From Microcoleus sp. (GTDB lineage Bacteria > Cyanobacteriota > Cyanobacteriia > Cyanobacteriales > Microcoleaceae): a stretch of DNA of 64,000 bases. The DNA lies in assembly GCA_042408215.1 (NCBI GenBank), contig JAYFMW010000005.1, positions 128,001 to 192,000 on the forward strand. Direction: 5' to 3'. The translations under genes and the position numbers were made by a program. Below are positions 1-64,000 of the stretch, one piece after another. The notes below the pieces were generated by a model. The model ran no database searches, had not been told where the DNA came from, and worked only from the letters and a program-made list of their open reading frames with translations. Numbering within the stretch: the first letter of the stretch is position 1; each line of letters begins with the position of its first letter.

Positions 1-468
1 GCAACCGCTTTCGACAGCGAGCTGGATTTCCTCGCGGGATTTGTTATTCCCGTGAAAGTAGATTTTATTGGGATTCACACCAGCTTGTAGTGCTGTGTAG
101 ATTTCTCCCGCAGATACCACATCTATACCTAAACCTTCCGAAGATGCGATCGCACAAACCGCCAAACAACTCCAAGCTTTAGAAGCATAGAGCACTTGAG
201 ATTCGCCCGGATAGTAGCGTAAAAAAGCATCTCGATACTGGCGGCTTGTTGCCCGCAGCGTTTCTTCATCTAAGATGTACAGTGGCGAGCCAAATTGCTC
301 CACCAAAGCTGTCACCTCGCAGCCTCCTATTTCTAAACGATCGCGACTGTTAACACTGGCTGTCAGTGGTAAAAGTTCTTGATTGGGCGATCTACTTTCC
401 CTGGCTTCTTTAGACTCAGACAGATACTGAAGTCCAGATTCCACCCCGATAGATTGAGTTGATACCAT
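1..468 (-). CDS. lysA: Diaminopimelate decarboxylase, 5' part (runs off window start)
   Basis: Manual minus-strand translation from ATG at 468: MVSTQS...FGSPLYILDE...VLYASKAW...GIDVVSAGE...YFHGNNKS, typical LysA motifs; not in ORF track because truncated. Confidence 0.9.
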   Translation of the reverse strand, partial: MVSTQSIGVESGLQYLSESKEARESRSPNQELLPLTASVNSRDRLEIGGCEVTALVEQFGSPLYILDEETLRATSRQYRDAFLRYYPGESQVLYASKAWSCLAVCAIASSEGLGIDVVSAGEIYTALQAGVNPNKIYFHGNNKSREEIQLAVESGC

Positions 469-586
469 CGCGCAATAACTATCCTTACTGTCTTTCCCAG
501 TGTACAATTGACCGCAAGCAATTGGGTCATAAGCCCTCAGATTGATGCTTTTGAGTAATTCTAAAATCTAAATTCTCAAATCCCCT

Positions 587-1234
587 GTGCGTTTTATAGA
601 AATTAAACATCTCGCCCCAGAACACCTGCCCTGTGCGGTAGAACTCGATCGCCTCTGTTTTGGTGGACTTTGGGCGATCGAAGGCTACAGGCGCGAGTTA
701 GACAATCCTAACAGCGATTTATTGGGTTTATGGGTACGCGAAACTGCTGACTGCGAATCAGGTCAAAACCGAGCGGGCCTGGGGGCACCGCCCCTACCAA
801 ACTGGGCGGGCCTGGGGGCACCGCCCCTAGAGATTCGCCCAATACTCATTGGTGTGGGTTGCTTGTGGGCGATTTTAGAGGAAGCTCACATTATCATGCT
901 GGCAATTCATCCTAGCTTTCAACGTCAAGGTTTAGGACAAGCTTTGCTTTGGGCTTTGCTAAAATCGGCTTGTGACAGACAATTAGAGCGATCGACTTTA
1001 GAAGTGCGGGACTCTAATTTAGCCGCAGTTTCTCTGTACAATAAATTTGGTTTTAAAGAAGCAGGACGGCGGAAACGATACTACGAAGACACCGGAGAAG
1101 ATGCTCTGGTAATGTGGCGCAGCGGTCTGGAAAAACCAGAATTTCAGCAATATTTGGCGGTTGAAAAACAGGAGATTTGCGATCGGCTCCACCAGAAAAA
1201 CTGGCATTGGGCGATCGATAATTTTGAGTTGTGA
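587..1234 (+). CDS. rimI: Ribosomal-protein-alanine N-acetyltransferase (GNAT)
   Basis: EEAHI, QRQGLG, LEVRDSN, LYNKFGF, RKRYY-DTGEDAL motifs; divergent from lysA. Confidence 0.9.
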   Translation: MRFIEIKHLAPEHLPCAVELDRLCFGGLWAIEGYRRELDNPNSDLLGLWVRETADCESGQNRAGLGAPPLPNWAGLGAPPLEIRPILIGVGCLWAILEEAHIIMLAIHPSFQRQGLGQALLWALLKSACDRQLERSTLEVRDSNLAAVSLYNKFGFKEAGRRKRYYEDTGEDALVMWRSGLEKPEFQQYLAVEKQEICDRLHQKNWHWAIDNFEL

Positions 1235-1235
1235 G

Positions 1236-2312
1236 CATGAGGCTCCAGAAACCGGGTTTTTTACGAAAATACTTAGTTTATGCCCGCAAATTCGATAAAA
1301 ACCCGGTTTCTTCTGTCGGTATTCAAGCACCCATGAGGCTCCAGAAACCGGGTTTTTTACGACCAGACGCATGGCCGCCCGCAAATTCGATAAAAACCCG
1401 GTTTCTTCTGTCGGTATTCAAGCACCCATGAGGCTCCAGAAACCGGGTTTTTTACGAAAATACTTAGTTTCCGCCCGCAAACTCGATAAAAACCCGGTTT
1501 CTTTTGTCGGTATTCAAGCACCCATGAGGCTCCAGAAACCGGGTTTTTTACGAAAATACTTAGTTTCCGCCCGCAAATTCGATAAAAACCCGGTTTCTTC
1601 TGTCGGTATTCAAGCACCCATGAGGCTCCAGAAACCGGGTTTTTTACGAAAATACTTAGTTGCTGCCCGTAAACTCGATAAAAACCCGGTTTCTTCTGTC
1701 GGTATTCAAGCACCCATGAGGCTCCAGAAACCGGGTTTTTTACGAAAATACTTAGTTTCTGCCCGCAAATTCGATAAAAACCCGGTTTCTTCTGTCGGTA
1801 TTCAAGCACCCATGAGGCTCCAGAAACCGGGTTTTTTACGACTAGACGCATGGCCTCCCGCAAATTCGAGAAAAACCCGGTTTCTTCTGTCGGTATTCAA
1901 GCACCCATGAGGCTCCAGAAACCGGGTTTTTTACGACTAGACGCATGGCCTCCCGCAAATTCGAGAAAAACCCGGTTTCTTCTGTCGGTATTCAAGCACC
2001 CATGAGGCTCCAGAAACCGGGTTTTTTACGACTAGACGCATGGCCGCCCGTAAACTCGATAAAAACCCGGTCTCTTTTGTCTGTATTCAAGCACCCATGA
2101 GGCTCCAGAAACCGGGTTTTTTACGACCAGACGCATGGCCGCCCGTAAACTCGATAAAAACCCGGTTTCTTCTGTCTGTATTCAAGCACCCATGAGGCTC
2201 CAGAAACCGGGTTTTTTACGAAAATACTTAGTTTCTGCCCGCAAATTCGATAAAAACCCGGTTTCTTCTGTCGGTATTCAAGCACCCATGAGGCTCCAGA
2301 AACCGGGTTTTT
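1236..2312. repeat. Tandem array of 11 full and 1 partial 95/96-bp units, each with internal inverted repeat AGAAACCGGGTTTTT...AAAAACCCGGTTTCT
   Basis: Unit starts (CATGAGGCTCCAG) at 1236,1332,1427,1523,1619,1715,1811,1906,2001,2096,2191,2287. Confidence 0.95.
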
Positions 2313-2367
2313 ATGGACTTACCGCTATCCTTGGGACATATTTACCACATTATAAGGCTAGACCGTT

Positions 2368-2901
2368 ATGGCGATAATAACAGGCACAATCAAAGTCAAT
2401 GTCGTCAACGTTACCCATCCCGAATTAACGGGTATCTACACGGGTCACTTTTCCTACGATGATACACATCTGACCAAAGTCGGCGAGGAGGTTATGACCA
2501 TCAATGGTGGAAATGGATATCGATCGGGACTGCTATCTTTTAACTTTAGATTTCTGGACTTTGCTACGGGTTTAACTCCTGTTACCTACACAGCTAGAGA
2601 TGTTGACGAGTTCCCAGATGATTTTCCTGTTTTGGCTTTTTTGAACGGAATTCCGACTCAATTTGGCTTACGACTTCTTTCTGCATCTGAAAATGACGCA
2701 TTTGGGTTCTTAGATTCCCAGCAATTTCTTTACGCCTTGCGAGATGGATCTGTTACAGGTGGGGGGCTTGTGACCTTAGAAATTAACGAATCTCCTCCTC
2801 CTGCTGTACCAGAGAATGCCTCCCCCTTCGCCTCATTGTTGGCTTTTTTGGGCTTGGGTGGACTTCACTTGTGGAGAAAGTCGAGAAAGGGAAACAATTA
2901 A
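2368..2901 (+). CDS. PEP-CTERM-like surface protein, paralog 1 (signal-peptide region disrupted)
   Basis: C-terminal VPENASP-hydrophobic-WRKSRK sorting tail; homologous to paralogs 2-5; leader remnant at 2312-2345. Confidence 0.75.
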   Translation: MAIITGTIKVNVVNVTHPELTGIYTGHFSYDDTHLTKVGEEVMTINGGNGYRSGLLSFNFRFLDFATGLTPVTYTARDVDEFPDDFPVLAFLNGIPTQFGLRLLSASENDAFGFLDSQQFLYALRDGSVTGGGLVTLEINESPPPAVPENASPFASLLAFLGLGGLHLWRKSRKGNN

Positions 2902-3117
2902 TAATCTTTACCAACCTAACTTGAAGCGGGGCGTAGATAGAATTACTGAGATTTTCAAAACATCTAGTTATTTGTGGCAAAAAAATCTAGTAAATTTAGG
3001 GTATCAAATACGGCAAAAAAGCTTTATTCTTTATTTCAAGATTTTGTTTTCGTTAATTGCTACAAACGAAAACAAACTCACTGTTGTGGGTCAAGCCTTT
3101 CAAAACAGGAATATCTA

Positions 3118-3747
3118 ATGAACATAAAATATGGACTGACCGCTATCCTGGGAACATATTTAATATCCACATTCGGAGGAACGACCGCTATGGCAGCTAC
3201 GATCGCAGGCACAATCAAAGTCAAAATCGAGGCCGAGTACGTCACCGATCCCAAATTCGCGGGTGTCTACACTGGTGACTTTTCCTACGACGATACCCAT
3301 CTGACCAAAGTCGGCACAGAGTTCTTGGTCATGAATGATGGTGACTATCAAGCTCGACCAGGACTGCTATCTCTGAACTTTAGATTTCTGGACTTTGCGG
3401 AGGGCTTAACTCCTGTCACCTATACGGCCAGTGATGATTTAAACTTCCCAGATAATCCTGTTTTGGCTTTTGAGAACGGAGTTCCCACTCAATTTGGCTT
3501 CAACGTTTTTGGGGTAAATAAGAGTGGAGTTTTGGATGGAAATAACAGATTTATGTTTGGAGATCCGGGGATATTTCAGTTCTTCTTGCGAGATGGAGCT
3601 GTTACAGGTGGGGGGCTTGTGACCTTAGAAATTAACGAATCTCCTCCTGCTGTACCCGAGAACGCCTCCCCATTGGCTTCATTGTTGGCCTTTTTGGGCT
3701 TGGGTGCAGTCCACTTGTGGAGAAAGTCTAAAAAGGAAAACAAATAA
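3118..3747 (+). CDS. PEP-CTERM-like surface protein, paralog 2
   Basis: Signal peptide MNIKYGLTAILG..AMA and VPEN-TM-basic tail; start chosen by homology to paralogs and upstream AGGA. Confidence 0.8.
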   Translation: MNIKYGLTAILGTYLISTFGGTTAMAATIAGTIKVKIEAEYVTDPKFAGVYTGDFSYDDTHLTKVGTEFLVMNDGDYQARPGLLSLNFRFLDFAEGLTPVTYTASDDLNFPDNPVLAFENGVPTQFGFNVFGVNKSGVLDGNNRFMFGDPGIFQFFLRDGAVTGGGLVTLEINESPPAVPENASPLASLLAFLGLGAVHLWRKSKKENK

Positions 3748-3966
3748 TCATCTTTAGCAACATAACTTGAAGCGGGGCGTAGATAGAATTACTGAGATTT
3801 TCAAAACATCTAGTTATTTGTGGCAAAAAAATCTAGTAAATTTACGGTATCAAATACGGCAAAAAAGCTTTATTCTTTATTTCAAGATTTTGTTTTCGTT
3901 AATTGCTGCTACACACGAAAACAAACTCACTGCTGTGGGTGAAGCCTTTCAAATCAGGAATATCCA

Positions 3967-4569
3967 ATGAACATAAAATATGGACTGACCGCTATCCTGG
4001 GAACATATTTAATATCCACATTTGGAGGAGCGACCGCTATGGCAGCCACAATAGGAGGCACAATCAGGGTTGATATAACTAGGGGCGACTTCGCAGGTGT
4101 CTACACAGGTGACTTTGCCTACGATGATACACATCTAACCAAGGTCGGCACAGAATTAATGACCATAAATGGTGGTGGTGGAAATGGAATTATACCGGGA
4201 CTGTTATCTATGAACTTGAGATTTCTGGACTTTGCTACTGGCTTAAATCCTGTCACCTACACAGCCGATGATGTTGATGGATTTCCAGACTATCCACTTT
4301 TGTATTTAGAGAACGGAATTCCCACTCAATTTGCCTTCCAACTTTTTTCTACATCTGGAAATGATGGACTTATGTTTGGAGATCCAAGGTCATTTAATTT
4401 CGCCTTGCGAAATGGAACTATTGGAGGTGATGGGAGTGTGAGCTTAGAAATTACTGAACCTACTACTGAACCTACTCCTGTACCGGAGAACTCCTCCCCC
4501 TTCGCCTCATTGTTGGCTTTCTTGGGCTTGGGTGCAGTTCACTTGGGGAGAAAGTCGAGAAAGGGATAG
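3967..4569 (+). CDS. PEP-CTERM-like surface protein, paralog 3
   Basis: Same signal peptide, core and PVPEN tail. Confidence 0.8.
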   Translation: MNIKYGLTAILGTYLISTFGGATAMAATIGGTIRVDITRGDFAGVYTGDFAYDDTHLTKVGTELMTINGGGGNGIIPGLLSMNLRFLDFATGLNPVTYTADDVDGFPDYPLLYLENGIPTQFAFQLFSTSGNDGLMFGDPRSFNFALRNGTIGGDGSVSLEITEPTTEPTPVPENSSPFASLLAFLGLGAVHLGRKSRKG

Positions 4570-4618
4570 TCAACAGAAACAAATAATCTTTAACAACCTA
4601 ACTTGAGAGGAATTTCCC

Positions 4619-4725
4619 ATGACAGTAATCGATACTCCGTTTTTGGTGACAGGTGGCGAAACTAAGAACCCACCCAGCAATGCTTTTAGCCCAAGTCAGC
4701 GTCAAATAAATATTCGCGCGCCGAG
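4619..4725 (+). pseudogene. Truncated 5' fragment of the lipase-RTX gene
   Basis: Encodes MTVIDTPFLVTGGETKNPPSNAFSPSQRQINIRAP, nearly identical to the start of 5571 and 15546, then breaks into the paralog promoter. Confidence 0.75.
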
Positions 4726-4930
4726 TCTCAGGAGAGCAGGGCGTAGATAGAATTACCGAGCTTTTTACAATATCTCCTTATTTTTAGCAAAAAACTCTAG
4801 TAAATTTACGGTGTCAAATACGGCAAAAAAGCTTTATTCTTTATTTCAAGATGTTGTTTTCGTTAATTGCTGCTACAAACGAAAAAAAACTCACTGTTGT
4901 GGGTTAAGCCTTTCAAAACAGGAATATCTA

Positions 4931-5521
4931 ATGAACATGAAATATGTACTGACCGCTATCCTGGGAACATATTTAATATCCACATTAGCAGGAACGACCG
5001 CTATGGCTGCGACAATCAAAGGGACAATCAGGGTTGACATAAGTGATGGTGACTTCGCAGGGGTCTACAGGGGTGACTTTTCCTACGACGATACCCATCT
5101 GACCAAAGTCGGCGAGGAGGCCATGACTGTCAACGATCGAATTATACCAGGACTGCTATCCTTTAACTTTAGATTTCTGGACTTTGCGGAGGGCTTAACT
5201 CCTGTCACCTATACGGCGAGTGATGTTGACGACTTCCCAAATGCCCCTGTTTTGCTTTTCGAGAATGGAATTCCCAGTCAATTTGGCTTACAAATTTTTT
5301 CTGAATCTAGAAATGGCGGACTGATGTTTGGAGATCCCAAGCTATTTCTTTACGCCTTGCGAAATGGAACTTATGGAGGTGATGGGAGTGTGACCTTAGA
5401 AATTACTGAACCTACTACTGAACCTACTCCTGTACCGGAAAACTTCTCCCCCTTCGCTTCATTGTTAGCTTTCTTCGGCTTGGGTGGGGTTCACCTGTGG
5501 AGAAAGTCGAGAAAGGGTTAG
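4931..5521 (+). CDS. PEP-CTERM-like surface protein, paralog 4
   Basis: Same architecture; ATG at 4931 by homology. Confidence 0.8.
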   Translation: MNMKYVLTAILGTYLISTLAGTTAMAATIKGTIRVDISDGDFAGVYRGDFSYDDTHLTKVGEEAMTVNDRIIPGLLSFNFRFLDFAEGLTPVTYTASDVDDFPNAPVLLFENGIPSQFGLQIFSESRNGGLMFGDPKLFLYALRNGTYGGDGSVTLEITEPTTEPTPVPENFSPFASLLAFFGLGGVHLWRKSRKG

Positions 5522-5570
5522 TCAACAGAAACAAATAATCTTTAACAACCTAACTTGAGAGGAATGGACA

Positions 5571-7410
5571 ATGGCAGTAATAGATACTCCGTTTTTGGTC
5601 ACAGGTGGCGAAACTAAGAACCCACCTAGCAATGCTTATAGTCCCAGTCAGCGTCAAATCAATATCCGTGCGCCCTTCGGCATTCCCTCTGCCGAGCAAT
5701 GGAGTGGTCAAAAAATATGGCTGCTGCTTCCTGGTTTCACAAATCCCGCCGATTATTACGATCCAAATCTGGCGACAGCCATCAAGGATGCTAACCCAAA
5801 CGATACGGTTTTAGCCCTTGACTGGACTCAAGTGAGCGGCACCAAGTTTTTCAATATTGGACCATTAGGGATCGCCGCTGGAGACCTTTACAGGTCGGGT
5901 TCGTGGATTACCCCAGTGGCCAACGCAGTCCGAGACAAACTTGTTGAGTGGGGAATGCCAGCCCCAGCACTCAATATTGTTGGGAATAGTCTCGGCGTCT
6001 CACCTAGCCAGCGATCTTGCCGCCAGTTTCACTAGCTACGGGAGTCAAGTGAGTTCGGTAACAGCCCTTGACCCAGCATCAAATCAAGCGAAAGGGGTCA
6101 GTCCATACGATACAACTAATGGCCACGATACTGACCTATCAAATGGATACGTATTAGATGGAAATGGAGGAATTGCAGACCCAATCAAACGCTTAGACTT
6201 TGGTGGTGCAGCGGTTTCAAGAAGTTTTAATGGCATCAGTAGTTTAGCAGGAAATGAAGCTCAAGCCGGAACTGCCAAGGAATCCTTCCTGTTTGACTTC
6301 GGCACCGATCCGAAAAATATTACAGCACAAATCGCTCAACACAACGGTGTCGTCACCGCCTACACAAATTTGGTTACAACTGATGCAGGTGGCAATTCTC
6401 GTTTAGCCACAAATATTTTGGGTCTGAGTGACACGCAGGCGGATCATCAGTTTCGACCAAACTTCTATAAAGGAGATTTTAATGTCTCTCTTAAAGTGCA
6501 TGAAGGAATGATTCCCGTTGATGCTCAAAATAATCCTTTGTTTCTGGTTGCTGCCAAGCTTAATGGCGGGATAGATGACCGAATCATCTATGGGACTAAC
6601 AAAAACGACACATTAATAGGAACTGGTATTTTTGGGAAATATTACAACAACAACGGCAACCATACTTATTATTTTGGGGATGGGGACGACATCGTTTCTG
6701 CTGGCACGGGTAATGACATCATCTTAGGCGGGAAAGGAGTTGACGCCCTTGATGGCGGAGAGGGGAATAATTCGATTTTTGGTGAGGATGGTGATGATTT
6801 TCTCAGTGCTGGCGCAGGTGATGACACCATCTTTGGCGGGAATGGCAATGACAACATTACCGGCAGAAATGGGAACAATACCATCCGTGGCGACCAGGGC
6901 GATGACAATATCACGGCTGGTACTGGTAATGATACTATCTTTGGCGGAGCTGGAAATGACAACATCTTGAGCGGCGATGGCAGGAATACCATTCGTGGTG
7001 AGGAGGGTAATGATTATCTCACTGGTGGAAATGGCATTAATATCTTGTTTGGTGGTTTGGGAAACGACACTCTCGGAGGTGGTACCGGTCAAAACATATT
7101 AAGAGGTTCAGAAAACAACAGTCTGTCTAATGTTGAAGTAGATACTTTAATTGGCAATAGCGGTAAATCCCTTAACGTATTTTATATTGGTGATAGTACC
7201 AGAAATTGGTACTCAACCGCAGGTCTGAATGATTACGCCAAGATAGAGAAATTCAATGCAGCAACTGATATAATTTTGGGTGGCGTGAATATTCAGGCAC
7301 AAAACCTCATCACTCAAACCTTTCTCTGGTCTGGAAATGAATTGATTGCCAAGATTGACGGTCTTTGGGCTTCGCAACTAGAGTCGCAGTTCCCTACAAG
7401 GATATTTTAG
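5571..7410 (+). CDS. Lipase-like alpha/beta hydrolase with RTX Ca-binding repeats, frameshift near 5996
   Basis: LLPGF, ALDW, IVGNSLG nucleophile elbow in first ORF; VTALDPA and many GGxGxD repeats in second ORF. Confidence 0.75.
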
Positions 7411-7775
7411 GATTGACCTTTTCCCCCAACGCAGCAGGGGCACAATTTAGATGCGATCGCCCAGATCCCTCTCTCCCTCTCGCCCTCCCAAACCAACAGA
7501 TTATTTAGACGCGCAGCAGCTTAGGGGCGGATTTAGGGGATAAATTGTACATATACAGCAAATTGCAGGTTTATGAAGTACATCCCAGAAACCCGGTTTC
7601 TTGATGAAACCGGGTTTCGCGTATCTACTTACCTGAAAAGTGCTGTATAACTCAGCACTGTCTTTGACCGTGCTTTCGTGGTAGAGTGGTTTTTTTGATT
7701 AACTGGTCTGACTTGAAAGTCTGAAACTTCAACGTTAGAAAAGAATCTAAATCCTGTTTAAGGCTAAAGTGAATC

Positions 7776-9843
7776 ATGAACACTAGAAACTTAGATGACC
7801 AGGTAGAAAGTACCGAAAATGGAGCGATCGAAGTTGCAGATCAATTCCAGGATGCAGCCGCAACTTCTGCGACTTCACAAACAGAATTCAATGCAGAAAA
7901 GCTAGGACGTGTCTACTTCATTCGTCACGGTGAAAGCACCAGTAACGAACGTAACATTTTTGCGGGAGTTCTGGATGTTGACCTCACATCATTTGGTAGA
8001 TTGCAAGCGCGTCAAGCAGGGGTTGACCTCAAGAAAAAAGGTACAAAGTTTGATGCAGTATATGTCTCCCACATGAGACGCGCACGGCAAACCTGTGAAA
8101 TCGCCCTTGCTGAAAGTCAAGCACTAAAGTCGCCCGATATCCCTGTTCAAATAGACCATCGAATTAGCGAAAAATCCTTCGGCATTTTTGCGGGTCGTAA
8201 CCTAAATCTGCTGCGTCTAGCCCTGGGCTACGAAGGCTTCGAGGAAATGTTGCACTCACACAACGAAGCACCCCCAGCCGGCGAAAAGATTGCCCAAGTT
8301 TACGCTCGCGCAGCCCGTTTCTACGAAGACAAAGTTGTACCGCACTTGGAACGGGGAGAAACAGTTCTAGTAGTGTGCCACCAATATGTATTGGAGCCTC
8401 TAGCACTTTATTTAAGCGGCTCTACCACCGAGTTCTTATAAACACCTGAAACTGCCCAATGGTAAAGCTCTCAGTGGTGTGGAACTTGTCAATTTTCGCA
8501 ACAAGGAATCTGGTGGTGCCGCTTCTCTGCGGAAAGAGATCAACGATCTTTCAATTATGTGGGCAATTTTGATCTATGCCGCCGCCTTCTTGCTGGGAAG
8601 CTTGCTAAGGGCCATCAGCACCTCAGAAGCAGGGATTCCGTCAGAGTTATTTCGAGCGATCGTCGTTGCGTGTCTAGCTGCTTCAACGTTTTATACTTAC
8701 CTAGACATTGACTTTGCCGCCAGTAAACGCAAAGTAACTTCTACTGTGAAGTATCTAGTTTATGGCTGGATGGCTGTGCGATGGGCTGTTGGGCTTTCCT
8801 TAATATTTTCGGGATTTTTGTATCAAAGCCCCGCCGATTTGTACAAAGTTTTGTGGGTGCTGTTTTGGATGGTTCCGCCAGCCCTCACTTCCCCAGTTTT
8901 ATCCGTGCTTTGGGGCGGTAATCTTTATCCGTCCGCTCTCTTGTCAAGAACGTTATCAATTGTTGCTCCCCTGGCTCTTCTGGCTACATTAAAGGTTGCC
9001 AATTTACCCATTAATGTTGATAGCCTGATCTTTTTCGGTGTCATTCTAATTCTAGGGCTAGCAATACCGGGTGCGATCGCCCAGTTTTGGCGTGACAAAT
9101 CCTCGGTTGAATCAAACCACCACAGTAAAAACTGGAAATTCATCGGAGTGCTTGCTGTCGCATTCATGGCCTTGGTCACAGGGTTTCAGTTTACTCCATC
9201 AACCTTCATTTCGGATATATTTTCTGCAACCGCTCCGAACCGCTCCCTAGCCTGTCTGCAACAACTGGCAATTGCCACCCTAGTCTTTGTCTCAATGCGC
9301 GTCTTGGCTGTATTAACCTCCGTATTGACAAAAGACAAGCTAAGCAAGGCAGAAGCTCAGGATGCTTATATCCTGCTTGTAAATCCCAACTTTTTCCTTT
9401 GGGCTGCTCTTTTCCTCGGAGTTAGTGCCACAATGCCGGAAGTGAAGTATGCTGTTTTTTGGGCAGCACTGGGATTTTTCTGCATTCCACTTGTCGAGCA
9501 GATATTGTTTATGACTTCATTCAGCAATGATATATTGAGAGAAACACTGCGCTCTTCGAGAGTGGCAACAGAAGATGTTAAAAAGCTTTTCCTCCAATTG
9601 GATACTGATGGAAGTAAGTCGCTCGCTCGCTCTGAGATTATGGAGTTGTTAGGGCTAATCGAAGATATGACAACAGGCGAACGTAGCTCTGAAGAAGTCA
9701 GGAAATACATCACTGATTATCTTTTTAACATTCTTGACAGCGATCTAAATGGCAGTGTTGATTTACAAGAGTTAGAAGATTACATATCAACCTATGGGTT
9801 GGTTGCCAACCTTAACGTTGCTCAAACATCAACTTTGACTTAA
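7776..9843 (+). CDS. Histidine phosphatase (PGM-like) fused to multi-pass membrane domain and EF-hands, frameshift near 8420
   Basis: RHGES and VCHQ motifs; second frame is open from about 8422 (LPPSSYKHLKLPNGK); many TM segments; DTDGSKSL and DSDLNGSVDLQE EF-hand loops. Confidence 0.7.
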
Positions 9844-9982
9844 TAAGTATGAAATCCTATTCAACCTTAAAGAATGATGATGTCCGCTTATTTTTCCGAC
9901 TGCTCTATGCAGGAATGCAAGAGTAAGGCTATTAGCTTGCGCCACACTTTGCGTGGCGCAGGTACTACTTTCAGGGGTGAAG

Positions 9983-10972
9983 ATGACAATTGAACTGAAA
10001 CCATCACAGCAACAGATAGAGCGGACACCAGTTGCGATCGCGTCGCGACTCCAAGGAAGTATCGGACTAATTTCGTTATTTCTCGCAATCCTTGCCTTAT
10101 CATTTGCCGCCATTTTCATCAGATTGAGCGAACGGGAACTGGGTCCGGTTGCGACAATATTCAATCGCTTCTGGGTAGCCACTCTCATTTTAGGATTAGG
10201 GAATGCGATCAAAACCTTGAGCGAAAGAAACTCCCACGACTCCTCCCTCCAAAAGCAGCATTACACAGTCAGCGATTTAGTCTTGTTGCTAGTAATGAGT
10301 TGTTTTTTCTCAGGCACATTAATTACCTGGGCTTGGTCTCTAACTCAGACAAGTGTCGCTAACTCTAATCTGCTGCATAACGTCACCCCACTGTTCACAA
10401 CTCTGATGGGATGGCTGTTTCTAAGTCAATGTTTTGAGGGCAGATTTATTGTTGGCATGGTAATCGCCATCAGCGGATCAATCCTAATTGGACTAAGCGA
10501 TTTGCAGGTAGCCAGCGAGCACTTCACAGGTGACTCGCTGGCCATGCTATCTGCTGTCTTGTCTGCCGCCAATCTGCTATGTGTTGAAAAACTTCGCGCC
10601 AAGTTTTCAGCAACAACCATACTCTTTTGGTGTTCCTGCTTCGGGGCCTTGTTAACTTTTCCGATCGTTCTGCTCACAGAAAATGTACTTTTTCCCTATT
10701 CCTGGGCTGGGTGGTTGGCAATAGTTGCCCAAGCCTTGGTATGCCAAGTTTTGGGTCAAAGTCTTCAGGCTTATAACCTCAAAAGATTTTCCTCCGGGTT
10801 CGTTGCCGTGTGCTTGCTGCTCGATCCGGTGATTACTGCTATACTTGCCTGGATCATCTTTTCTGAAAGGTTAACTCCTCTGAACTTGTTGGCATTTTCT
10901 GTAGTTTTGACAGGCATATACCTGGCAAAGTCTAGCCAAGGATCCAACAAAGTAATCCCTTTTGAAAGTTAA
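9983..10972 (+). CDS. EamA/DMT family transporter
   Basis: About 10 hydrophobic segments in two EamA-like halves. Confidence 0.85.
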   Translation: MTIELKPSQQQIERTPVAIASRLQGSIGLISLFLAILALSFAAIFIRLSERELGPVATIFNRFWVATLILGLGNAIKTLSERNSHDSSLQKQHYTVSDLVLLLVMSCFFSGTLITWAWSLTQTSVANSNLLHNVTPLFTTLMGWLFLSQCFEGRFIVGMVIAISGSILIGLSDLQVASEHFTGDSLAMLSAVLSAANLLCVEKLRAKFSATTILFWCSCFGALLTFPIVLLTENVLFPYSWAGWLAIVAQALVCQVLGQSLQAYNLKRFSSGFVAVCLLLDPVITAILAWIIFSERLTPLNLLAFSVVLTGIYLAKSSQGSNKVIPFES

Positions 10973-11567
10973 AAGTCAAAAAATATTTCTGCTTTTTTCC
11001 TTGTTTAAGTAATGGAGGTCTTTTCTCTGGAAATCCTTGGGAAACAAATTAAGGAAACGCGACTTGATTCAAACATAACTATGGCAGACATACCGCTGAC
11101 TGGAATAGTCGATAATTGGTCGCAAAATCCCGGATCTGAAGAGTCATTTGGCATAAATTTAACTCTCAAGATTGACAGTCGCGGCAAAAAATGCTATAAT
11201 TTTTGAGGCAATTCAAAAGCTACCTAATTCTCTTAATTCATGACCGATGTTTTGTTTGGTTGGACAGACTTTAACAGAATGCTCGTGTTATTAATATTCG
11301 AGGAGTTAATAACAATCTGGATTTCTACTTTAACGATTGTGAAGAATTGAATTTAGCCATCTTGGCACTACTGGAAAAAGAGGGTATATATCTCCTAAAT
11401 TTTTAATTTAGAACATACCTCGAAAGCTATCAGCAGACTTGGGAAAAAACTGGTAAAGCGATAAATAGACGTTGCACTTTCCCAGGGATAATGGAGCGCG
11501 CAGTTTCTCTGAATTACCAAAAACACCTTACTTGAGTACCTCCAAACTAGAATAGGAAACAAACAAA

Positions 11568-11885
11568 ATGAAGTTAGACAAATTGGCTCTGGCACAAAAT
11601 ATGGCTTTTCTGATATCTATTCCGCCGCAAAGCAATTTAGCTAAATTACTGGCTTTTTGTTTGGCAACAAAGGCTAGAAAAAATACGAGCGGAACAGAAA
11701 TCTTAAGGCTCACCTGTGATCTAATGGAAAACCCATCTAAATTGCCTTATTGGACGCAAGACGTGATGGGACTCGATTTAGATTACACTACTGAGGAGTG
11801 GAAAGCTTTAGGAGAAATGGGCATCAAGGATGCAGAGGGCTTTATGGCTACCCTGTGGCAAGAATTGGAAAATTTGAGTTTGTAA
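11568..11885 (+). CDS. Hypothetical protein
   Basis: 105-aa ORF with plausible RBS (AGGA). Confidence 0.65.
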   Translation: MKLDKLALAQNMAFLISIPPQSNLAKLLAFCLATKARKNTSGTEILRLTCDLMENPSKLPYWTQDVMGLDLDYTTEEWKALGEMGIKDAEGFMATLWQELENLSL

Positions 11886-12146
11886 TTGCTTTTTTCAAAA
11901 TCACCGGACAGGGATTTGAAGATTTCATAAGTTCTGTAAGAGTGTTCCCAGAAATAAAATGCCCTGTCATGCTGAACGGAGTGAAGCATCTTGGATATTT
12001 TCCACTACACTGCGTTTCGCTCAAAATGACAATTCTGGATTATTTTTTATTTGGAATACTCTAAACAGTATTTATCATCTCTATAAAATATCAAAATTCC
12101 TGTCTAAAAACTTCAACCATTTATTCTTTGAATTCACATAAAAATT

Positions 12147-14147
12147 ATGTCTTTAAATGTTGAACTTTTAGAGCAAAGTTTCGATAAAGTTAAACCTCGT
12201 GCTAATGAATTTGCAGCCAGCTTCTACGAGAATCTTTTTAAAGCTCACCCAGAAGTGAAACCGCTATTTGCCAAGACTGATATGGGAAATCAAGAGAAAA
12301 AGCTGTTAAATTCCCTGGTTTTGGTAGTAGAAAATCTCCGCAACCCAGAGGCTTTAGGGCCCGTGCTCAATGCTCTAGGAGGTAGACACGTCAGCTATGG
12401 AGCCATTCCCAAATATTATGGCCCTGTGGGGGAAGCTTTGCTGTTAACATTTGAGCAGTATCTTGCTGAAGATTGGACTCCTGAAGTCAAAAAAGCTTGG
12501 ATAAATGCTTATAAAGCAATTGCTGCGTTGATGTTAAAAGGTGCCGGTGTAGATGCACCAACTAAAGTTAAATCAGAGATAGCAGCCAATTCAAAGCAAC
12601 AAGCAGCTACCCAACCAATTGAGCAAAAAATAGAGGAAATTCCACAAGTAGAACCAGCCGAGCAAATATTAACAGAAATACCAGAAGAAGCATCTTCAGA
12701 GTTACCTGTAGAGTTACTAGAAAGCAGTTTTGAAAAAGTTAAACCCCACGCGAATGAATTTGCAGCCAGTTTCTATGAAAATCTTTTTCAAGCTTACCCA
12801 GAAGTGAAACCACTGTTTACTAAAACAGATATGAAAAACCAAGAGAAAAAACTATTAAATTCCCTGGTTTTGGTAGTGGAAAATCTCCGCAACCCAGAGG
12901 CTTTAGCGCCTGTTCTCAAGGCTCTAGGAGCTAGACACGTCGGCTATGGAGCTATTCCGAAATACTATGGACCGGTGGGGGAAGCACTGCTGATGACATT
13001 TGAGCAGTATCTCCTTGAAGATTGGACTCCTGAAGTCAAAAAAGCTTGGCTAAATGCTTATAGAGCAATTACTGGGTTGATGTTAAAAGGTGCGGGGGAA
13101 GAATCTTCACCTCAAGTTGTCCAAGCTGAGAAACCTGCTATTGTATCAAAACCTATCCAAGCTGAACCAAAAACTGCAACTTTAGCAAAACCTTCAACAT
13201 TAACAGCCGAAACCCCAAAAGAATCTCAGCTATTTCAGCCCACAGCAGAGCCAGAGAAAAAAGCTCTTATATCGGTTCAGTTAGATGGTAAAGTTTTCAA
13301 TGACATTCTCAATAATTTTACCGTTAATTATCAGCAATTTCAGACCAAAATATCAGAACAGCCATTAAGTGAAGTCCTCAAACAAATTCCTAGTAAACTT
13401 ATTGATGCTTTCTGGGAAGCACCAGTATGGTTAGTCGCTGTAGTTGCGGCAGTTCTGTTTACGGTAGTTATTGTAATTGTCGATGAGAACTCTTTACTTG
13501 CAGAAGTTTTGGGTGCTACTGAGACTATCAGTGTAGTCGTGGCGCTAGTTCTATTCATTAAAGAAGCTCCCGATCGCCGAAAACAATTTCACTACCAAGC
13601 TTGGAGTATAGTTGATGCAGCACACAATGTTAAAGTTAGTTATGCCAGAATTTTGGCCCTGCAAGATTTGAATGAGGATGGTGTTTCTTTGAGAGGTTTG
13701 GATGCTCCTGGTGCGGAGTTAGTAGATATTAATCTCTCCCATGCTAATCTCAATAAAGCCAATTTGATGGAAAGCGACTTGAGTAATGCTAATTTGAGCT
13801 ATGCCAATTTAGATAATGCTAATCTCAGTCAGAGTCAACTTAGTGGTGCAGATTTAAGTCATGCAAAACTGGGTTTTGCTCGCTTGAGTCAGGCTAATCT
13901 GAGTAGTGCTAATCTCAGTAGTGCTAATTTGATTTGTGCAGATTTGAGTAATGCCAACCTGAGTGGTGCAAATTTGAGAGATGCTAGTTTGAGTGGTGCT
14001 AACATGGAGGGAGCTTATCTAACTGGTGCTAATCTCAAAAATGCTAAAGTGAGCGATTATGAACTGAGTAGTGCTTTTCTGGAAGGTGCGATTATGCCTA
14101 ATGGATCAAAGTATAAGTCTCTGGAAGATGGGGGCACAAACAAATAA
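12147..14147 (+). CDS. Tandem double globin, TM segment and pentapeptide-repeat protein
   Basis: Two near-identical flavohemoglobin-type globin domains (FYENLF, LGGRH/LGARH, Y.PVGEALL), hydrophobic segment, ANLSxADLS repeats. Confidence 0.85.
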   Translation: MSLNVELLEQSFDKVKPRANEFAASFYENLFKAHPEVKPLFAKTDMGNQEKKLLNSLVLVVENLRNPEALGPVLNALGGRHVSYGAIPKYYGPVGEALLLTFEQYLAEDWTPEVKKAWINAYKAIAALMLKGAGVDAPTKVKSEIAANSKQQAATQPIEQKIEEIPQVEPAEQILTEIPEEASSELPVELLESSFEKVKPHANEFAASFYENLFQAYPEVKPLFTKTDMKNQEKKLLNSLVLVVENLRNPEALAPVLKALGARHVGYGAIPKYYGPVGEALLMTFEQYLLEDWTPEVKKAWLNAYRAITGLMLKGAGEESSPQVVQAEKPAIVSKPIQAEPKTATLAKPSTLTAETPKESQLFQPTAEPEKKALISVQLDGKVFNDILNNFTVNYQQFQTKISEQPLSEVLKQIPSKLIDAFWEAPVWLVAVVAAVLFTVVIVIVDENSLLAEVLGATETISVVVALVLFIKEAPDRRKQFHYQAWSIVDAAHNVKVSYARILALQDLNEDGVSLRGLDAPGAELVDINLSHANLNKANLMESDLSNANLSYANLDNANLSQSQLSGADLSHAKLGFARLSQANLSSANLSSANLICADLSNANLSGANLRDASLSGANMEGAYLTGANLKNAKVSDYELSSAFLEGAIMPNGSKYKSLEDGGTNK

Positions 14148-14342
14148 ATTGATGCCAGCTTTTTTACGATATTTTTGTCTGGTTTTATACTAAAAGGTGA
14201 CGAACCCTTTAGTATACAAGCTTTGGCTTACTGAAATGCGATCGCCAACGGTGAGAGATTACCCTTTAATTCTAATTCTTAGGCCATGAGAAAAATTAGG
14301 GGCCATGAGAGAAATGAGGCAAATAATATCAGGAAAATTCCT

Positions 14343-14450
14343 ATGCAATTACTTAAGCGATTAAGTATAAAGACAAAACTCATAGTCATGTTACTGGTAG
14401 TGAGCATTTGCGCTATGCTCGCAAGCACCTTGCGCGAAGCAAATCGGTAA
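14343..14450 (+). pseudogene. N-terminal remnant of a membrane sensor/cyclase-type gene
   Basis: MQLLKRLSIKTKLIVMLLVVSICAML then early stop; resembles the first TM of sensor proteins. Confidence 0.4.
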
Positions 14451-14529
14451 GTATGACCGGCAGATGTTTCGTCCAATACTGAGATTGATTGCCAATGATG
14501 ATATTGAAGTAAATTGCTATCAATTAACC

Positions 14530-14636
14530 CAAAAAACCAGAATTTAAGTAATATTTGACGCTCGAAAAACAGCAAATTTACGCTTCGATCCACCCAAAAA
14601 ATTGGCAGTTTCCAATGAATTATTGTGAGTTTTGAG
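14530..14636 (+). pseudogene. Degenerate copy of the rimI 3' end
   Basis: KKPEFK*YLTLEKQQIYASIHPKNWQF aligns to RimI EKPEFQQYLAVEKQEICDRLHQKNWHW (1130-1234). Confidence 0.75.
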
Positions 14637-14893
14637 TGTCATTTGTTGCGAATTTAAATTGCATATTTCACTACTACTTGCATATAGTTTCAGGATAGCG
14701 GGGCGTAGATATAATGACTTATATTTTCACAGTATATCCTAATTTAACATCGGAAACTCTAGTAAATTTACGGATTTACAATACCGCGAGTCAGCTTGAA
14801 TCTGTATCTCAAGATGTTGTTTTCGTTAAGGGCTGCTACACACGAAAAAAAACTCACTGTTGTGGGTGAAGCCTTTCAAAACAGGAATATCTA

Positions 14894-15510
14894 ATGAACA
14901 TGAAATATGTACTGACCGCTATCCTGGGAACATATTTAATATCCACATTCTCAGGAGCGACCGCTATGGCAGCCACAATAGGAGGCACAATCAAAGTCAA
15001 CGTCACTGGTGGGGACTTAGGGGGTGTTTACACGGGTGACTTTGCCTACGACGATACACATCTGACCAAAGTCGGCGAGGAATCCATGACCATCAATGGT
15101 GGAAATGGAGCTCGACCGGGACTGCTATCTCTGAACTTTAGATTTCTGGACTTTGCTACAGGTTTAACTCCTGTCACCTATACGGCCAGTGATGATTTAC
15201 CAACTTCCCAGACGCTCCTGTTTTGTTTTTCTGAGAACGGAATTCCCATCTCAATTTGCCTTGCAAGTTTTTTCTGAGGCGGAGTGGCTGGAAATGACGC
15301 ATTTGGGTTCTGTAGATCCCAGGATATTTCTTTACGCCTTGCGAAATGGAACTATTGAAGGTGATGGGAGTCGTGACCTTAGAAATTAACGAATCTCCTC
15401 CTGAATCTACTCCCGTACCGGAGAACGCCTCCCCCTTCGCCTCATTGTTGGCTTTTTTGGGATTGGGTGGAGTTCACTCGTGGAGAAAGTCGAGAAAGGG
15501 AAACAAATAA
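14894..15510 (+). pseudogene. PEP-CTERM-like paralog 5, several frameshifts
   Basis: Homologous to paralogs 1-4 along its length including PVPENASP tail; frame broken between about 15190 and 15375. Confidence 0.75.
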
Positions 15511-15545
15511 TCATCTTTACCAACCTAACTTGAGAGGAATAGACA

Positions 15546-15945
15546 ATGACAGCGATAAATACTCCGTTTTTGGTGACAGGTGGCGAAACTAACAGACCAC
15601 CTAGCAATGCTTTTAGTCCAAGTCAGCGTCAAATAAATATCCGTGCGTCCTTCTCCCTTCCCTCTGTCGAGCAATGGAGTGGTGAAAAAGTATGGTTGCT
15701 GATTCCTGGTTTCACAGCACCCAGCGATTCTTTTGATGCAAATCTGGCGACAGCCATTGATGATGCTAACCCAAACGATATAGTTTTAGCCATTGATTGG
15801 ACTCAAGTGAGCGGTACCCCAACAAATGATGCAACAGCAGGGATATTGAGAGGAGACCTTTACAGGTCTGGTTCATGGATTACCCCAGTCGCAACAGCAG
15901 TCCGAGACAAACTTGTTGAGTGGGGAATGCCAGCCACAGCACTGT
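15546..15945 (+). pseudogene. Truncated second copy of lipase-RTX gene
   Basis: Homology to 5571 ORF ends at VEWGMPATAL, directly at the sbnB stop. Confidence 0.8.
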
Positions 15946-15948
15946 TAT

Positions 15949-16971
15949 CTATATTTGTGTTGGTTCGTAAAAAAAATCTGGAATTGAAACAGTTGTTTTT
16001 TCCAAGACTGCTATTTGATATACATAATAACCAACAGCAAGATCAAGGATTCCCATACCAAAGGGCGAATATACGGTTGGCTTTTGTCTGTCTAAAGTGA
16101 GTTTTCCTTGAATAAGTTGATCGATAGTTCCTGTAACAAAATCTCGGTTTCCAACTTCTTGCTCAGTAAGATGCAAAGATGTCGCAGATTTTAAACAGTG
16201 ATCTACATCATCGACAATGTTGTTTGACTCAAGAATAATTTTTGATGATAAATCTCGCAAAGATAAATGCAAAATAATTGGATTGTGGGAAAAGATACTA
16301 ATATCGTCAACATGTGGTGCATTAGCCGTTGTAGTAAAACTAATCAAATCACAAGATGAAATCAGGTTTTCTTTGGTCGATGAGATTTGAACTTCCTTGA
16401 TTCCTTTCTCTTGAGCATACTCTTTCATCGCCATACTGTACTCATCAGCTAAGTCAAACAAATCTAGTGCAGATATTGTCCAACCAGTATTTAGCAAAAA
16501 TTTCAAGACATAACGAGCAATTAGTCCGCATCCAACAATCCCCAATCTTTTGACTGTTTTTGGTTCGATCAGATTTTGGGCGGCTAAAACTGCTGAAGCG
16601 GCGGTTCTAGAAGCACTGATAATCGAGCCTTCGAGACACGCTATTGGATATCCAGTTTCATAATCATTGAGAATAATCACCGCAGATGCACGAGGGATTC
16701 CCTGCGCGATATTCTTGGGAAAACTGGCAATCCATTTGATCCCTGAGATATTAAAGTCTCCTCCCAAATGTGCAGGTAAAGCAATGATTCTCGCTTCTGG
16801 CTTTTCTGGATATTTCAAAAAATAACTATCTGGGTTTATGGTTTTTTTGGCTCCATGAGTAAGATATGCTTTTTGAACTAAATCAATTACATTTGCATAG
16901 TTACTTTGGAGTATTTCATTAACTATCGAACCAGAAATAACTGTAAAATTTTGCTCTATGGTGTTTGTCAT
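15949..16971 (-). CDS. sbnB: 2,3-diaminopropionate biosynthesis protein SbnB (ornithine cyclodeaminase family)
   Basis: NPDSYFL, RIIALPA, GIKWIASFP, RTAASA, LHLSLRD, SPFGMGILD; adjacent to sbnA. Confidence 0.9.
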   Translation of the reverse strand: MTNTIEQNFTVISGSIVNEILQSNYANVIDLVQKAYLTHGAKKTINPDSYFLKYPEKPEARIIALPAHLGGDFNISGIKWIASFPKNIAQGIPRASAVIILNDYETGYPIACLEGSIISASRTAASAVLAAQNLIEPKTVKRLGIVGCGLIARYVLKFLLNTGWTISALDLFDLADEYSMAMKEYAQEKGIKEVQISSTKENLISSCDLISFTTTANAPHVDDISIFSHNPIILHLSLRDLSSKIILESNNIVDDVDHCLKSATSLHLTEQEVGNRDFVTGTIDQLIQGKLTLDRQKPTVYSPFGMGILDLAVGYYVYQIAVLEKTTVSIPDFFYEPTQI

Positions 16972-16985
16972 GGAAGAAATATTTA

Positions 16986-18044
16986 TTAGTCTTTTATTGA
17001 CTTAAGGCAATTAGGAAAGCGTTCTGAAACCCACCGATCGTCATAAATTGTATCTAGGTAGCTCTCTCCTAAATCAGGACTTATTGCTACTATACTTTTC
17101 GCTGCATCCAGTTTATGTGCATAAGCTTTGATGCCTGCCAAAACTGTTCCAGTCGAACCTCCGACTAAGAATGTTTTTTCGCGTAGTAAATATCGACACA
17201 TTTTTATAGTGTCCTCTTCTTTAACTACTACAATATCATCAATTAGACTTTTATCAACCAATTCTGGTTTTCTACTTGTACCTAGTCCTGGGATATATCT
17301 TTTACTAGAAGGTAAATCGAAAGTAACCGATCCAAAGGTATCAACTGCAATAACTTTTGTTTTTAGGTTGCGATCTCTAATGTATTCAGCACATCCCATT
17401 AATGTACCTGTAGTACCTGCACCAATAAATAAGTAATCCACCTCTGAAAAGCTTTCAAATATTGAAGGTGCTGTACTCAAATAATGTGCATTTTTGTTCT
17501 CGCAATTCGCATATTGATTTAGCCAAAATAAATTTCTATCATCTTTAAGCAATTGCTTAATTAAATCAATTCGGCTGTTTAAAAATCCTCCATTTTTATC
17601 TCTATCTTTAACAATTATAAGTTTGGCTCCGAACAATTTTATATATTTCTCATTCCTAGACGAAATGTTTGGATCGCTGATACAGGTAAAGCGATATCCT
17701 TTAGTCGAACAAGCTAGGCTAGCCGCCACTCCTAAGTTACCAGACGAAGATTCGATAATATGGGTACGATCCGGTGATATCTCTCCTTTTTCTTCGAGAG
17801 CCTCTAGCATACGTATTGCAGGTTTTATTTTGATAGATCCTGCTGGATTAAATCCCTCAACCTTCAAAAATAGATCTGCTTTCAAAGACAAGAAATTGTT
17901 TAATTTACAAAAAACTTTGTCGAGAATCAGTTCCAAAGAATTTTCAGCAATCAAGGGAGATTTCATCAAAGCTGAGCTAGATGATTGGAAATTCCCAGAC
18001 AAAATTAAGGGTGTTTCCGTATCTGGTACATCGTAAAGATTCAT
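16986..18044 (-). CDS. sbnA: 2,3-diaminopropionate biosynthesis protein SbnA (PLP, cysteine-synthase family)
   Basis: EGFNPAGSIKIK, ESSSGNLG, GGFLNSRI, WLNQY, GTTGT, YLDTIY. Confidence 0.9.
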   Translation of the reverse strand: MNLYDVPDTETPLILSGNFQSSSSALMKSPLIAENSLELILDKVFCKLNNFLSLKADLFLKVEGFNPAGSIKIKPAIRMLEALEEKGEISPDRTHIIESSSGNLGVAASLACSTKGYRFTCISDPNISSRNEKYIKLFGAKLIIVKDRDKNGGFLNSRIDLIKQLLKDDRNLFWLNQYANCENKNAHYLSTAPSIFESFSEVDYLFIGAGTTGTLMGCAEYIRDRNLKTKVIAVDTFGSVTFDLPSSKRYIPGLGTSRKPELVDKSLIDDIVVVKEEDTIKMCRYLLREKTFLVGGSTGTVLAGIKAYAHKLDAAKSIVAISPDLGESYLDTIYDDRWVSERFPNCLKSIKD

Positions 18045-18274
18045 AAATTTATTAAAAATTTTGGATCGAGAACAACCAGCTTATGCGATGTTTATGTTTT
18101 ATATACTTTTGAGCTTTGTCTATCAATAATATCATGATGCTATAGCCCCTGGGATGGGGGGGGGACCCCCCATCTCAAAATGACATTTCACAACTATTAT
18201 GGAAGATAAGAATGTTAAGTATCTAAACGAAACAACCTACAGATTTGTATTACCTGAAGGAATGATTAACAACT

Positions 18275-19213
18275 ATGCTCACATCTGACTCAAAAAAGAT
18301 TAAGTTATTACGTTATAAGGGACTTGTTATGGTGCTGGTGGGGGCTACCTTGTGGGGACTTTCTGGTACGGTGGCACAAAGGCTTTTTCAAGATGAGGGA
18401 TTTACTCCTGGTTGGCTGGTAACAATGCGCCTGCTAATTTCAGGGATGTTGTTATTAATAACTGGATGTTTACGAAAAAGTTCCCATCAAGTTTTTGCTG
18501 TGTGGAACGATCGCAAAGATAGGATTAGATTAGTATTTTTTGGAATTGTTGGTATGTTGGGAGTACAGTATACCTATTTCGTGGCAATTCAAACTGGTAA
18601 TGCTGCTACAGCAACCTTATTGCAATATCAGGCTCCATTATTTATTATGGTTTACTCCGCAATAAAGTACAATCGAATTCCGAATTTTCAAGAGTTTATA
18701 GCCCTGGGATTTGCCCTGTTAGGTACATTCCTTCTGGTAACAAATGGATCTATTCAACAGTTGTCTGTCTCCAGCGCATCAATAGCATGGGGATTAAGTT
18801 CTGCAATTGCACTTGCATTTTATACGTTATATCCATCAGGCTTGCTACAACGTTGGGGTTCTGAAGTAATCATTGGGTGGGGCATGATTATAGGAGGGAT
18901 TGCATTATGCCCGATCGCTTCTCCTTGGCAAATTCAAGGTCAACATTGGTCTGTTATTACTGGTTTGTTAGTAAGTTTTGTGATTGTATTTGGCACAGCA
19001 ATCGCTTTTTATCTCTATATAGATAGTCTTCGATACATTACACCTACAGAAGCCAGTTTATTAGCCAGTGCAGAGCCTTTGTCGGCTGTAGCTGCATCAG
19101 TTATTTGGCTTCGCTTACCACTGAGTCTTTTTGAAGGTATCGGTGGACTATGTATTGTTAGTACAGTGTTGATGTTGTCGCTACGTCCCAAAAATCAAAG
19201 CAAAACATTATAA
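18275..19213 (+). CDS. EamA/DMT family exporter
   Basis: LWGLSG, GNAATATLLQY, AEPL; about 10 TM segments. Confidence 0.85.
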   Translation: MLTSDSKKIKLLRYKGLVMVLVGATLWGLSGTVAQRLFQDEGFTPGWLVTMRLLISGMLLLITGCLRKSSHQVFAVWNDRKDRIRLVFFGIVGMLGVQYTYFVAIQTGNAATATLLQYQAPLFIMVYSAIKYNRIPNFQEFIALGFALLGTFLLVTNGSIQQLSVSSASIAWGLSSAIALAFYTLYPSGLLQRWGSEVIIGWGMIIGGIALCPIASPWQIQGQHWSVITGLLVSFVIVFGTAIAFYLYIDSLRYITPTEASLLASAEPLSAVAASVIWLRLPLSLFEGIGGLCIVSTVLMLSLRPKNQSKTL

Positions 19214-19346
19214 GATTCAACTAGAAAAATCCTTGAGCGGAGCGAGAAAAAATCAGTTTTTTGAAAGGTCTATATATCAAGAAAGATTCTCAGCTTGCAG
19301 CCGTTAACTAAAGTGTGATTTAAATCAAAATAGGTTCATACTAACC

Positions 19347-20237
19347 ATGAAAACAAACAATCAGCCTTGTAATTTTTTCTTGATGACTGAAAATAGCTTT
19401 CATCCAACTTATTTACTCTCACAATGGTATACCAGATTCCAAGGAAACCCATTTTTTAGAGGTATTCTCATACGAGATGATAAAAATGATGCTTCACAGT
19501 ATAGTAAAGAGCGATTTCATCAATTACATCAGAATGAAAAAATTTTAACAAGTGATTCGCTACAGGAAATCAAAACATTATATGGTGGACTTAGTAAGAC
19601 GGAAGCAGCTACGATCGGATTATTTGGAATACCTGCATTGGCACAAAGCTCATTTCAAAAAAGTATCTTTTTAGGTAAAACTATCAATAGTGAAAAAGTG
19701 AAGAAGTGGCTACAAATAGAATGTAAAAATGAAGGTGGGATTTGTATATTTGTGTTTTTGGATAAGATTCTTAGCCCTTGGTGGATTGAATTGACAGAAG
19801 GTAACATTATTAATGCTCATTCTGCTGTTCTTCCTTATGCAAGAGGTATGTTTGCTGTCGAAAATATGGCATCTCGTGGTGATATTGAAGAATTTAAACG
19901 AGTTGCTGGAGCGTCTGTTCATTATGTAGATGAAGGCGTAGATACTGGCCCTATTATTCAAGCTGTCAGAATAAAAAATCCCTTTGAATTTCAATCTTTG
20001 TCGGAGGTAAAAGCTTATAGTTATAAGCTGGCTTTCGATCTTCTGATACAGCAAGCTTCAGAAATGATCGAAAATCCTCAAATACAATCTGTGGGGATCA
20101 AAGCCTACCCTACACCCATCAGTCCTGTATTTTCTAGAAAAGACTACACTCCCCAGGTCGAAGAACTCGCGGAAAAGAGATTTATAGAAATGAAACAAGA
20201 TTCAGTCAAGCGGTATAAAAACAAAGGCTTTGCGTAA
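19347..20237 (+). CDS. Formyltransferase (N10-formyl-THF dependent, PurN/Fmt fold)
   Basis: INAHSAVLP and VHYVDEGVDTGPII carry the catalytic N-x-H and D. Confidence 0.8.
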   Translation: MKTNNQPCNFFLMTENSFHPTYLLSQWYTRFQGNPFFRGILIRDDKNDASQYSKERFHQLHQNEKILTSDSLQEIKTLYGGLSKTEAATIGLFGIPALAQSSFQKSIFLGKTINSEKVKKWLQIECKNEGGICIFVFLDKILSPWWIELTEGNIINAHSAVLPYARGMFAVENMASRGDIEEFKRVAGASVHYVDEGVDTGPIIQAVRIKNPFEFQSLSEVKAYSYKLAFDLLIQQASEMIENPQIQSVGIKAYPTPISPVFSRKDYTPQVEELAEKRFIEMKQDSVKRYKNKGFA

Positions 20238-20579
20238 GTCCTGCCAAACCTAGGAATACAGCAGCTTAGGAGCAGATTTAGGGGATATATCGCGCCTTTA
20301 ACCAATAAGTTTTGTACAAAACCCGCCCTGTACTTCGGTAAGCACCACTTTTCCACCTGCATGACAGCCAAAAAGATTGTGCTAGAATCCTCAATACATA
20401 GTCGTAGGTTGGGCACAGGCCGAGAAGAACAATCTTCTTGCAGTCTAGGGGAGGTTGTAGGTCAGCCACCATTGGGGTCTTCCCAGTTGAAAGCCACCCT
20501 GCAACAGCAGCCTAGAATCTGCAACCGCTTTGACCGTGCGGCAGAGCGGTTGGGGAGTGTCCCGCTAGAATAAGTACGA

Positions 20580-20630
20580 GTAGGGAAACGGCAATGCCAT
20601 GTCCAATGCACAGCAATGCCGTGTCCCTAC
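20580..20630. repeat. GTAG-type REP-like palindrome
   Basis: GTAGGGAAACGGCAATGCC...GCAATGCCGTGTCCCTAC; related copy at 54162-54214. Confidence 0.6.
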
Positions 20631-20702
20631 GAGAACACAAACGCTCGTTGTGCGAGCGTGACCTCAAAACGGGCACATAGCAGCAGGTGATGGGAATAAA
20701 TC

Positions 20703-23180
20703 ATGTTTGAACGCTTCACAGAAAAAGCAATAAAAGTAATCATGTTGGCCCAGGAAGAAGCTCGCCGCCTGGGTCACAACTTCGTAGGGACAGAACAAAT
20801 CCTCCTGGGTTTGATCGGAGAAGGAACCGGAGTTGCAGCTAAAGTCCTCAAATCAATGGGGGTCAACCTCAAAGACGCTCGGATTGAGGTCGAAAAAATC
20901 ATCGGGCGTGGTTCCGGCTTCGTAGCAGTCGAAATTCCGTTCACCCCGCGCGCGAAGCGGGTTCTAGAACTGTCCCTCGAAGAAGCTCGCCAACTCGGAC
21001 ACAACTACATCGGTACCGAACACCTGCTGCTGGGCCTGATCCGCGAAGGTGAAGGAGTAGCGGCCAGAGTCTTAGAAAACCTGGGAGTAGACTTGTCGAA
21101 AGTCCGCACCCAAGTAATTCGGATGCTGGGCGAAACCGCAGAAGTCGCAGCCACTGGCGGCGGTGCTCGCACCAAAACCCCAACCCTCGATGAGTTCGGA
21201 TCTAACCTGACTCAAATGGCGGTGGATGGGAAGCTTGACCCAGTAGTCGGACGCCAAAAAGAAATCGAACGGGTCATCCAAATCCTCGGTCGCCGTACCA
21301 AAAATAACCCGGTGCTGATCGGTGAACCGGGGGTCGGCAAAACCGCGATCGCCGAAGGTCTGGCCCAACGCATCGCTAACAACGACATCCCAGACATTCT
21401 CGAAGAAAAGCGCGTCGTCACCCTCGACATCGGCTTGCTCGTCGCCGGTACGAAATACCGGGGCGAATTTGAAGAGCGCCTCAAAAAAATCATGGACGAA
21501 ATCCGCACGGCGGGTAACGTGATTTTAGTCATTGACGAAGTGCACACTTTGATCGGTGCTGGTGCGGCGGAAGGGGCGATCGACGCAGCCAACATTCTCA
21601 AGCCAGCTTTGGCCAGAGGCGAACTCCAGTGTATTGGCGCTACCACTTTAGACGAGTACCGCAAGCACATCGAGCGCGACGCAGCCCTAGAACGGCGCTT
21701 CCAGCCCGTGATGGTGGGAGAACCCACCGTTGATGAGACGATCGAAATTCTCTTCGGCCTGCGGGAACGCTACGAACAGCACCACAAGCTGAAAATCTTG
21801 GACACGGCCCTGGAAGCCGCAGCCAAACTGTCTCATCGGTACATCTCCGATCGCTTCCTACCAGACAAAGCAATTGACTTGGTAGACGAAGCAGGTTCGA
21901 GAGTCCGCCTGATCAACTCCCAACTGCCCCCCGCAGCCAAGGAACTTGACAAAGAACTACGCAAAGTTCTCAAAGATAAAGACGAAGCGGTGCGTTCTCA
22001 AGACTTTGATAAGGCCGGAGAATTGCGCGATCGGGAAATGACCATCAAAGCCGAAATTCGCGCTATTTCCCAAGCCAAAAAAACCGACTCGACCCGCACC
22101 GGGGAAACAGACCCTTCGCCAGTAGTCACCGAAGAAGACATCGCTCAAATCGTGGCAAGCTGGACGGGAGTCCCGGTCAACAAACTGACCGAATCCGAAT
22201 CGGAAAAGCTGCTGCACATGGAAGATACCCTGCACCAGCGCTTGATCGGCCAAGAAGAAGCTGTCAAAGCCGTTTCCCGCGCCATTCGTCGCGCCCGTGT
22301 TGGTCTGAAAAATCCCAACAGGCCGATCGCCAGTTTCATCTTCTCCGGGCCCACCGGTGTCGGCAAAACCGAACTCACAAAAGCCCTGGCTTCCTATTTC
22401 TTCGGTTCCGAAGAAGCCATGATCCGGCTGGATATGTCCGAATACATGGAACGGCACACCGTCTCCAAACTCATCGGTTCCCCTCCCGGTTACGTCGGCT
22501 ACAACGAAGGTGGCCAACTGACTGAAGCTGTGCGCCGCCGTCCTTACACTGTGGTGCTGTTCGACGAAATCGAAAAAGCTCACCCCGATGTCTTCAATAT
22601 GCTGCTGCAAATATTGGAAGACGGCCGCTTAACCGATGCCAAAGGTCGCACTGTAGACTTCAAAAATACGCTGCTGATCATGACATCTAACATCGGTTCT
22701 AAGGTCATTGAAAAAGGTGGCGGCGGCCTCGGTTTCGAGTTCAGCGATAACCAAGCCGATGCTAATTACAACCGCATTCGTTCTTTGGTTAACGAAGAAC
22801 TGAAAAACTATTTCCGCCCAGAATTCCTCAACCGACTAGATGAAATTATCGTCTTCCGCCAGTTGAACAAGGAAGAAGTGAAGGAAATCGCTGTCATCAT
22901 GCTCAAAGAAGTTTTCGGCCGCTTGACAGAACAGGGAATCACCCTCGAAGTCACCGAACGGTTCAAGGAACGCCTCGTAGAAGAAGGCTACAACCCCAGC
23001 TACGGAGCAAGACCCCTGCGCCGCGCTATCATGCGGTTGTTGGAAGACAGTTTGGCTGAGGAAATCCTTTCTGGCCGCATCAAGGACGGTGACATCGCTG
23101 TTGTGGATGTCGGGGAGGACGGAATTGTGAAGGTGCTGCAAGGTCAAAAGCGGGAATTGCTGCCCCAAGGTGCTGAGTAA
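20703..23180 (+). CDS. clpC: ATP-dependent Clp protease ATP-binding subunit ClpC
   Basis: [26 protein letters not shown]; two Walker A motifs GEPGVGKT and GPTGVGKT. Confidence 0.98.
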
Positions 23181-23243
23181 GTTCGATCGCGGGTAAAGTT
23201 TTGAACAAATTGCGCGATCGTCAATAACTCAAAATCAGCATCT

Positions 23244-23279
23244 AAAAAAGGTGGAGAATCTTAATTCTCTGCCTTTTTT
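23244..23279 (+). terminator. Probable intrinsic terminator after clpC
   Basis: AAAAAGGTGGAGAAT-loop-ATTCTCTGCCTTTTTT hairpin with T tract. Confidence 0.6.
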
Positions 23280-23282
23280 ATC

Positions 23283-23396
23283 GAATATAGAAGCAGGAAT
23301 ATAGAATATAGAAGCAGGAATATAGAATCAGGAAGAAGGAATCAGGAAGAAGGAATATAGAATCAGGAAGAAGGAATATAGAATCAGGAAGAATAT
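23283..23396. repeat. Low-complexity 7-mer repeat tract (GAATATA/GAATCAG/GAAGAAG)
   Basis: Direct reading. Confidence 0.8.
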
Positions 23397-23601
23397 CGAT
23401 GTAAAAATGGAACAATAGCAATGGTTTTAGTAGTTTAATATCAATTCCGGTTGCATCGGAATGATTTAACCGCAGAGAACGCAGAGAACGCAGAGGGAGA
23501 TCGGAGAGAGATGAATAATTCCGATGAAGAGCGGATTTGATATAAAATGTCCTGACAGGCTGGGCGGTTGCTATAAAACAGTACAATAATGGGAGGATTA
23601 A

Positions 23602-24243
23602 ATGACATCTGAAAACAATAATTTGAGTACAGAAGTCACAGAAAATAAGCCGGATACTTCTACTTCGCTCAGGGGAACCGGAGTCGAAGGGCTCAGCACA
23701 AGAGCCTGGTGGCAGAAAGCGTGGAAGTCGCAGCGAGAAAATCTTCAGATAGTGATTATTGCTTTGGGTTTAGCAATACTGATTCGAGCATTTGTCGCCG
23801 AACCGCGCTTCATCCCCTCAGATTCTATGTTACCAACTTTGCATATAGGCGATCGGGTCGTAGTGGAAAAAGTTTTATACGACATCCACCCCCCCGCAAT
23901 GGGCGACATCGTAGTATTTTCCCCCCCCGAAAAGTTGCAAGAACAAGGATTTACTCAAGACCAGGCATTTATCAAGCGGATAATTGGCTTACCGGGTCAA
24001 ACCATCACCGTTAAAAAAGGTCTAGTTTACCTGAATGACAAACCCCTGGTTGAAAAATATATTGCTGAACCTCCTAAATACCAGTGGGGGCCTTATCGAG
24101 TTCCCGAAAATCAATACTTCGTGATGGGAGACAACCGCAACAATAGCAATGACTCTAGCCGGTGGGGATTTTTACCGAAGCAGAACATCATCGGCCGCGC
24201 TGTAGTCCGGTTTTGGCCGCTAGAACGCATCGGGAAGGTTTGA
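23602..24243 (+). CDS. lepB: Signal peptidase I
   Basis: IPSDSMLPTL, FIKRIIGLPG, GDNRNNSNDS. Confidence 0.95.
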   Translation: MTSENNNLSTEVTENKPDTSTSLRGTGVEGLSTRAWWQKAWKSQRENLQIVIIALGLAILIRAFVAEPRFIPSDSMLPTLHIGDRVVVEKVLYDIHPPAMGDIVVFSPPEKLQEQGFTQDQAFIKRIIGLPGQTITVKKGLVYLNDKPLVEKYIAEPPKYQWGPYRVPENQYFVMGDNRNNSNDSSRWGFLPKQNIIGRAVVRFWPLERIGKV

Positions 24244-24247
24244 AGAA

Positions 24248-24450
24248 GTCATTAGTCAGTAGTCAGTAGTCATTAGTTGGCAGTTGGCCGTTGGCCGTTG
24301 GCAGTAGTTAGTAGTCAACAGTCAGCAGTCAGCAGTCAACAGTCAACAGTCAGCAGTCAACAGTCAACAGTCAACAGTCAACAGTCAACAGTCAACAGTC
24401 GGAATGCTATAAAGGCCCAATGCCCCATTCCCAATGCCCAATGCCCCATC
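24248..24450. repeat. STRR heptamer tracts (CAACAGT, CCAATGC etc.)
   Basis: Direct reading. Confidence 0.85.
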
Positions 24451-24589
24451 CGCATCCTGTACGGACATTGCTACTAATTTTTACGCTTTGAAGGGTAGGG
24501 AGTTCCTCCGCCAACTGATAAAATAGTCTCATAAGCAGCGGGACTGCCACGGATGAAAATTAGTTTACTATTAAAAAATTAGGAAAGCT

Positions 24590-24913
24590 ATGGGATTTTT
24601 TGATTCAGAAATTGTTCAACAAGAAGCCAAGCTGTTGTTTGAGGACTATCAATCCCTGGTCAAACTAGGTAGCAGTTACGGCAAATTCGATCGCGAAGGC
24701 AAGAAAATATTCATCGCTCAGATGGAATCAATGATGGAGCGCTACCGTATTTTTATGAAGCGCTTCGAGCTGTCTGAGGATTTCATGGCTCAGATGACCG
24801 TCGAGCAGTTAAAAACGCAGCTCAATCAATTTGGGATCACGCCCCAGCAAATGTTTGATCAAATGAACTCAACGCTGGAGCGCATGAAATCTGAACTAGA
24901 AAAACAACCTTAA
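24590..24913 (+). CDS. DUF1825 family conserved cyanobacterial protein
   Basis: MGFFDSEIVQQEAK..YGKFDREGKK. Confidence 0.85.
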   Translation: MGFFDSEIVQQEAKLLFEDYQSLVKLGSSYGKFDREGKKIFIAQMESMMERYRIFMKRFELSEDFMAQMTVEQLKTQLNQFGITPQQMFDQMNSTLERMKSELEKQP

Positions 24914-24954
24914 TGTTATTTGTCTTTAGTTTCTCTTTGCTAGTTATCGATTAG

Positions 24955-25027
24955 TTACTAATAACTAATAACTAATAACTAATAACTAATAACTAATGAC
25001 TAATAACTAATGACTAATGACTAATAA
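24955..25027. repeat. STRR heptamer tract (TAACTAA/TGACTAA)
   Basis: Direct reading; between convergent genes. Confidence 0.85.
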
Positions 25028-26947
25028 TTAAGGCCGCTCAAAAGCTGAAGCAGGTTTGAAATCTTCTTCAGGAACTCCCTGCAAAGCTTGGCTCATAAAA
25101 TCGCGCCAAATAGGGGCGACAATACCACCGCCAGTAGCACCGTAGCTCATCGGTGTGTAATTGTCGTTGCCAACCCAAACAGCCACCGACAACTGGGGGA
25201 CGTAGCCCACAAACCAGATATCCCGTTCTGAGGAAGTTGTACCAGTTTTCCCAGCAGCCGGCCGCCCAATTTGGGCCGCCCTTGCAGTACCGTTGTTAAC
25301 TACGCCTTGCAGGGCGCTGTTGACAGAAGCCGCTGCCCACGCATTGAGTACCAATTTGGGTTTGGGCGTGTTGTCGAGCAAGACGTTGCCGCTGCTGTCA
25401 GTTACTTGCACGATAAAGGTGGTGTCAGAATGCCAGCCATTGTTTGCGAAGGTAGCAAAAGCCCCGGCCATTTCTAAAGGAGTGAGGTCAACTGCACCTA
25501 AAGGCAAAGAAACGACTGGTTCCATCGGACTTCTGATGCCGAGTACCCGGCAAATCTCAATCACTTTATTCAATCCAACTTCTTGTCCAAGCTTGACAGC
25601 GGGAATATTTAGTGATACTTCCAAAGCTCTACGGATGCTGACGGCACCGGAGAAGCCACCACCGTAGTTTTGAGGGTAGTAGTAGCCGTCGCCGTCGCGA
25701 TAGCCCACAGGAGAGTCGTAGACAACGGAATCCGGGCTGTATTTGCCACTAGCAAAAGCAGCGTAGTAGATAAAAGGCTTAAAAGAAGATCCGGGCTGGC
25801 GTCGAGCTTGAATGGCGCGGTTGAACTGACTCTTTTCGTAATCGAAGCCCCCAACCATTGCTTTGACGAAGTGGGTGCGGGGATCGACGGCGGCTAGGGC
25901 GAGTTGACCTTGCTCGCGATCGTAAAACAATCCTTGGTTGTAAAGTCGATCGTGCCATGCTTTGATGGTTTCTTCGGCTAACCGCTGCATTTTTAGGTCG
26001 ATGGTTGTTTGAACGCGCATTCCTCCTTTGAGCACTGCATCTCGCCCGAAACGCCTAGTCAACTCTTGAACTACGGCTTCTGTCACGTAGGGAACTTGAG
26101 AGCCTCCAAAGGAGGTAATTTTGCCGAGCTTAATTTTTTGCTTGCGTGCGGTAGCCTCTTCGGCTGGCGTAATCCATTTGAGCTCCTTCATCCGGGTTAA
26201 AACGATTTCCTGGCGCTCTTTAGATAACTTGTAATTGGCGAAAGGACTGTATTCTTCGGGGGCGGAAATTAACCCGGCGAGCATGGCTGCTTCTGCCAAA
26301 GTCAAATTTTCTGCTGACTTGTTGAAATAGCTGCGAGATGCCGTCTCTACGCCGTATAAGTTGTGACCCAAATAGATTTGATTCAGGTAAAGTTGCAGAA
26401 TCTGGTCTTTGTTGAGAATTTGCTCCAAGCGGATAGACATTACCGCTTCAGCTACTTTGCGGCTGACTTTGGACTTGGGAGAGAGAAATAAGTTCTTGAC
26501 TAGCTGCATTGTCATAGTCGAGCCGCCTTCAACGGTTCTACCTTTTTCTAGGTTGACTATGAGAGCTCTGGCTATCCCGCCTGGGTTGATACCTTTGTGG
26601 GTGAAAAAGCTGCTGTCTTCGATCGCCATAACGGCGCGTTTCAAGTTCGGGGAGATTTTGTCAAGGGGTACGACATCTCGGTTGGCTTCGTCGTGGATGC
26701 TGGCTAGGGGCCTGCCGTTGATGTCGTAAATGTGGGTAGTTTCTGTGGGAGAGTAGGTTTGCAAGATGCGAACATCTGGCAAATTGCGGAAGCTGATCGC
26801 TAAGCCAACCAGTCCGCCAGCTACTACCGAACTGGCAAGCATTGTCATACTGAGTATGGTTCCGGCGGTCACTTTACTGACTGACTGAACAAACTCGAAT
26901 ACGGTAGCTGAGTTTTCCGTGTTTTTGTGGACTGCGTTGGTTGACAC
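25028..26947 (-). CDS. Class A penicillin-binding protein (transglycosylase-transpeptidase)
   Basis: AIED..F..H.G, GGST.TMQLVKN, SSFK, SLN, KTG motifs. Confidence 0.95.
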   Translation of the reverse strand: MSTNAVHKNTENSATVFEFVQSVSKVTAGTILSMTMLASSVVAGGLVGLAISFRNLPDVRILQTYSPTETTHIYDINGRPLASIHDEANRDVVPLDKISPNLKRAVMAIEDSSFFTHKGINPGGIARALIVNLEKGRTVEGGSTMTMQLVKNLFLSPKSKVSRKVAEAVMSIRLEQILNKDQILQLYLNQIYLGHNLYGVETASRSYFNKSAENLTLAEAAMLAGLISAPEEYSPFANYKLSKERQEIVLTRMKELKWITPAEEATARKQKIKLGKITSFGGSQVPYVTEAVVQELTRRFGRDAVLKGGMRVQTTIDLKMQRLAEETIKAWHDRLYNQGLFYDREQGQLALAAVDPRTHFVKAMVGGFDYEKSQFNRAIQARRQPGSSFKPFIYYAAFASGKYSPDSVVYDSPVGYRDGDGYYYPQNYGGGFSGAVSIRRALEVSLNIPAVKLGQEVGLNKVIEICRVLGIRSPMEPVVSLPLGAVDLTPLEMAGAFATFANNGWHSDTTFIVQVTDSSGNVLLDNTPKPKLVLNAWAAASVNSALQGVVNNGTARAAQIGRPAAGKTGTTSSERDIWFVGYVPQLSVAVWVGNDNYTPMSYGATGGGIVAPIWRDFMSQALQGVPEEDFKPASAFERP

Positions 26948-27074
26948 GTCGATTTCACTTCCTCAGTCGATTGGGGTTTTAGACTTTTGATTTTAGATGG
27001 GGGATGGAATAACTGCCACAAGAAATGTTGGCAGGCAAGCTTTGGGATTATAGTAGCTTGAGAGTTATTTTTTT

Positions 27075-28358
27075 ATGGGTCAATCAGTGAGTGTAACTAA
27101 TTCCGCTGCACTTTGGCAAAATATTATGGTTTCCGATCGCACCCCGATGATTTCTCCTAACCTTTCTGGAATTTACCGCGGCATCAGTGAGATTTTTCCC
27201 GATCGACCTGATTCTAGCAACCCTGACGAAAATTTGGTCAAACTGCTGACAAAAGCCGATCGACCTTTGCGGATCAAGTTAGGAATTGACCCAACAGGGA
27301 CTGACATCCACCTAGGCCACAGCATTTGCGTCCGCAAGCTGCGAGCTTTTCAGGATGCCGGTCACACCGCAGTGTTGCTCATCGGCGATTTTACCGCAAG
27401 AATTGGCGATCCAACCGGAAAATCTGAGACACGGAGCCAGTTGACTCCCGAACAAGTGGCTGAAAATGCCCGGACTTATTTAGACCAAGTGCGTCCAATT
27501 TTAGACTTTGACACCCCCGGCAGGCTAGAAATTCGCTATAATTCCGAGTGGTTGTCCGGTTTGGACTTGGCGAAGATTTTGGAGCTCCTAGGCACCATGA
27601 GCGTGCAGCAGATGCTCGCTAAAGAGGGATTTGATAATCGCATGGAGCAGGGAACAGCGATTTATTTGCACGAGTTTCTGTATCCGCTGATGCAGGGTTA
27701 CGATTCGGTGGCCCTGGAGGCTGATGTGGAGTTGGGGGGAACTGACCAAAAGTTTAATATTGCGGTGGGACGAGATTTGCAGCGACATTTTGGGATGAAG
27801 CCGCAGTTTGGTTTGCTGATGCCGATTTTGATCGGGACTGATGGGGTGCAGAAGATGTCGAAGTCTTTGAATAATTATGTCGGTTTGTCCGATGACCCGC
27901 TGACGATGTATTCTAAGTTGGAGAAAATTGCTGATAGTTCGATCGCCCAATATTTTGAACTATTGACAGATTTGCCTCTGGATGCGTTGCCGGAAAATCC
28001 GCGAGAAAAACAGAAGCTTTTGGCTGTGAATGTTGTCAGTCAGTATTGGGGGAAGGAAGCAGGCGATCGGGCGCAACTCGATGCAATGGCGCTGGTTAAA
28101 GGTGCTGCTGGCGAAGCTGATGCAGTACCGGAGTTTTCTTTGGCAACTGTACAGTTTCCTGCTAAGTTGTTTTATATTCTGAGTGCTAGCGGACTTTGCA
28201 AAAGTAGTGGGGATGGCCGGAAGTTGATGCAGGGTGGTGGGGTGAAGTTGGAGGGCGATAAAGTTTCTGATGTTAACCTCACTTTTGAATCACCTGCTGA
28301 ATTGGAAGGTAAGGTTTTGCAAGTTGGGAAAAATAAGTTTGTGCGATTGGTGGATTGA
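27075..28358 (+). CDS. tyrS: Tyrosyl-tRNA synthetase (true start may be slightly downstream)
   Basis: [26 protein letters not shown]-terminal S4-like domain. Confidence 0.97.
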
Positions 28359-28608
28359 GTTGGGATTTGTTAACCGCCATTGGTGTCAACTTAAGTCTAT
28401 AACCCTTGATAAATCTCGCTTTGCTCCGAGGCCAGATCCCCCTAAATCCCCCTTAAAAAGGGGAGTAGGGGTTGACTTTGAGAATAGTCTTTAGTTGATT
28501 GAGTTGGGATTTGTTAACCGCCATTGGTGTCAACTTAAGTCTATAACCCTTGATAAATCTCGCTTTGCTCCGAGGCCAGATCCCCCTAAATCCCCCTTAA
28601 AAAGGGGG
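28353..28608. repeat. Direct duplication (about 112 bp, offset 144) of tyrS stop plus MITE-like left end
   Basis: GATTGAGTTGGG...CCCCTTAAAAAGGGG at 28353 and 28497. Confidence 0.85.
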
Positions 28609-28757
28609 ACGAAAGAGAATACTCTTGTCCCCCCCTTGTAGGGGCGGTGCCCCCGTGCCCGCCCTCAAGGCGCCGGGGGGATCTAGACCCGAACCCCAAA
28701 CAGCAGTCTGTGACTACGTTTGACGTTTTGACACCAATCTACTATGAAGTTCTTACT

Positions 28758-29477
28758 ATGAAAGATACTACGATCGCAGATAAAATTATTGTGGCTTTGG
28801 ATGTTGCCAGTCAAGCAGAGGCGATCGCCCTGGTTGACAAACTCCCCGATGTATCTTTTTGGAAAGTAGGTTTAGAGCTATTTGTGAGCTCCGGGCCGGG
28901 GATTTTGGAAATTTTAAAACAGCGGGGAAAGCGGATTTTTCTGGATTTGAAATTTCACGACATCCCTAATACTGTTGCTGGCGCTTGTCGGGCTGCTGCT
29001 AAGTACAATGTGGATTTATTGACAATCCATTCTACTTGTGGTAAAGATGCTTTGAAAGCGGCGTTGGTTGCTTTGGAAGAAGGGGCGGCGGCTGTGGATA
29101 AACCGAGTCCTAAGTTGATTGCAATTACTCTGTTGACAAGTTTGAATTCCCGACAGTTAGCTTTTGAGTTGAAAGTACCTTTAGAATTGCCAGAGTATGC
29201 TTTGCACATGGCATTGTTGGCGAAAGAAACGGGTTTAGCTGGTGCTGTTTGTTCTCCGCAGGAAGTGGAACAGTTGCGGATGAGTTGCGGCGATGATTTT
29301 CTGTTGGTTTGTCCCGGTGTGCGTCCAAAATGGGCTGATGGGGGCGATCAAAGGCGATCGATGACTCCAAAGGCTGCGATTAATGCGGGTGCGGATTATC
29401 TGGTGATTGGGCGGCCGATTACTGCTTCGGATGATCCGGTGGCGGCTTTTGCGCGGATTTGTGAAGAGTTGGGATAA
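28758..29477 (+). CDS. pyrF: Orotidine-5'-phosphate decarboxylase
   Basis: [32 protein letters not shown]; upstream ORF extension is repeat-derived. Confidence 0.97.
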
Positions 29478-29607
29478 ATAGCCTCAATAATTCGGCGGTT
29501 GAAACCGCTTCTACACAAACAAAGTCCGCCTGCGCGGACTAAGAAATAAAGAAGGTATTTCTCGTTACTGGGCTCTGCCTCGCTGGTTCAGCTAATGTTT
29601 TTTCCCC

Positions 29608-30522
29608 TCAAAAATAGCCTCTTGAAAGCACATCATCTTCGTCGAGTTCATCTTTGCCAATCATCCCTTCAATTTCAGTTAAAAATCTCAGAAAAACTTC
29701 CGGTGCAAAGGGGTTATTGTCGAGATGGTTTACAAAATAATCTCTATTTTTCTTTCTTCCTTCTACTGTACTAAAAGCACTTCTGATATTAGACGATAAC
29801 CGCTTGGCTTTTCTCAGAATTAGTATCTCATCAATAGCTGTGAGTGATGAGCTAATCGGCGACATATCCAGCCATTCACATAGCAAGAAATACTTGGCTC
29901 CTGGAACACTCGATTTTACATCTAAGGCAGTTGCCGCGCCCTCTTGAAACATGGTTTTATCAAGATTTGTTTTACACTCAGCCGCAACATAAGCAATATT
30001 TGCCTCGCGGGAGGTACTCTCCTTAAAATCTTGATTGTGAGAGGCTTTCAAAAATATTTTTCTACTAATTGCAAAATCTTGATCCTTGGCTCGAATACTC
30101 ATTCCACCACCTTTTGGACTTACTTTTAAACTTGACTCAAATCGTAGTGATGAAAAACACTGTGTTGGGCCAAAGGATAGTTCTTTGTCCTTTAATGAAT
30201 CTGCAAAGACGGTTGTAACTAAGATAGGTATAAATTCTTCAATAATTGAGTTATCAAGTTTTAATTGCCCCTTTTGACGGTACAAAAAATCATGGTCACT
30301 GTCAAAAATTAGTTCGAGATCAATGTATCGCTTATAGGAGGTTAGATGGGATATCATATCTGGAACCACTTTCAGATCGCCACTGATATTTTTAAGGGTT
30401 TCCAACCAGTTTATATAGTGTTCGATTGCTTGATTAACACGCGGTTTTTCTGTAGGAGGTAGTTTATTGTTATCAAGCAATGCTGCTAGTTTGTCCCCAT
30501 GTGGATGAGCTAAATTAAACAT
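29608..30522 (-). CDS. Bpu10I-family type II restriction endonuclease
   Basis: FLYRQKGQLKLDNSIIEEF, KDQDF, ECKTNLDKTMFQE (PD-(D/E)xK type); coupled to methyltransferase. Confidence 0.8.
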   Translation of the reverse strand: MFNLAHPHGDKLAALLDNNKLPPTEKPRVNQAIEHYINWLETLKNISGDLKVVPDMISHLTSYKRYIDLELIFDSDHDFLYRQKGQLKLDNSIIEEFIPILVTTVFADSLKDKELSFGPTQCFSSLRFESSLKVSPKGGGMSIRAKDQDFAISRKIFLKASHNQDFKESTSREANIAYVAAECKTNLDKTMFQEGAATALDVKSSVPGAKYFLLCEWLDMSPISSSLTAIDEILILRKAKRLSSNIRSAFSTVEGRKKNRDYFVNHLDNNPFAPEVFLRFLTEIEGMIGKDELDEDDVLSRGYF

Positions 30523-31783
30523 AAATTTCTTCTTTTTGGTTGATTTTTTCAATAATTTTACGTGAACGCTGCCACTCGAAATAAGGTGATATCTGTACTT
30601 TTTCAGCCTTGTCGATAGCATCCTTAATTTCATATTTTACTTGTTCATCCGCTAGGGAATAAGCGGACTCTAAGGCTTCTACAGCAATAGTTCTGGCTTG
30701 ATGTATAGTAAAATAATACTGTAAATTTTCTACTTTTGTAAAGTGCAGTATATCTTCTTTGATAGTTTTTCCATAACGATTTACAAAACTTCTTTCTTGA
30801 CGGATATCTAAACTAAGACCCAATACTTGACTAGCGACTTCTGCAACTAACTCCCCGTTAAAAAAAGGAGTTCCTTTAATATTTGATTCTCGACCGACTA
30901 CAAATATTATTCTACTGTCATGGCTGCATATTCGTAACAATTCTTGCAAAGTATAGGCGATGTCTAAGCAATATTGAATTACTGTTAGGAATCTATTACT
31001 TCTATGCTTGCGATTAGAACCAAACTCGGATTTTGCCACCTCTAAAATTTTCCAGTTTAGTGCTTCAGTAGAACCGCGATACTGCTGATGATAGTTAAAC
31101 ACATTGATATAAGGGGGGGATGTAATCACAAGATTGATACTGGAGTTTTCTAAGGGAACGCTTCTTGCATCGGCATTGTAGGCATTTATCGGCTTTTCGC
31201 TATAGGGTAGGTTAAGCACAAAAGTAGCGAGATTTTTCGCAATGGTGAAAACTCTTGAGTAGGTAACTTTTTTATTTTCTAAGTCTAGCAATATCACTAA
31301 TGCTTGATGTAGAATATTAATTATTTTTTCTTCATTATCAACGGCTAAATATACGATTTTATCTATTATATCATTTTCTGTAAGTTCTTTTTGTATTGTT
31401 TGGAAGAGTGGCATTGTCTCCCAGATATCAGTCTTTAGTCGATCGAGAAAACAATTGATACATCTTTCACGCTGTCTTGGTGAAATGGTGATAAATTTAT
31501 AAGTGTTAGCGAGGATTAAAGCTGCGGGATTGATTTCTGTTCCGCAGGCTTCCAGTCCTAATCTTCCTGCCTCATATAAAACTGTTCCACTACCTAAAAA
31601 TGGATCGAAAATCACACTATTTTTATCGGCATATTTATGAATCAAAGTTTCGATAAACTGGGGGGAAAATTGTCCTTTCCAAGGAAGTGGATTAGTACGT
31701 TGTTTATCTTCAATGTCTAATAGTTCTTGAGGAATTTCTTGTCTATTGATAGGAGTTTCACTGAAAATATTAGATAAAACCAT
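30515..31783 (-). CDS. DNA amino-methyltransferase (likely N4-cytosine)
   Basis: DPFLGSGT SAM motif followed by TSPPY catalytic motif. Confidence 0.85.
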   Translation of the reverse strand: MVLSNIFSETPINRQEIPQELLDIEDKQRTNPLPWKGQFSPQFIETLIHKYADKNSVIFDPFLGSGTVLYEAGRLGLEACGTEINPAALILANTYKFITISPRQRERCINCFLDRLKTDIWETMPLFQTIQKELTENDIIDKIVYLAVDNEEKIINILHQALVILLDLENKKVTYSRVFTIAKNLATFVLNLPYSEKPINAYNADARSVPLENSSINLVITSPPYINVFNYHQQYRGSTEALNWKILEVAKSEFGSNRKHRSNRFLTVIQYCLDIAYTLQELLRICSHDSRIIFVVGRESNIKGTPFFNGELVAEVASQVLGLSLDIRQERSFVNRYGKTIKEDILHFTKVENLQYYFTIHQARTIAVEALESAYSLADEQVKYEIKDAIDKAEKVQISPYFEWQRSRKIIEKINQKEEIYV

Positions 31784-31908
31784 AATTCGGATTTTTACTT
31801 GGCGCGAATTTGTGAATAGATAGAAATGCCGGGGCGGGTTTTGTAGATTGTGGGTGAAAATCAGAGATTGTTGGTGAAACCCGCCCCTACAAATAACGAA
31901 CAAAAATA

Positions 31909-32595
31909 TTATAATTGCTCTTTAAATTCATCCAATTTAGCCTTGATTACTTGCATATCTTGCCACATATACCATTTCGGAGTTTCGGGTTCGCGGGAGG
32001 GATTTCGTAGCAAGTACGATGGGTGAAAAATTGGCATACACAAACGATTTTCCCATTCTATCCATTGACCTCTAATTTTACTAATTGGTCGCTTGTCGCT
32101 AAGCAAACCTTTGAGGGCTGTTGCACCGGTTAATAAGATAATTTTGGGGTCTAATATGCGAATTTGTTCGAGTAAGTAAGGTTTGCAGGCTTCTATTTCT
32201 TTTACTGTGGGAGGGCGGTTGTTGGGGGGGCGACATTTGATGACGTTGGCAATGAATACGTCGGTTTCTGTATTGAGTCCTACTGATTCTAAAATCTTAT
32301 CTAAAAGTTGACCCGATCGCCCAACGAATGGCAATCCAGTTTCATCTTCGTTTTGTCCCGGCGCTTCTCCCACAATCAAGATTTTTGCTTGAGGATTGCC
32401 GCGCCCGATGACGGCGTGAGTGCGGCTGTTGCCTAATTCGCAGCGGTGACAGCGGTTGCAGTGTTCGGTTATTTGCTGGATATTTTGATAAGTGCCCGGA
32501 GGAATGGGAATTTTGACATTTGTCGGTATTGAGTCGGTTACGAAAGAGGTATTTTGACTGGTGTCAAAAAGGCTGAGTTGCAAGTCGCTGGACAT
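31909..32595 (-). CDS. Uracil-DNA glycosylase family 4
   Basis: CxxC, GEAPG, PFVG, KCRPP, HPSYLLR. Confidence 0.93.
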   Translation of the reverse strand: MSSDLQLSLFDTSQNTSFVTDSIPTNVKIPIPPGTYQNIQQITEHCNRCHRCELGNSRTHAVIGRGNPQAKILIVGEAPGQNEDETGLPFVGRSGQLLDKILESVGLNTETDVFIANVIKCRPPNNRPPTVKEIEACKPYLLEQIRILDPKIILLTGATALKGLLSDKRPISKIRGQWIEWENRLCMPIFHPSYLLRNPSREPETPKWYMWQDMQVIKAKLDEFKEQL

Positions 32596-32762
32596 ATATT
32601 TAACGATCGGGGAGATTTTTTTGATGCTAGAATTTATAGTGTATATCGGGTTGAGTGATTTGAGATTGGCAAAAAGCTTGTATGCGATGCAGTCGATCGC
32701 AAAATCTCAAATTGTTACTCTCAAATCTACAATTGTTTGGTAGAGCTCGTACAGGCAGGAAT

Positions 32763-33434
32763 ATGTTCTCTAACCCGTTGTTTGATAATCGCGCCGATGC
32801 TGGCGAAAGACTCGCCGCAGCAGTTTTCGCAGAGATCGGAAAATTGAATTTAACCGCACCAGAGGCTGTTAAACCGATTGTTTATGCTTTACCACGGGGG
32901 GGTTTGCCGATTGCAGTGCCCATAGCCCGCTTGTTGGGTTGTCCTTTGGATGTGGTTGTGGCCAAGAAAATTACTCGTCCAGATAATCCAGAATACGCGA
33001 TCGGGGCTGTAACTGCTGATGGGCACGTTATATGGCAAAAGCAAAAGTCGCGCAATTTTCGCTTTCAAACTCTAGCACTCCAGCAGGCTCAAGATAAAGC
33101 CCAATCTCTACTGGCAGATTTGGCTCCGGGATGCCCAAATGTCAGCGCTGCGGGGGCTTTGGCGATTTTGGTGGATGATGGGATTGCGACGGGGATGACG
33201 ATGGCTGTGGCGGCGAAGGCTTTGCGGGCGCAGCAGCCGGCGGCTTTGTGGATTTGTGTGCCGGTTGCACCGGAGGATTTGCTAGAATTTTTGGAGGAAA
33301 TGTGCGATCGCGCGATCGTCCTGGAAACCCCAGATCCTTTTTACAGTGTGAGTCGCTTTTATGGGGAATTTCCGCAGGTTGAGACGGAAGAGGTTTTAAG
33401 GTGTTTACGGCAACAAAGTGAGTGGCGATCGTAA
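32763..33434 (+). CDS. Phosphoribosyltransferase family protein
   Basis: ALPRGG, LVDDGIATG PRPP-binding loop. Confidence 0.88.
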   Translation: MFSNPLFDNRADAGERLAAAVFAEIGKLNLTAPEAVKPIVYALPRGGLPIAVPIARLLGCPLDVVVAKKITRPDNPEYAIGAVTADGHVIWQKQKSRNFRFQTLALQQAQDKAQSLLADLAPGCPNVSAAGALAILVDDGIATGMTMAVAAKALRAQQPAALWICVPVAPEDLLEFLEEMCDRAIVLETPDPFYSVSRFYGEFPQVETEEVLRCLRQQSEWRS

Positions 33435-33476
33435 GTTAAGCTAGAAGGCTAAATCCAAAAGTTCGATCGCTAACTC

Positions 33477-33767
33477 ATGAGACCTTGGCAATTTTGGTTG
33501 GATACTTTGATTCTGTCTAGTCAGCACAATCCTCCTCGTTTTGTTGAGTTGGTGATGTTGATTTTGGCGATGATGTTATTGGGAATCTGGAGTGTGACAG
33601 CGCAGTGGCCATATTTAGTGCTGTCTCTGAGTTATATAATTGGCTCGTCTTTTTCAATTTTGGTGCGGGAATCCCTCGGCCCGCGGCCTCAATTTCAGCT
33701 AACTCATTTGACAGCAGTGCTGTTGTTAATTATTAGTTTTTATAGTTTTGCTGAACTGATTAGATAG
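33477..33767 (+). CDS. Small membrane protein, hypothetical
   Basis: Three hydrophobic segments. Confidence 0.65.
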   Translation: MRPWQFWLDTLILSSQHNPPRFVELVMLILAMMLLGIWSVTAQWPYLVLSLSYIIGSSFSILVRESLGPRPQFQLTHLTAVLLLIISFYSFAELIR

Positions 33768-33870
33768 GTAAATCCAGGGAGACAAAAACCCGGTTTCTTA
33801 ACCTAATTGTGTGATTTGAGGTTGATAACGATCGCCAGAAACCGGGTTTTTTCGGTTGTTCTATTTAGGG

Positions 33871-34242
33871 CTAATGAGATTGATGTAAAATTAAGCGGTT
33901 GCCGGCGGGATCGAAGGCGTAGATTTCGCGGCCGTGAGAAGCTGTAATAATTTCTCCCGGTGGCGGACACCCTAAAGTCCAAATTCGGGCGATCGCAATT
34001 TCGATGTCGCTGACTTCCAAACACAAACTCATGCCTGTTTTTGCGCGGCCTGCAAATTCTGATTTATGGGAATCCTTGGGTTTGAATATGCCAAGTCTTA
34101 ACCCCGGCAGTTGAAATTCAGCATAAGTATTCGGGATGTAAGGATTCGGTTCTAGGTCAAGAAATTTTGTGTAAAATTTGACGAGAACTTCATTATTAAG
34201 GTCTGCTAACGTAACTAGGGCGGCGCTGTACAGGAAACTCAT
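33871..34242 (-). CDS. VOC/glyoxalase family protein
   Basis: FYTKFL, YAEF, HGREIYAFDPAGN. Confidence 0.85.
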   Translation of the reverse strand: MSFLYSAALVTLADLNNEVLVKFYTKFLDLEPNPYIPNTYAEFQLPGLRLGIFKPKDSHKSEFAGRAKTGMSLCLEVSDIEIAIARIWTLGCPPPGEIITASHGREIYAFDPAGNRLILHQSH

Positions 34243-34330
34243 ATTATTGGGAAGGAAGAAGGAAGAAGGAAGAAGGAACAAAAAATATATTATCATATTC
34301 TGATACAACAAATACAACAAGTATTTTTTT

Positions 34331-34798
34331 ATGGAAATCACAAATTTTATTGCCCTGTCTGTCATTGTTGCGGCCGTGTTGGGGATTGGCTTGGGAACAA
34401 TGACTTGGGCTTACTTCGGCAAGGGCAGCATTTCTGTGTTGTTTAAAGAACCAATTTTAAGTTCGCCAGAATTTCTAGCTACCGATGCTGGTAGCAAAGC
34501 CTCGGTTTATTTTCAAGCAGGAATTGAGGCTTATCAATCGGGAAATTATCGAAAAGCTAAAGACAAATTTAGCAGTGCCATACAACTTGTTTCTACTTGG
34601 GCGGAAGCTTACCACAATCGCGGTTTAGCTTGTGCTAATTTGCGATCGGACGACGATGCGGTGGCAAATTTAATCAGTGCGAGCGAGTTTTACCAACAGC
34701 AGGGGAATGGATTTGCGATCGACCTAATCAAACAAAACCTTGCCGCCTTAAAGCAGCGGAAATTAGAACGGGAAAAGCAAAAAGCCATAAAAAAATAG
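34331..34798 (+). CDS. Membrane-anchored TPR protein
   Basis: N-terminal TM; AEAYHNRG TPR motif. Confidence 0.8.
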   Translation: MEITNFIALSVIVAAVLGIGLGTMTWAYFGKGSISVLFKEPILSSPEFLATDAGSKASVYFQAGIEAYQSGNYRKAKDKFSSAIQLVSTWAEAYHNRGLACANLRSDDDAVANLISASEFYQQQGNGFAIDLIKQNLAALKQRKLEREKQKAIKK

Positions 34799-34895
34799 AA
34801 TACTAAGAACCCCGACTTCTGGGGGAAGTCAGGGTTCTAACAGCGATGGAATTTTACTTTTGCTTTCGGTCAAAATTTGATATTATCCCTGGATT

Positions 34896-35222
34896 TTAAA
34901 CTTGTCTACCATTTTCGATTATGTCAATTTTAGCAATCAGCATTTCTCGGCTAAATGCAACGACTCGATAATTAGTAATTGGATCGTAGGCTTCCCATTC
35001 TTGAGTCACTTCGCTGTCTTGCCACAAAAACCATTCTCGGTAAATTTCGCCGTCATCAATATCGCCACACAGAGGAAGCCAATCATCTCCTGCTAAAGTA
35101 TCAACATCTCCTCCTACTAAGTCTAGCCAAGCCGCAGCAATACAAGAGTCAATAGCGTTACGATCGAAATTAACTGTGTTAGACTGTATAGAGGTTTCGG
35201 GGAAGCAAAAAGTGGATTTCAT
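34896..35222 (-). CDS. Hypothetical acidic protein
   Basis: 108-aa ORF with AGGA RBS; no recognised motif. Confidence 0.5.
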   Translation of the reverse strand: MKSTFCFPETSIQSNTVNFDRNAIDSCIAAAWLDLVGGDVDTLAGDDWLPLCGDIDDGEIYREWFLWQDSEVTQEWEAYDPITNYRVVAFSREMLIAKIDIIENGRQV

Positions 35223-35456
35223 AAATCTTTCCTAAACGTTATGTTATTAATTTATGAAATTTTTAGGACTGGTGGCGATCGCAAAATGCCACTATCTCAA
35301 CCTCCACATTCCCCGGTCAAGAAACCGTGACAGCCGATCGCACTCCAATGCCGATGGTGTATAACTTGAGAGTGCTTTGGCGTCCACTCCCAGCCTTGGC
35401 TGAATTTAGCCAATTCTCCAACTGGCACAGGCGATGGGACTTCCCTCTTCTCAAGG

Positions 35457-35775
35457 AGTGTCAACTTAAGCCTGAAAGCCATGAGAAATCTCGCTTTCAC
35501 CCCAGTCTAGATCCCCCTAAATCCCCCTTAATAAGGGGGACGAAAGAGAAGATTCCTGTCCCCCCCTTAAGAAGGGGGACGAAAGAGAAGATTCCTGTCC
35601 CCCCCCTTAAGAAGGGAGTAGAGTGTGAGTAGGGGTTGACGAAAGAGACTCTTTCTCCCCCCTTGTGAAGGGGGGCCGGGGGGGATCTTAGAGTTTGAAA
35701 ACACGCCCTAGGGGGGATCTAAGTTTAATAGTCAAACAGCAGTCTCTGACTGAGTTTAACGTTAAGTTGACACCT
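35457..35775. mobile_element. MITE-like element with GTGTCAACTTAA/TTAAGTTGACAC ends and internal C/G hairpins
   Basis: Terminal inverted repeats and internal segments shared with units at 50629-51843. Confidence 0.7.
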
Positions 35776-35810
35776 CTTCCCTCTTCCTTCTTCCCTCTTC
35801 CTTCTTCAAA

Positions 35811-36674
35811 ATGCTAGAACTTCACTGTCACACGACTTATTCCGACGGTACTCTCACCCCTGCTGAACTCGTAGCCGCCGCTGCTGCGTCAGGAGTTCAG
35901 GCTTTAGCCGTCACGGATCATGATACTATCTCCGGCTGGGACGAAGCCTTCGCCGCCGCTGGCTTGTACAATATAGAAATAGTGCCTGGGCTCGAACTCA
36001 GTACAGTTCATAATGGTCGATCGCTGCACATTTTAGGTTTTTATCCCGATGGAAATAAGTTGCGAAATCCTTTGAACGATCGCCTGGAAGGAAGATTTCG
36101 CCGATCGCAGGAAATGGTGGACAAATTAGCAGCAATGGGATACCCGATCGAACTGGCAAAAACCTCCCCAGGAATGGCACCGGGAAGGCCTCATATTGCC
36201 TCTGCATTGGTAACAGCAGGTTACGCCAAATCATCGCGGGAAGCCTTCGATAAGTGGCTGGGAGATGACGGCCCAGCTTACGTTCATTACGAGAAATTCT
36301 CGATCGCCGAAGGCATTGATTTATTGCGAAGTTGTGGCGCAGTACCAGTCTGGGCTCACCCTTATTTATTTCGCGGCGGAGTTGTTGAGGAAGTATTAAA
36401 AGAATTAGTAGATGCTGGTTTAATGGGAGTTGAAGTATACCATCCCAGCCACAGTTCCAGCCAAATAGAAAAATTGAAGAAATTGTGTCTTGATTACGGT
36501 TTGTTGGTAACTGGTGGCAGCGATTATCACGGCCCAGATCTCGAAAGGAATGAAAGAAAAGGAATTCAAAGTACCGCCCTTAATATGCTGCATTTACCCT
36601 TAGAATTACTGGAACCAGTTAAAGTTGCTGCGGCAAGTTTGAAGGAGTTGGCAAGTGTGAGTATTACTACTTAA
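35811..36674 (+). CDS. PHP-domain phosphoesterase
   Basis: LHCHTTYSDG, TDHD, GRPH, AHP, GGSDYHG. Confidence 0.92.
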   Translation: MLELHCHTTYSDGTLTPAELVAAAAASGVQALAVTDHDTISGWDEAFAAAGLYNIEIVPGLELSTVHNGRSLHILGFYPDGNKLRNPLNDRLEGRFRRSQEMVDKLAAMGYPIELAKTSPGMAPGRPHIASALVTAGYAKSSREAFDKWLGDDGPAYVHYEKFSIAEGIDLLRSCGAVPVWAHPYLFRGGVVEEVLKELVDAGLMGVEVYHPSHSSSQIEKLKKLCLDYGLLVTGGSDYHGPDLERNERKGIQSTALNMLHLPLELLEPVKVAAASLKELASVSITT

Positions 36675-36792
36675 TTTTTGCTACAGGGAGAGAGACTTAA
36701 ACCAGAATATTAATTAATATGAATTAAAACACAATTGCCAGGGAGTTAATTGTATAATGGTAGCAACCTTAAATTGCTTAGCGGAGTGTGTC

Positions 36793-37002
36793 ATGAGTAC
36801 AGAAGACAGAGCGAAGGCGATCGGCAAAAATGTAGAAGGTAAGGTTCAGGAAATAGTCGGGAATATCACTGGTAGCAAAAAAGACCAGGTTGAAGGTCAA
36901 GCAAAACAAGCCGAAGCTGCCGCCCGCCACGCAGCAGAAGATGTGAAAGATGCGGTAAAAAATCTGAGTGACAAGGCTAAAAGGGCGATCGACAAATTGT
37001 AG
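36793..37002 (+). CDS. CsbD family stress protein
   Basis: EGKVQE..GNITG...QVEGQAKQ. Confidence 0.85.
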   Translation: MSTEDRAKAIGKNVEGKVQEIVGNITGSKKDQVEGQAKQAEAAARHAAEDVKDAVKNLSDKAKRAIDKL

Positions 37003-37095
37003 AAACCGCGCTTTACCCAATCCTGGCTAATAGAATTCGCTTCCTATCAAATCCTGTGTCATCAATTGGGTTTGATATGATTTATTTTTGGGCTT

Positions 37096-37123
37096 TGCAT
37101 AAAACTGGCTGACTCCTGCGACA
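37096..37123 (+). promoter_or_regulatory. Shared motif copy 1 (TGCATAA-N16-CGACA)
   Basis: Same bipartite motif upstream of four transcription units of the locus. Confidence 0.65.
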
Positions 37124-37153
37124 TCTCTTCAAAAGCGCAGTGGAGAAGCCCCT

Positions 37154-37876
37154 ATGATGATTAATTATACAACTGAATCGGAGAAAGCTTGGTACAAGTC
37201 TCCTGCAATTGTAGCTGCTGTAGGTGTCAGCGCGATCGCCCTTGGAGCATTCATTTACCCAGAACTCGCCAGTCAACCCATTGTACACTACCGCGCTGAC
37301 GATAATTCGCTGTCAGCAGATCGCTACACCTTACAGCGACAATTGCACTGTCAAATCAGCAGCCAACATTATAAACCGGGAGATACCGCTGTCAGCATTC
37401 CGTTTGCCGATCGCGCCGTCGTCACTAAAACCATCTCCATTGCTAACAGTTTAACCCTGATGGGGGAATGTCAACACAACGGGCGAGCCATCACCAACAA
37501 ACAACCCGGAACCTCTCTAACAGCCTTGTTAGAACGCAGTCAATCTGCCATTCAACAACAACATCAAACCAACAACAAAAATCCAGGCATCCTCACCATT
37601 GTAGCAAACGACTTTGAGCCGCGTCAAGGGGATCATGGTATAGATTTTAGTCGAGTCAAAACCCTCGTTGACGACATCGAAAAACAGGGAGTAGTTATCT
37701 CATTTATCGTGCCACAAGGGCAATTATACGAAGACTTGACTAACCAGTTGAGCGGCAAAGAGAGTGTCTGCGTTTTAGATGAAAGCAAAGACGAAGATGC
37801 AGTAAGGCGATCGATGAATCCCTGCATTGATGCAGCCTTCACCCAAGCCAGAAAAATGACACCTAAATCAAATTAA
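37154..37876 (+). CDS. Membrane-anchored protein with divergent vWA-like domain
   Basis: N-terminal TM; D-N-S-L-S (DxSxS), later PGTSL and VAND resemble MIDAS elements (inference). Confidence 0.55.
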   Translation: MMINYTTESEKAWYKSPAIVAAVGVSAIALGAFIYPELASQPIVHYRADDNSLSADRYTLQRQLHCQISSQHYKPGDTAVSIPFADRAVVTKTISIANSLTLMGECQHNGRAITNKQPGTSLTALLERSQSAIQQQHQTNNKNPGILTIVANDFEPRQGDHGIDFSRVKTLVDDIEKQGVVISFIVPQGQLYEDLTNQLSGKESVCVLDESKDEDAVRRSMNPCIDAAFTQARKMTPKSN

Positions 37877-38032
37877 TTGGGTTGGTAATAAGGACTTTAT
37901 TCCTTCTTGTGAGGACTAAAGTCCTGACTACGAACCTAGGATTTCCTGTATCTACAACAACAGTAAAAGCAGTTCAGTTACATCCGTTAAATCCGTTACA
38001 AAATCCGCTGCCGAACTTTTTTCCCCGAATTC

Positions 38033-38059
38033 TGCATAAACCTTCAACCCGTAGCGACA
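38033..38059 (+). promoter_or_regulatory. Shared motif copy 2 (TGCATAA-N15-CGACA)
   Basis: As above. Confidence 0.65.
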
Positions 38060-38085
38060 CTATCTTATAAAGCAAAAAAATCAAG

Positions 38086-39375
38086 GTGACACCAATGAAT
38101 TCTATCACCCATCATAACCACAATTCTGCCGCCAGCATCGTAGCATGGCAATACCTGCACCAAGAATTGACAGCCCTACTCCCCGAACAAATCAAATCCC
38201 AAATGAGTCAGCGGGAAAAACGATACGCAGAAGGAGAAAAAGCCAAAACACGGATTAACGACTTAACCCCTTTAGCGAGGCGCAACCCCAACCCGGAAAC
38301 CAAGAAAATAGTCAATATTTCGGTAGGGTTAATCAGCGCGATTACCTTCAGTGCGGGAGCGCGAATATTGACTTCCGGCTTTGGAAGTATGAGCATTCCA
38401 GCGAGTTTGTTCATCGGGGGCGCAGCGGGGGTAGTCGCGGATAAAAAAGTGATGAAAGTCATGGAGCATTCTCGCAAGAAAAGCAGCACCACGCAAGCAT
38501 TGCAAGATATCCAAAAACAAAAACAGGCTCATCCCGCTAAAAATCCATTTGGCGAACTTTATTACGAATCTCAAACCGCCTTAGTGCTACAAGTCGAAGG
38601 TCAATATTTGAATAAACTACCCTTTAGCGATGTCGGGTTGGCGCTGGGATTGAGCGGCACCGAATATGCGATGTCTCTGGGGATTGTGATCGGGTTGGGA
38701 TTACCGGGGGGAATTCTTTTAAATGCGATCGCAGCCAGCCTACCCGTAGTAATGTTATGGGGAGCAGCATCACTGCAAAACGACGCCTTTGAAATGCCCG
38801 GACACGCCCGTGCCCTAATCGGACAATACGAAAGCAGCCTCCCCCAAGAAATCACCGAATTGGAGGCAAATCAGATTGCCGGAATCGACGAAGAAGTTGC
38901 TCTGAAACAGCGAGAACTCGCCTATGAGCAAGCCTTAAACCTGCGTCGTGAAAAATTTGTCAGCGAAGGCGATACCAGCGGGCGATTGAAGAATTGGGAC
39001 ATGGTAGAAGCTGACTTTCAAATCGGGTGGTACGAGAAAGAAAAGCATCAAATCGAAAAAGACCAGGACGAAAAACGAGAACAGCGTTACTTTAAGTTTA
39101 AAGCCGATGTTGCTCAAATTGCCGAACAGCATCAACCCCCCGCCGGCACTTACTCACCGGAACAAATGGCCCAGTTAAAAAATGAATGGGTGGAAGTCCA
39201 AGAACAAAAATTGAAGGAAATTCTCGCCCATGACATTCAGTGGTTGAATCACAAATACGGCAACAAAATCAAGCATTACGAGGAGGAAATCACCACAGCG
39301 CGACAGCGTTACGCAGAAGCCGAATCTCGGTGGCGGCAAGAACGACATTCTAATGCAATGAAGGATACTGTTTGA
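38086..39375 (+). CDS. Hypothetical membrane protein with Gly-rich hydrophobic hairpins and coiled-coil C-terminus
   Basis: Two pairs of hydrophobic segments; E/Q/K-rich helical tail. Confidence 0.75.
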   Translation: MTPMNSITHHNHNSAASIVAWQYLHQELTALLPEQIKSQMSQREKRYAEGEKAKTRINDLTPLARRNPNPETKKIVNISVGLISAITFSAGARILTSGFGSMSIPASLFIGGAAGVVADKKVMKVMEHSRKKSSTTQALQDIQKQKQAHPAKNPFGELYYESQTALVLQVEGQYLNKLPFSDVGLALGLSGTEYAMSLGIVIGLGLPGGILLNAIAASLPVVMLWGAASLQNDAFEMPGHARALIGQYESSLPQEITELEANQIAGIDEEVALKQRELAYEQALNLRREKFVSEGDTSGRLKNWDMVEADFQIGWYEKEKHQIEKDQDEKREQRYFKFKADVAQIAEQHQPPAGTYSPEQMAQLKNEWVEVQEQKLKEILAHDIQWLNHKYGNKIKHYEEEITTARQRYAEAESRWRQERHSNAMKDTV

Positions 39376-39653
39376 GACTGAAACCCTCTGTATCTCTCGT
39401 TTGTATCGCAGTCTCGATCCCCCTAAATCCCCCTTAAGAAGGGGGACTTTGATCCGAATTCTTGATCTCCCCCGTGTTTTCTCAACAGACTTTGAACTGC
39501 TCTTGTCCCCCCCTTCTTAAGGGGGGCTAGGGGGGATCTGGCCTTAATCGCCAAACAGCAGTCTCTGATTCGGTTTGACCTTAAATTGATCCCAATGGGC
39601 GCAGTACGATGTCCTCGCATCAGGGGCACCGCAAAAAAAACTTTCCCTAAATC

Positions 39654-39680
39654 TGCATAAACCCCCCAACCCCTGCGACA
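39654..39680 (+). promoter_or_regulatory. Shared motif copy 3 (TGCATAA-N15-CGACA)
   Basis: As above; about 30 nt before ATG at 39710. Confidence 0.65.
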
Positions 39681-39709
39681 TCAAAGTATCAACACCCAAA
39701 AACTAGACT

Positions 39710-40646
39710 ATGACGAGACATGATACCCCCGTCGAACCCTTACCAGGCTTGGTTCCTGTAGCCACAAACTTCAACTTGTGGCTGCACCTTCGGAACTCAA
39801 GCCGATTTCCTTGACTTTGTTCTTCCTGGCACGTTACAGCGCTATTTTCTCTGGGATAATTGAACTATCCCGACGTGATAGCAACGTGCCTGTGAACACC
39901 GACGAACGGAGTTACGCGAACTTCTACAACTCTTGAAAGACTCCCAAGCACGGGGAGTCAGAAACACAGAAAGATTCAAAAGATCAATTGTCTAACTCGA
40001 TTCCCGACTCTTGCCCGGAAGTCGCAAATATCGCGACGACCTGAGTCCTACAGATCTGATTTTGATGGACGCACTCCGAATGACGGCCTATGGCGGTTTT
40101 TCAAAACGCTGCCGATATTTTTCGGGACAATTGACCTCGATAATCCACTCGCTGATGATGTCTTGCGAACCAGAGCTGGTTAAGCGGTTGTAATAAACTC
40201 AATATCGCGACTGATTGCAAGATATGCGACGCAGGCACAGAAACATCAGATTTGTCCATTTGGACGAACCTACAAGCGAAGAAAATGCCACAACCAAATC
40301 AGATATTACACCCGATCCGCGACCAGAACCGCCCATCGATTATGTAGAACAGCAAGAGCGTTTTCTGCAACTAAAAGCTTATTTAGAGCAAGACCCGGAA
40401 CAAAGATTGTCTAACTGCTGTACGCGGAAATACCCGATTTGTAACTGTTGGGAACTGATTAAGCGAAGGGTATTAACATCCCCGCCCCAGACCTTTAAAC
40501 AAATCAAAAAAGACCTGGATATTCCCCTCGATAATATTACCAGACTTTGGTACAATAAGTGTGTCCCTCTGTTGGCAGAGATAGCTCAACAAATTGGCTA
40601 CGAAATCGAACCCAGAAGATTACAACAAAAAGAGGATGAGGAATAA
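39710..40646 (+). pseudogene. Sigma-70-like factor; 5' part heavily disrupted (or mis-assembled), C-terminal HTH region intact
   Basis: C-terminal YLEQDPEQRL..KYP.CN...PPQTFKQI..DL.IP...L...C.PLL resembles cyanobacterial sigma-like proteins found before DUF1822 genes; no continuous frame at 39710-40200. Confidence 0.55.
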
Positions 40647-40648
40647 TC

Positions 40649-41490
40649 ATGACTAACACTACTGAACATTGTATCACAATTCGTTTTCAGAAACAAGACT
40701 GCGAGTTGGCGGAAAAATTCGCCGCTTCTCAACCGAATGCTGAGAAAAATCAACAAGTTTATCGCAATACTCTGGCTGTTTTAGCGGTGAACACCTTTGT
40801 GCAAGAATTACGTTATGAAACTGACTTGGATGCTGGCGAAAGTTGGCATCCGGTGCTCAGAATGTTTCATAATGTTGCTGATTTAGTCTTACCGGGAATT
40901 GGCAAGATTGAATGCTGTCCGGTTCTACTTGGAGAAACGGCGATTTCTCTGCCGGAAGTGCGCGAAAATCGCATTGCTTATATCGCAGTTCAGTTTGCGG
41001 AACCTTTCGATAAAGTCAAACTTTTGGGCTTTATTCCGGCTGTGGAAATTGTGGAGGAAACTGAAGCGATTTCTCTCACTAATCTCCAACCAATTGAGGA
41101 ATTGTTGGATTATTTGGATCGAATTGAGTTGGGAATTCCGGTGGCGCAAGTTCTACTTGAAGAAGTGCTATCGGATTTGGCAGAAGATGACCCCGTACAA
41201 GCACAAGCACGAGTTCGGGAGATTTTCCAAAACCAATCTATTGCTGAAATTGTGGCAATTTTGAATCAAGTTTATCGCAGCAACGAGAAATCTGACTGGG
41301 GATATGAAGGGGGGAAGGCTTTAGCGGGAATTGGTGCTAGCAGTGGAGGTTTGGGAGGTATAAATCGATGTTTATCAATTCATCAATCTTCACCGGGGTG
41401 GTTGAGGAGGGTGTGAAAGTGGAACTGAATATAATTGCTGAAGATTTGTTGGAAAAGTTGGCTGAGATTTGGGGAGATGGTGATGAATAA
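40649..41490 (+). CDS. DUF1822 family protein, frameshift near 41375
   Basis: AEKFA.SQP...QVYRNTLAVLAV, ADLVLPGIGKIECCPV, RIAYIAVQF, LLGF; alternate frame continues to ..LLEKLAEIWGDGDE*. Confidence 0.8.
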
Positions 41491-41494
41491 TCTG

Positions 41495-41760
41495 GGGAGT
41501 CGGTGGGTAGCGAGAAACCGGGTTTCTACGAGTTTTTTAGTTGAGTGACGAGAAATCTCCCAAGAAACCCGGTTTCTGGGGAGTCGATGGGTAGCGAGAA
41601 ACCGGGTTTCTACGAGTTTTTTGGTTGAGTGACGAGAAATCTCCCAAGAAACCCGGTTTCTGAGACAAGGTGGGTAGCGAGAAACCGGGTTTCTACGAGT
41701 TTTTTGGTTGAGTGACGAGAAATCTCCCAAGAAACCCGGTTTCTGAGAGTCGGTGGGTAA
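41495..41760. repeat. Three tandem 83/84-bp units with AGAAACCGGGTTTCT...AGAAACCCGGTTTCT hairpin
   Basis: AGAAACCGG at 41513, 41597, 41680. Confidence 0.9.
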
Positions 41761-41786
41761 TTGCTGAAAACATTTTTCGGGAATTT

Positions 41787-41814
41787 TGCATAATTTTCCC
41801 CCAAATTGCCGATA
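41787..41814 (+). promoter_or_regulatory. Shared motif copy 4 (TGCATAA-N16-CGATA)
   Basis: About 33 nt before ATG at 41848. Confidence 0.6.
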
Positions 41815-41847
41815 CATATATATACACAGAATCAAAGGTAAACTCCA

Positions 41848-44800
41848 ATGGACGAACAACGCCTCGCCGCCTATCTCCAACTGATTCAAGCCCTGCTTGA
41901 GTGCCCTAGCGGTGAAGAAGATGATATTCTCGAACGCCCATCGAGAGTTAGTTGATGCGGATTTTGTGCAAGTCATGGAAGCAGTGGCGGCGAATATGGC
42001 AGAAAAGGGCGAATCCAATGCAGGTTGGTTGCAGAATCTGGCGGCACAATTGGCAAATTATGTCCGCAGTACAGCAACTCCTGAAGAGTATTTATCTTTC
42101 TTGATGGAGGTGTTGCAAGCAACGCATGAAAGTCGACGGAAATCCTCAAGTTGTCTATCCTATTTTACAACAAAACTTCGACAAATTGGATTTGAATTTT
42201 GCTCAAATATTGCAAGCTTGGGCCACATCCACATTCACAGAAGTTACCTCAGAACAAGCTGCATCATCGCAGCAGTTATTGGCAATTTTGGCAACTTAAT
42301 TCAGCAGTTTCCCCTGGGGCGGCGGGCATGGAATTTAGAAATAGGTATTGCTTGTTATACCGCAGCCTTAAAAGTCTATACCCGCGAGAATTATCCCGAA
42401 TATTGGGCAACGACTCAAAATTATTTGGGGGCTGCTTATAGTAACAGAATAGAAGGAGTCAGGGCGGCGAATATTGAAGAGGCGATCGCCTGTTATACCG
42501 CAGCCTTAGAAGTCTATACCCGCGAGAATTATCCCGAAGATTGGGCTATGACTCAAAATAATTTGGGGATTGCCTATAGTGACAGAATAGAGGGAGTCAG
42601 GGCGGCGAATATTGAACAGGCGATCGCCTGTTATCGGGAAGCTTTAAAAGTCCGTACCCCTGAGAATTATCCCGAAAAATGGGCTATGACTCAAAATAAT
42701 TTGGGGATGCCTATAGTGACAGAATAGAGGGAGTCAGGGCGGCGAATATTGAAGAGGCAATTTCCTGTTATCGGGAAGCTTTAAAAGTCCGTACCCCTGA
42801 GAATTATCCCGAAGATTGGGCTATGACTCAAAATAATTTGGGGGCTGCCTATAGTGACAGAATAGAGGGACTCAGGGCGGCGAATATAGAACTTGCGATC
42901 GCCTGTTATCGGGAAGCTTTAAAAGTCCGTACCCCTGAGAATTATCCCGAATATTGGGCTATGACTCAAAATAATTTGGGGAATGCCTATAGTAACAGAA
43001 TAGAGGGAGTCAGGGCGGCGAATATTGAACAGGCGATCGCCTGTTATCGGGAAGCTTTAATAGTCCGTACCCCTGAGAATTATCCCGAAAAATGGGCAGG
43101 GACTCAAAATAATTTGGGGGCTGCCTATAGTGACAGAATAGAGGGACTCAGGGCGGCGAATATAGAACTTGCGATCGCCTGTTATCGGGAAGCTTTAAAA
43201 GTCCGTACCCCTGAGAATTATCCCGAAGATTGGGCAGGGACTCAAAATAATTTGGGGGCTGCCTATAGAGACAGAATAGAGGGAGTCAGGGCGGCGAATA
43301 TAGAACTTGCGATCGCCTGTTATCGGGAAGCTTTAAAAGTCCGTACCCCTGAGAATTATCCCGAACAATGGGCAGATGACTCAAAATAATTTGGGGAATG
43401 CCTATAGAAACAGAATAGAGGGAGTCAGGGCGGCGAATATAGAACTTGCGATCGCCTGTTATCGGGAAGCCTTAATAGTCCGTACCCCTGAAAATTATCC
43501 CGAACAATGGGCTATGACTCAAAATGGTTTGGGGAATGCCTATGGTAACAGAATAGAGGGAGTCAGGGCGGCGAATATTGAAGAGGCAATTTCCTGTTAT
43601 CGGGAAGCTTTAAAAGTCTATACCCGCAAGGATTATCCCGAAGATTGGGCTATGACTCAAAATAATTTGGGGGCTGCCTATAGTGACAGAATAGAGGGAG
43701 TCAGGGCGGTGAATATTGAAGAGGCAATTTCCTGTTATCGGGAAGCTTTAATAGTCTATACCCGCAAGGATTATCCCGAAGATTGGGCAATGACTCAAAA
43801 TAATTTGGGGACTGCCTATAGTAACAGAATAGAGGGAGTCAGGGCGGCGAATATAGAACTTGCGATCGCCTGTTATCGGGAAGCTTTAATAGTCTATACC
43901 CCCGAAAATTATCCCGAAAATTGGGCTATGACTCAAAATAATTTGGGGGTTGCCTATAGAGACAGAATAGAGGGAGTCAGGGCGGCGAATATAGAACTTG
44001 CGATCGCCTGTTATCGGGAAGCTTTAATAGTCTATACCCCCGAGAATTATCCCGAACAATGGGCTATGACTCAAAATAATTTGGGGGTTGCCTATAGAGA
44101 CAGAATAGAGGGAGTCAGGGCGGCGAATATAGAACTTGCGATCGCCTGTTATCGGGAAGCTTTAATAGTCCGTACCCCCGAGAATTATCCCGAACATTGG
44201 GCAACGACTCAAAATAATTTGGGGATTGCCTATAAAAACAGAATAGAGGGAGTCAGGGCCGAGAATATAGAAGAGGCAATTTCCTGTTACCGCTTAGCCT
44301 TAGAAATTCGCACTCCTACTGCTTTCCCTTTAGACTGCTTGCAATCAGGTAGAAACCTCGGCAATACCGCTTTCACTGCTGGCTTCTGGGACATCGCCCT
44401 GGAAGGATTCGAGAAAGCAATTCAAGCAGTAGAAAAAAGCAGAAGTTGGGCAACTTCCGACGATATCCGCCAACAGATGATAGCAGAATCCATCGGTGTT
44501 TACGAAAAGGCAATTCAAGCTGCTGTCAACAACAACCAACTGGAAAAAGCCATAGAATATTGCGACAGAACCCGTGCTCAGCGGTTAGTGGATTTAATGC
44601 ACAGCAATGACTTGTATGCTAGCGGCGAAATTCCGCCCGCAGTGCAAAAGTATTTGGATGAATTTGAAGCGAAGCAGCAGGAAATTGACGCAGAAGTCGA
44701 ACAACTCCGCAATCCATCGGAGGGGAATAAGGGATTAGCTGGTGTGGGGAGTTCGTCGCGGAGTCGGGCGGATACTTCTGCTTACACGAAGAAGATTCAA

Positions 44801-46448
44801 GAATTGGAAGGGGAGAAACAGCAAATCTGGGAAAACATCCGCAGTTTAGATCCAGTTTTAGCGGGACAAGTTCAAGTTGTGCCGATGCAGTTTGCGGCGA
44901 TGCAGCAGTTGATTGATAATTCCCAGACGGCGATTCTCTGTTTTTATACGACGGATGATGACACTCATGTTTTTGTGATTTACAAGGATAAAGCGCCGCA
45001 GATTCACACTTGTCAGGGTGAGGGTTGGGGAAGTTTTCAGAAGTGGATTCGCTGAGAGTTGGTTGTCGCCTTATTTGGAGGATAGGAAAGGTTGGCAGCA
45101 GGGGATGGGTGAGTTTTTGTCTCAGTTGTCGCGGCGGTTGAAGGTTGATGAGTTGATTGGTAATTGTTTGGATGGGATTGAGGAATTGATTGTGATTCCG
45201 CATTTGTATTTGCATCAGATTCCGTTGGCGGCTTTGCCGGTTAATACCCTCGCAACCGAGGAGGGCGGGCACGGGGGCACCGCCCCTACAAATCCAGGGC
45301 TTGAGAGGGGGCTTGGTGTAGAACCCCCCCAACCCCCCCTTGGTGAGGGGGGGCTTAAGACTGTAGAACCCCACCTTGGTAAGGGGGGGCTTAAGAGTGA
45401 GACCCCCCCCCTTGGTGGGGGGGAAGAACCCCCCCAACCCCCCCTTGCTAAGGGGGGGCTTAAGAGTGAGATTTCTGCCCTGACGAAGGAACAAAAACTT
45501 GTTCTTTCTCCCCCCCTTAGCAAGGGGGGGCCGGGGGGGGTTCTTAGCGATTATTTCCTAATTCGTTACATTCCCAGTTGCCGAATTTTGGAGTATTGCA
45601 GTCAACGTCCCACCATTGAATCGCCGAAATACGGGATTGTGGAAAATGCCACGGATGATTTGTACTTCACTCCTTTTGAGTGCGAACAAATTGCCGAAAT
45701 TGTGACGGTAACTGAACGCTTAAAAGGAAGTCAAGAAGCAACAGTCGCCGCCTATCGAAACCTGACCCAAAATGTGAATGTCATCCACTCCAGTCACCAC
45801 GCTGTCTCGCGTTTGGACAATCCTTTAGAATCGCGGTTGTTTTTAGGAGACGGGAGTATCACGTTAGGGGAATTGATGACTCCTGGTTGGCGCTTACCGC
45901 AGTTATCGGATGTGTTTATGTCTTGCTGCGAAACTAATTTAGGAGATACGGAAATTACGGATAATCTGCTGAGTTTGGGTACGGGGTTTTTGTGTGCTGG
46001 AGCTCGCAGTGTGGTGAGCACTTTGTGGGAGGTGGATGATTTTGCTACTTCGTTGTTTTCGATTTTTTACTATCAGTATCGTCGGGAAGGTTTGAGTCGT
46101 CCAGAGGCTTTGTGGCGGGCACAGGTGCGGTTGCGGACGATTTCGGGCGCGGAGTTGGAAGGGCTTTATAAATCGCAAATTGATGCGCTGCTTCCGAAAG
46201 TTATTGGGGATTTAAAATCTCAATTGGCTGTGGTTCAAAAGGACAAAAAGGAGTTGAAAAAGCATCCAAATCGCTCGATCCAGGGAACGGATGAGTTTAA
46301 GAAGTTTAAGGAAATAGTGAAGCAGGAGAATAAGATTCAGGATCGAAAGAAAGGATATGAAAGTTGGAAAACAAATCTTTACACTATGTCAAATCCTTTT
46401 GATGATTTGATTTATTGGTCGGGGTTTATTTGTCAGGGTTTGCATTGA
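41848..46448 (+). CDS. Large TPR-CHAT (caspase-like) protease, split by about 6 frameshifts
   Basis: Start MDEQRLAAYLQLIQALLECPSGEE; 14 x 46-aa TPR-like repeats; CHAT motifs LIVIPH..LHQIP, IHSSHH, MSCCET, VVSTLWEVDD, YWSGF. Confidence 0.85.
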
Positions 46449-46550
46449 CAAGAGTTACGCACTCCCACTAAAGAAACCGGGTTTTTTACCAAATCTGCGG
46501 GCTGCGACGAAATATTTTCGTAAAAACCCGGTTTCTGGGCCCCCATCAAG

Positions 46551-46778
46551 TTAAAAATCGGGTTCAGTAGCCAAAAGTTCGATCGACAAATCCATCTTTT
46601 CCTTCCCCCGCGCCAAAAAACTTTCGCACTCCTGCAAACACTCGACAGCCACCGCAAATTGCTCGAAAACCTTTTCTAAAGGCAATTCTCCCGATTCCAC
46701 TCGCTTAATAATTGCTTCTATGCGATCGACTGTTTCTTCATAATTCCAGTCAGACTGGCGCAACTGCGAATCAATCAT
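46551..46778 (-). CDS. xseB: Exodeoxyribonuclease VII small subunit
   Basis: [21 protein letters not shown]; follows xseA. Confidence 0.9.
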
Positions 46779-46783
46779 AACTT

Positions 46784-47945
46784 TTATTCCGCATCCAATA
46801 TTTCTACAATGTTAACTCTCAAAACGCCGCGACTCAACCTCACAGTCAATTCCTCTCCCAATTGCAAACCCTCAGTCGTGCGGGCGATGGTACCGTCATT
46901 TTGTTTAACCGCAGCATAACCTCTTTGCAAAACCGCCGCCGGATTTAATGCGGACAATTTTTGTTGCAGCACTTCTAGTTTACCACTTGCCTGCTGCAAA
47001 GTTCGCGATGTCAAAGGCAATCGTTTTAAGCGATTTTGTAACAGTTGCAAATGCTGTTCTTCCCTCTGAAATCTTCCCCGCACAGCACTTGACAAATCCC
47101 TCGTTCTCTGCTTGTGTTGTTGGTAAATATTTGCTAAAACTGGCACTGCTTGTTCCGCTGCTGCTGTGGGAGTGTGAGCTCGTTTATCTGCTACTAAATC
47201 TGCCAGAGATTCATCTCTTTCGTGCCCGATACCGGTGATAATTGGAATCGCACAATTGACGATCGCCCTGACAACTCTTTCATCATTAAAACAAGCCAAA
47301 TCCTCCGCAGAACCGCCGCCACGGGCTAAAATGATCGCATCGGCCCTACCGTCCAATTCTACAAGGGCGATCGCCCTGACAATGGCAGCAGCAGCCAATT
47401 CTCCCTGCACTCCTGTCGGCGACAGCAACACCCGCAAACCTGGATATCTTTGGGCTAGAGTGCGCTGAATGTCTCCCCAAGCCGCACCGGTATCGGATGT
47501 TACTACGGCGACAATTTGCGGGTGTGGGGGGAGTGGGCGTTTTCGGGCGCGATCGAAAAAACCCTCAGCCTCCAAGCGCGATCGCAATTGCTGCAACCGC
47601 AAAGCTTGTAATCCTTCCCCGGTGGTTAGACATTGGGAAACATTCAACTGGTATTCGCCGCGATTTTTGTAAACCCGGAGGCTTCCCGATACCAGCAATT
47701 GCGCTCCTTTTGTCGGTGTCTGTATTAATTTTTGCCGCTGAGATTTCCAGACTACGCAGCGAATCGCAGCGCTTTTGTCGCGCATCGCACAGGGTGAAAT
47801 AGGTGCCGCTGGGGTGTTCGGAAACGCTGGCTACCTCCCCTGTTACCCAGAGGGATTGCAAGTGGCGATCGCCCTCCAACAAGTCTTGGAGGTATGATGT
47901 TAGTCGAGCCACAGATAAAGCTATGTCGGAAATAGTTGAAGTCAT
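46784..47945 (-). CDS. xseA: Exodeoxyribonuclease VII large subunit, frameshift near 47790
   Basis: LSVARLT, WVTGEV, YFTL in first frame; ARGGGS.EDL..FN, GIGHE.D, TPTAAAE in second. Confidence 0.92.
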
Positions 47946-48037
47946 CGACCGTCCTAATTTGACAAATCTAGGCTAATATATCTAAGGTAATTTATTTGTG
48001 GGTCGATCTGGCGATCGAAAACAAACTCAATACACTT

Positions 48038-48787
48038 ATGATATCAGATATAACGACTGCAATAAATATGCTCCGCCACGCAGCAACGGCGATCGGTATT
48101 ACCGAGTCAGAAGCCAGGAAATATGGCGACATTCGACACAGAAGAACTTGGTCTTTGGCGATCGAACATCACCTCTCAATGCAAGGAGAAGGCGATCGCC
48201 AAAAATCATCCTTGGTAACTCCCTCTCCCGATTTCTCGAATCTGCACAACCCCTCTCAGGCTTCGGGGAATGTCGGAGAGTCGTCTAAGTATAGTAGCAT
48301 TGATCTAACCGCGAATCAAGGCGAATCTCTGGTCAAAGTCCAGAAGCAAACAGCCACCGTTGTTGCGCCACAACAGCCAGTACAACACCCAGGGCGATCG
48401 TACAATAAAGCCAGCCAGCGCATCAGAAAAGCTAAAGGTTTTGAGCAAGTAGTTCAAAATCATATCAAAGCCTTAAAAGCCGCATCCTCTGTTCCCACAA
48501 ATCAGTCAAATTTGTCGATCGACAATTGGGTTTGTCCTGAGTGTGGGCCGCAAGGTGAAACTAGCTGTAACCTCTGTGCGGGTACGGGAAATGTAGACGA
48601 TATTGCAGCTATTGGATGGACGCTAGCTTATATGGAAATGTTGGGCTGTTCTGCTCGCGAACTAGAACCGATCAGGAGATTTTATCCAGCCTCAAATATT
48701 CTGGAATTGAATCTAAAAGTTTGTGTTGCTATCAAAGAAAGTAGCGAAGTTTTAGCCCGGACTGAAAAATTAGTCATTAGTCATTAG
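48038..48787 (+). CDS. Hypothetical protein with CxxC...CxxCxG.G zinc-binding motif
   Basis: CPECG...CNLCAGTG. Confidence 0.6.
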   Translation: MISDITTAINMLRHAATAIGITESEARKYGDIRHRRTWSLAIEHHLSMQGEGDRQKSSLVTPSPDFSNLHNPSQASGNVGESSKYSSIDLTANQGESLVKVQKQTATVVAPQQPVQHPGRSYNKASQRIRKAKGFEQVVQNHIKALKAASSVPTNQSNLSIDNWVCPECGPQGETSCNLCAGTGNVDDIAAIGWTLAYMEMLGCSARELEPIRRFYPASNILELNLKVCVAIKESSEVLARTEKLVISH

Positions 48788-49085
48788 TCATTAGTCATTA
48801 GTCATTGGTCATTAGTCATTAGTCATTGGTCATTAGTCATTGGTCATTAGTCATTGGTCATTAGTCATTGGTCATTGGTCATTGGTCATTGGTCATTGGT
48901 CATTGGTCATTAGTCATTAGTCATTGGTCATTGGTCATTGGTCATTGGTCATTGGTCATTAGTCATTAGTCATTGGTCATTAGTCATTGGTCATTGGTCA
49001 TTAGTCATTAGTCATTGGTAATTCGTAATTGGTAATTCGTAATTCGTAATTCGTAATTAGTCATGAGTTGCTAGTTATTAGTCAT
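48769..49085. repeat. Long STRR heptamer tract (GTCATTA/GTCATTG, then GTAATTC)
   Basis: Direct reading. Confidence 0.95.
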
Positions 49086-49162
49086 GAGTTGCTAGTTATT
49101 AGTCGCGAGCGATCGCAAAGAACAAATAACTAATAACAAATAACTCCTGACCAACCTCAAAA

Positions 49163-49717
49163 TTACTCACAATCAAGTATTGATTCCAGCCCTTTTAAAG
49201 CAACTTCCAAATCATCGTTAACGACTTGGACATCAAATTCGCCCGCCGCTGCAATTTCTGCTTTAGCCCGCAATAACCGACGGGCGATCGCACTTTCGGA
49301 ATCTTGACCCCGACTCCGCAAACGCCGTTCCAACTCATCCCAAGAAGGAGGTAAAATAAAAATTCGCAGCGCCTCTGGAAAATTATTCCTAATTTGTCTA
49401 GCCCCTTCCAACTCAATTTCGAGGATTACCCATTTTCCCTCACCAATTCCTTGCTTGAGACCAAAATAAGGAGTACCGTAAAAATTACCGGCAAACTCAG
49501 CCCATTCCGCCAACTCCCCAGCCTCAACCATTTCTTCAAAGCGGGCGCGGCTGACAAAATAGTAATGTTGTCCCTCAACTTCTCCCTCGCGGGGCTCACG
49601 AGTCGTCACCGATATCGAAAGATACAATTCCCCATGACGATTCAGGAGCGATCGTACTAATGTGCCTTTCCCTACACCGCTAGGCCCCGTCAGAACAATT
49701 AATTTACCTACTTTCAT
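49163..49717 (-). CDS. gmk: Guanylate kinase
   Basis: [22 protein letters not shown]. Confidence 0.97.
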
Positions 49718-49795
49718 GTTGACAATAGAAACATCTAAGACATTAAGTTTTCGCTTACTTTAAACTGTAGGCGCTTAAATTGCAACTCACAAACC

Positions 49796-50062
49796 TTAAT
49801 CATCCCGGCCCAGAGCCTCTTTGCTAACCACAAAACGATTAGCAACAGTTTCCGGTTGAATCGCCGAGAGGATGACGTGACTCGAATCAGTAATAATTAC
49901 CGCCCTAGTGCGGCGCCCGTAAGTCGCATCAACCAGTTGTCCCCGCTCCCGCGCATCAGTAATTATACGCTTAATTGGCGCCGACTCTGGACTGACAATG
50001 GCAATAACTCGATTAGCAGACACAATATTGCCAAAACCGATATTAATTAATTGAATATCCAT
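49796..50062 (-). CDS. remA: RemA / DUF370 family protein
   Basis: [25 protein letters not shown]; upstream of gmk. Confidence 0.92.
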
Positions 50063-50437
50063 GAAAATCTTAATGTATAGGTGAACGCTCAACTGTTAAT
50101 CCTTACTTCTCATCATATATACAAATATTTTTTCTTACAAGCATCAACCTACTTTATGCTGATTTTTGTAGTTGTTACTGGCAATTTTTGTACTTCTACT
50201 GACGCCGATGACCCCACTCTTTATCAAAACTTAAAAAAACAGTCGCTATTGCTGGCTTTATATTAAAGATTTGGTAAAATATCCGATTTCTAGTTGCGAA
50301 TCAAAGCATTATCTGTATCCAGACAAAATCAAGTAAATATTAAGAAATATCAACTACTCTGTTTAAGTAAAATTACAGGTGTAACTGAACACAAAGTTAA
50401 TCCTAGTGTTTATACTGACAGTAATAATACTGAGGCT

Positions 50438-50510
50438 GGGAATCGGGAATTGGGAATTGGGAATTGGGAATTGGGAATTGGGCATCGGGAATCGGGAATT
50501 GGGAATTGGT
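50438..50510. repeat. STRR heptamer tract (GGGAATT)
   Basis: Direct reading. Confidence 0.9.
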
Positions 50511-50628
50511 TCTTTGTCGCTGTTAGATCCCCGACTTCGTAAAAGTTGTCGGGGATCTGAGTATTCCTCTTGTCCCCCCCTTGTTAGATCAATTCCGGTA
50601 ACACCGGAATGATATAGAGGACACGGCA

Positions 50629-51857
50629 GTGCCCATTGGTGTCAACTTAAGCTCAAACCCAGTCAGAGACTGCTGTTTGACTATTAAATCTAGATCCCCC
50701 CTAGCCCCCCTTAAGAAGGGGGGGACAGGAGTCTTCTCAAAGTCCCCCTTCTTAAGGGGGATTTAGGGGGATCTAGACTTAGGTAAAAGCAAGAGATACC
50801 AAGGGTTTCAGGCTTAAGTTGACACCTATGGGCACCCGAAAAGTGTCCCTACCGTGATTAATTGTAGGGACACTCAAGCGTGCCCATTGGTGTCAACTTA
50901 ACGTTAAACCCAGTCACAGATTGCTGTTTGACCATTAAGCCTAGATCCCCCCTAGCCCCCCTTAAGAAGGGGGGGACAGGAGTCTTCTCAAAGTCCCCCT
51001 TCTTAAGGGGGATTTAGGGGGATCTAGACTTAGGTAAAAGCAAGAGATACCAAGGGTTTCAGGCTTAAGTTGACACCTATGGGCACCCGAAAAGTGTCCC
51101 TACCGTGATTAATTGTAGGGACACTCAAGCGTGCCCATTGGTGTCAACTTAACGTTAAACCCAGTCACAGATTGCTGTTTGACCATTAAGCCTAGATCCC
51201 CCCTAGCCCCCCTTAAGAAGGGGGGGACAGGAGTCTTCTCAAAGTCCCCCTTCTTAAGGGGGATTTAGGGGGATCTAGACTTAGGTAAAAGCAAGAGATA
51301 CCAAGGGTTTCAGGCTTAAGTTGACACCTATGGGCACCCGAAAAGTGTCCCTACCGTGATTAATTGTAGGGACACTCAAGCGTGCCCATTGGTGTCAACT
51401 TAACGTTAAACCCAGTCACAGATTGCTGTTTGACCATTAAGCCTAGATCCCCCCTAGCCCCCCTTAAGAAGGGGGGGACAGGAGTCTTCTCAAAGTCCCC
51501 CTTCTTAAGGGGGATTTAGGGGGATCTAGACTTAGGTAAAAGCAAGAGATACCAAGGGTTTCAGGCTTAAGTTGACACCTATGGGCACCCGAAAAGTGTC
51601 CCTACCGTGATTAATTGTAGGGACACTCAAGCGTGCCCATTGGTGTCAACTTAACGTTAAACCCAGTCACAGATTGCTGTTTGACCATTAAGCCTAGATC
51701 CCCCCTAGCCCCCCTTAAGAAGGGGGGGACAGGAAGCCTCTTTCAAAGTCCCCCTTCTTAAGGGGGATTTAGGGGGATCTAGACTTAGGTAAAAGCAAGA
51801 GATACCAAGGGTTTCAGGCTTAAGTTGACACCTATGGGCACGCTTGAGTGTCCCTAC
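50629..51857. repeat. Five tandem 251-bp units of nested palindromic MITE/REP-like elements
   Basis: GTGCCCATTGGTGTCAACTTAA at 50629, 50880, 51131, 51382, 51633. Confidence 0.95.
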
Positions 51858-51969
51858 CTTTGGGTAATATTAATTCCGATGCTACCGGATTTGATATTAA
51901 GGGGAGTAGGGGTTGAGTAGGGAGCAAGAAGACGGGGCGATGGAGAAGACTGTGGACTCAAACGGTTGA

Positions 51970-54072
51970 TTAAGCTGTCGCTAAACCGCTGTGCTTTAAT
52001 AAAGCTTGAGTGCTCGGTTCTCGTCCCCGGAAAGTTTTAAACACTTCCATCGGGTGCAAACTCCCGCCCAATCCTAACACTGTATCTCGGAATCGCTGAC
52101 CTGTAGATGCGATCGCACTTTCATCTTCCAAACCCGCTTCCTCAAACGCGGCAAAAGCATCAGCGCTGAGCACTTCCGCCCATTTATAACTGTAATAACC
52201 AGCAGCGTAACCGCCTGCAAAAATATGCCCGAAAGCACACAACAATGCGTCTTCTTTCAGAGGAGGTAAAACCGTCGTAGTTTTCGCAATCCGATTGCGG
52301 ACATCGGCCACAGTTTCGCTACCTCCCGACTGATAGCGGTGGTGCAATTCGATGTCAACACTGCTCAAATACACTTGTCTGAGCATGGCGCTACCACTCA
52401 TATAATGACGCGCTGCTAGCAGTTTTTGGTAATAGTGTTCTGGCAAAGTTTCCCCGGTTTCGTAATGCTTTGCCATCCCGAACAAAGTGGCGCGATCGTA
52501 ACACCAATTTTCCATAAATTGACTGGGCAATTCCACTGCATCCCACTCAACATTATTGATGCCAGATGCCCCCGGATAGTCTACGTTTGTCAGCATATGC
52601 TGCAAGCCGTGACCGAATTCGTGAAACAAAGTTTCTACTTCCAAAAAAGTCATTAAACTCGGTTTACCGTCAACTGGCGGACTTTGATTGCACACCAAAT
52701 ATGCTATCGGTAAGCGCGTTGTGGTTGTTCCCGCTTGCACAAATTTAGCGCGCACCACGCACTCGTCCATCCAAGCACCGCCACGCTTTTCACCGGGGCG
52801 GCTGTAAGGATCTAAATAGAAATAGGCGATCGCATTTCCGGCTTCATCATCTATTTGGAAATAGCGCAGGTCTTCGTGCCAAACTGGAGCTTGACCGTCC
52901 GCAGCAGTTACTGTGATGCCGAACAGCCGCTTGACTAATCCAAATAACCCCTCTAATACCTGCGGCAAAGCAAAATAAGGACGCAATTCTTCAGCACTAA
53001 AAGCAAACTTTGATTCCCGTTGCCGTTCCGACCAAAAACCGACATCCCAGTGCTTAAAATCCTCAGCTTCCGGTGCGCCTTTTTCGGCAGCAAAAGCTTT
53101 CAATTCTGCTAAATCTTTGACAGCAGCGTCATAACTCGCGAGGCGCAATTCTTCTAACAAAGCCTCGACTGCTTCAACGTTGGGAGCCATTTTGCTAGCC
53201 AAGCTTAATTCCGCATAACTGAAGAAGCCAAGCAAAGCAGCTTTTTCCTGGCGCAGTGCTAAAATGCGATCGGTCAATGGCCAGTTATTTAACTCACCGC
53301 TAGAAGCACGACTGATAAAAGCTTTGTACAGTTGTTCGCGCAACTCGCGGCGAGTGCTATGCTGCATGAAAGGGCCGTAACTTGGGAAGTCTAAAGTGAT
53401 CCGCCAAGGCCCGTTTTCGGCCGAAGCATTTTCTGCACCGGCGGCGCGAGCTGCTTGGGCTGCTAAACTTAACAAACTTGGGGGTAAACCATCAATGTCT
53501 GCTTGGTTTGTCAGAGTAAGACTAAAGGCTTTGGTAGCATCAAGAACGTGATTAGAAAACTTGGTAGTAATTTCGGCCAGTTCTAATTGAATCGCATTGA
53601 AACGATCTTTTTGCTCGCCTTCCAAACCAACGCCGGAAAGTTGGGCATCTCGAATAGCTGCTTCTACAATTCGCTTTTGAGCTGATTCTAATTCATCCCA
53701 ATTTTCGCTGGCCCGCAGTGCTTTAAAAGCTTCGTAAAATGGTTTACTTTGATTGAGCTTGTTCGCAAATTGTACTACTTGCGGCTGTACTGTTTCGTGG
53801 GCCGATCGCAATTCCGGGCTATTTTTCACACCCATCAAATGTCCGACAATGCTCCAAGTCCAAGTTAAACGCTCTCCGAGGAGCTGGAGAGGTTCTACTA
53901 ACTCACTCCAAGTCGGCTTGACAGAGGCTTCTAAGACCGCTAGCTCTGTCTCTAGTGCCACCAAAAGTTGGGTAACAGCGGGGACTACGTGTTCGGGTGC
54001 GATCGCGTCAAATGGAGGCAATCCTTGACCAATCAGTAACGGGTTATCAGTAATAGTGGCAGTTGCAGTCAT
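51970..54072 (-). CDS. prlC: Oligopeptidase A (M3 family)
   Basis: KRGGAWMD, HEFGH, WDAVELPSQ, GYAAGYYSYKW. Confidence 0.95.
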   Translation of the reverse strand: MTATATITDNPLLIGQGLPPFDAIAPEHVVPAVTQLLVALETELAVLEASVKPTWSELVEPLQLLGERLTWTWSIVGHLMGVKNSPELRSAHETVQPQVVQFANKLNQSKPFYEAFKALRASENWDELESAQKRIVEAAIRDAQLSGVGLEGEQKDRFNAIQLELAEITTKFSNHVLDATKAFSLTLTNQADIDGLPPSLLSLAAQAARAAGAENASAENGPWRITLDFPSYGPFMQHSTRRELREQLYKAFISRASSGELNNWPLTDRILALRQEKAALLGFFSYAELSLASKMAPNVEAVEALLEELRLASYDAAVKDLAELKAFAAEKGAPEAEDFKHWDVGFWSERQRESKFAFSAEELRPYFALPQVLEGLFGLVKRLFGITVTAADGQAPVWHEDLRYFQIDDEAGNAIAYFYLDPYSRPGEKRGGAWMDECVVRAKFVQAGTTTTRLPIAYLVCNQSPPVDGKPSLMTFLEVETLFHEFGHGLQHMLTNVDYPGASGINNVEWDAVELPSQFMENWCYDRATLFGMAKHYETGETLPEHYYQKLLAARHYMSGSAMLRQVYLSSVDIELHHRYQSGGSETVADVRNRIAKTTTVLPPLKEDALLCAFGHIFAGGYAAGYYSYKWAEVLSADAFAAFEEAGLEDESAIASTGQRFRDTVLGLGGSLHPMEVFKTFRGREPSTQALLKHSGLATA

Positions 54073-54399
54073 TTAATTTTCTTGTAACAGGTTGAAAACA
54101 GGTGAACTAGACAGGTTAGCTTTTAATCTTTTAACACAGTTGTCGAAAAACTTGGGAGTAAGTAGGGACACGGCATTGCCGTGTCCCTACTTGGAAGCAA
54201 TGCCGTGTCCCTACGGGGATCGCTCTCAGGTTTACTTCATAAACTTGCAATCTGCTATAATATCCTACACTCATTGGGATGCTCCCAAAAAGTTGGATTC
54301 GTGAGGGCGAGAGTCGGAGAGTGTCTGAATGTCTGAGCCGGAAAATCTTCCTTCTGACTGATGACTAATGACTGATGACTAATGACTAATGACTAATGA

Positions 54400-55287
54400 C
54401 TAATGACTACTCTCTTGTGTATGCTCCAACTGCTTCAGCACCGTGATTAAGCGCTTGAGGTGAGGTTTGACAACTTGTTGCTGCTCCTGCTCCAAACGGT
54501 GGATTTGAGCCTGCACCACGGACAAATCTGGGGTCGATTGGTTCTGTTGAGCCTGCACTTGAGTTTGGAGATTGGCTATTACTTTCTGGATTTCCAAAAA
54601 TCTATTATTTACCCCTTCCCAGTCATCTTGAGTAATCGTAGTTTCTGCCAATTGTTGCATCGCGATTTGCAGTTGCTCGATGGCTTGTTCAACAGATTCT
54701 AAGTTTGTCGGCTGCGCCACCGATAAATCTTGTAGTTGTTCCTTCACCTGCTGGCGGATATCAATTACAGCAGATGCGACGATTTCTTGCAAAGAAGCTA
54801 CTGACTGTCCCAAACTCAGCAACTGCTGCTCAATTGCGACGCTCGACGACGAGTCAAAGCTTTGATTCCGGGAGAGTGTAGCCATTTGCTGGCTCAGCGA
54901 TGCAATATCTGCTGACAACTGCTTGCGGAGTTTAACAATTACCGTCACTGCGGTTTTCTCGACTTTATTTACAGATTTTTGTACTTGGGTAATTTCGGAG
55001 TTTTGATACACCCGCACTTGCTGCTCGAATCGGTATCGGTTAGCAACGTTGAGCGATAAAGCTAAAGTTAGGGGAGCCACTCCGTAAAAAGCTTGACCCG
55101 AAACTGCTACGGCGAGGGAACCGACACCAGAGGCTGCGAGGGACGCATACTCTGCGAATTCCAGCCAGTGTCTTTGAGGAAAAGTTGGCCTCAAGTGGTT
55201 GGTAGCTGAGGGGTTTGGCTGGCGTATGGCTCTTTGGGTCATGGTATCTTCCCGTTGTTGGTAAGGTTGCGATAATTGCTGGAGCAT
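54400..55287 (-). CDS. Hypothetical membrane-anchored coiled-coil protein (start uncertain, alternative 55242)
   Basis: Two hydrophobic segments followed by long Q-rich helix. Confidence 0.7.
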   Translation of the reverse strand: MLQQLSQPYQQREDTMTQRAIRQPNPSATNHLRPTFPQRHWLEFAEYASLAASGVGSLAVAVSGQAFYGVAPLTLALSLNVANRYRFEQQVRVYQNSEITQVQKSVNKVEKTAVTVIVKLRKQLSADIASLSQQMATLSRNQSFDSSSSVAIEQQLLSLGQSVASLQEIVASAVIDIRQQVKEQLQDLSVAQPTNLESVEQAIEQLQIAMQQLAETTITQDDWEGVNNRFLEIQKVIANLQTQVQAQQNQSTPDLSVVQAQIHRLEQEQQQVVKPHLKRLITVLKQLEHTQESSH

Positions 55288-55890
55288 TGCTTCTATCCTT
55301 TTTTTTAACTTATGTGTTTTTGATAACTGGCTGCTACTCTGAGTATTTTGAAGTATGAAAGTATACAACAGGCTGTAGAAAAACTCTGCCAAATGCGGAG
55401 CGCCCGTGCGATCGGCTCTCAAGAAGCCAACTGCATAATATGATGTATCTGGCAGTTTGTGCCGCTCGTCCCCAATTCGGGCTATTTTAAGAGTTACTCC
55501 CACACGCACCCTATTTTACAGGAGTTAGCGCTCTGAGGGTTAGGGCGATCGACTATAGCTTTAGTGGCAAAGCAATCGCCGCCTAATTTCCTCGATTTAA
55601 TTGGCCTGTCCCAAATTTACTGCAAAGCTTGACAAATGAATTCAGAAAAACCCGGAATTGGCGATCGGCTCAAGTCTATTTTCAGTATCGCACTCTTTGT
55701 GATTCTGGTAGTGGGAGTCGGCTTTTTAAGCATCAATTTTATTTTAGCTATTTCTGCAAAATTTTCTTAAAATTAGGACTTAGCACGGGTGCTCAGAAAC
55801 CGGGTTTTTTGCGAAAATATTTCGTGATAGCCACAGATTCGGTAAAAAACCCGGTTTCTTTAGCAAGGTCGAAAGTAACTTATAATAATT

Positions 55891-56325
55891 TCAACTGTAA
55901 AGATTGTGGTCGGGGTCTAGCCAGACAATATAAAAAACATTTTCACTAAAGAATCCATGCACCCTGCCGTATTCATTAGCAGATATTTGAAACTGGTAGG
56001 GAACATTTACTAGGATATCTTCATTGGGAATCCCGAAGCCATTAGGCTCAGTTGTATCTTTCCAAACTATACCATGACAGCGCAGACTTTTACTCTGATT
56101 ATTGATAACTTCTTGAGCGTTCAATTGTGACAAATCGCGCAGCCTTCTCAAGAGAGATGCTAGATATCTAGAATCTCGACCGCTCAGGGAAAATTTATCT
56201 TTGTCATCCTGATAATACCTGAAAGAAAAACTAATTCCTTCGGGGATTTTTACATCTAGACGCTTGATGCTAGATAAAGATTGCTGGCGGCGTATATCTG
56301 CTTTTTTAATTTTATTCGATGACAC
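55891..56325 (-). CDS. Putative toxin partner of Panacea antitoxin (possible RelE-like fold)
   Basis: Overlaps antitoxin stop; C-terminal YQF.IS....RVHGF....FYIVWLDPDHNLY. Confidence 0.6.
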   Translation of the reverse strand: MSSNKIKKADIRRQQSLSSIKRLDVKIPEGISFSFRYYQDDKDKFSLSGRDSRYLASLLRRLRDLSQLNAQEVINNQSKSLRCHGIVWKDTTEPNGFGIPNEDILVNVPYQFQISANEYGRVHGFFSENVFYIVWLDPDHNLYS

Positions 56326-56782
56326 GGCTTTTGTAAAATTCTCTCATTGATTCCTTCGTAATAATAGCATGAGAAGGTTCATCTTTTGGCAATTCGCCTC
56401 TAGCCTTAATCCAAGGGTCTTCGCGGCGCACCATCAATTCTAACTCATAAGCATCGCAAAAGAAATACTCGTCGGCTAACTCGTCTAAAAACTCTTGTAC
56501 TTCTTTGGTAAATTCTGGTTTTTCGACTTCTTTGAGAATTGGCTTAAACCCAAATTGTTCTTTGTATTCGTAAAATAAAGCCGGGATAGTCGGCCCGTGC
56601 ACCCAAGCTTCAAAATCCTCATCAAAAAGCGGTGTATCCTCAAAGGCTAAATACCATGCTTGGGCATAGTACAAGAGTTTTTGTAGCTTGTGGTTGCTGA
56701 GGTAGGAACCTACGTCATTGGCGAACCAGATGTAGTAATCCGCGAGTTTGGAGGCTGTTGTCACTGTAGTTATTGTGGTCAT
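56312..56782 (-). CDS. Panacea-domain (DUF4065/SocA/GepA-like) antitoxin
   Basis: KLQKLLYYAQAW, FEAWVHGP, EDPW. Confidence 0.88.
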   Translation of the reverse strand: MTTITTVTTASKLADYYIWFANDVGSYLSNHKLQKLLYYAQAWYLAFEDTPLFDEDFEAWVHGPTIPALFYEYKEQFGFKPILKEVEKPEFTKEVQEFLDELADEYFFCDAYELELMVRREDPWIKARGELPKDEPSHAIITKESMREFYKSRVIE

Positions 56783-57137
56783 CTAACTCGACTCAATAAG
56801 TTTTGTATTCTATGATAGCACAGGGCGATTTTGGTTATAACTGAGATATTACACAATTCTCAACTAGCTGTAGGGGCGGGTTCACCAGCAACCTTAAACG
56901 GTGCAAACAGGTTAAATAAACCCGCCCCCACCCACAAAAAAGCCCCTTATACCAATTTTTTATGAGGCTGCATAGAATCCGATCCCCCCTAACCCCCTTA
57001 ATAAGGGGAGTAGAGGAGTAGGGGGTGTGGGACAAGAACGTACTCAAAGTCCCCCTTATTAAGGGGGATTTAGGGGGATCTGGATATGTGCAACTTGACA
57101 TTAAATTGGTATTATTGATATTGGTGTAATATCTCAG

Positions 57138-58509
57138 TTACAACTCTTTGATATACTGCTTCAGTACAGGTGGCAAAGTGTAAAAGTTTTCTAGTTTTTC
57201 GATCAAGCAGCGCCGCGATAGAGATTGCAATGCGTTTAGCAAATCTGATGATGATATTTGTCCATTTTGTAGCAATTTGGCGAAGTTGAGTGGCTGGTTT
57301 TCTGTCGCCAACAATGACATGACTTGTTTTTCTAGTTCGGAAGTGCGATCGAACTGCTCATCTAAAACATCCTTCAAATCTTCCGGCAACAATATGGTAT
57401 CATCTATTAATAACTCAGTCGCGCCGATTCCCAACTCTTGCATCAAAGTCGCCACGCTTTTTAACCAAAAGGGATTTCCTTGGTAGCGGTGAATGAGTGC
57501 TTCGCAGTCGTCGGTTTCTGCTAATCCTTTATCTCTGAGAATTTCCCGTGCGGCTGCGGTGTCTAAACCAGTGAGTTGTAAGGTACGAATGGGAGTATTT
57601 TCGCTGGTGAGTTGAGGAACTTCTTTCGGTGGTTCCCAACCGATTAGCAGAAAGCAACTTTGATGGGATAATTTTTCTATTTGTTTGAATAGGGAGCGAT
57701 ATTCTTCGTAATCTGGTTTATACTTTCCTGCCAATTCTCCGCTAGAAAAAAGGTTGTGAACGTCATCTAAGACTACTAAACAACGATGGTTTTGTAAATA
57801 CTTAATCAGCGGTAAGCGTTTCTGGTTGGTTGGGGATGAATCAGGGTTTTCTGACTGGGAAAACAACTGTCTTAGGTTAGATTGAAATTTATCTATGGTG
57901 GGGAATTCGTCTAGAGTGTACCAAACTGCGTACTCAAACTCGTTTTTGATTTGTTTTACGAGTTGTACTGCTAGGGATGTTTTGCCGATGCCGCTGATTC
58001 CGGTGAGGGCTGATGAGGCGGCAGTTTTGTTGTAGAATCCATGTGGTGAGGGTTTGGAGTTCGTGGGTGCGATCGAAGAAATTACCCAATTCCGGCATTT
58101 CGCTTAAATCTTGATGCGAAGTTTTAGTTTGTTTTGAGTTAGCTGTTTCCTGATTTGGTGGGTGTGAGTTGGGTATATCTGGTGGGTGTCTACCTTCTCC
58201 ACAGATATTGAAACTACCGCTCACGTTATGTGCAAAGTTTAAAACATTAGAGTTTTGCAACCTCTCTATTGCCGATCGCAAATTTGATTTACTAACATCT
58301 TCTCCTAACTCTTCTGAAAGTATTTCCCATAATTCTGCTCCCACTTTCCGAACACTACTTTCCGAACAGTCAAAGTCTTTGGCTATGTGCTTGTATGTTT
58401 CACGTTCGAGAGTGCCTTTGAGTACCGCTGCTTGTAAATCGTCAAGGTGTTGACCAGTTTTCTCGAAGACTATCTTATTGGCGAGGTTTAAAGCTTCTTT
58501 TAGGTTCAT
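57138..58509 (-). CDS. N-terminal HTH plus NB-ARC-type ATPase, frameshift near 58010
   Basis: FFDRTHELQTL, GISGIGKTSL (read at about 57975-58005), LVVLDD Walker B, GNP motif; no C-terminal repeats. Confidence 0.8.
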
Positions 58510-58716
58510 TGGGAAGAGAGAGATGAGTTTTTTGTATTATAGCTCACATTCAGGAACAATTTAGTACATTTATCTACATTTTTGTACAAAACTAGATTAA
58601 AGAGGTGGAAATGGCTGACAAGCCGCTCACAAAATTGAACATTTTTGGGCTAGACAAATCTTTGTTTTGTAAGGACAATAGTATAAACATTCAAGAAGCT
58701 AATACTCAAGACTGCA

Positions 58717-59091
58717 ATGAATACATTACAAAAGAGAGTTGCTTTACCTGACATTGGTGAAGTGTCTCCTATCTCAGATAAAGACAGAGCTTGCTTCAAT
58801 GAAATCCGGGAGGTTCTTCTGCGATATAATAACCTTGATCGCCTTGGAATTTGCTTATTGCATGACCATTTTTCAATTTATGACGATGAGGTTTTACTAG
58901 AAGTTTGCGATCGAGAAAATCGCACACTAACAATACAACCAGTGAAGCGGACGCACCCAGATTTAGATAACTCTATTGGTACACAATATCGATTAGATGT
59001 TGAGGAAACAGAGCAATTTACTTTAGGATGCAAACTCGAGTGCAAAAGAGGTCAAGATAATAAACATTACGGTTACAAAGAACATTTTTAA
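58717..59091 (+). CDS. Hypothetical protein divergent from NB-ARC gene
   Basis: 124-aa ORF, LLHDHF motif, Cys/His in tail. Confidence 0.65.
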   Translation: MNTLQKRVALPDIGEVSPISDKDRACFNEIREVLLRYNNLDRLGICLLHDHFSIYDDEVLLEVCDRENRTLTIQPVKRTHPDLDNSIGTQYRLDVEETEQFTLGCKLECKRGQDNKHYGYKEHF

Positions 59092-59326
59092 ATGTTAACG
59101 TCTTAATTTCACCTACAAAGTGCGATCGCCCTTACTTAGAGGTTGGGTTGAAGCAAGGAAACCCAACCTCTTTTTCCGCTCAGAATCTTATCTATTTCTA
59201 CCATTTTCATGCCACGCTTGTACAGATAGCGATGGCCTACGGCACGCTTCACGAAAGCGCCTCATATTAACTTTTAGTTCCACTCACAAATATTTATCAG
59301 CTTTTAGTTTCACTTAGGCAGCAAAC

Positions 59327-59800
59327 TTGGGAGATAAGATGACTGAGAATCGAAAGCCAGAAAAAGCAAAAGATTTCGTCGAAAAGTTCCTGCAAATATC
59401 AGGTAAGGTCTTTGAAGTTCTTGGGAAAATCATCAAATGGTGGTTCTGGATCTCAATGTTTTTAGTTGGAGTAATATTTTGGCTTCTTGACCTTTGGTTA
59501 GGTGATGGTCGTAATCCTATCCCTGCTCCTTGGGACAATAAGCAACCTGAATTTGATCCAAATCAGTTCCGACAAGAGTTTCCAAACATCAAAGTCAAAG
59601 ACGTGAAAGAGTTTCAAGAAAAACTAGAGCAACTGGAGCGACAAGATAGGTTGGACTCTAAGCAAAAAGATGTTGTTCGGAAACTTCGGCAGTTTGATGG
59701 CTCGAAATATGACAGTCGGCTGCGAGATGTTTTTGAGGACGATGAGCTAGAGGAACTCATACTGCTCATTCTGATTCTTCTTGGAGTGGAGATAAGCTGA
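59327..59800 (+). CDS. Hypothetical membrane protein (likely start 59339)
   Basis: One TM segment; stop overlaps next ATG (TGATG). Confidence 0.6.
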   Translation: MGDKMTENRKPEKAKDFVEKFLQISGKVFEVLGKIIKWWFWISMFLVGVIFWLLDLWLGDGRNPIPAPWDNKQPEFDPNQFRQEFPNIKVKDVKEFQEKLEQLERQDRLDSKQKDVVRKLRQFDGSKYDSRLRDVFEDDELEELILLILILLGVEIS

Positions 59801-60411
59801 TGTCAGGCAATCTTTATTTTGATGATTTTCGGATTCCACCGGATTCTCCGCTACTTAGATATCTTGATATTAAGCCAGGAAGCTACGACGCTAAGTGGGA
59901 TGCTTCATCAGCAACATTATTGCTGAAAAAAAAATTAGGAAAAAAAATAACTACCTTAAATATCACTTTTGAACAGTTGAATATGATTCTTATGACTGTT
60001 CAATCACAGCGAGACAAATTTACTGCTGAAGACCTCGAAATAATAGAGCAGATAAAACGAAAAAAAAGTCCTTCGGTAGCGAAGGACTATGAAAGCCACC
60101 ATATAATTCCTATCGAGATTTGTGAGCGTAGTCTATTAGTGATCAGAGCAAAAAAATTTGCTTTTGACGAAGATAAAGATCCAAATAGAATCACTCTTCC
60201 CGTCACTTTTCATAGGGGTTCGCACCCAAGATACTCGGATTTTGTACAAGGTATTCTCGAAGATGAGTGGGCAGATTTGATTAAAGATGAGGCAGAAAAT
60301 GATCGCGAATCTGTTCTGAAAATCCTGTATGGGGCAATTGGCTATTTTAAAGATAAATTAAGGGAAATGAGCAAAAAAGGGCTATGCAAAATCAACCAAA
60401 TGTTTATGTAA
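59800..60411 (+). CDS. AHH-type (HNH/EndoVII fold) nuclease domain protein
   Basis: ESHHIIP...NRITLP..FHRGSHPRYS. Confidence 0.75.
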   Translation: MSGNLYFDDFRIPPDSPLLRYLDIKPGSYDAKWDASSATLLLKKKLGKKITTLNITFEQLNMILMTVQSQRDKFTAEDLEIIEQIKRKKSPSVAKDYESHHIIPIEICERSLLVIRAKKFAFDEDKDPNRITLPVTFHRGSHPRYSDFVQGILEDEWADLIKDEAENDRESVLKILYGAIGYFKDKLREMSKKGLCKINQMFM

Positions 60412-60613
60412 AAGCCAACAGGCTAACAATTCTGTTGCAGTGGACTAGCAAGAATAATCGGTGTTTTGGCAAGATATCGCGCCCATAACGCATAAAGATC
60501 GATCGCCCTTTCTTGTTTCTGATGACCGATCGCCTAAAATCAAAGAGCGATCGCCCCATAACGAATAAAGTGCGATCGCCTTTTCTTGTTTCTGATGAGC
60601 GATCGCCTAATAA

Positions 60614-61054
60614 TCATCGCTCCGTCTCTGGCATTTCTCCATCAACAACAACCAACTCCACACCACAGCGAATTGCCGCTTCCGCCAAGCGAGTATCCAG
60701 TGTTGCGATCGGCAATTCCAATCGTATTGCTAACTCTAAATAAGCTGCATCATAAGCAGCTAAACCTTCTTGTCTTCCTAGTACCAGAGTTGACGAAAGT
60801 GCGTTGCTATCCGTAGCTTCATCCACCTGAATTAAAAGTGATTGTAACAAAGCAATAGCCATCTCAGATTGCTCAGTCGTCATGCGGTTGCGTCGCTCAG
60901 CAACTAGGATAGTATTAGCAACTTCTAGCGACCAAATGCCTGGTACAAATGCTTCGCAATCTGGCATCATCGCGAGTATAGCATTGGCATAATCGTTATC
61001 TTCATCGACTAAGCACCAACTAATGGCTACAGAACAATCCAATACAAACTGCAT
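60614..61054 (-). CDS. vapC: VapC PIN-domain toxin
   Basis: FVLDCS, LEVAN, YDAAYLELA, TLD. Confidence 0.9.
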   Translation of the reverse strand: MQFVLDCSVAISWCLVDEDNDYANAILAMMPDCEAFVPGIWSLEVANTILVAERRNRMTTEQSEMAIALLQSLLIQVDEATDSNALSSTLVLGRQEGLAAYDAAYLELAIRLELPIATLDTRLAEAAIRCGVELVVVDGEMPETER

Positions 61055-61326
61055 TAAAACCTGCGCCCTTCTTCTATCATTTCACGGATTGAGCTTTGAG
61101 CCAAAGCAATTTCTTTCCGCAGTTGTAGCATTCTAGCAATTGCTGCTTGAATTGATTTTTTAGTAGTCACCTTTCCCCAAGCGTTATACTTCGGTTTAAC
61201 TTCCTCAGATGGTAGATGCTGTACAACTACTACCACTTCAACAGAAGTATCTTTAAACTCAGCGGGCATTTGGAGAAGCAATATGCCATCTGTTCCAATA
61301 TGCGATCGCAGTTTCATTGTTTCCAT
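61054..61326 (-). CDS. Putative antitoxin of upstream-coupled pair
   Basis: Small gene coupled to vapC, tail IREMIEEGRRF. Confidence 0.75.
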   Translation of the reverse strand: METMKLRSHIGTDGILLLQMPAEFKDTSVEVVVVVQHLPSEEVKPKYNAWGKVTTKKSIQAAIARMLQLRKEIALAQSSIREMIEEGRRF

Positions 61327-61538
61327 GCAAGACTCCAGAAACTTCGAGCAATTCTACTTTACCTCAAAGCTGTTCACCTTTGCCAGTATCTTGACCGATC
61401 GCATAGGTGCTATTGAATGGTTGCGCGATCGCCCTTCACAGCAAATACCAAACAGTGCGATGATTGTACAAGTTGCGCGTGCGTAGCTATCCCGTAGGGA
61501 ATCGCCCTTCGCACCAAATACCTTCTGGCTGCAATTAC

Positions 61539-62895
61539 CAAAATTTTGGGTCTAAAGCCCCGTCCTTCTAGGACGGCTTTAATTTCTATAAAGTGTAAAC
61601 AATTATTAAATATATGCACTTTGCGAATACAATGCTCTGCAAAGGCAATAGAATAATAGCATGATTGTACTAGAGTTCAAGTTAAAAGGTAAAGCGCAGC
61701 AGTATCGGGTCATAGACGAAATGCTCCGCACAGCGCAATTTGTCCGAAACAAAACTCTTAGACACTGGATCGATAATCAAGTAGTTAAGTTAGTTGAGCT
61801 ATACAAACAATGCGCTATCATGGCGAAAGAGTTTGAATGGGCGGGTAAACTTAACTCAACGGCACGTCAAGCTTCGGCTGAACGGGCCATTTTTGCTATT
61901 CAACGTTTTTTCTCGAATTGCCAAGCTAAAAAACCAGGGAAAAAAGGATACCCACAGTTTAAGAAACACACCCGTTCAGTAGAGTACAAACAGTCAGGTT
62001 GGGCGCTTTCTAACGACAAAAGATGCTTGACGTTTAAAGACGGCTTCGCTGCGGGAAAATTCAAGTTACTCGGTAGTCGAGACTTGCACTTTTATGCGCC
62101 TGGTGAAATCAAACGAATCAGAGTAATCCGTCGTGCCGATGGCTACTACGCTCAGTTTTGTATCAACGTAGAACGGACAGAGGAAACAATTCCTACTGGC
62201 AAAGCCGTAGGGTTGGACGTGGGTTTAAACCATTTCTATACCGATAGTACCGGGGCAACAGTTCCAAATCCTCGACACCTCCATAAAAGTGAAAAAGCTT
62301 TAAAGCGGTCGCAGAAAAGGGTTTCCAGAAAAAAGAAAGGTTCTGGCAATCGTAAAAAAGCTATCAATAAGTTAGGAAGAAAACACTTGAAAGTCAGTAG
62401 GCAACGCAAAGACTTCGCCATCAAGACGGCGTTGTGCGTAGTGAAATCTAACGATTTTGTAGCCTACGAAAACCTTCAGGTAAAAAATATGGTGAAAAAC
62501 CATAAGCTTGCTAAATCAATCAGTGATGCAGCGTGGTCGCAGTTTGCTCAATGGTTGCAATACTTTGGAAAAGTGTACGGTAAAACGGTAATTGCTGTTG
62601 CTCCTCAGTACAGTTCCCAAGATTGTTCAAGTTGTGGGAATCTAGTTAAGAAATCGCTGTCGATCAGAACCCATATTTGCAGTTGCGGTACGATACTAGA
62701 CCGCGACCATAACGCAGCTCTGAATATTCTGGCAAAAGGATTGAAAGCCCGTGCAGGAATTAATCTAAATACGGTGGGGCACACCGGAATTAACGCTTGG
62801 GGACAGAACGACCTCTACTCGTTGGTGGTGACATCAACGGGCAAGCCGACTGATTGAACCAAGAATCCTCGTGCCTGATAGCCGAGGAGTGTCAA
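61539..62895 (+). mobile_element. IS200/IS605-family element carrying only tnpB (IS1341-like)
   Basis: TTAC at 61535-61538 before left end, hairpin AAAGCCCCGTCC..GGACGGCTTT; right-end hairpin TCCTCG..CGAGGA then GTGTCAA. Confidence 0.8.
61661..62857 (+). CDS. tnpB: RNA-guided endonuclease TnpB
   Basis: RuvC GLDVG, AYENL, DRDHNAA; zinc finger CSSCG...CSCG. Confidence 0.93.
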   Translation: MIVLEFKLKGKAQQYRVIDEMLRTAQFVRNKTLRHWIDNQVVKLVELYKQCAIMAKEFEWAGKLNSTARQASAERAIFAIQRFFSNCQAKKPGKKGYPQFKKHTRSVEYKQSGWALSNDKRCLTFKDGFAAGKFKLLGSRDLHFYAPGEIKRIRVIRRADGYYAQFCINVERTEETIPTGKAVGLDVGLNHFYTDSTGATVPNPRHLHKSEKALKRSQKRVSRKKKGSGNRKKAINKLGRKHLKVSRQRKDFAIKTALCVVKSNDFVAYENLQVKNMVKNHKLAKSISDAAWSQFAQWLQYFGKVYGKTVIAVAPQYSSQDCSSCGNLVKKSLSIRTHICSCGTILDRDHNAALNILAKGLKARAGINLNTVGHTGINAWGQNDLYSLVVTSTGKPTD

Positions 62896-62940
62896 AGTAT
62901 AATGAGGGAACATGATCAGCGTAAAAATTGCACAAAAATC

Positions 62941-63162
62941 ATGACTATCGATCTAGAGATTTTTCAAACAGTCGTCAAGATGCCAGAATCTCTCAAACAA
63001 GAGATCTTGCATTATGCAAAATATTTACTTGAGAAACACGCAAAAACTGAATCATCTCCAGAACAACTTGAACAACCTCATGGTTATGGTAGTTGGGCCG
63101 GTCAAATCGTTATGTCTGATGATTTCGATGAACCGCTGGAAGATTTAAAGGAATATATGTAA
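62941..63162 (+). CDS. DUF2281-type antitoxin
   Basis: EILHYAKYL, GSWAGQIVMSDDFDEPLEDLKEYM. Confidence 0.85.
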   Translation: MTIDLEIFQTVVKMPESLKQEILHYAKYLLEKHAKTESSPEQLEQPHGYGSWAGQIVMSDDFDEPLEDLKEYM

Positions 63163-63163
63163 C

Positions 63164-63544
63164 ATGGAATGCCTTTTAGATACTCATGCCTTTCTGTGGT
63201 ACTTGCTTGGCGATTCCAATCTAGGTAGTAAAGCAAAAGAAGCGATCGATACTAAAACAGGTTTGTATTTCAGTATTGCCAGCCTGTGGGAAATATCCAT
63301 TAAAATTAATGTCGGTAAGCTTCAACTGAATCGACCATTTGAAGATTTTCCGAAGGAATTGCAATACATTAACGCTCAAATTCTACCAATTACATTTGAA
63401 GACACTGAGATTTACACAAGTCTTCCCCTGCATCATCGAGATCCTTTCGATCGCATTTTGGTAGCACAGACGATGAATCATTCGCTGGTTTTGATTAGTC
63501 GTGATGAGGCTTTTGATGCTTATCCAATTCAGCGGGTGTGGTAA
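63164..63544 (+). CDS. vapC: VapC PIN-domain toxin
   Basis: LLDTHAFLW, SIASLWEI, HHRDPFDRILVAQ. Confidence 0.92.
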   Translation: MECLLDTHAFLWYLLGDSNLGSKAKEAIDTKTGLYFSIASLWEISIKINVGKLQLNRPFEDFPKELQYINAQILPITFEDTEIYTSLPLHHRDPFDRILVAQTMNHSLVLISRDEAFDAYPIQRVW

Positions 63545-63581
63545 TAAAGAAGGCAAACAGAACAATCCAATACAAACTGCA

Positions 63582-63854
63582 TTAAAACCTGCGTCCTTCT
63601 TCAATCATTTCACGGATTGAGCTTTGAGCCAAAGCAATTTCTTTCCGCAGTTGTAGCATTCTAGCAATTGCTGCTTGAATTGATTTTTTAGTAGTCACCT
63701 TTCCCCAAGCGTTATACTTCGGTTTAACTTCCTCAGATGGTAGATGCTGTACAACTACTACCACTTCAACAGAAGTATCTTTAAACTCAGCGGGCATTTG
63801 GAGAAGCAATATGCCATCTGTTCCAATATGCGATCGCAGTTTCATTGTTTCCAT
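63582..63854 (-). CDS. Second, protein-identical copy of the 61054-61326 antitoxin
   Basis: Identical translation; inside about 425-bp direct repeat (61031-61455 vs 63559-63983). Confidence 0.8.
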   Translation of the reverse strand: METMKLRSHIGTDGILLLQMPAEFKDTSVEVVVVVQHLPSEEVKPKYNAWGKVTTKKSIQAAIARMLQLRKEIALAQSSIREMIEEGRRF

Positions 63855-64000
63855 GCAAGACTCCAGAAACTTCGAGCAATTCTACTTTACCTCAAAGCTG
63901 TTCACCTTTACCAGTATCTTGACCGATCGCATAGGTGCTATTGAATGGTTGCGCGATCGCCCTTCACACCAAATACCAAACACTCCAATGATGGTAATGA

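Follow-up and report, generated by a model that had tools for sequence, protein, structure and literature searches.

The locus lies in a 64-kb window of Microcoleus DNA, the window being the whole stretch that was analysed, and comprises four units on the forward strand. The first unit contains an intact gene (37154..37876) encoding a 240-aa protein with a single N-terminal transmembrane helix (residues 15 to 39). The assignment of this gene as vWA-like by an earlier, sequence-only reading was sustained in part: the protein contains a DNSLS sequence, which is a DxSxS-type motif, and its language-model atlas features resembled those of VWA clusters (0.93 to 0.94), a likeness to be taken as a lead only, but no match was obtained in Pfam. 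The second unit contains an intact gene (38086..39375) for a 429-aa protein with about four hydrophobic segments (residues 74 to 96, 99 to 118, 183 to 204, and 207 to 230) followed by a long, charged, helical C-terminal half. This protein had no match in Pfam, NCBIfam, or PADLOC, and a survey of 301 genomes from the order detected it in 13. Whole copies of its gene adjoin the vWA-like gene in six out of six loci (L088, L089, L091, L093, L101, and L094). Homologs of the vWA-like protein paired with the next gene were found with 34% identity in genome G051 and 50% identity in G169 and G152. The proposal that both are membrane proteins was supported.

The third unit associates a sigma-like gene (39711..40646), broken into three fragments (39778-39936, 40011-40193, and 40215-40646), with a DUF1822 gene (40649..41490). 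The last fragment corresponds to the sigma-4 part, and intact orthologs of the gene encode 301 to 324 aa. The two genes are separated by 2 nt, a spacing that fits a sigma/anti-sigma pair. The DUF1822 label was confirmed by Pfam (PF08852, E 1.4e-40). The DUF1822 open reading frame (40649-41416, 255 aa, for 281 to 295 aa in orthologs) is shortened by a frameshift near position 41390, so that the conserved C-terminal helix is encoded out of frame, as far as about 41490. The fourth unit (41848..46448) encodes a TPR-CHAT protease that is collinear with orthologs of 965 to 1230 aa and contains the His and Cys motifs (HSSHHA and SCCETN). This label was also confirmed, since both TPR and CHAT (E 9.4e-29) were matched in Pfam. 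The gene carries four frameshifts, near 41934, 42705, 43385, and 45040.

Repeats are found within and between these genes. The TPR-CHAT gene contains an array (42364..44289, forward strand) of 14 copies of a 138-nt (46-aa) TPR unit, 91% matching. A repeat-derived insertion in the CHAT domain (45290..45540, forward strand) is read in frame and also occurs in the ortholog of genome G009. A tandem repeat separates the DUF1822 and TPR-CHAT genes (41497..41759, forward strand; 3.2 copies of an 83-nt unit holding GAAACCGGGTTTC hairpins followed by T runs). An inverted 'CCCCCTTAAGAAGGGGG'-type element, which is a high-copy short repeat, occupies the intergenic positions 39400..39530. The depth of coverage was assessed with contigs from runs of related strains, each of which covers at most 0.40 of the words of the stretch; it spiked at the CHAT insertion (bin 45242-45558) and, in all four runs, reached hundreds to thousands in the bin 39219-39535.

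As assembled, the circuit is not functional: the sigma-like gene, the TPR-CHAT gene, and the C-terminus of DUF1822 are all frameshifted. In this respect the earlier proposal went too far. Because the sigma-like gene is broken, the promoters described below cannot be served in cis in this assembly. Either the switch is undergoing decay or it has been mis-assembled; its promoters and its two putative output genes are intact. It is quite possible, if somewhat doubtful, that the breaks in the sigma-like, DUF1822, TPR-CHAT, and xseA genes are assembly or consensus errors or reflect a mixed-strain chimera, the system of the organism being intact and working. The neighbouring housekeeping gene xseA also harbors a single-base insertion, and each CHAT break examined is a 1-base insertion amid otherwise well conserved sequence. 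Two of the TPR-CHAT frameshifts are located in or at the edge of the TPR array, whose near-identical copies are hard to assemble. In the sigma-like gene, two allele types known from different relatives are combined as a mosaic. The 10-base deletion in DUF1822 is absent from the contigs of related strains, 10 extra bases being present at 41392-41399 in three of the four runs, although these runs are the partially covering ones mentioned above. Against assembly errors, the indels lie outside homopolymer runs, and about a dozen indels are clustered within 400 bases of the sigma-like gene whereas none is found in the neighbouring 2 kb containing the vWA-like and membrane-protein genes.

The sigma-like assignment was supported in its fold and not in family databases. 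The gene and its intact orthologs had no match in Pfam or NCBIfam, no curated sequence threshold being reached, and among 48 members of the family Sigma70_r2 was weakly detected in six and r4_2 in three. The family comprises 211 representatives at E ≤ 1e-3, and the best PDB matches of its profile were SigA (E 1.3e-3) and SigW (E 8.5e-3). In the AF2 model of an ortholog (pLDDT 79.8), VIA-align matched the sigma-2 domain to pro-sigmaK, SigW, and sigmaE region 2 (Z 8.1, 7.9, and 7.5) and the sigma-4 domain to SigL sigma-4, SigR region 4, and sigmaE region 4 on -35 DNA (Z 6.5, 6.3, and 5.8), Z values of 6 to 8 being graded as middling for helical models. The Foldseek list for the model was full of sigma factors, with a best E value of only 7.4e-3. 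Profile and structure of the intact orthologs thus support a divergent sigma-like family for the product of 39711-40646.

Modelling of the complex between the sigma-like factor and DUF1822 supported binding of the two proteins. The score, which is the model's own confidence obtained from self-built alignments, was 0.73, 0.74, and 0.73 in three runs versus 0.00 for the best control; of 157 solved complexes, 116 reach the mark used for this score, as do 2 of 215 mismatched pairs. At least 79% of contacts were common to the three runs, with a partner pLDDT of at least 80. Since no solved relative of DUF1822 was found by sequence, this result is unlikely to reflect memorisation by the model. The predicted interface involves residues 130-166, 197-226, and 254-297 of the sigma-like factor and residues 10-162 of DUF1822. 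This is the usual anti-sigma geometry, known from ECF/anti-sigma pairs such as sigmaE-RseA.

The structure of DUF1822 raises another interpretation, which we regard as unlikely: DUF1822 would not be an anti-sigma factor but a nuclease-fold co-factor or effector riding with the sigma factor, and the protease would act on another substrate. Structure comparison revealed a restriction-endonuclease-like fold in the N-terminal domain of DUF1822, the best matches being PD-(D/E)xK nucleases (I-Ssp6803I, Z 9.2; Hjc, Z 8.1) and nucleases accounting for 9 of the top 11 rows. Residues D79 and E89 are identical in all 34 sequences compared. However, these sequences lack the Lys that is canonical for the nuclease motif and have R (17 sequences), C (16), or L (1) at position 91. 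The alternative substrates could be the vWA-like or membrane proteins or, by a pro-sigma mechanism, the 60 residues that extend the sigma factor at its N-terminus. This extension is conserved and poorly modelled in the Microcoleus orthologs and contains a hydrophobic stretch, and the structure ranked first by VIA-align for the sigma model was pro-sigmaK bound to its processing protease. On the other side, the constant coupling of the sigma and DUF1822 genes fits a stoichiometric partner, and the modelled geometry is that of an anti-sigma factor.

The four units have a bipartite motif in common. A pattern scan of the window for TGCATAA-N15/16-CGAYA returned exactly four matches, all on the forward strand, versus a mean of 0.02 in 100 dinucleotide-preserving shuffles, none of which contained four. 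Promoter-like site P1 (37096..37123, TGCATAA-N16-CGACA) ends 30 nt upstream from the ATG of the vWA-like gene (37154). Site P2 (38033..38059, TGCATAA-N15-CGACA) ends 26 nt upstream from the GTG of the membrane-protein gene (38086), or 35 nt upstream from the ATG at 38095. Site P3 (39654..39680, TGCATAA-N15-CGACA) ends 30 nt upstream from the ATG of the sigma-like gene (39711), and P4 (41787..41814, TGCATAA-N16-CGATA) ends 33 nt upstream from the ATG of the TPR-CHAT gene (41848). The positions and the distance of about 25 to 35 nt given by the sequence-only reading were thus reproduced. No sigma-70-type consensus was found at the four upstream regions. On both strands of the whole genome (7,362,316 bases), the strict motif occurs six times, including the four sites of the locus, which lie within 4.7 kb. 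The two remaining matches (C6:549170 and C6:880240) are antisense inside open reading frames of 486 and 769 aa and are therefore not placed as promoters would be. When one mismatch was tolerated, the genome yielded 93 matches, promoter-like only at the sites of the locus and at C5:499495, which adjoins a paralogous sigma/DUF1822 system.

The motif is conserved at orthologous loci. In the window and 15 relatives, P3 is present upstream from the sigma-like gene in all 16 loci containing the start of this gene, and both boxes are kept while the spacer carries substitutions. In each of the 10 loci that include the start of the vWA-like gene, P1 lies ahead of this gene or of what remains of it. Four of the six loci with the membrane-protein gene have the strict P2 motif; of these six, L048 carries TGCCTAA, and a P2 site could not be recognised in L046. 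The TGCATAA box of P4 is found in nine of nine loci with a TPR-CHAT start, the second box being CGAYA in six, CGATC in two, and CCCAT in one. Three other genera also have the motif, next to either sigma/DUF1822 genes or pairs of vWA and membrane-protein genes. It is located directly upstream from sigma-DUF1822 in G038 (L081), as in the congener G008 (L082), upstream via a small lipoprotein ORF in G050 (L084), and upstream from a vWA/membrane pair adjoining sigma-DUF1822 in G051 (L086). In G169, G152, and G202, a vWA/membrane pair that adjoins a sigma gene is preceded by the variants TGTATAA-N16-CGATA and TGCATAA-N15-CGATT. The motif was not found upstream from the sigma gene in a large paralogous sigma/DUF1822 group (L035-L044), indicating that not all members of the family are autoregulated.

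The motif is rare, conserved, and linked to the genes of the locus, and it appears to behave like a dedicated -35/-10 promoter of the sigma-type factor of the locus, as had been proposed from its spacing. Its most likely reader is the divergent sigma factor that one of the four units encodes. By our own tally, 36 of the 68 matches in 16 congeneric genomes with an orthologous DUF1822 lie inside the locus, and the backwards-read pattern, used as a control, gave 8. Some observations count against this reading. The 32 matches outside the locus still outnumber those of the control, and the second box of P4 departs from CGAYA in three loci. Genomes G004 and G016 have a P1-type site, but an orthologous DUF1822 was not found in them at E ≤ 1e-20. 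A paralogous sigma factor acting in trans might read the motif, or a DNA-binding regulator with two half-sites: the genome has six matches to the sigma-family profile and at least four more members of the family, the paralog at C28 has a look-alike TGCGTAA-N16-CGAAA upstream from its own sigma gene, the strict motif also recurs in paralogous systems of G009 and G014, so that specificity may be shared, and the local sigma gene is broken, yet its promoters and output genes are intact. We consider this improbable, because the motif accompanies sigma/DUF1822 loci across four genera, precedes the sigma gene itself in all 16 orthologous loci, as expected of an autoregulated ECF-type factor, and has a fixed spacing of 15/16 and a position 26 to 33 nt ahead of start codons, which suggest a -35/-10 pair rather than an operator.

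In an intact system, recognition of the motif by the sigma factor of the locus would drive synthesis of the membrane-anchored vWA-like protein, of the four-TM, coiled-coil protein, of the translationally coupled sigma-DUF1822 operon, thereby creating positive feedback, and of the TPR-CHAT protease. The two membrane proteins would be the outputs. If the locus works as HetF/PatU3 and Csx29/Csx30 do, its highly repetitive TPR array would sense a signal and activate the CHAT protease, which would remove DUF1822 and free the sigma factor; a conserved basic residue following a Gly-rich disordered loop (ortholog residues 228-245) is a candidate cleavage site.

Kaur et al., 2021 (PMC8195603) have already described the neighbourhood formed by sigma, DUF1822, and caspase genes. 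HetF cleaves PatU3, the inhibitor of the ECF-type sigma factor HetZ (PMC9457339; PMC13342950), and in DdvA/DdvS an ECF sigma factor is coupled to an anti-sigma of the TPR-CHAT type (PMC11506125); these papers, together with PMC10028731, provide precedents for proteolytic release. Both are known CRISPR-independent switches that join a CHAT protease and a sigma factor. A CRISPR-independent protease-sigma circuit, as had been suggested, is consequently not a new category, and the locus represents a partly known kind of protease-controlled switch. On balance, we lean towards viewing it as a Microcoleus-type member of the cyanobacterial systems that combine a divergent ECF-like sigma factor, DUF1822, and a caspase-like (CHAT) protease, with the motif as its private promoter.

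A pattern scan of the window for TGCATAA-N15/16-CGAYA (Y, C or T) returned exactly four matches, all on the forward strand and starting at 37096, 38033, 39654, and 41787, compared with a mean of 0.02 in 100 shuffles of the window sequence. The matches end 30, 26, 30, and 33 nt upstream from the start codons of, respectively, a vWA-like gene (240 aa, start at 37154), a membrane protein gene (429 aa, 38086), a sigma-like gene (39711) forming an operon with a DUF1822 gene (39711-41490), and a TPR-CHAT gene (41848). The sequence-only reading had reported this bipartite motif upstream from four transcription units, and all of its coordinates proved correct. The genome scan called for by that reading covered both strands of the assembly (7.36 Mb in 30 contigs, the window being part of contig C5). 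It returned six matches, four of them at the locus and two opposite ORFs of 486 and 769 aa. If one mismatch was allowed, 93 matches were obtained, among which a promoter-like placement was found only for the sites of the locus and for C5:499495, in a paralogous system. This one-mismatch search of the genome did not identify any convincing additional member of the regulon outside the sigma/DUF1822 loci.

Apart from both boxes and a stretch rich in T located approximately 10-20 nt upstream, the four promoter classes differ in sequence, which argues against a mobile repeat or a duplicated segment as the source of the motif. A reading of the four upstream regions as sigma-70 promoters was also rejected, a simple consensus scan placing no site in any of them.

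The DUF1822 protein was searched in 61 genomes (the window's own and 60 relatives), and the loci of the 15 congeners harboring an ortholog (59-93% identity) were compared. As the sequence-only reading had anticipated, the motif was conserved: it precedes the sigma gene at all 16 loci, window included, with both boxes kept and the spacer altered at several positions. The sigma gene is accordingly preceded at every locus by the motif proposed for its own product, an arrangement indicative of autoregulation and common in ECF factors. The motif is also present upstream from the vWA-like gene, or its remnant, at 10 of 10 loci. For the TPR-CHAT gene, TGCATAA is found at 9 of 9 loci, the second box being CGAYA in six cases, CGATC in two, and CCCAT in one. 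The membrane gene is preceded by the strict motif at four of six loci, by a TGCCTAA variant at one, and by no site at the last. Tallied from the match listings of the 16 genomes with a DUF1822 ortholog, 36 of the 68 pattern matches fall within the locus under study. The pattern read backwards gave eight matches in total, a control still exceeded by the 32 forward matches located elsewhere, some of which adjoin paralogous systems. A few of the extra-locus sequences, such as TGCATAAATTAAAAGAAAAATTCCGACA, are identical across several congener genomes (recurring sites include G029:C61:140, G017:C260:496, G026:C14:46346, and G024:C460:992); these could be further targets or merely conserved coding sequence. 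Several congeners (L049-L055 and L026) have lost both the vWA-like gene and the membrane gene, retaining the promoter-like site of the former and about ten codons, approximately 145 nt upstream from the sigma promoter. Sites of the same type also occur at G004:C4:33154 and G016:C30:41240, in genomes for which the search returned no DUF1822 ortholog at E≤1e-20.

Additional occurrences were found at other sigma-DUF1822 loci, both in a congener and beyond the genus. The strict motif lies upstream from the gene pair in the congener G008 (L082), directly upstream in G038 (L081), and ahead of an intervening small lipoprotein-like ORF in G050 (L084). In G051 (L086), the motif is followed by homologs of the vWA-like gene (34% identity, E 3e-42) and of the membrane gene (34%, E 9e-70), which lie in divergent orientation next to sigma-DUF1822 and a fragment of a CHAT gene. 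A succession of vWA-like, membrane, and sigma genes is found again in G169, G152, and G202 (50-53% identity), with the motif variants TGTATAA-N16-CGATA and TGCATAA-N15-CGATT. The motif is not universal upstream from paralogous sigma genes since it was not found in the large group formed by loci L035-L044.

In Bacillus subtilis, promoters recognized by sigmaW, sigmaX, and sigmaM combine a TGnAAC-type -35 box and a CGAC/CGTA-type -10 box, 16-17 nt apart. Written as TGCATA(A)-N16/17-CGAC/T, the motif of the locus resembles these ECF promoters in geometry and in part of its letters, but differs from them in the letters of the -35 box. On the basis of its rarity, placement, and conservation, we consider that TGCATAA-N15/16-CGAYA is probably a promoter read by the sigma factor of the locus.

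Several genes of the window copy are broken. The sigma gene is fragmented into three ORFs (52, 60, and 143 aa). It is similar at its ends to the allele found in G005 and G029, and in its middle to that found in G014 and G009, the middle containing many 1-3-base indels. The sigma-2 region exists as two very different alleles among congeners (window 39711-40646 compared with L017, L046, L047, and L056), and the window gene is a mosaic of both, the indels being confined to the middle block; the mosaic could result from allele recombination or from a chimeric consensus. The TPR-CHAT gene is collinear with its orthologs and changes frame near 41934, 42705, 43385, and 45040; two of these breaks, which were inspected, are single-base insertions. 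A frameshift near 41390 removes the C-terminal helix of DUF1822. Ten extra bases are present near this position in three of four runs compared, which consist of contigs from related strains, none of them containing more than 0.40 of the window's words. Since the library labelled as RNA may also contain DNA, these runs do not bear on expression or on transcription starts. The vWA-like gene, the membrane gene, and all four motifs are intact. The breaks may be due either to decay or to assembly error. Next to the locus, xseA (exonuclease VII large subunit, 46784-47945, reverse strand) is interrupted by one extra base near 47780 when compared with three orthologs, leaving a 333-aa ORF instead of 389 aa; the presence of a broken housekeeping gene at this place calls the quality of the assembly into question. 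TPR arrays, such as that at 42364-44289, are hard to assemble. Since its own copy is broken, the window is of limited value for the study of the system.

Intact orthologs of the sigma-like protein consist of 301 to 324 residues. None of seven orthologs matched a family in Pfam, nor in NCBIfam. Below the Pfam thresholds, weak matches to Sigma70_r2 and r4_2 were detected in 6 and 3 of 48 family members, respectively, and the paralogs scored 16.9 bits against TIGR02937 for a cut-off of 42.9. Compared with classical ECF factors, the sigma of the locus falls below the cut-offs of all curated ECF sequence models (Pfam, NCBIfam sigma70-ECF). A search of 1.84 billion representatives retrieved 211 relatives at E≤1e-3, mostly of 230-260 aa and aligning to residues 62-302. 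Compared with PDB sequences, a 48-sequence profile gave weak best matches to SigA (E 1.3e-3) and SigW (8.5e-3), and a profile of the seven close orthologs gave no match. Searching genome contigs with the close-ortholog alignment (A1) returned matches in congeners only. Within the genome, the only further relatives detected by the family profile were the DUF1822-linked paralogs and one weak match.

The AlphaFold2 model of an ortholog (pLDDT 79.8) shows two helical domains, at residues 61-172 and 203-297, joined by a disordered linker, the 60 N-terminal residues being disordered as well. VIA-align matched residues 61-172 to pro-sigmaK (Z 8.1, rmsd 3.2, 95 residues aligned), SigW (Z 7.9), and sigmaE region 2 (Z 7.5), values which are middling by the program's own caution, in a list consistently made of sigma factors. 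Residues 203-300 matched SigL sigma-4 (Z 6.5), SigR region 4 (Z 6.3), and sigmaE region 4 bound to -35 DNA (Z 5.8). The model contains both the sigma-2 fold and the sigma-4 fold, the latter being, in sigma factors, the helix-turn-helix domain that reads the -35 box. Foldseek retrieved almost exclusively sigma factors from the PDB (best E 7.4e-3); no match at E≤1e-3 was obtained for this model or for that of DUF1822. The product had been expected to be sigma-like by HMM or structure: the structural expectation was borne out by the folds of the ortholog model, and the curated HMMs did not recognize the protein. From the model, we read it as a real, very divergent two-domain ECF-like sigma factor. 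The Microcoleus orthologs of alignment A1 share a conserved 60-residue N-terminal extension, modelled with low confidence, which contains a hydrophobic stretch at about residues 32-52 and is absent from most family members. This extension might serve as a pro-sequence or tether the protein to the membrane.

The DUF1822 gene begins 2 nt past the sigma stop codon (PF08852, E 1.4e-40, 40649-41413). The window protein is a short form, which spans Pfam positions 5-203 only and is devoid of the C-terminal beta domain. Its model (pLDDT 85.6, pTM 0.83) displays an alpha/beta domain (residues 10-145) followed by helices. The closest structures to the N-terminal domain were I-Ssp6803I (Z 9.2, 117 residues aligned, rmsd 2.9) and Hjc (Z 8.1, 7.2, 6.7, and 6.3), followed by D212 (Z 7.3), NhoI (Z 6.7), and DpnI (Z 6.5); nucleases accounted for 9 of the best 11 matches. 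The model contains the restriction-endonuclease-like alpha/beta core by which the PD-(D/E)xK superfamily is recognized. Comparison of the DUF1822 profile with PDB sequences gave no meaningful match, revealing no solved relative by sequence. At the positions of the catalytic triad, D79 and E89 are invariant in 34 sequences and K87 is present in 31 of them, the usual position of the nuclease lysine being occupied by R (17), C (16), or L (1). A disordered Gly-rich loop (228-245), usually ending in a basic residue, precedes a strongly conserved acidic C-terminal helix; as a lead only, this basic residue is a candidate cleavage site.

Modelling of the complex, which the sequence-only reading had also suggested, supports binding of DUF1822 to sigma. 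Three runs with sigma residues 60-302 and DUF1822 gave scores of 0.73, 0.74, and 0.73 versus 0.00 for the best control. Among 157 solved complexes, 116 attained this mark, compared with 2 among 215 mismatched pairs. At least 79% of the contacts agreed between runs, and the partner pLDDT was at least 80. On the sigma side, the predicted interface extends from the end of sigma-2 across the linker into sigma-4. An inhibitory role of DUF1822 is somewhat more likely than not. In paralogous systems, the C-terminal beta domain found in long forms of DUF1822 also exists as a stand-alone 124-aa ORF (L078, 11457-11831) and at the C-termini of EACC2-type CHAT proteins (L078, 6815-8464; L079, 7870-9051). 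Because of this recurrence, the sequences suggest that it may be a shared adaptor.

The orthologs of the TPR-CHAT protein (965-1230 aa) contain a TPR array followed by a C-terminal CHAT domain. The latter was detected at residues 926-1228 of an intact 1230-residue ortholog (PF12770, E 4e-25) and in the window copy (E 9.4e-29), with both His and Cys motifs present. Its match to the NCBIfam Csx29 model (NF041237; E 4.3e-16) scored 58.9 bits and did not reach the cut-off of 300. The window array comprises 14 near-identical 138-nt copies (42364-44289). The range of ortholog lengths implies that the number of TPR repeats varies between species, as expected of a fast-evolving sensor. A high-copy repeat (translated as PPLAKGGLKSE...) is inserted in frame within the CHAT domain (45290-45540). 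This insertion seems to be tolerated or used since the intact G009 ortholog (L056) carries it at about residues 860-930 of TPR-CHAT. The vWA-like protein (37154-37876) has one N-terminal transmembrane helix and a DNSLS motif, to be compared with the MIDAS motif DxSxS of VWA domains and replaced by DNSSS in the G051 homolog. It had no Pfam match, and its atlas feature likeness to VWA (0.93-0.94) was based on shared-feature counts (143-150) rated weak by the tool. The membrane protein contains about four hydrophobic stretches, followed by a long, charged tail that is helical. Its gene is rare, having been found in 13 genomes of a 301-genome sample of the order, and its atlas search (scores 0.82-0.83) was uninformative. 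PADLOC assigned none of the five locus proteins to a defence-system family, with only two chance-level rows for TPR-CHAT.

The most likely mode of operation of the circuit is the following. The sigma factor would read TGCATAA-N15/16-CGAYA and be kept inactive by DUF1822. Activated TPR-CHAT would remove DUF1822, and the freed sigma would boost transcription of its operon as well as of the protease gene, and would induce the two membrane proteins. Cleavage of DUF1822 by TPR-CHAT, proposed by analogy with known systems, is a tentative step. In the furthest-reaching reading, DUF1822 would define a new class of anti-sigma factors built on a degenerate restriction-endonuclease fold and released by the TPR-CHAT protease of the locus, the hypervariable 46-residue repeats acting as the sensor. 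The freed sigma would drive a closed, self-amplifying regulon of four promoters, with vWA-anchored and four-TM membrane proteins as its only outputs, forming a caspase-triggered membrane response module (defence or cell fate) of filamentous cyanobacteria, evolutionarily separate from HetF-PatU3-HetZ and wired in the same way. In its entirety, this reading is doubtful.

Neighbourhoods combining sigma, DUF1822, and caspase genes were catalogued as "EACC2" systems by Kaur, Burroughs, Iyer, and Aravind (eLife 2021; PMC8195603), who proposed stimulus-induced activation of the peptidase with the sigma factor as transcriptional output. The locus shares with these systems a divergent ECF-like sigma, an adjoining Pfam DUF1822, a nearby gene for a caspase-superfamily (CHAT) protease, and occurrence in multicellular cyanobacteria. 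The catalogued form has a constant N-terminal EACC2-caspase and a variable C-terminus, whereas in the locus the TPR array comes first and CHAT is C-terminal. In the accessible part of PMC8195603, DUF1822 is named a "TPR protein", in contrast to the alpha/beta nuclease-like fold and helices of our model, and no promoter motif, regulon, or anti-sigma role for DUF1822 is named. Paralogs with the published architecture, CHAT lying near the N-terminus, are present in the genome of the window: CHAT-CHASE2 at C17 and CHAT-NACHT at C5:503107. The paralogous locus at C5:499495-503083 (L010) has a one-mismatch motif (CGCATAA...CGATA) and a sigma gene that looks truncated relative to a 423-aa relative (L082). 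At C28:13361-16997 (L009), TGCGTAA-N16-CGAAA lies upstream from the sigma gene, and a pentapeptide-repeat gene occupies the expected place of the protease.

In Anabaena PCC 7120, PatU3, a HetZ-binding protein, is cut after Arg117 by the CHAT protease HetF (PMC9457339). According to the portion of PMC13342950 consulted, HetZ is an ECF-type sigma with three insertion domains (i1, i2, and i3), which reads TCCGGA-N16-17-TGNA and activates its own circuit, and PatU3, encoded in the same operon as hetZ, is a potential anti-sigma. Both systems are cyanobacterial and CRISPR-independent and associate a CHAT protease, an ECF-type sigma, and a private -35/-10 promoter, which is here proposed. They differ in that the sigma of the locus is modelled as sigma-2, linker, and sigma-4 only, the HetZ insertions as described being absent. 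In addition, TGCATAA-N15/16-CGAYA is not the HetZ promoter, and hetF does not adjoin hetZ, whereas the protease gene of the locus sits beside sigma-DUF1822. The term "DUF1822" is absent from the text and supplements of PMC13342950 that were searched.

The DdvS/DdvA pair of Myxococcus xanthus similarly couples an ECF sigma and an anti-sigma function to TPR-CHAT, with a local gene island as output. As described in the available part of PMC11506125, DdvA is a single transmembrane polypeptide, composed of an anti-sigma domain that binds zinc, a TM helix, and TPR-CHAT on the periplasmic side, in contrast to the separate DUF1822 and TPR-CHAT genes of the locus, which are 430 nt apart and each have their own motif; the DUF1822 fold also differs. 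In the type III-E craspase, as reported in the portion of PMC10028731 seen, Csx29 (TPR-CHAT) cleaves Csx30, an inhibitor of the ECF-like CASP-sigma. TPR-CHAT, a sigma-binding inhibitor (cleavable in craspase, putative in the locus), and an ECF-like sigma with motifs inside its own locus are common to both systems. No Cas7-11 or crRNA component was found among the locus genes examined; activation of the locus cannot be RNA-guided in the manner of craspase. The type III-B CalpL/T/S system, reportedly described in a preprint, may belong with the DdvA/DdvS and Csx29/Csx30/CASP-sigma precedents.

A CRISPR-independent protease-sigma circuit had been put forward from the sequence. In view of Kaur et al., HetF/PatU3/HetZ, DdvA/DdvS, and Csx29/Csx30/CASP-sigma, each considered from the accessible part of its source, the category was known already. 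For this subtype, the contributions of the present analysis are the motif and the proposed closed regulon, an organization of TPR then CHAT with a vWA/four-TM output pair, and, from modelling, the nuclease-like fold of DUF1822 and its predicted binding to sigma. In the openly accessible article texts that were searched, the trio was found only as a computational catalogue entry.

The locus makes the system testable owing to a compact conserved motif, four clear targets, a model-supported sigma-DUF1822 pair, intact orthologs in cultured Microcoleus/Tychonema-type strains, and a simple two-gene output. The annotation of DUF1822 as "TPR protein" may merit replacement by "sigma-binding, nuclease-fold protein". 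The sigma/DUF1822/caspase trio is widespread in multicellular cyanobacteria, and the locus suggests that cyanobacteria use repeatedly, with different parts, a logic recently proven for heterocyst development, namely the removal by a CHAT protease of the inhibitor acting on an ECF-type sigma.
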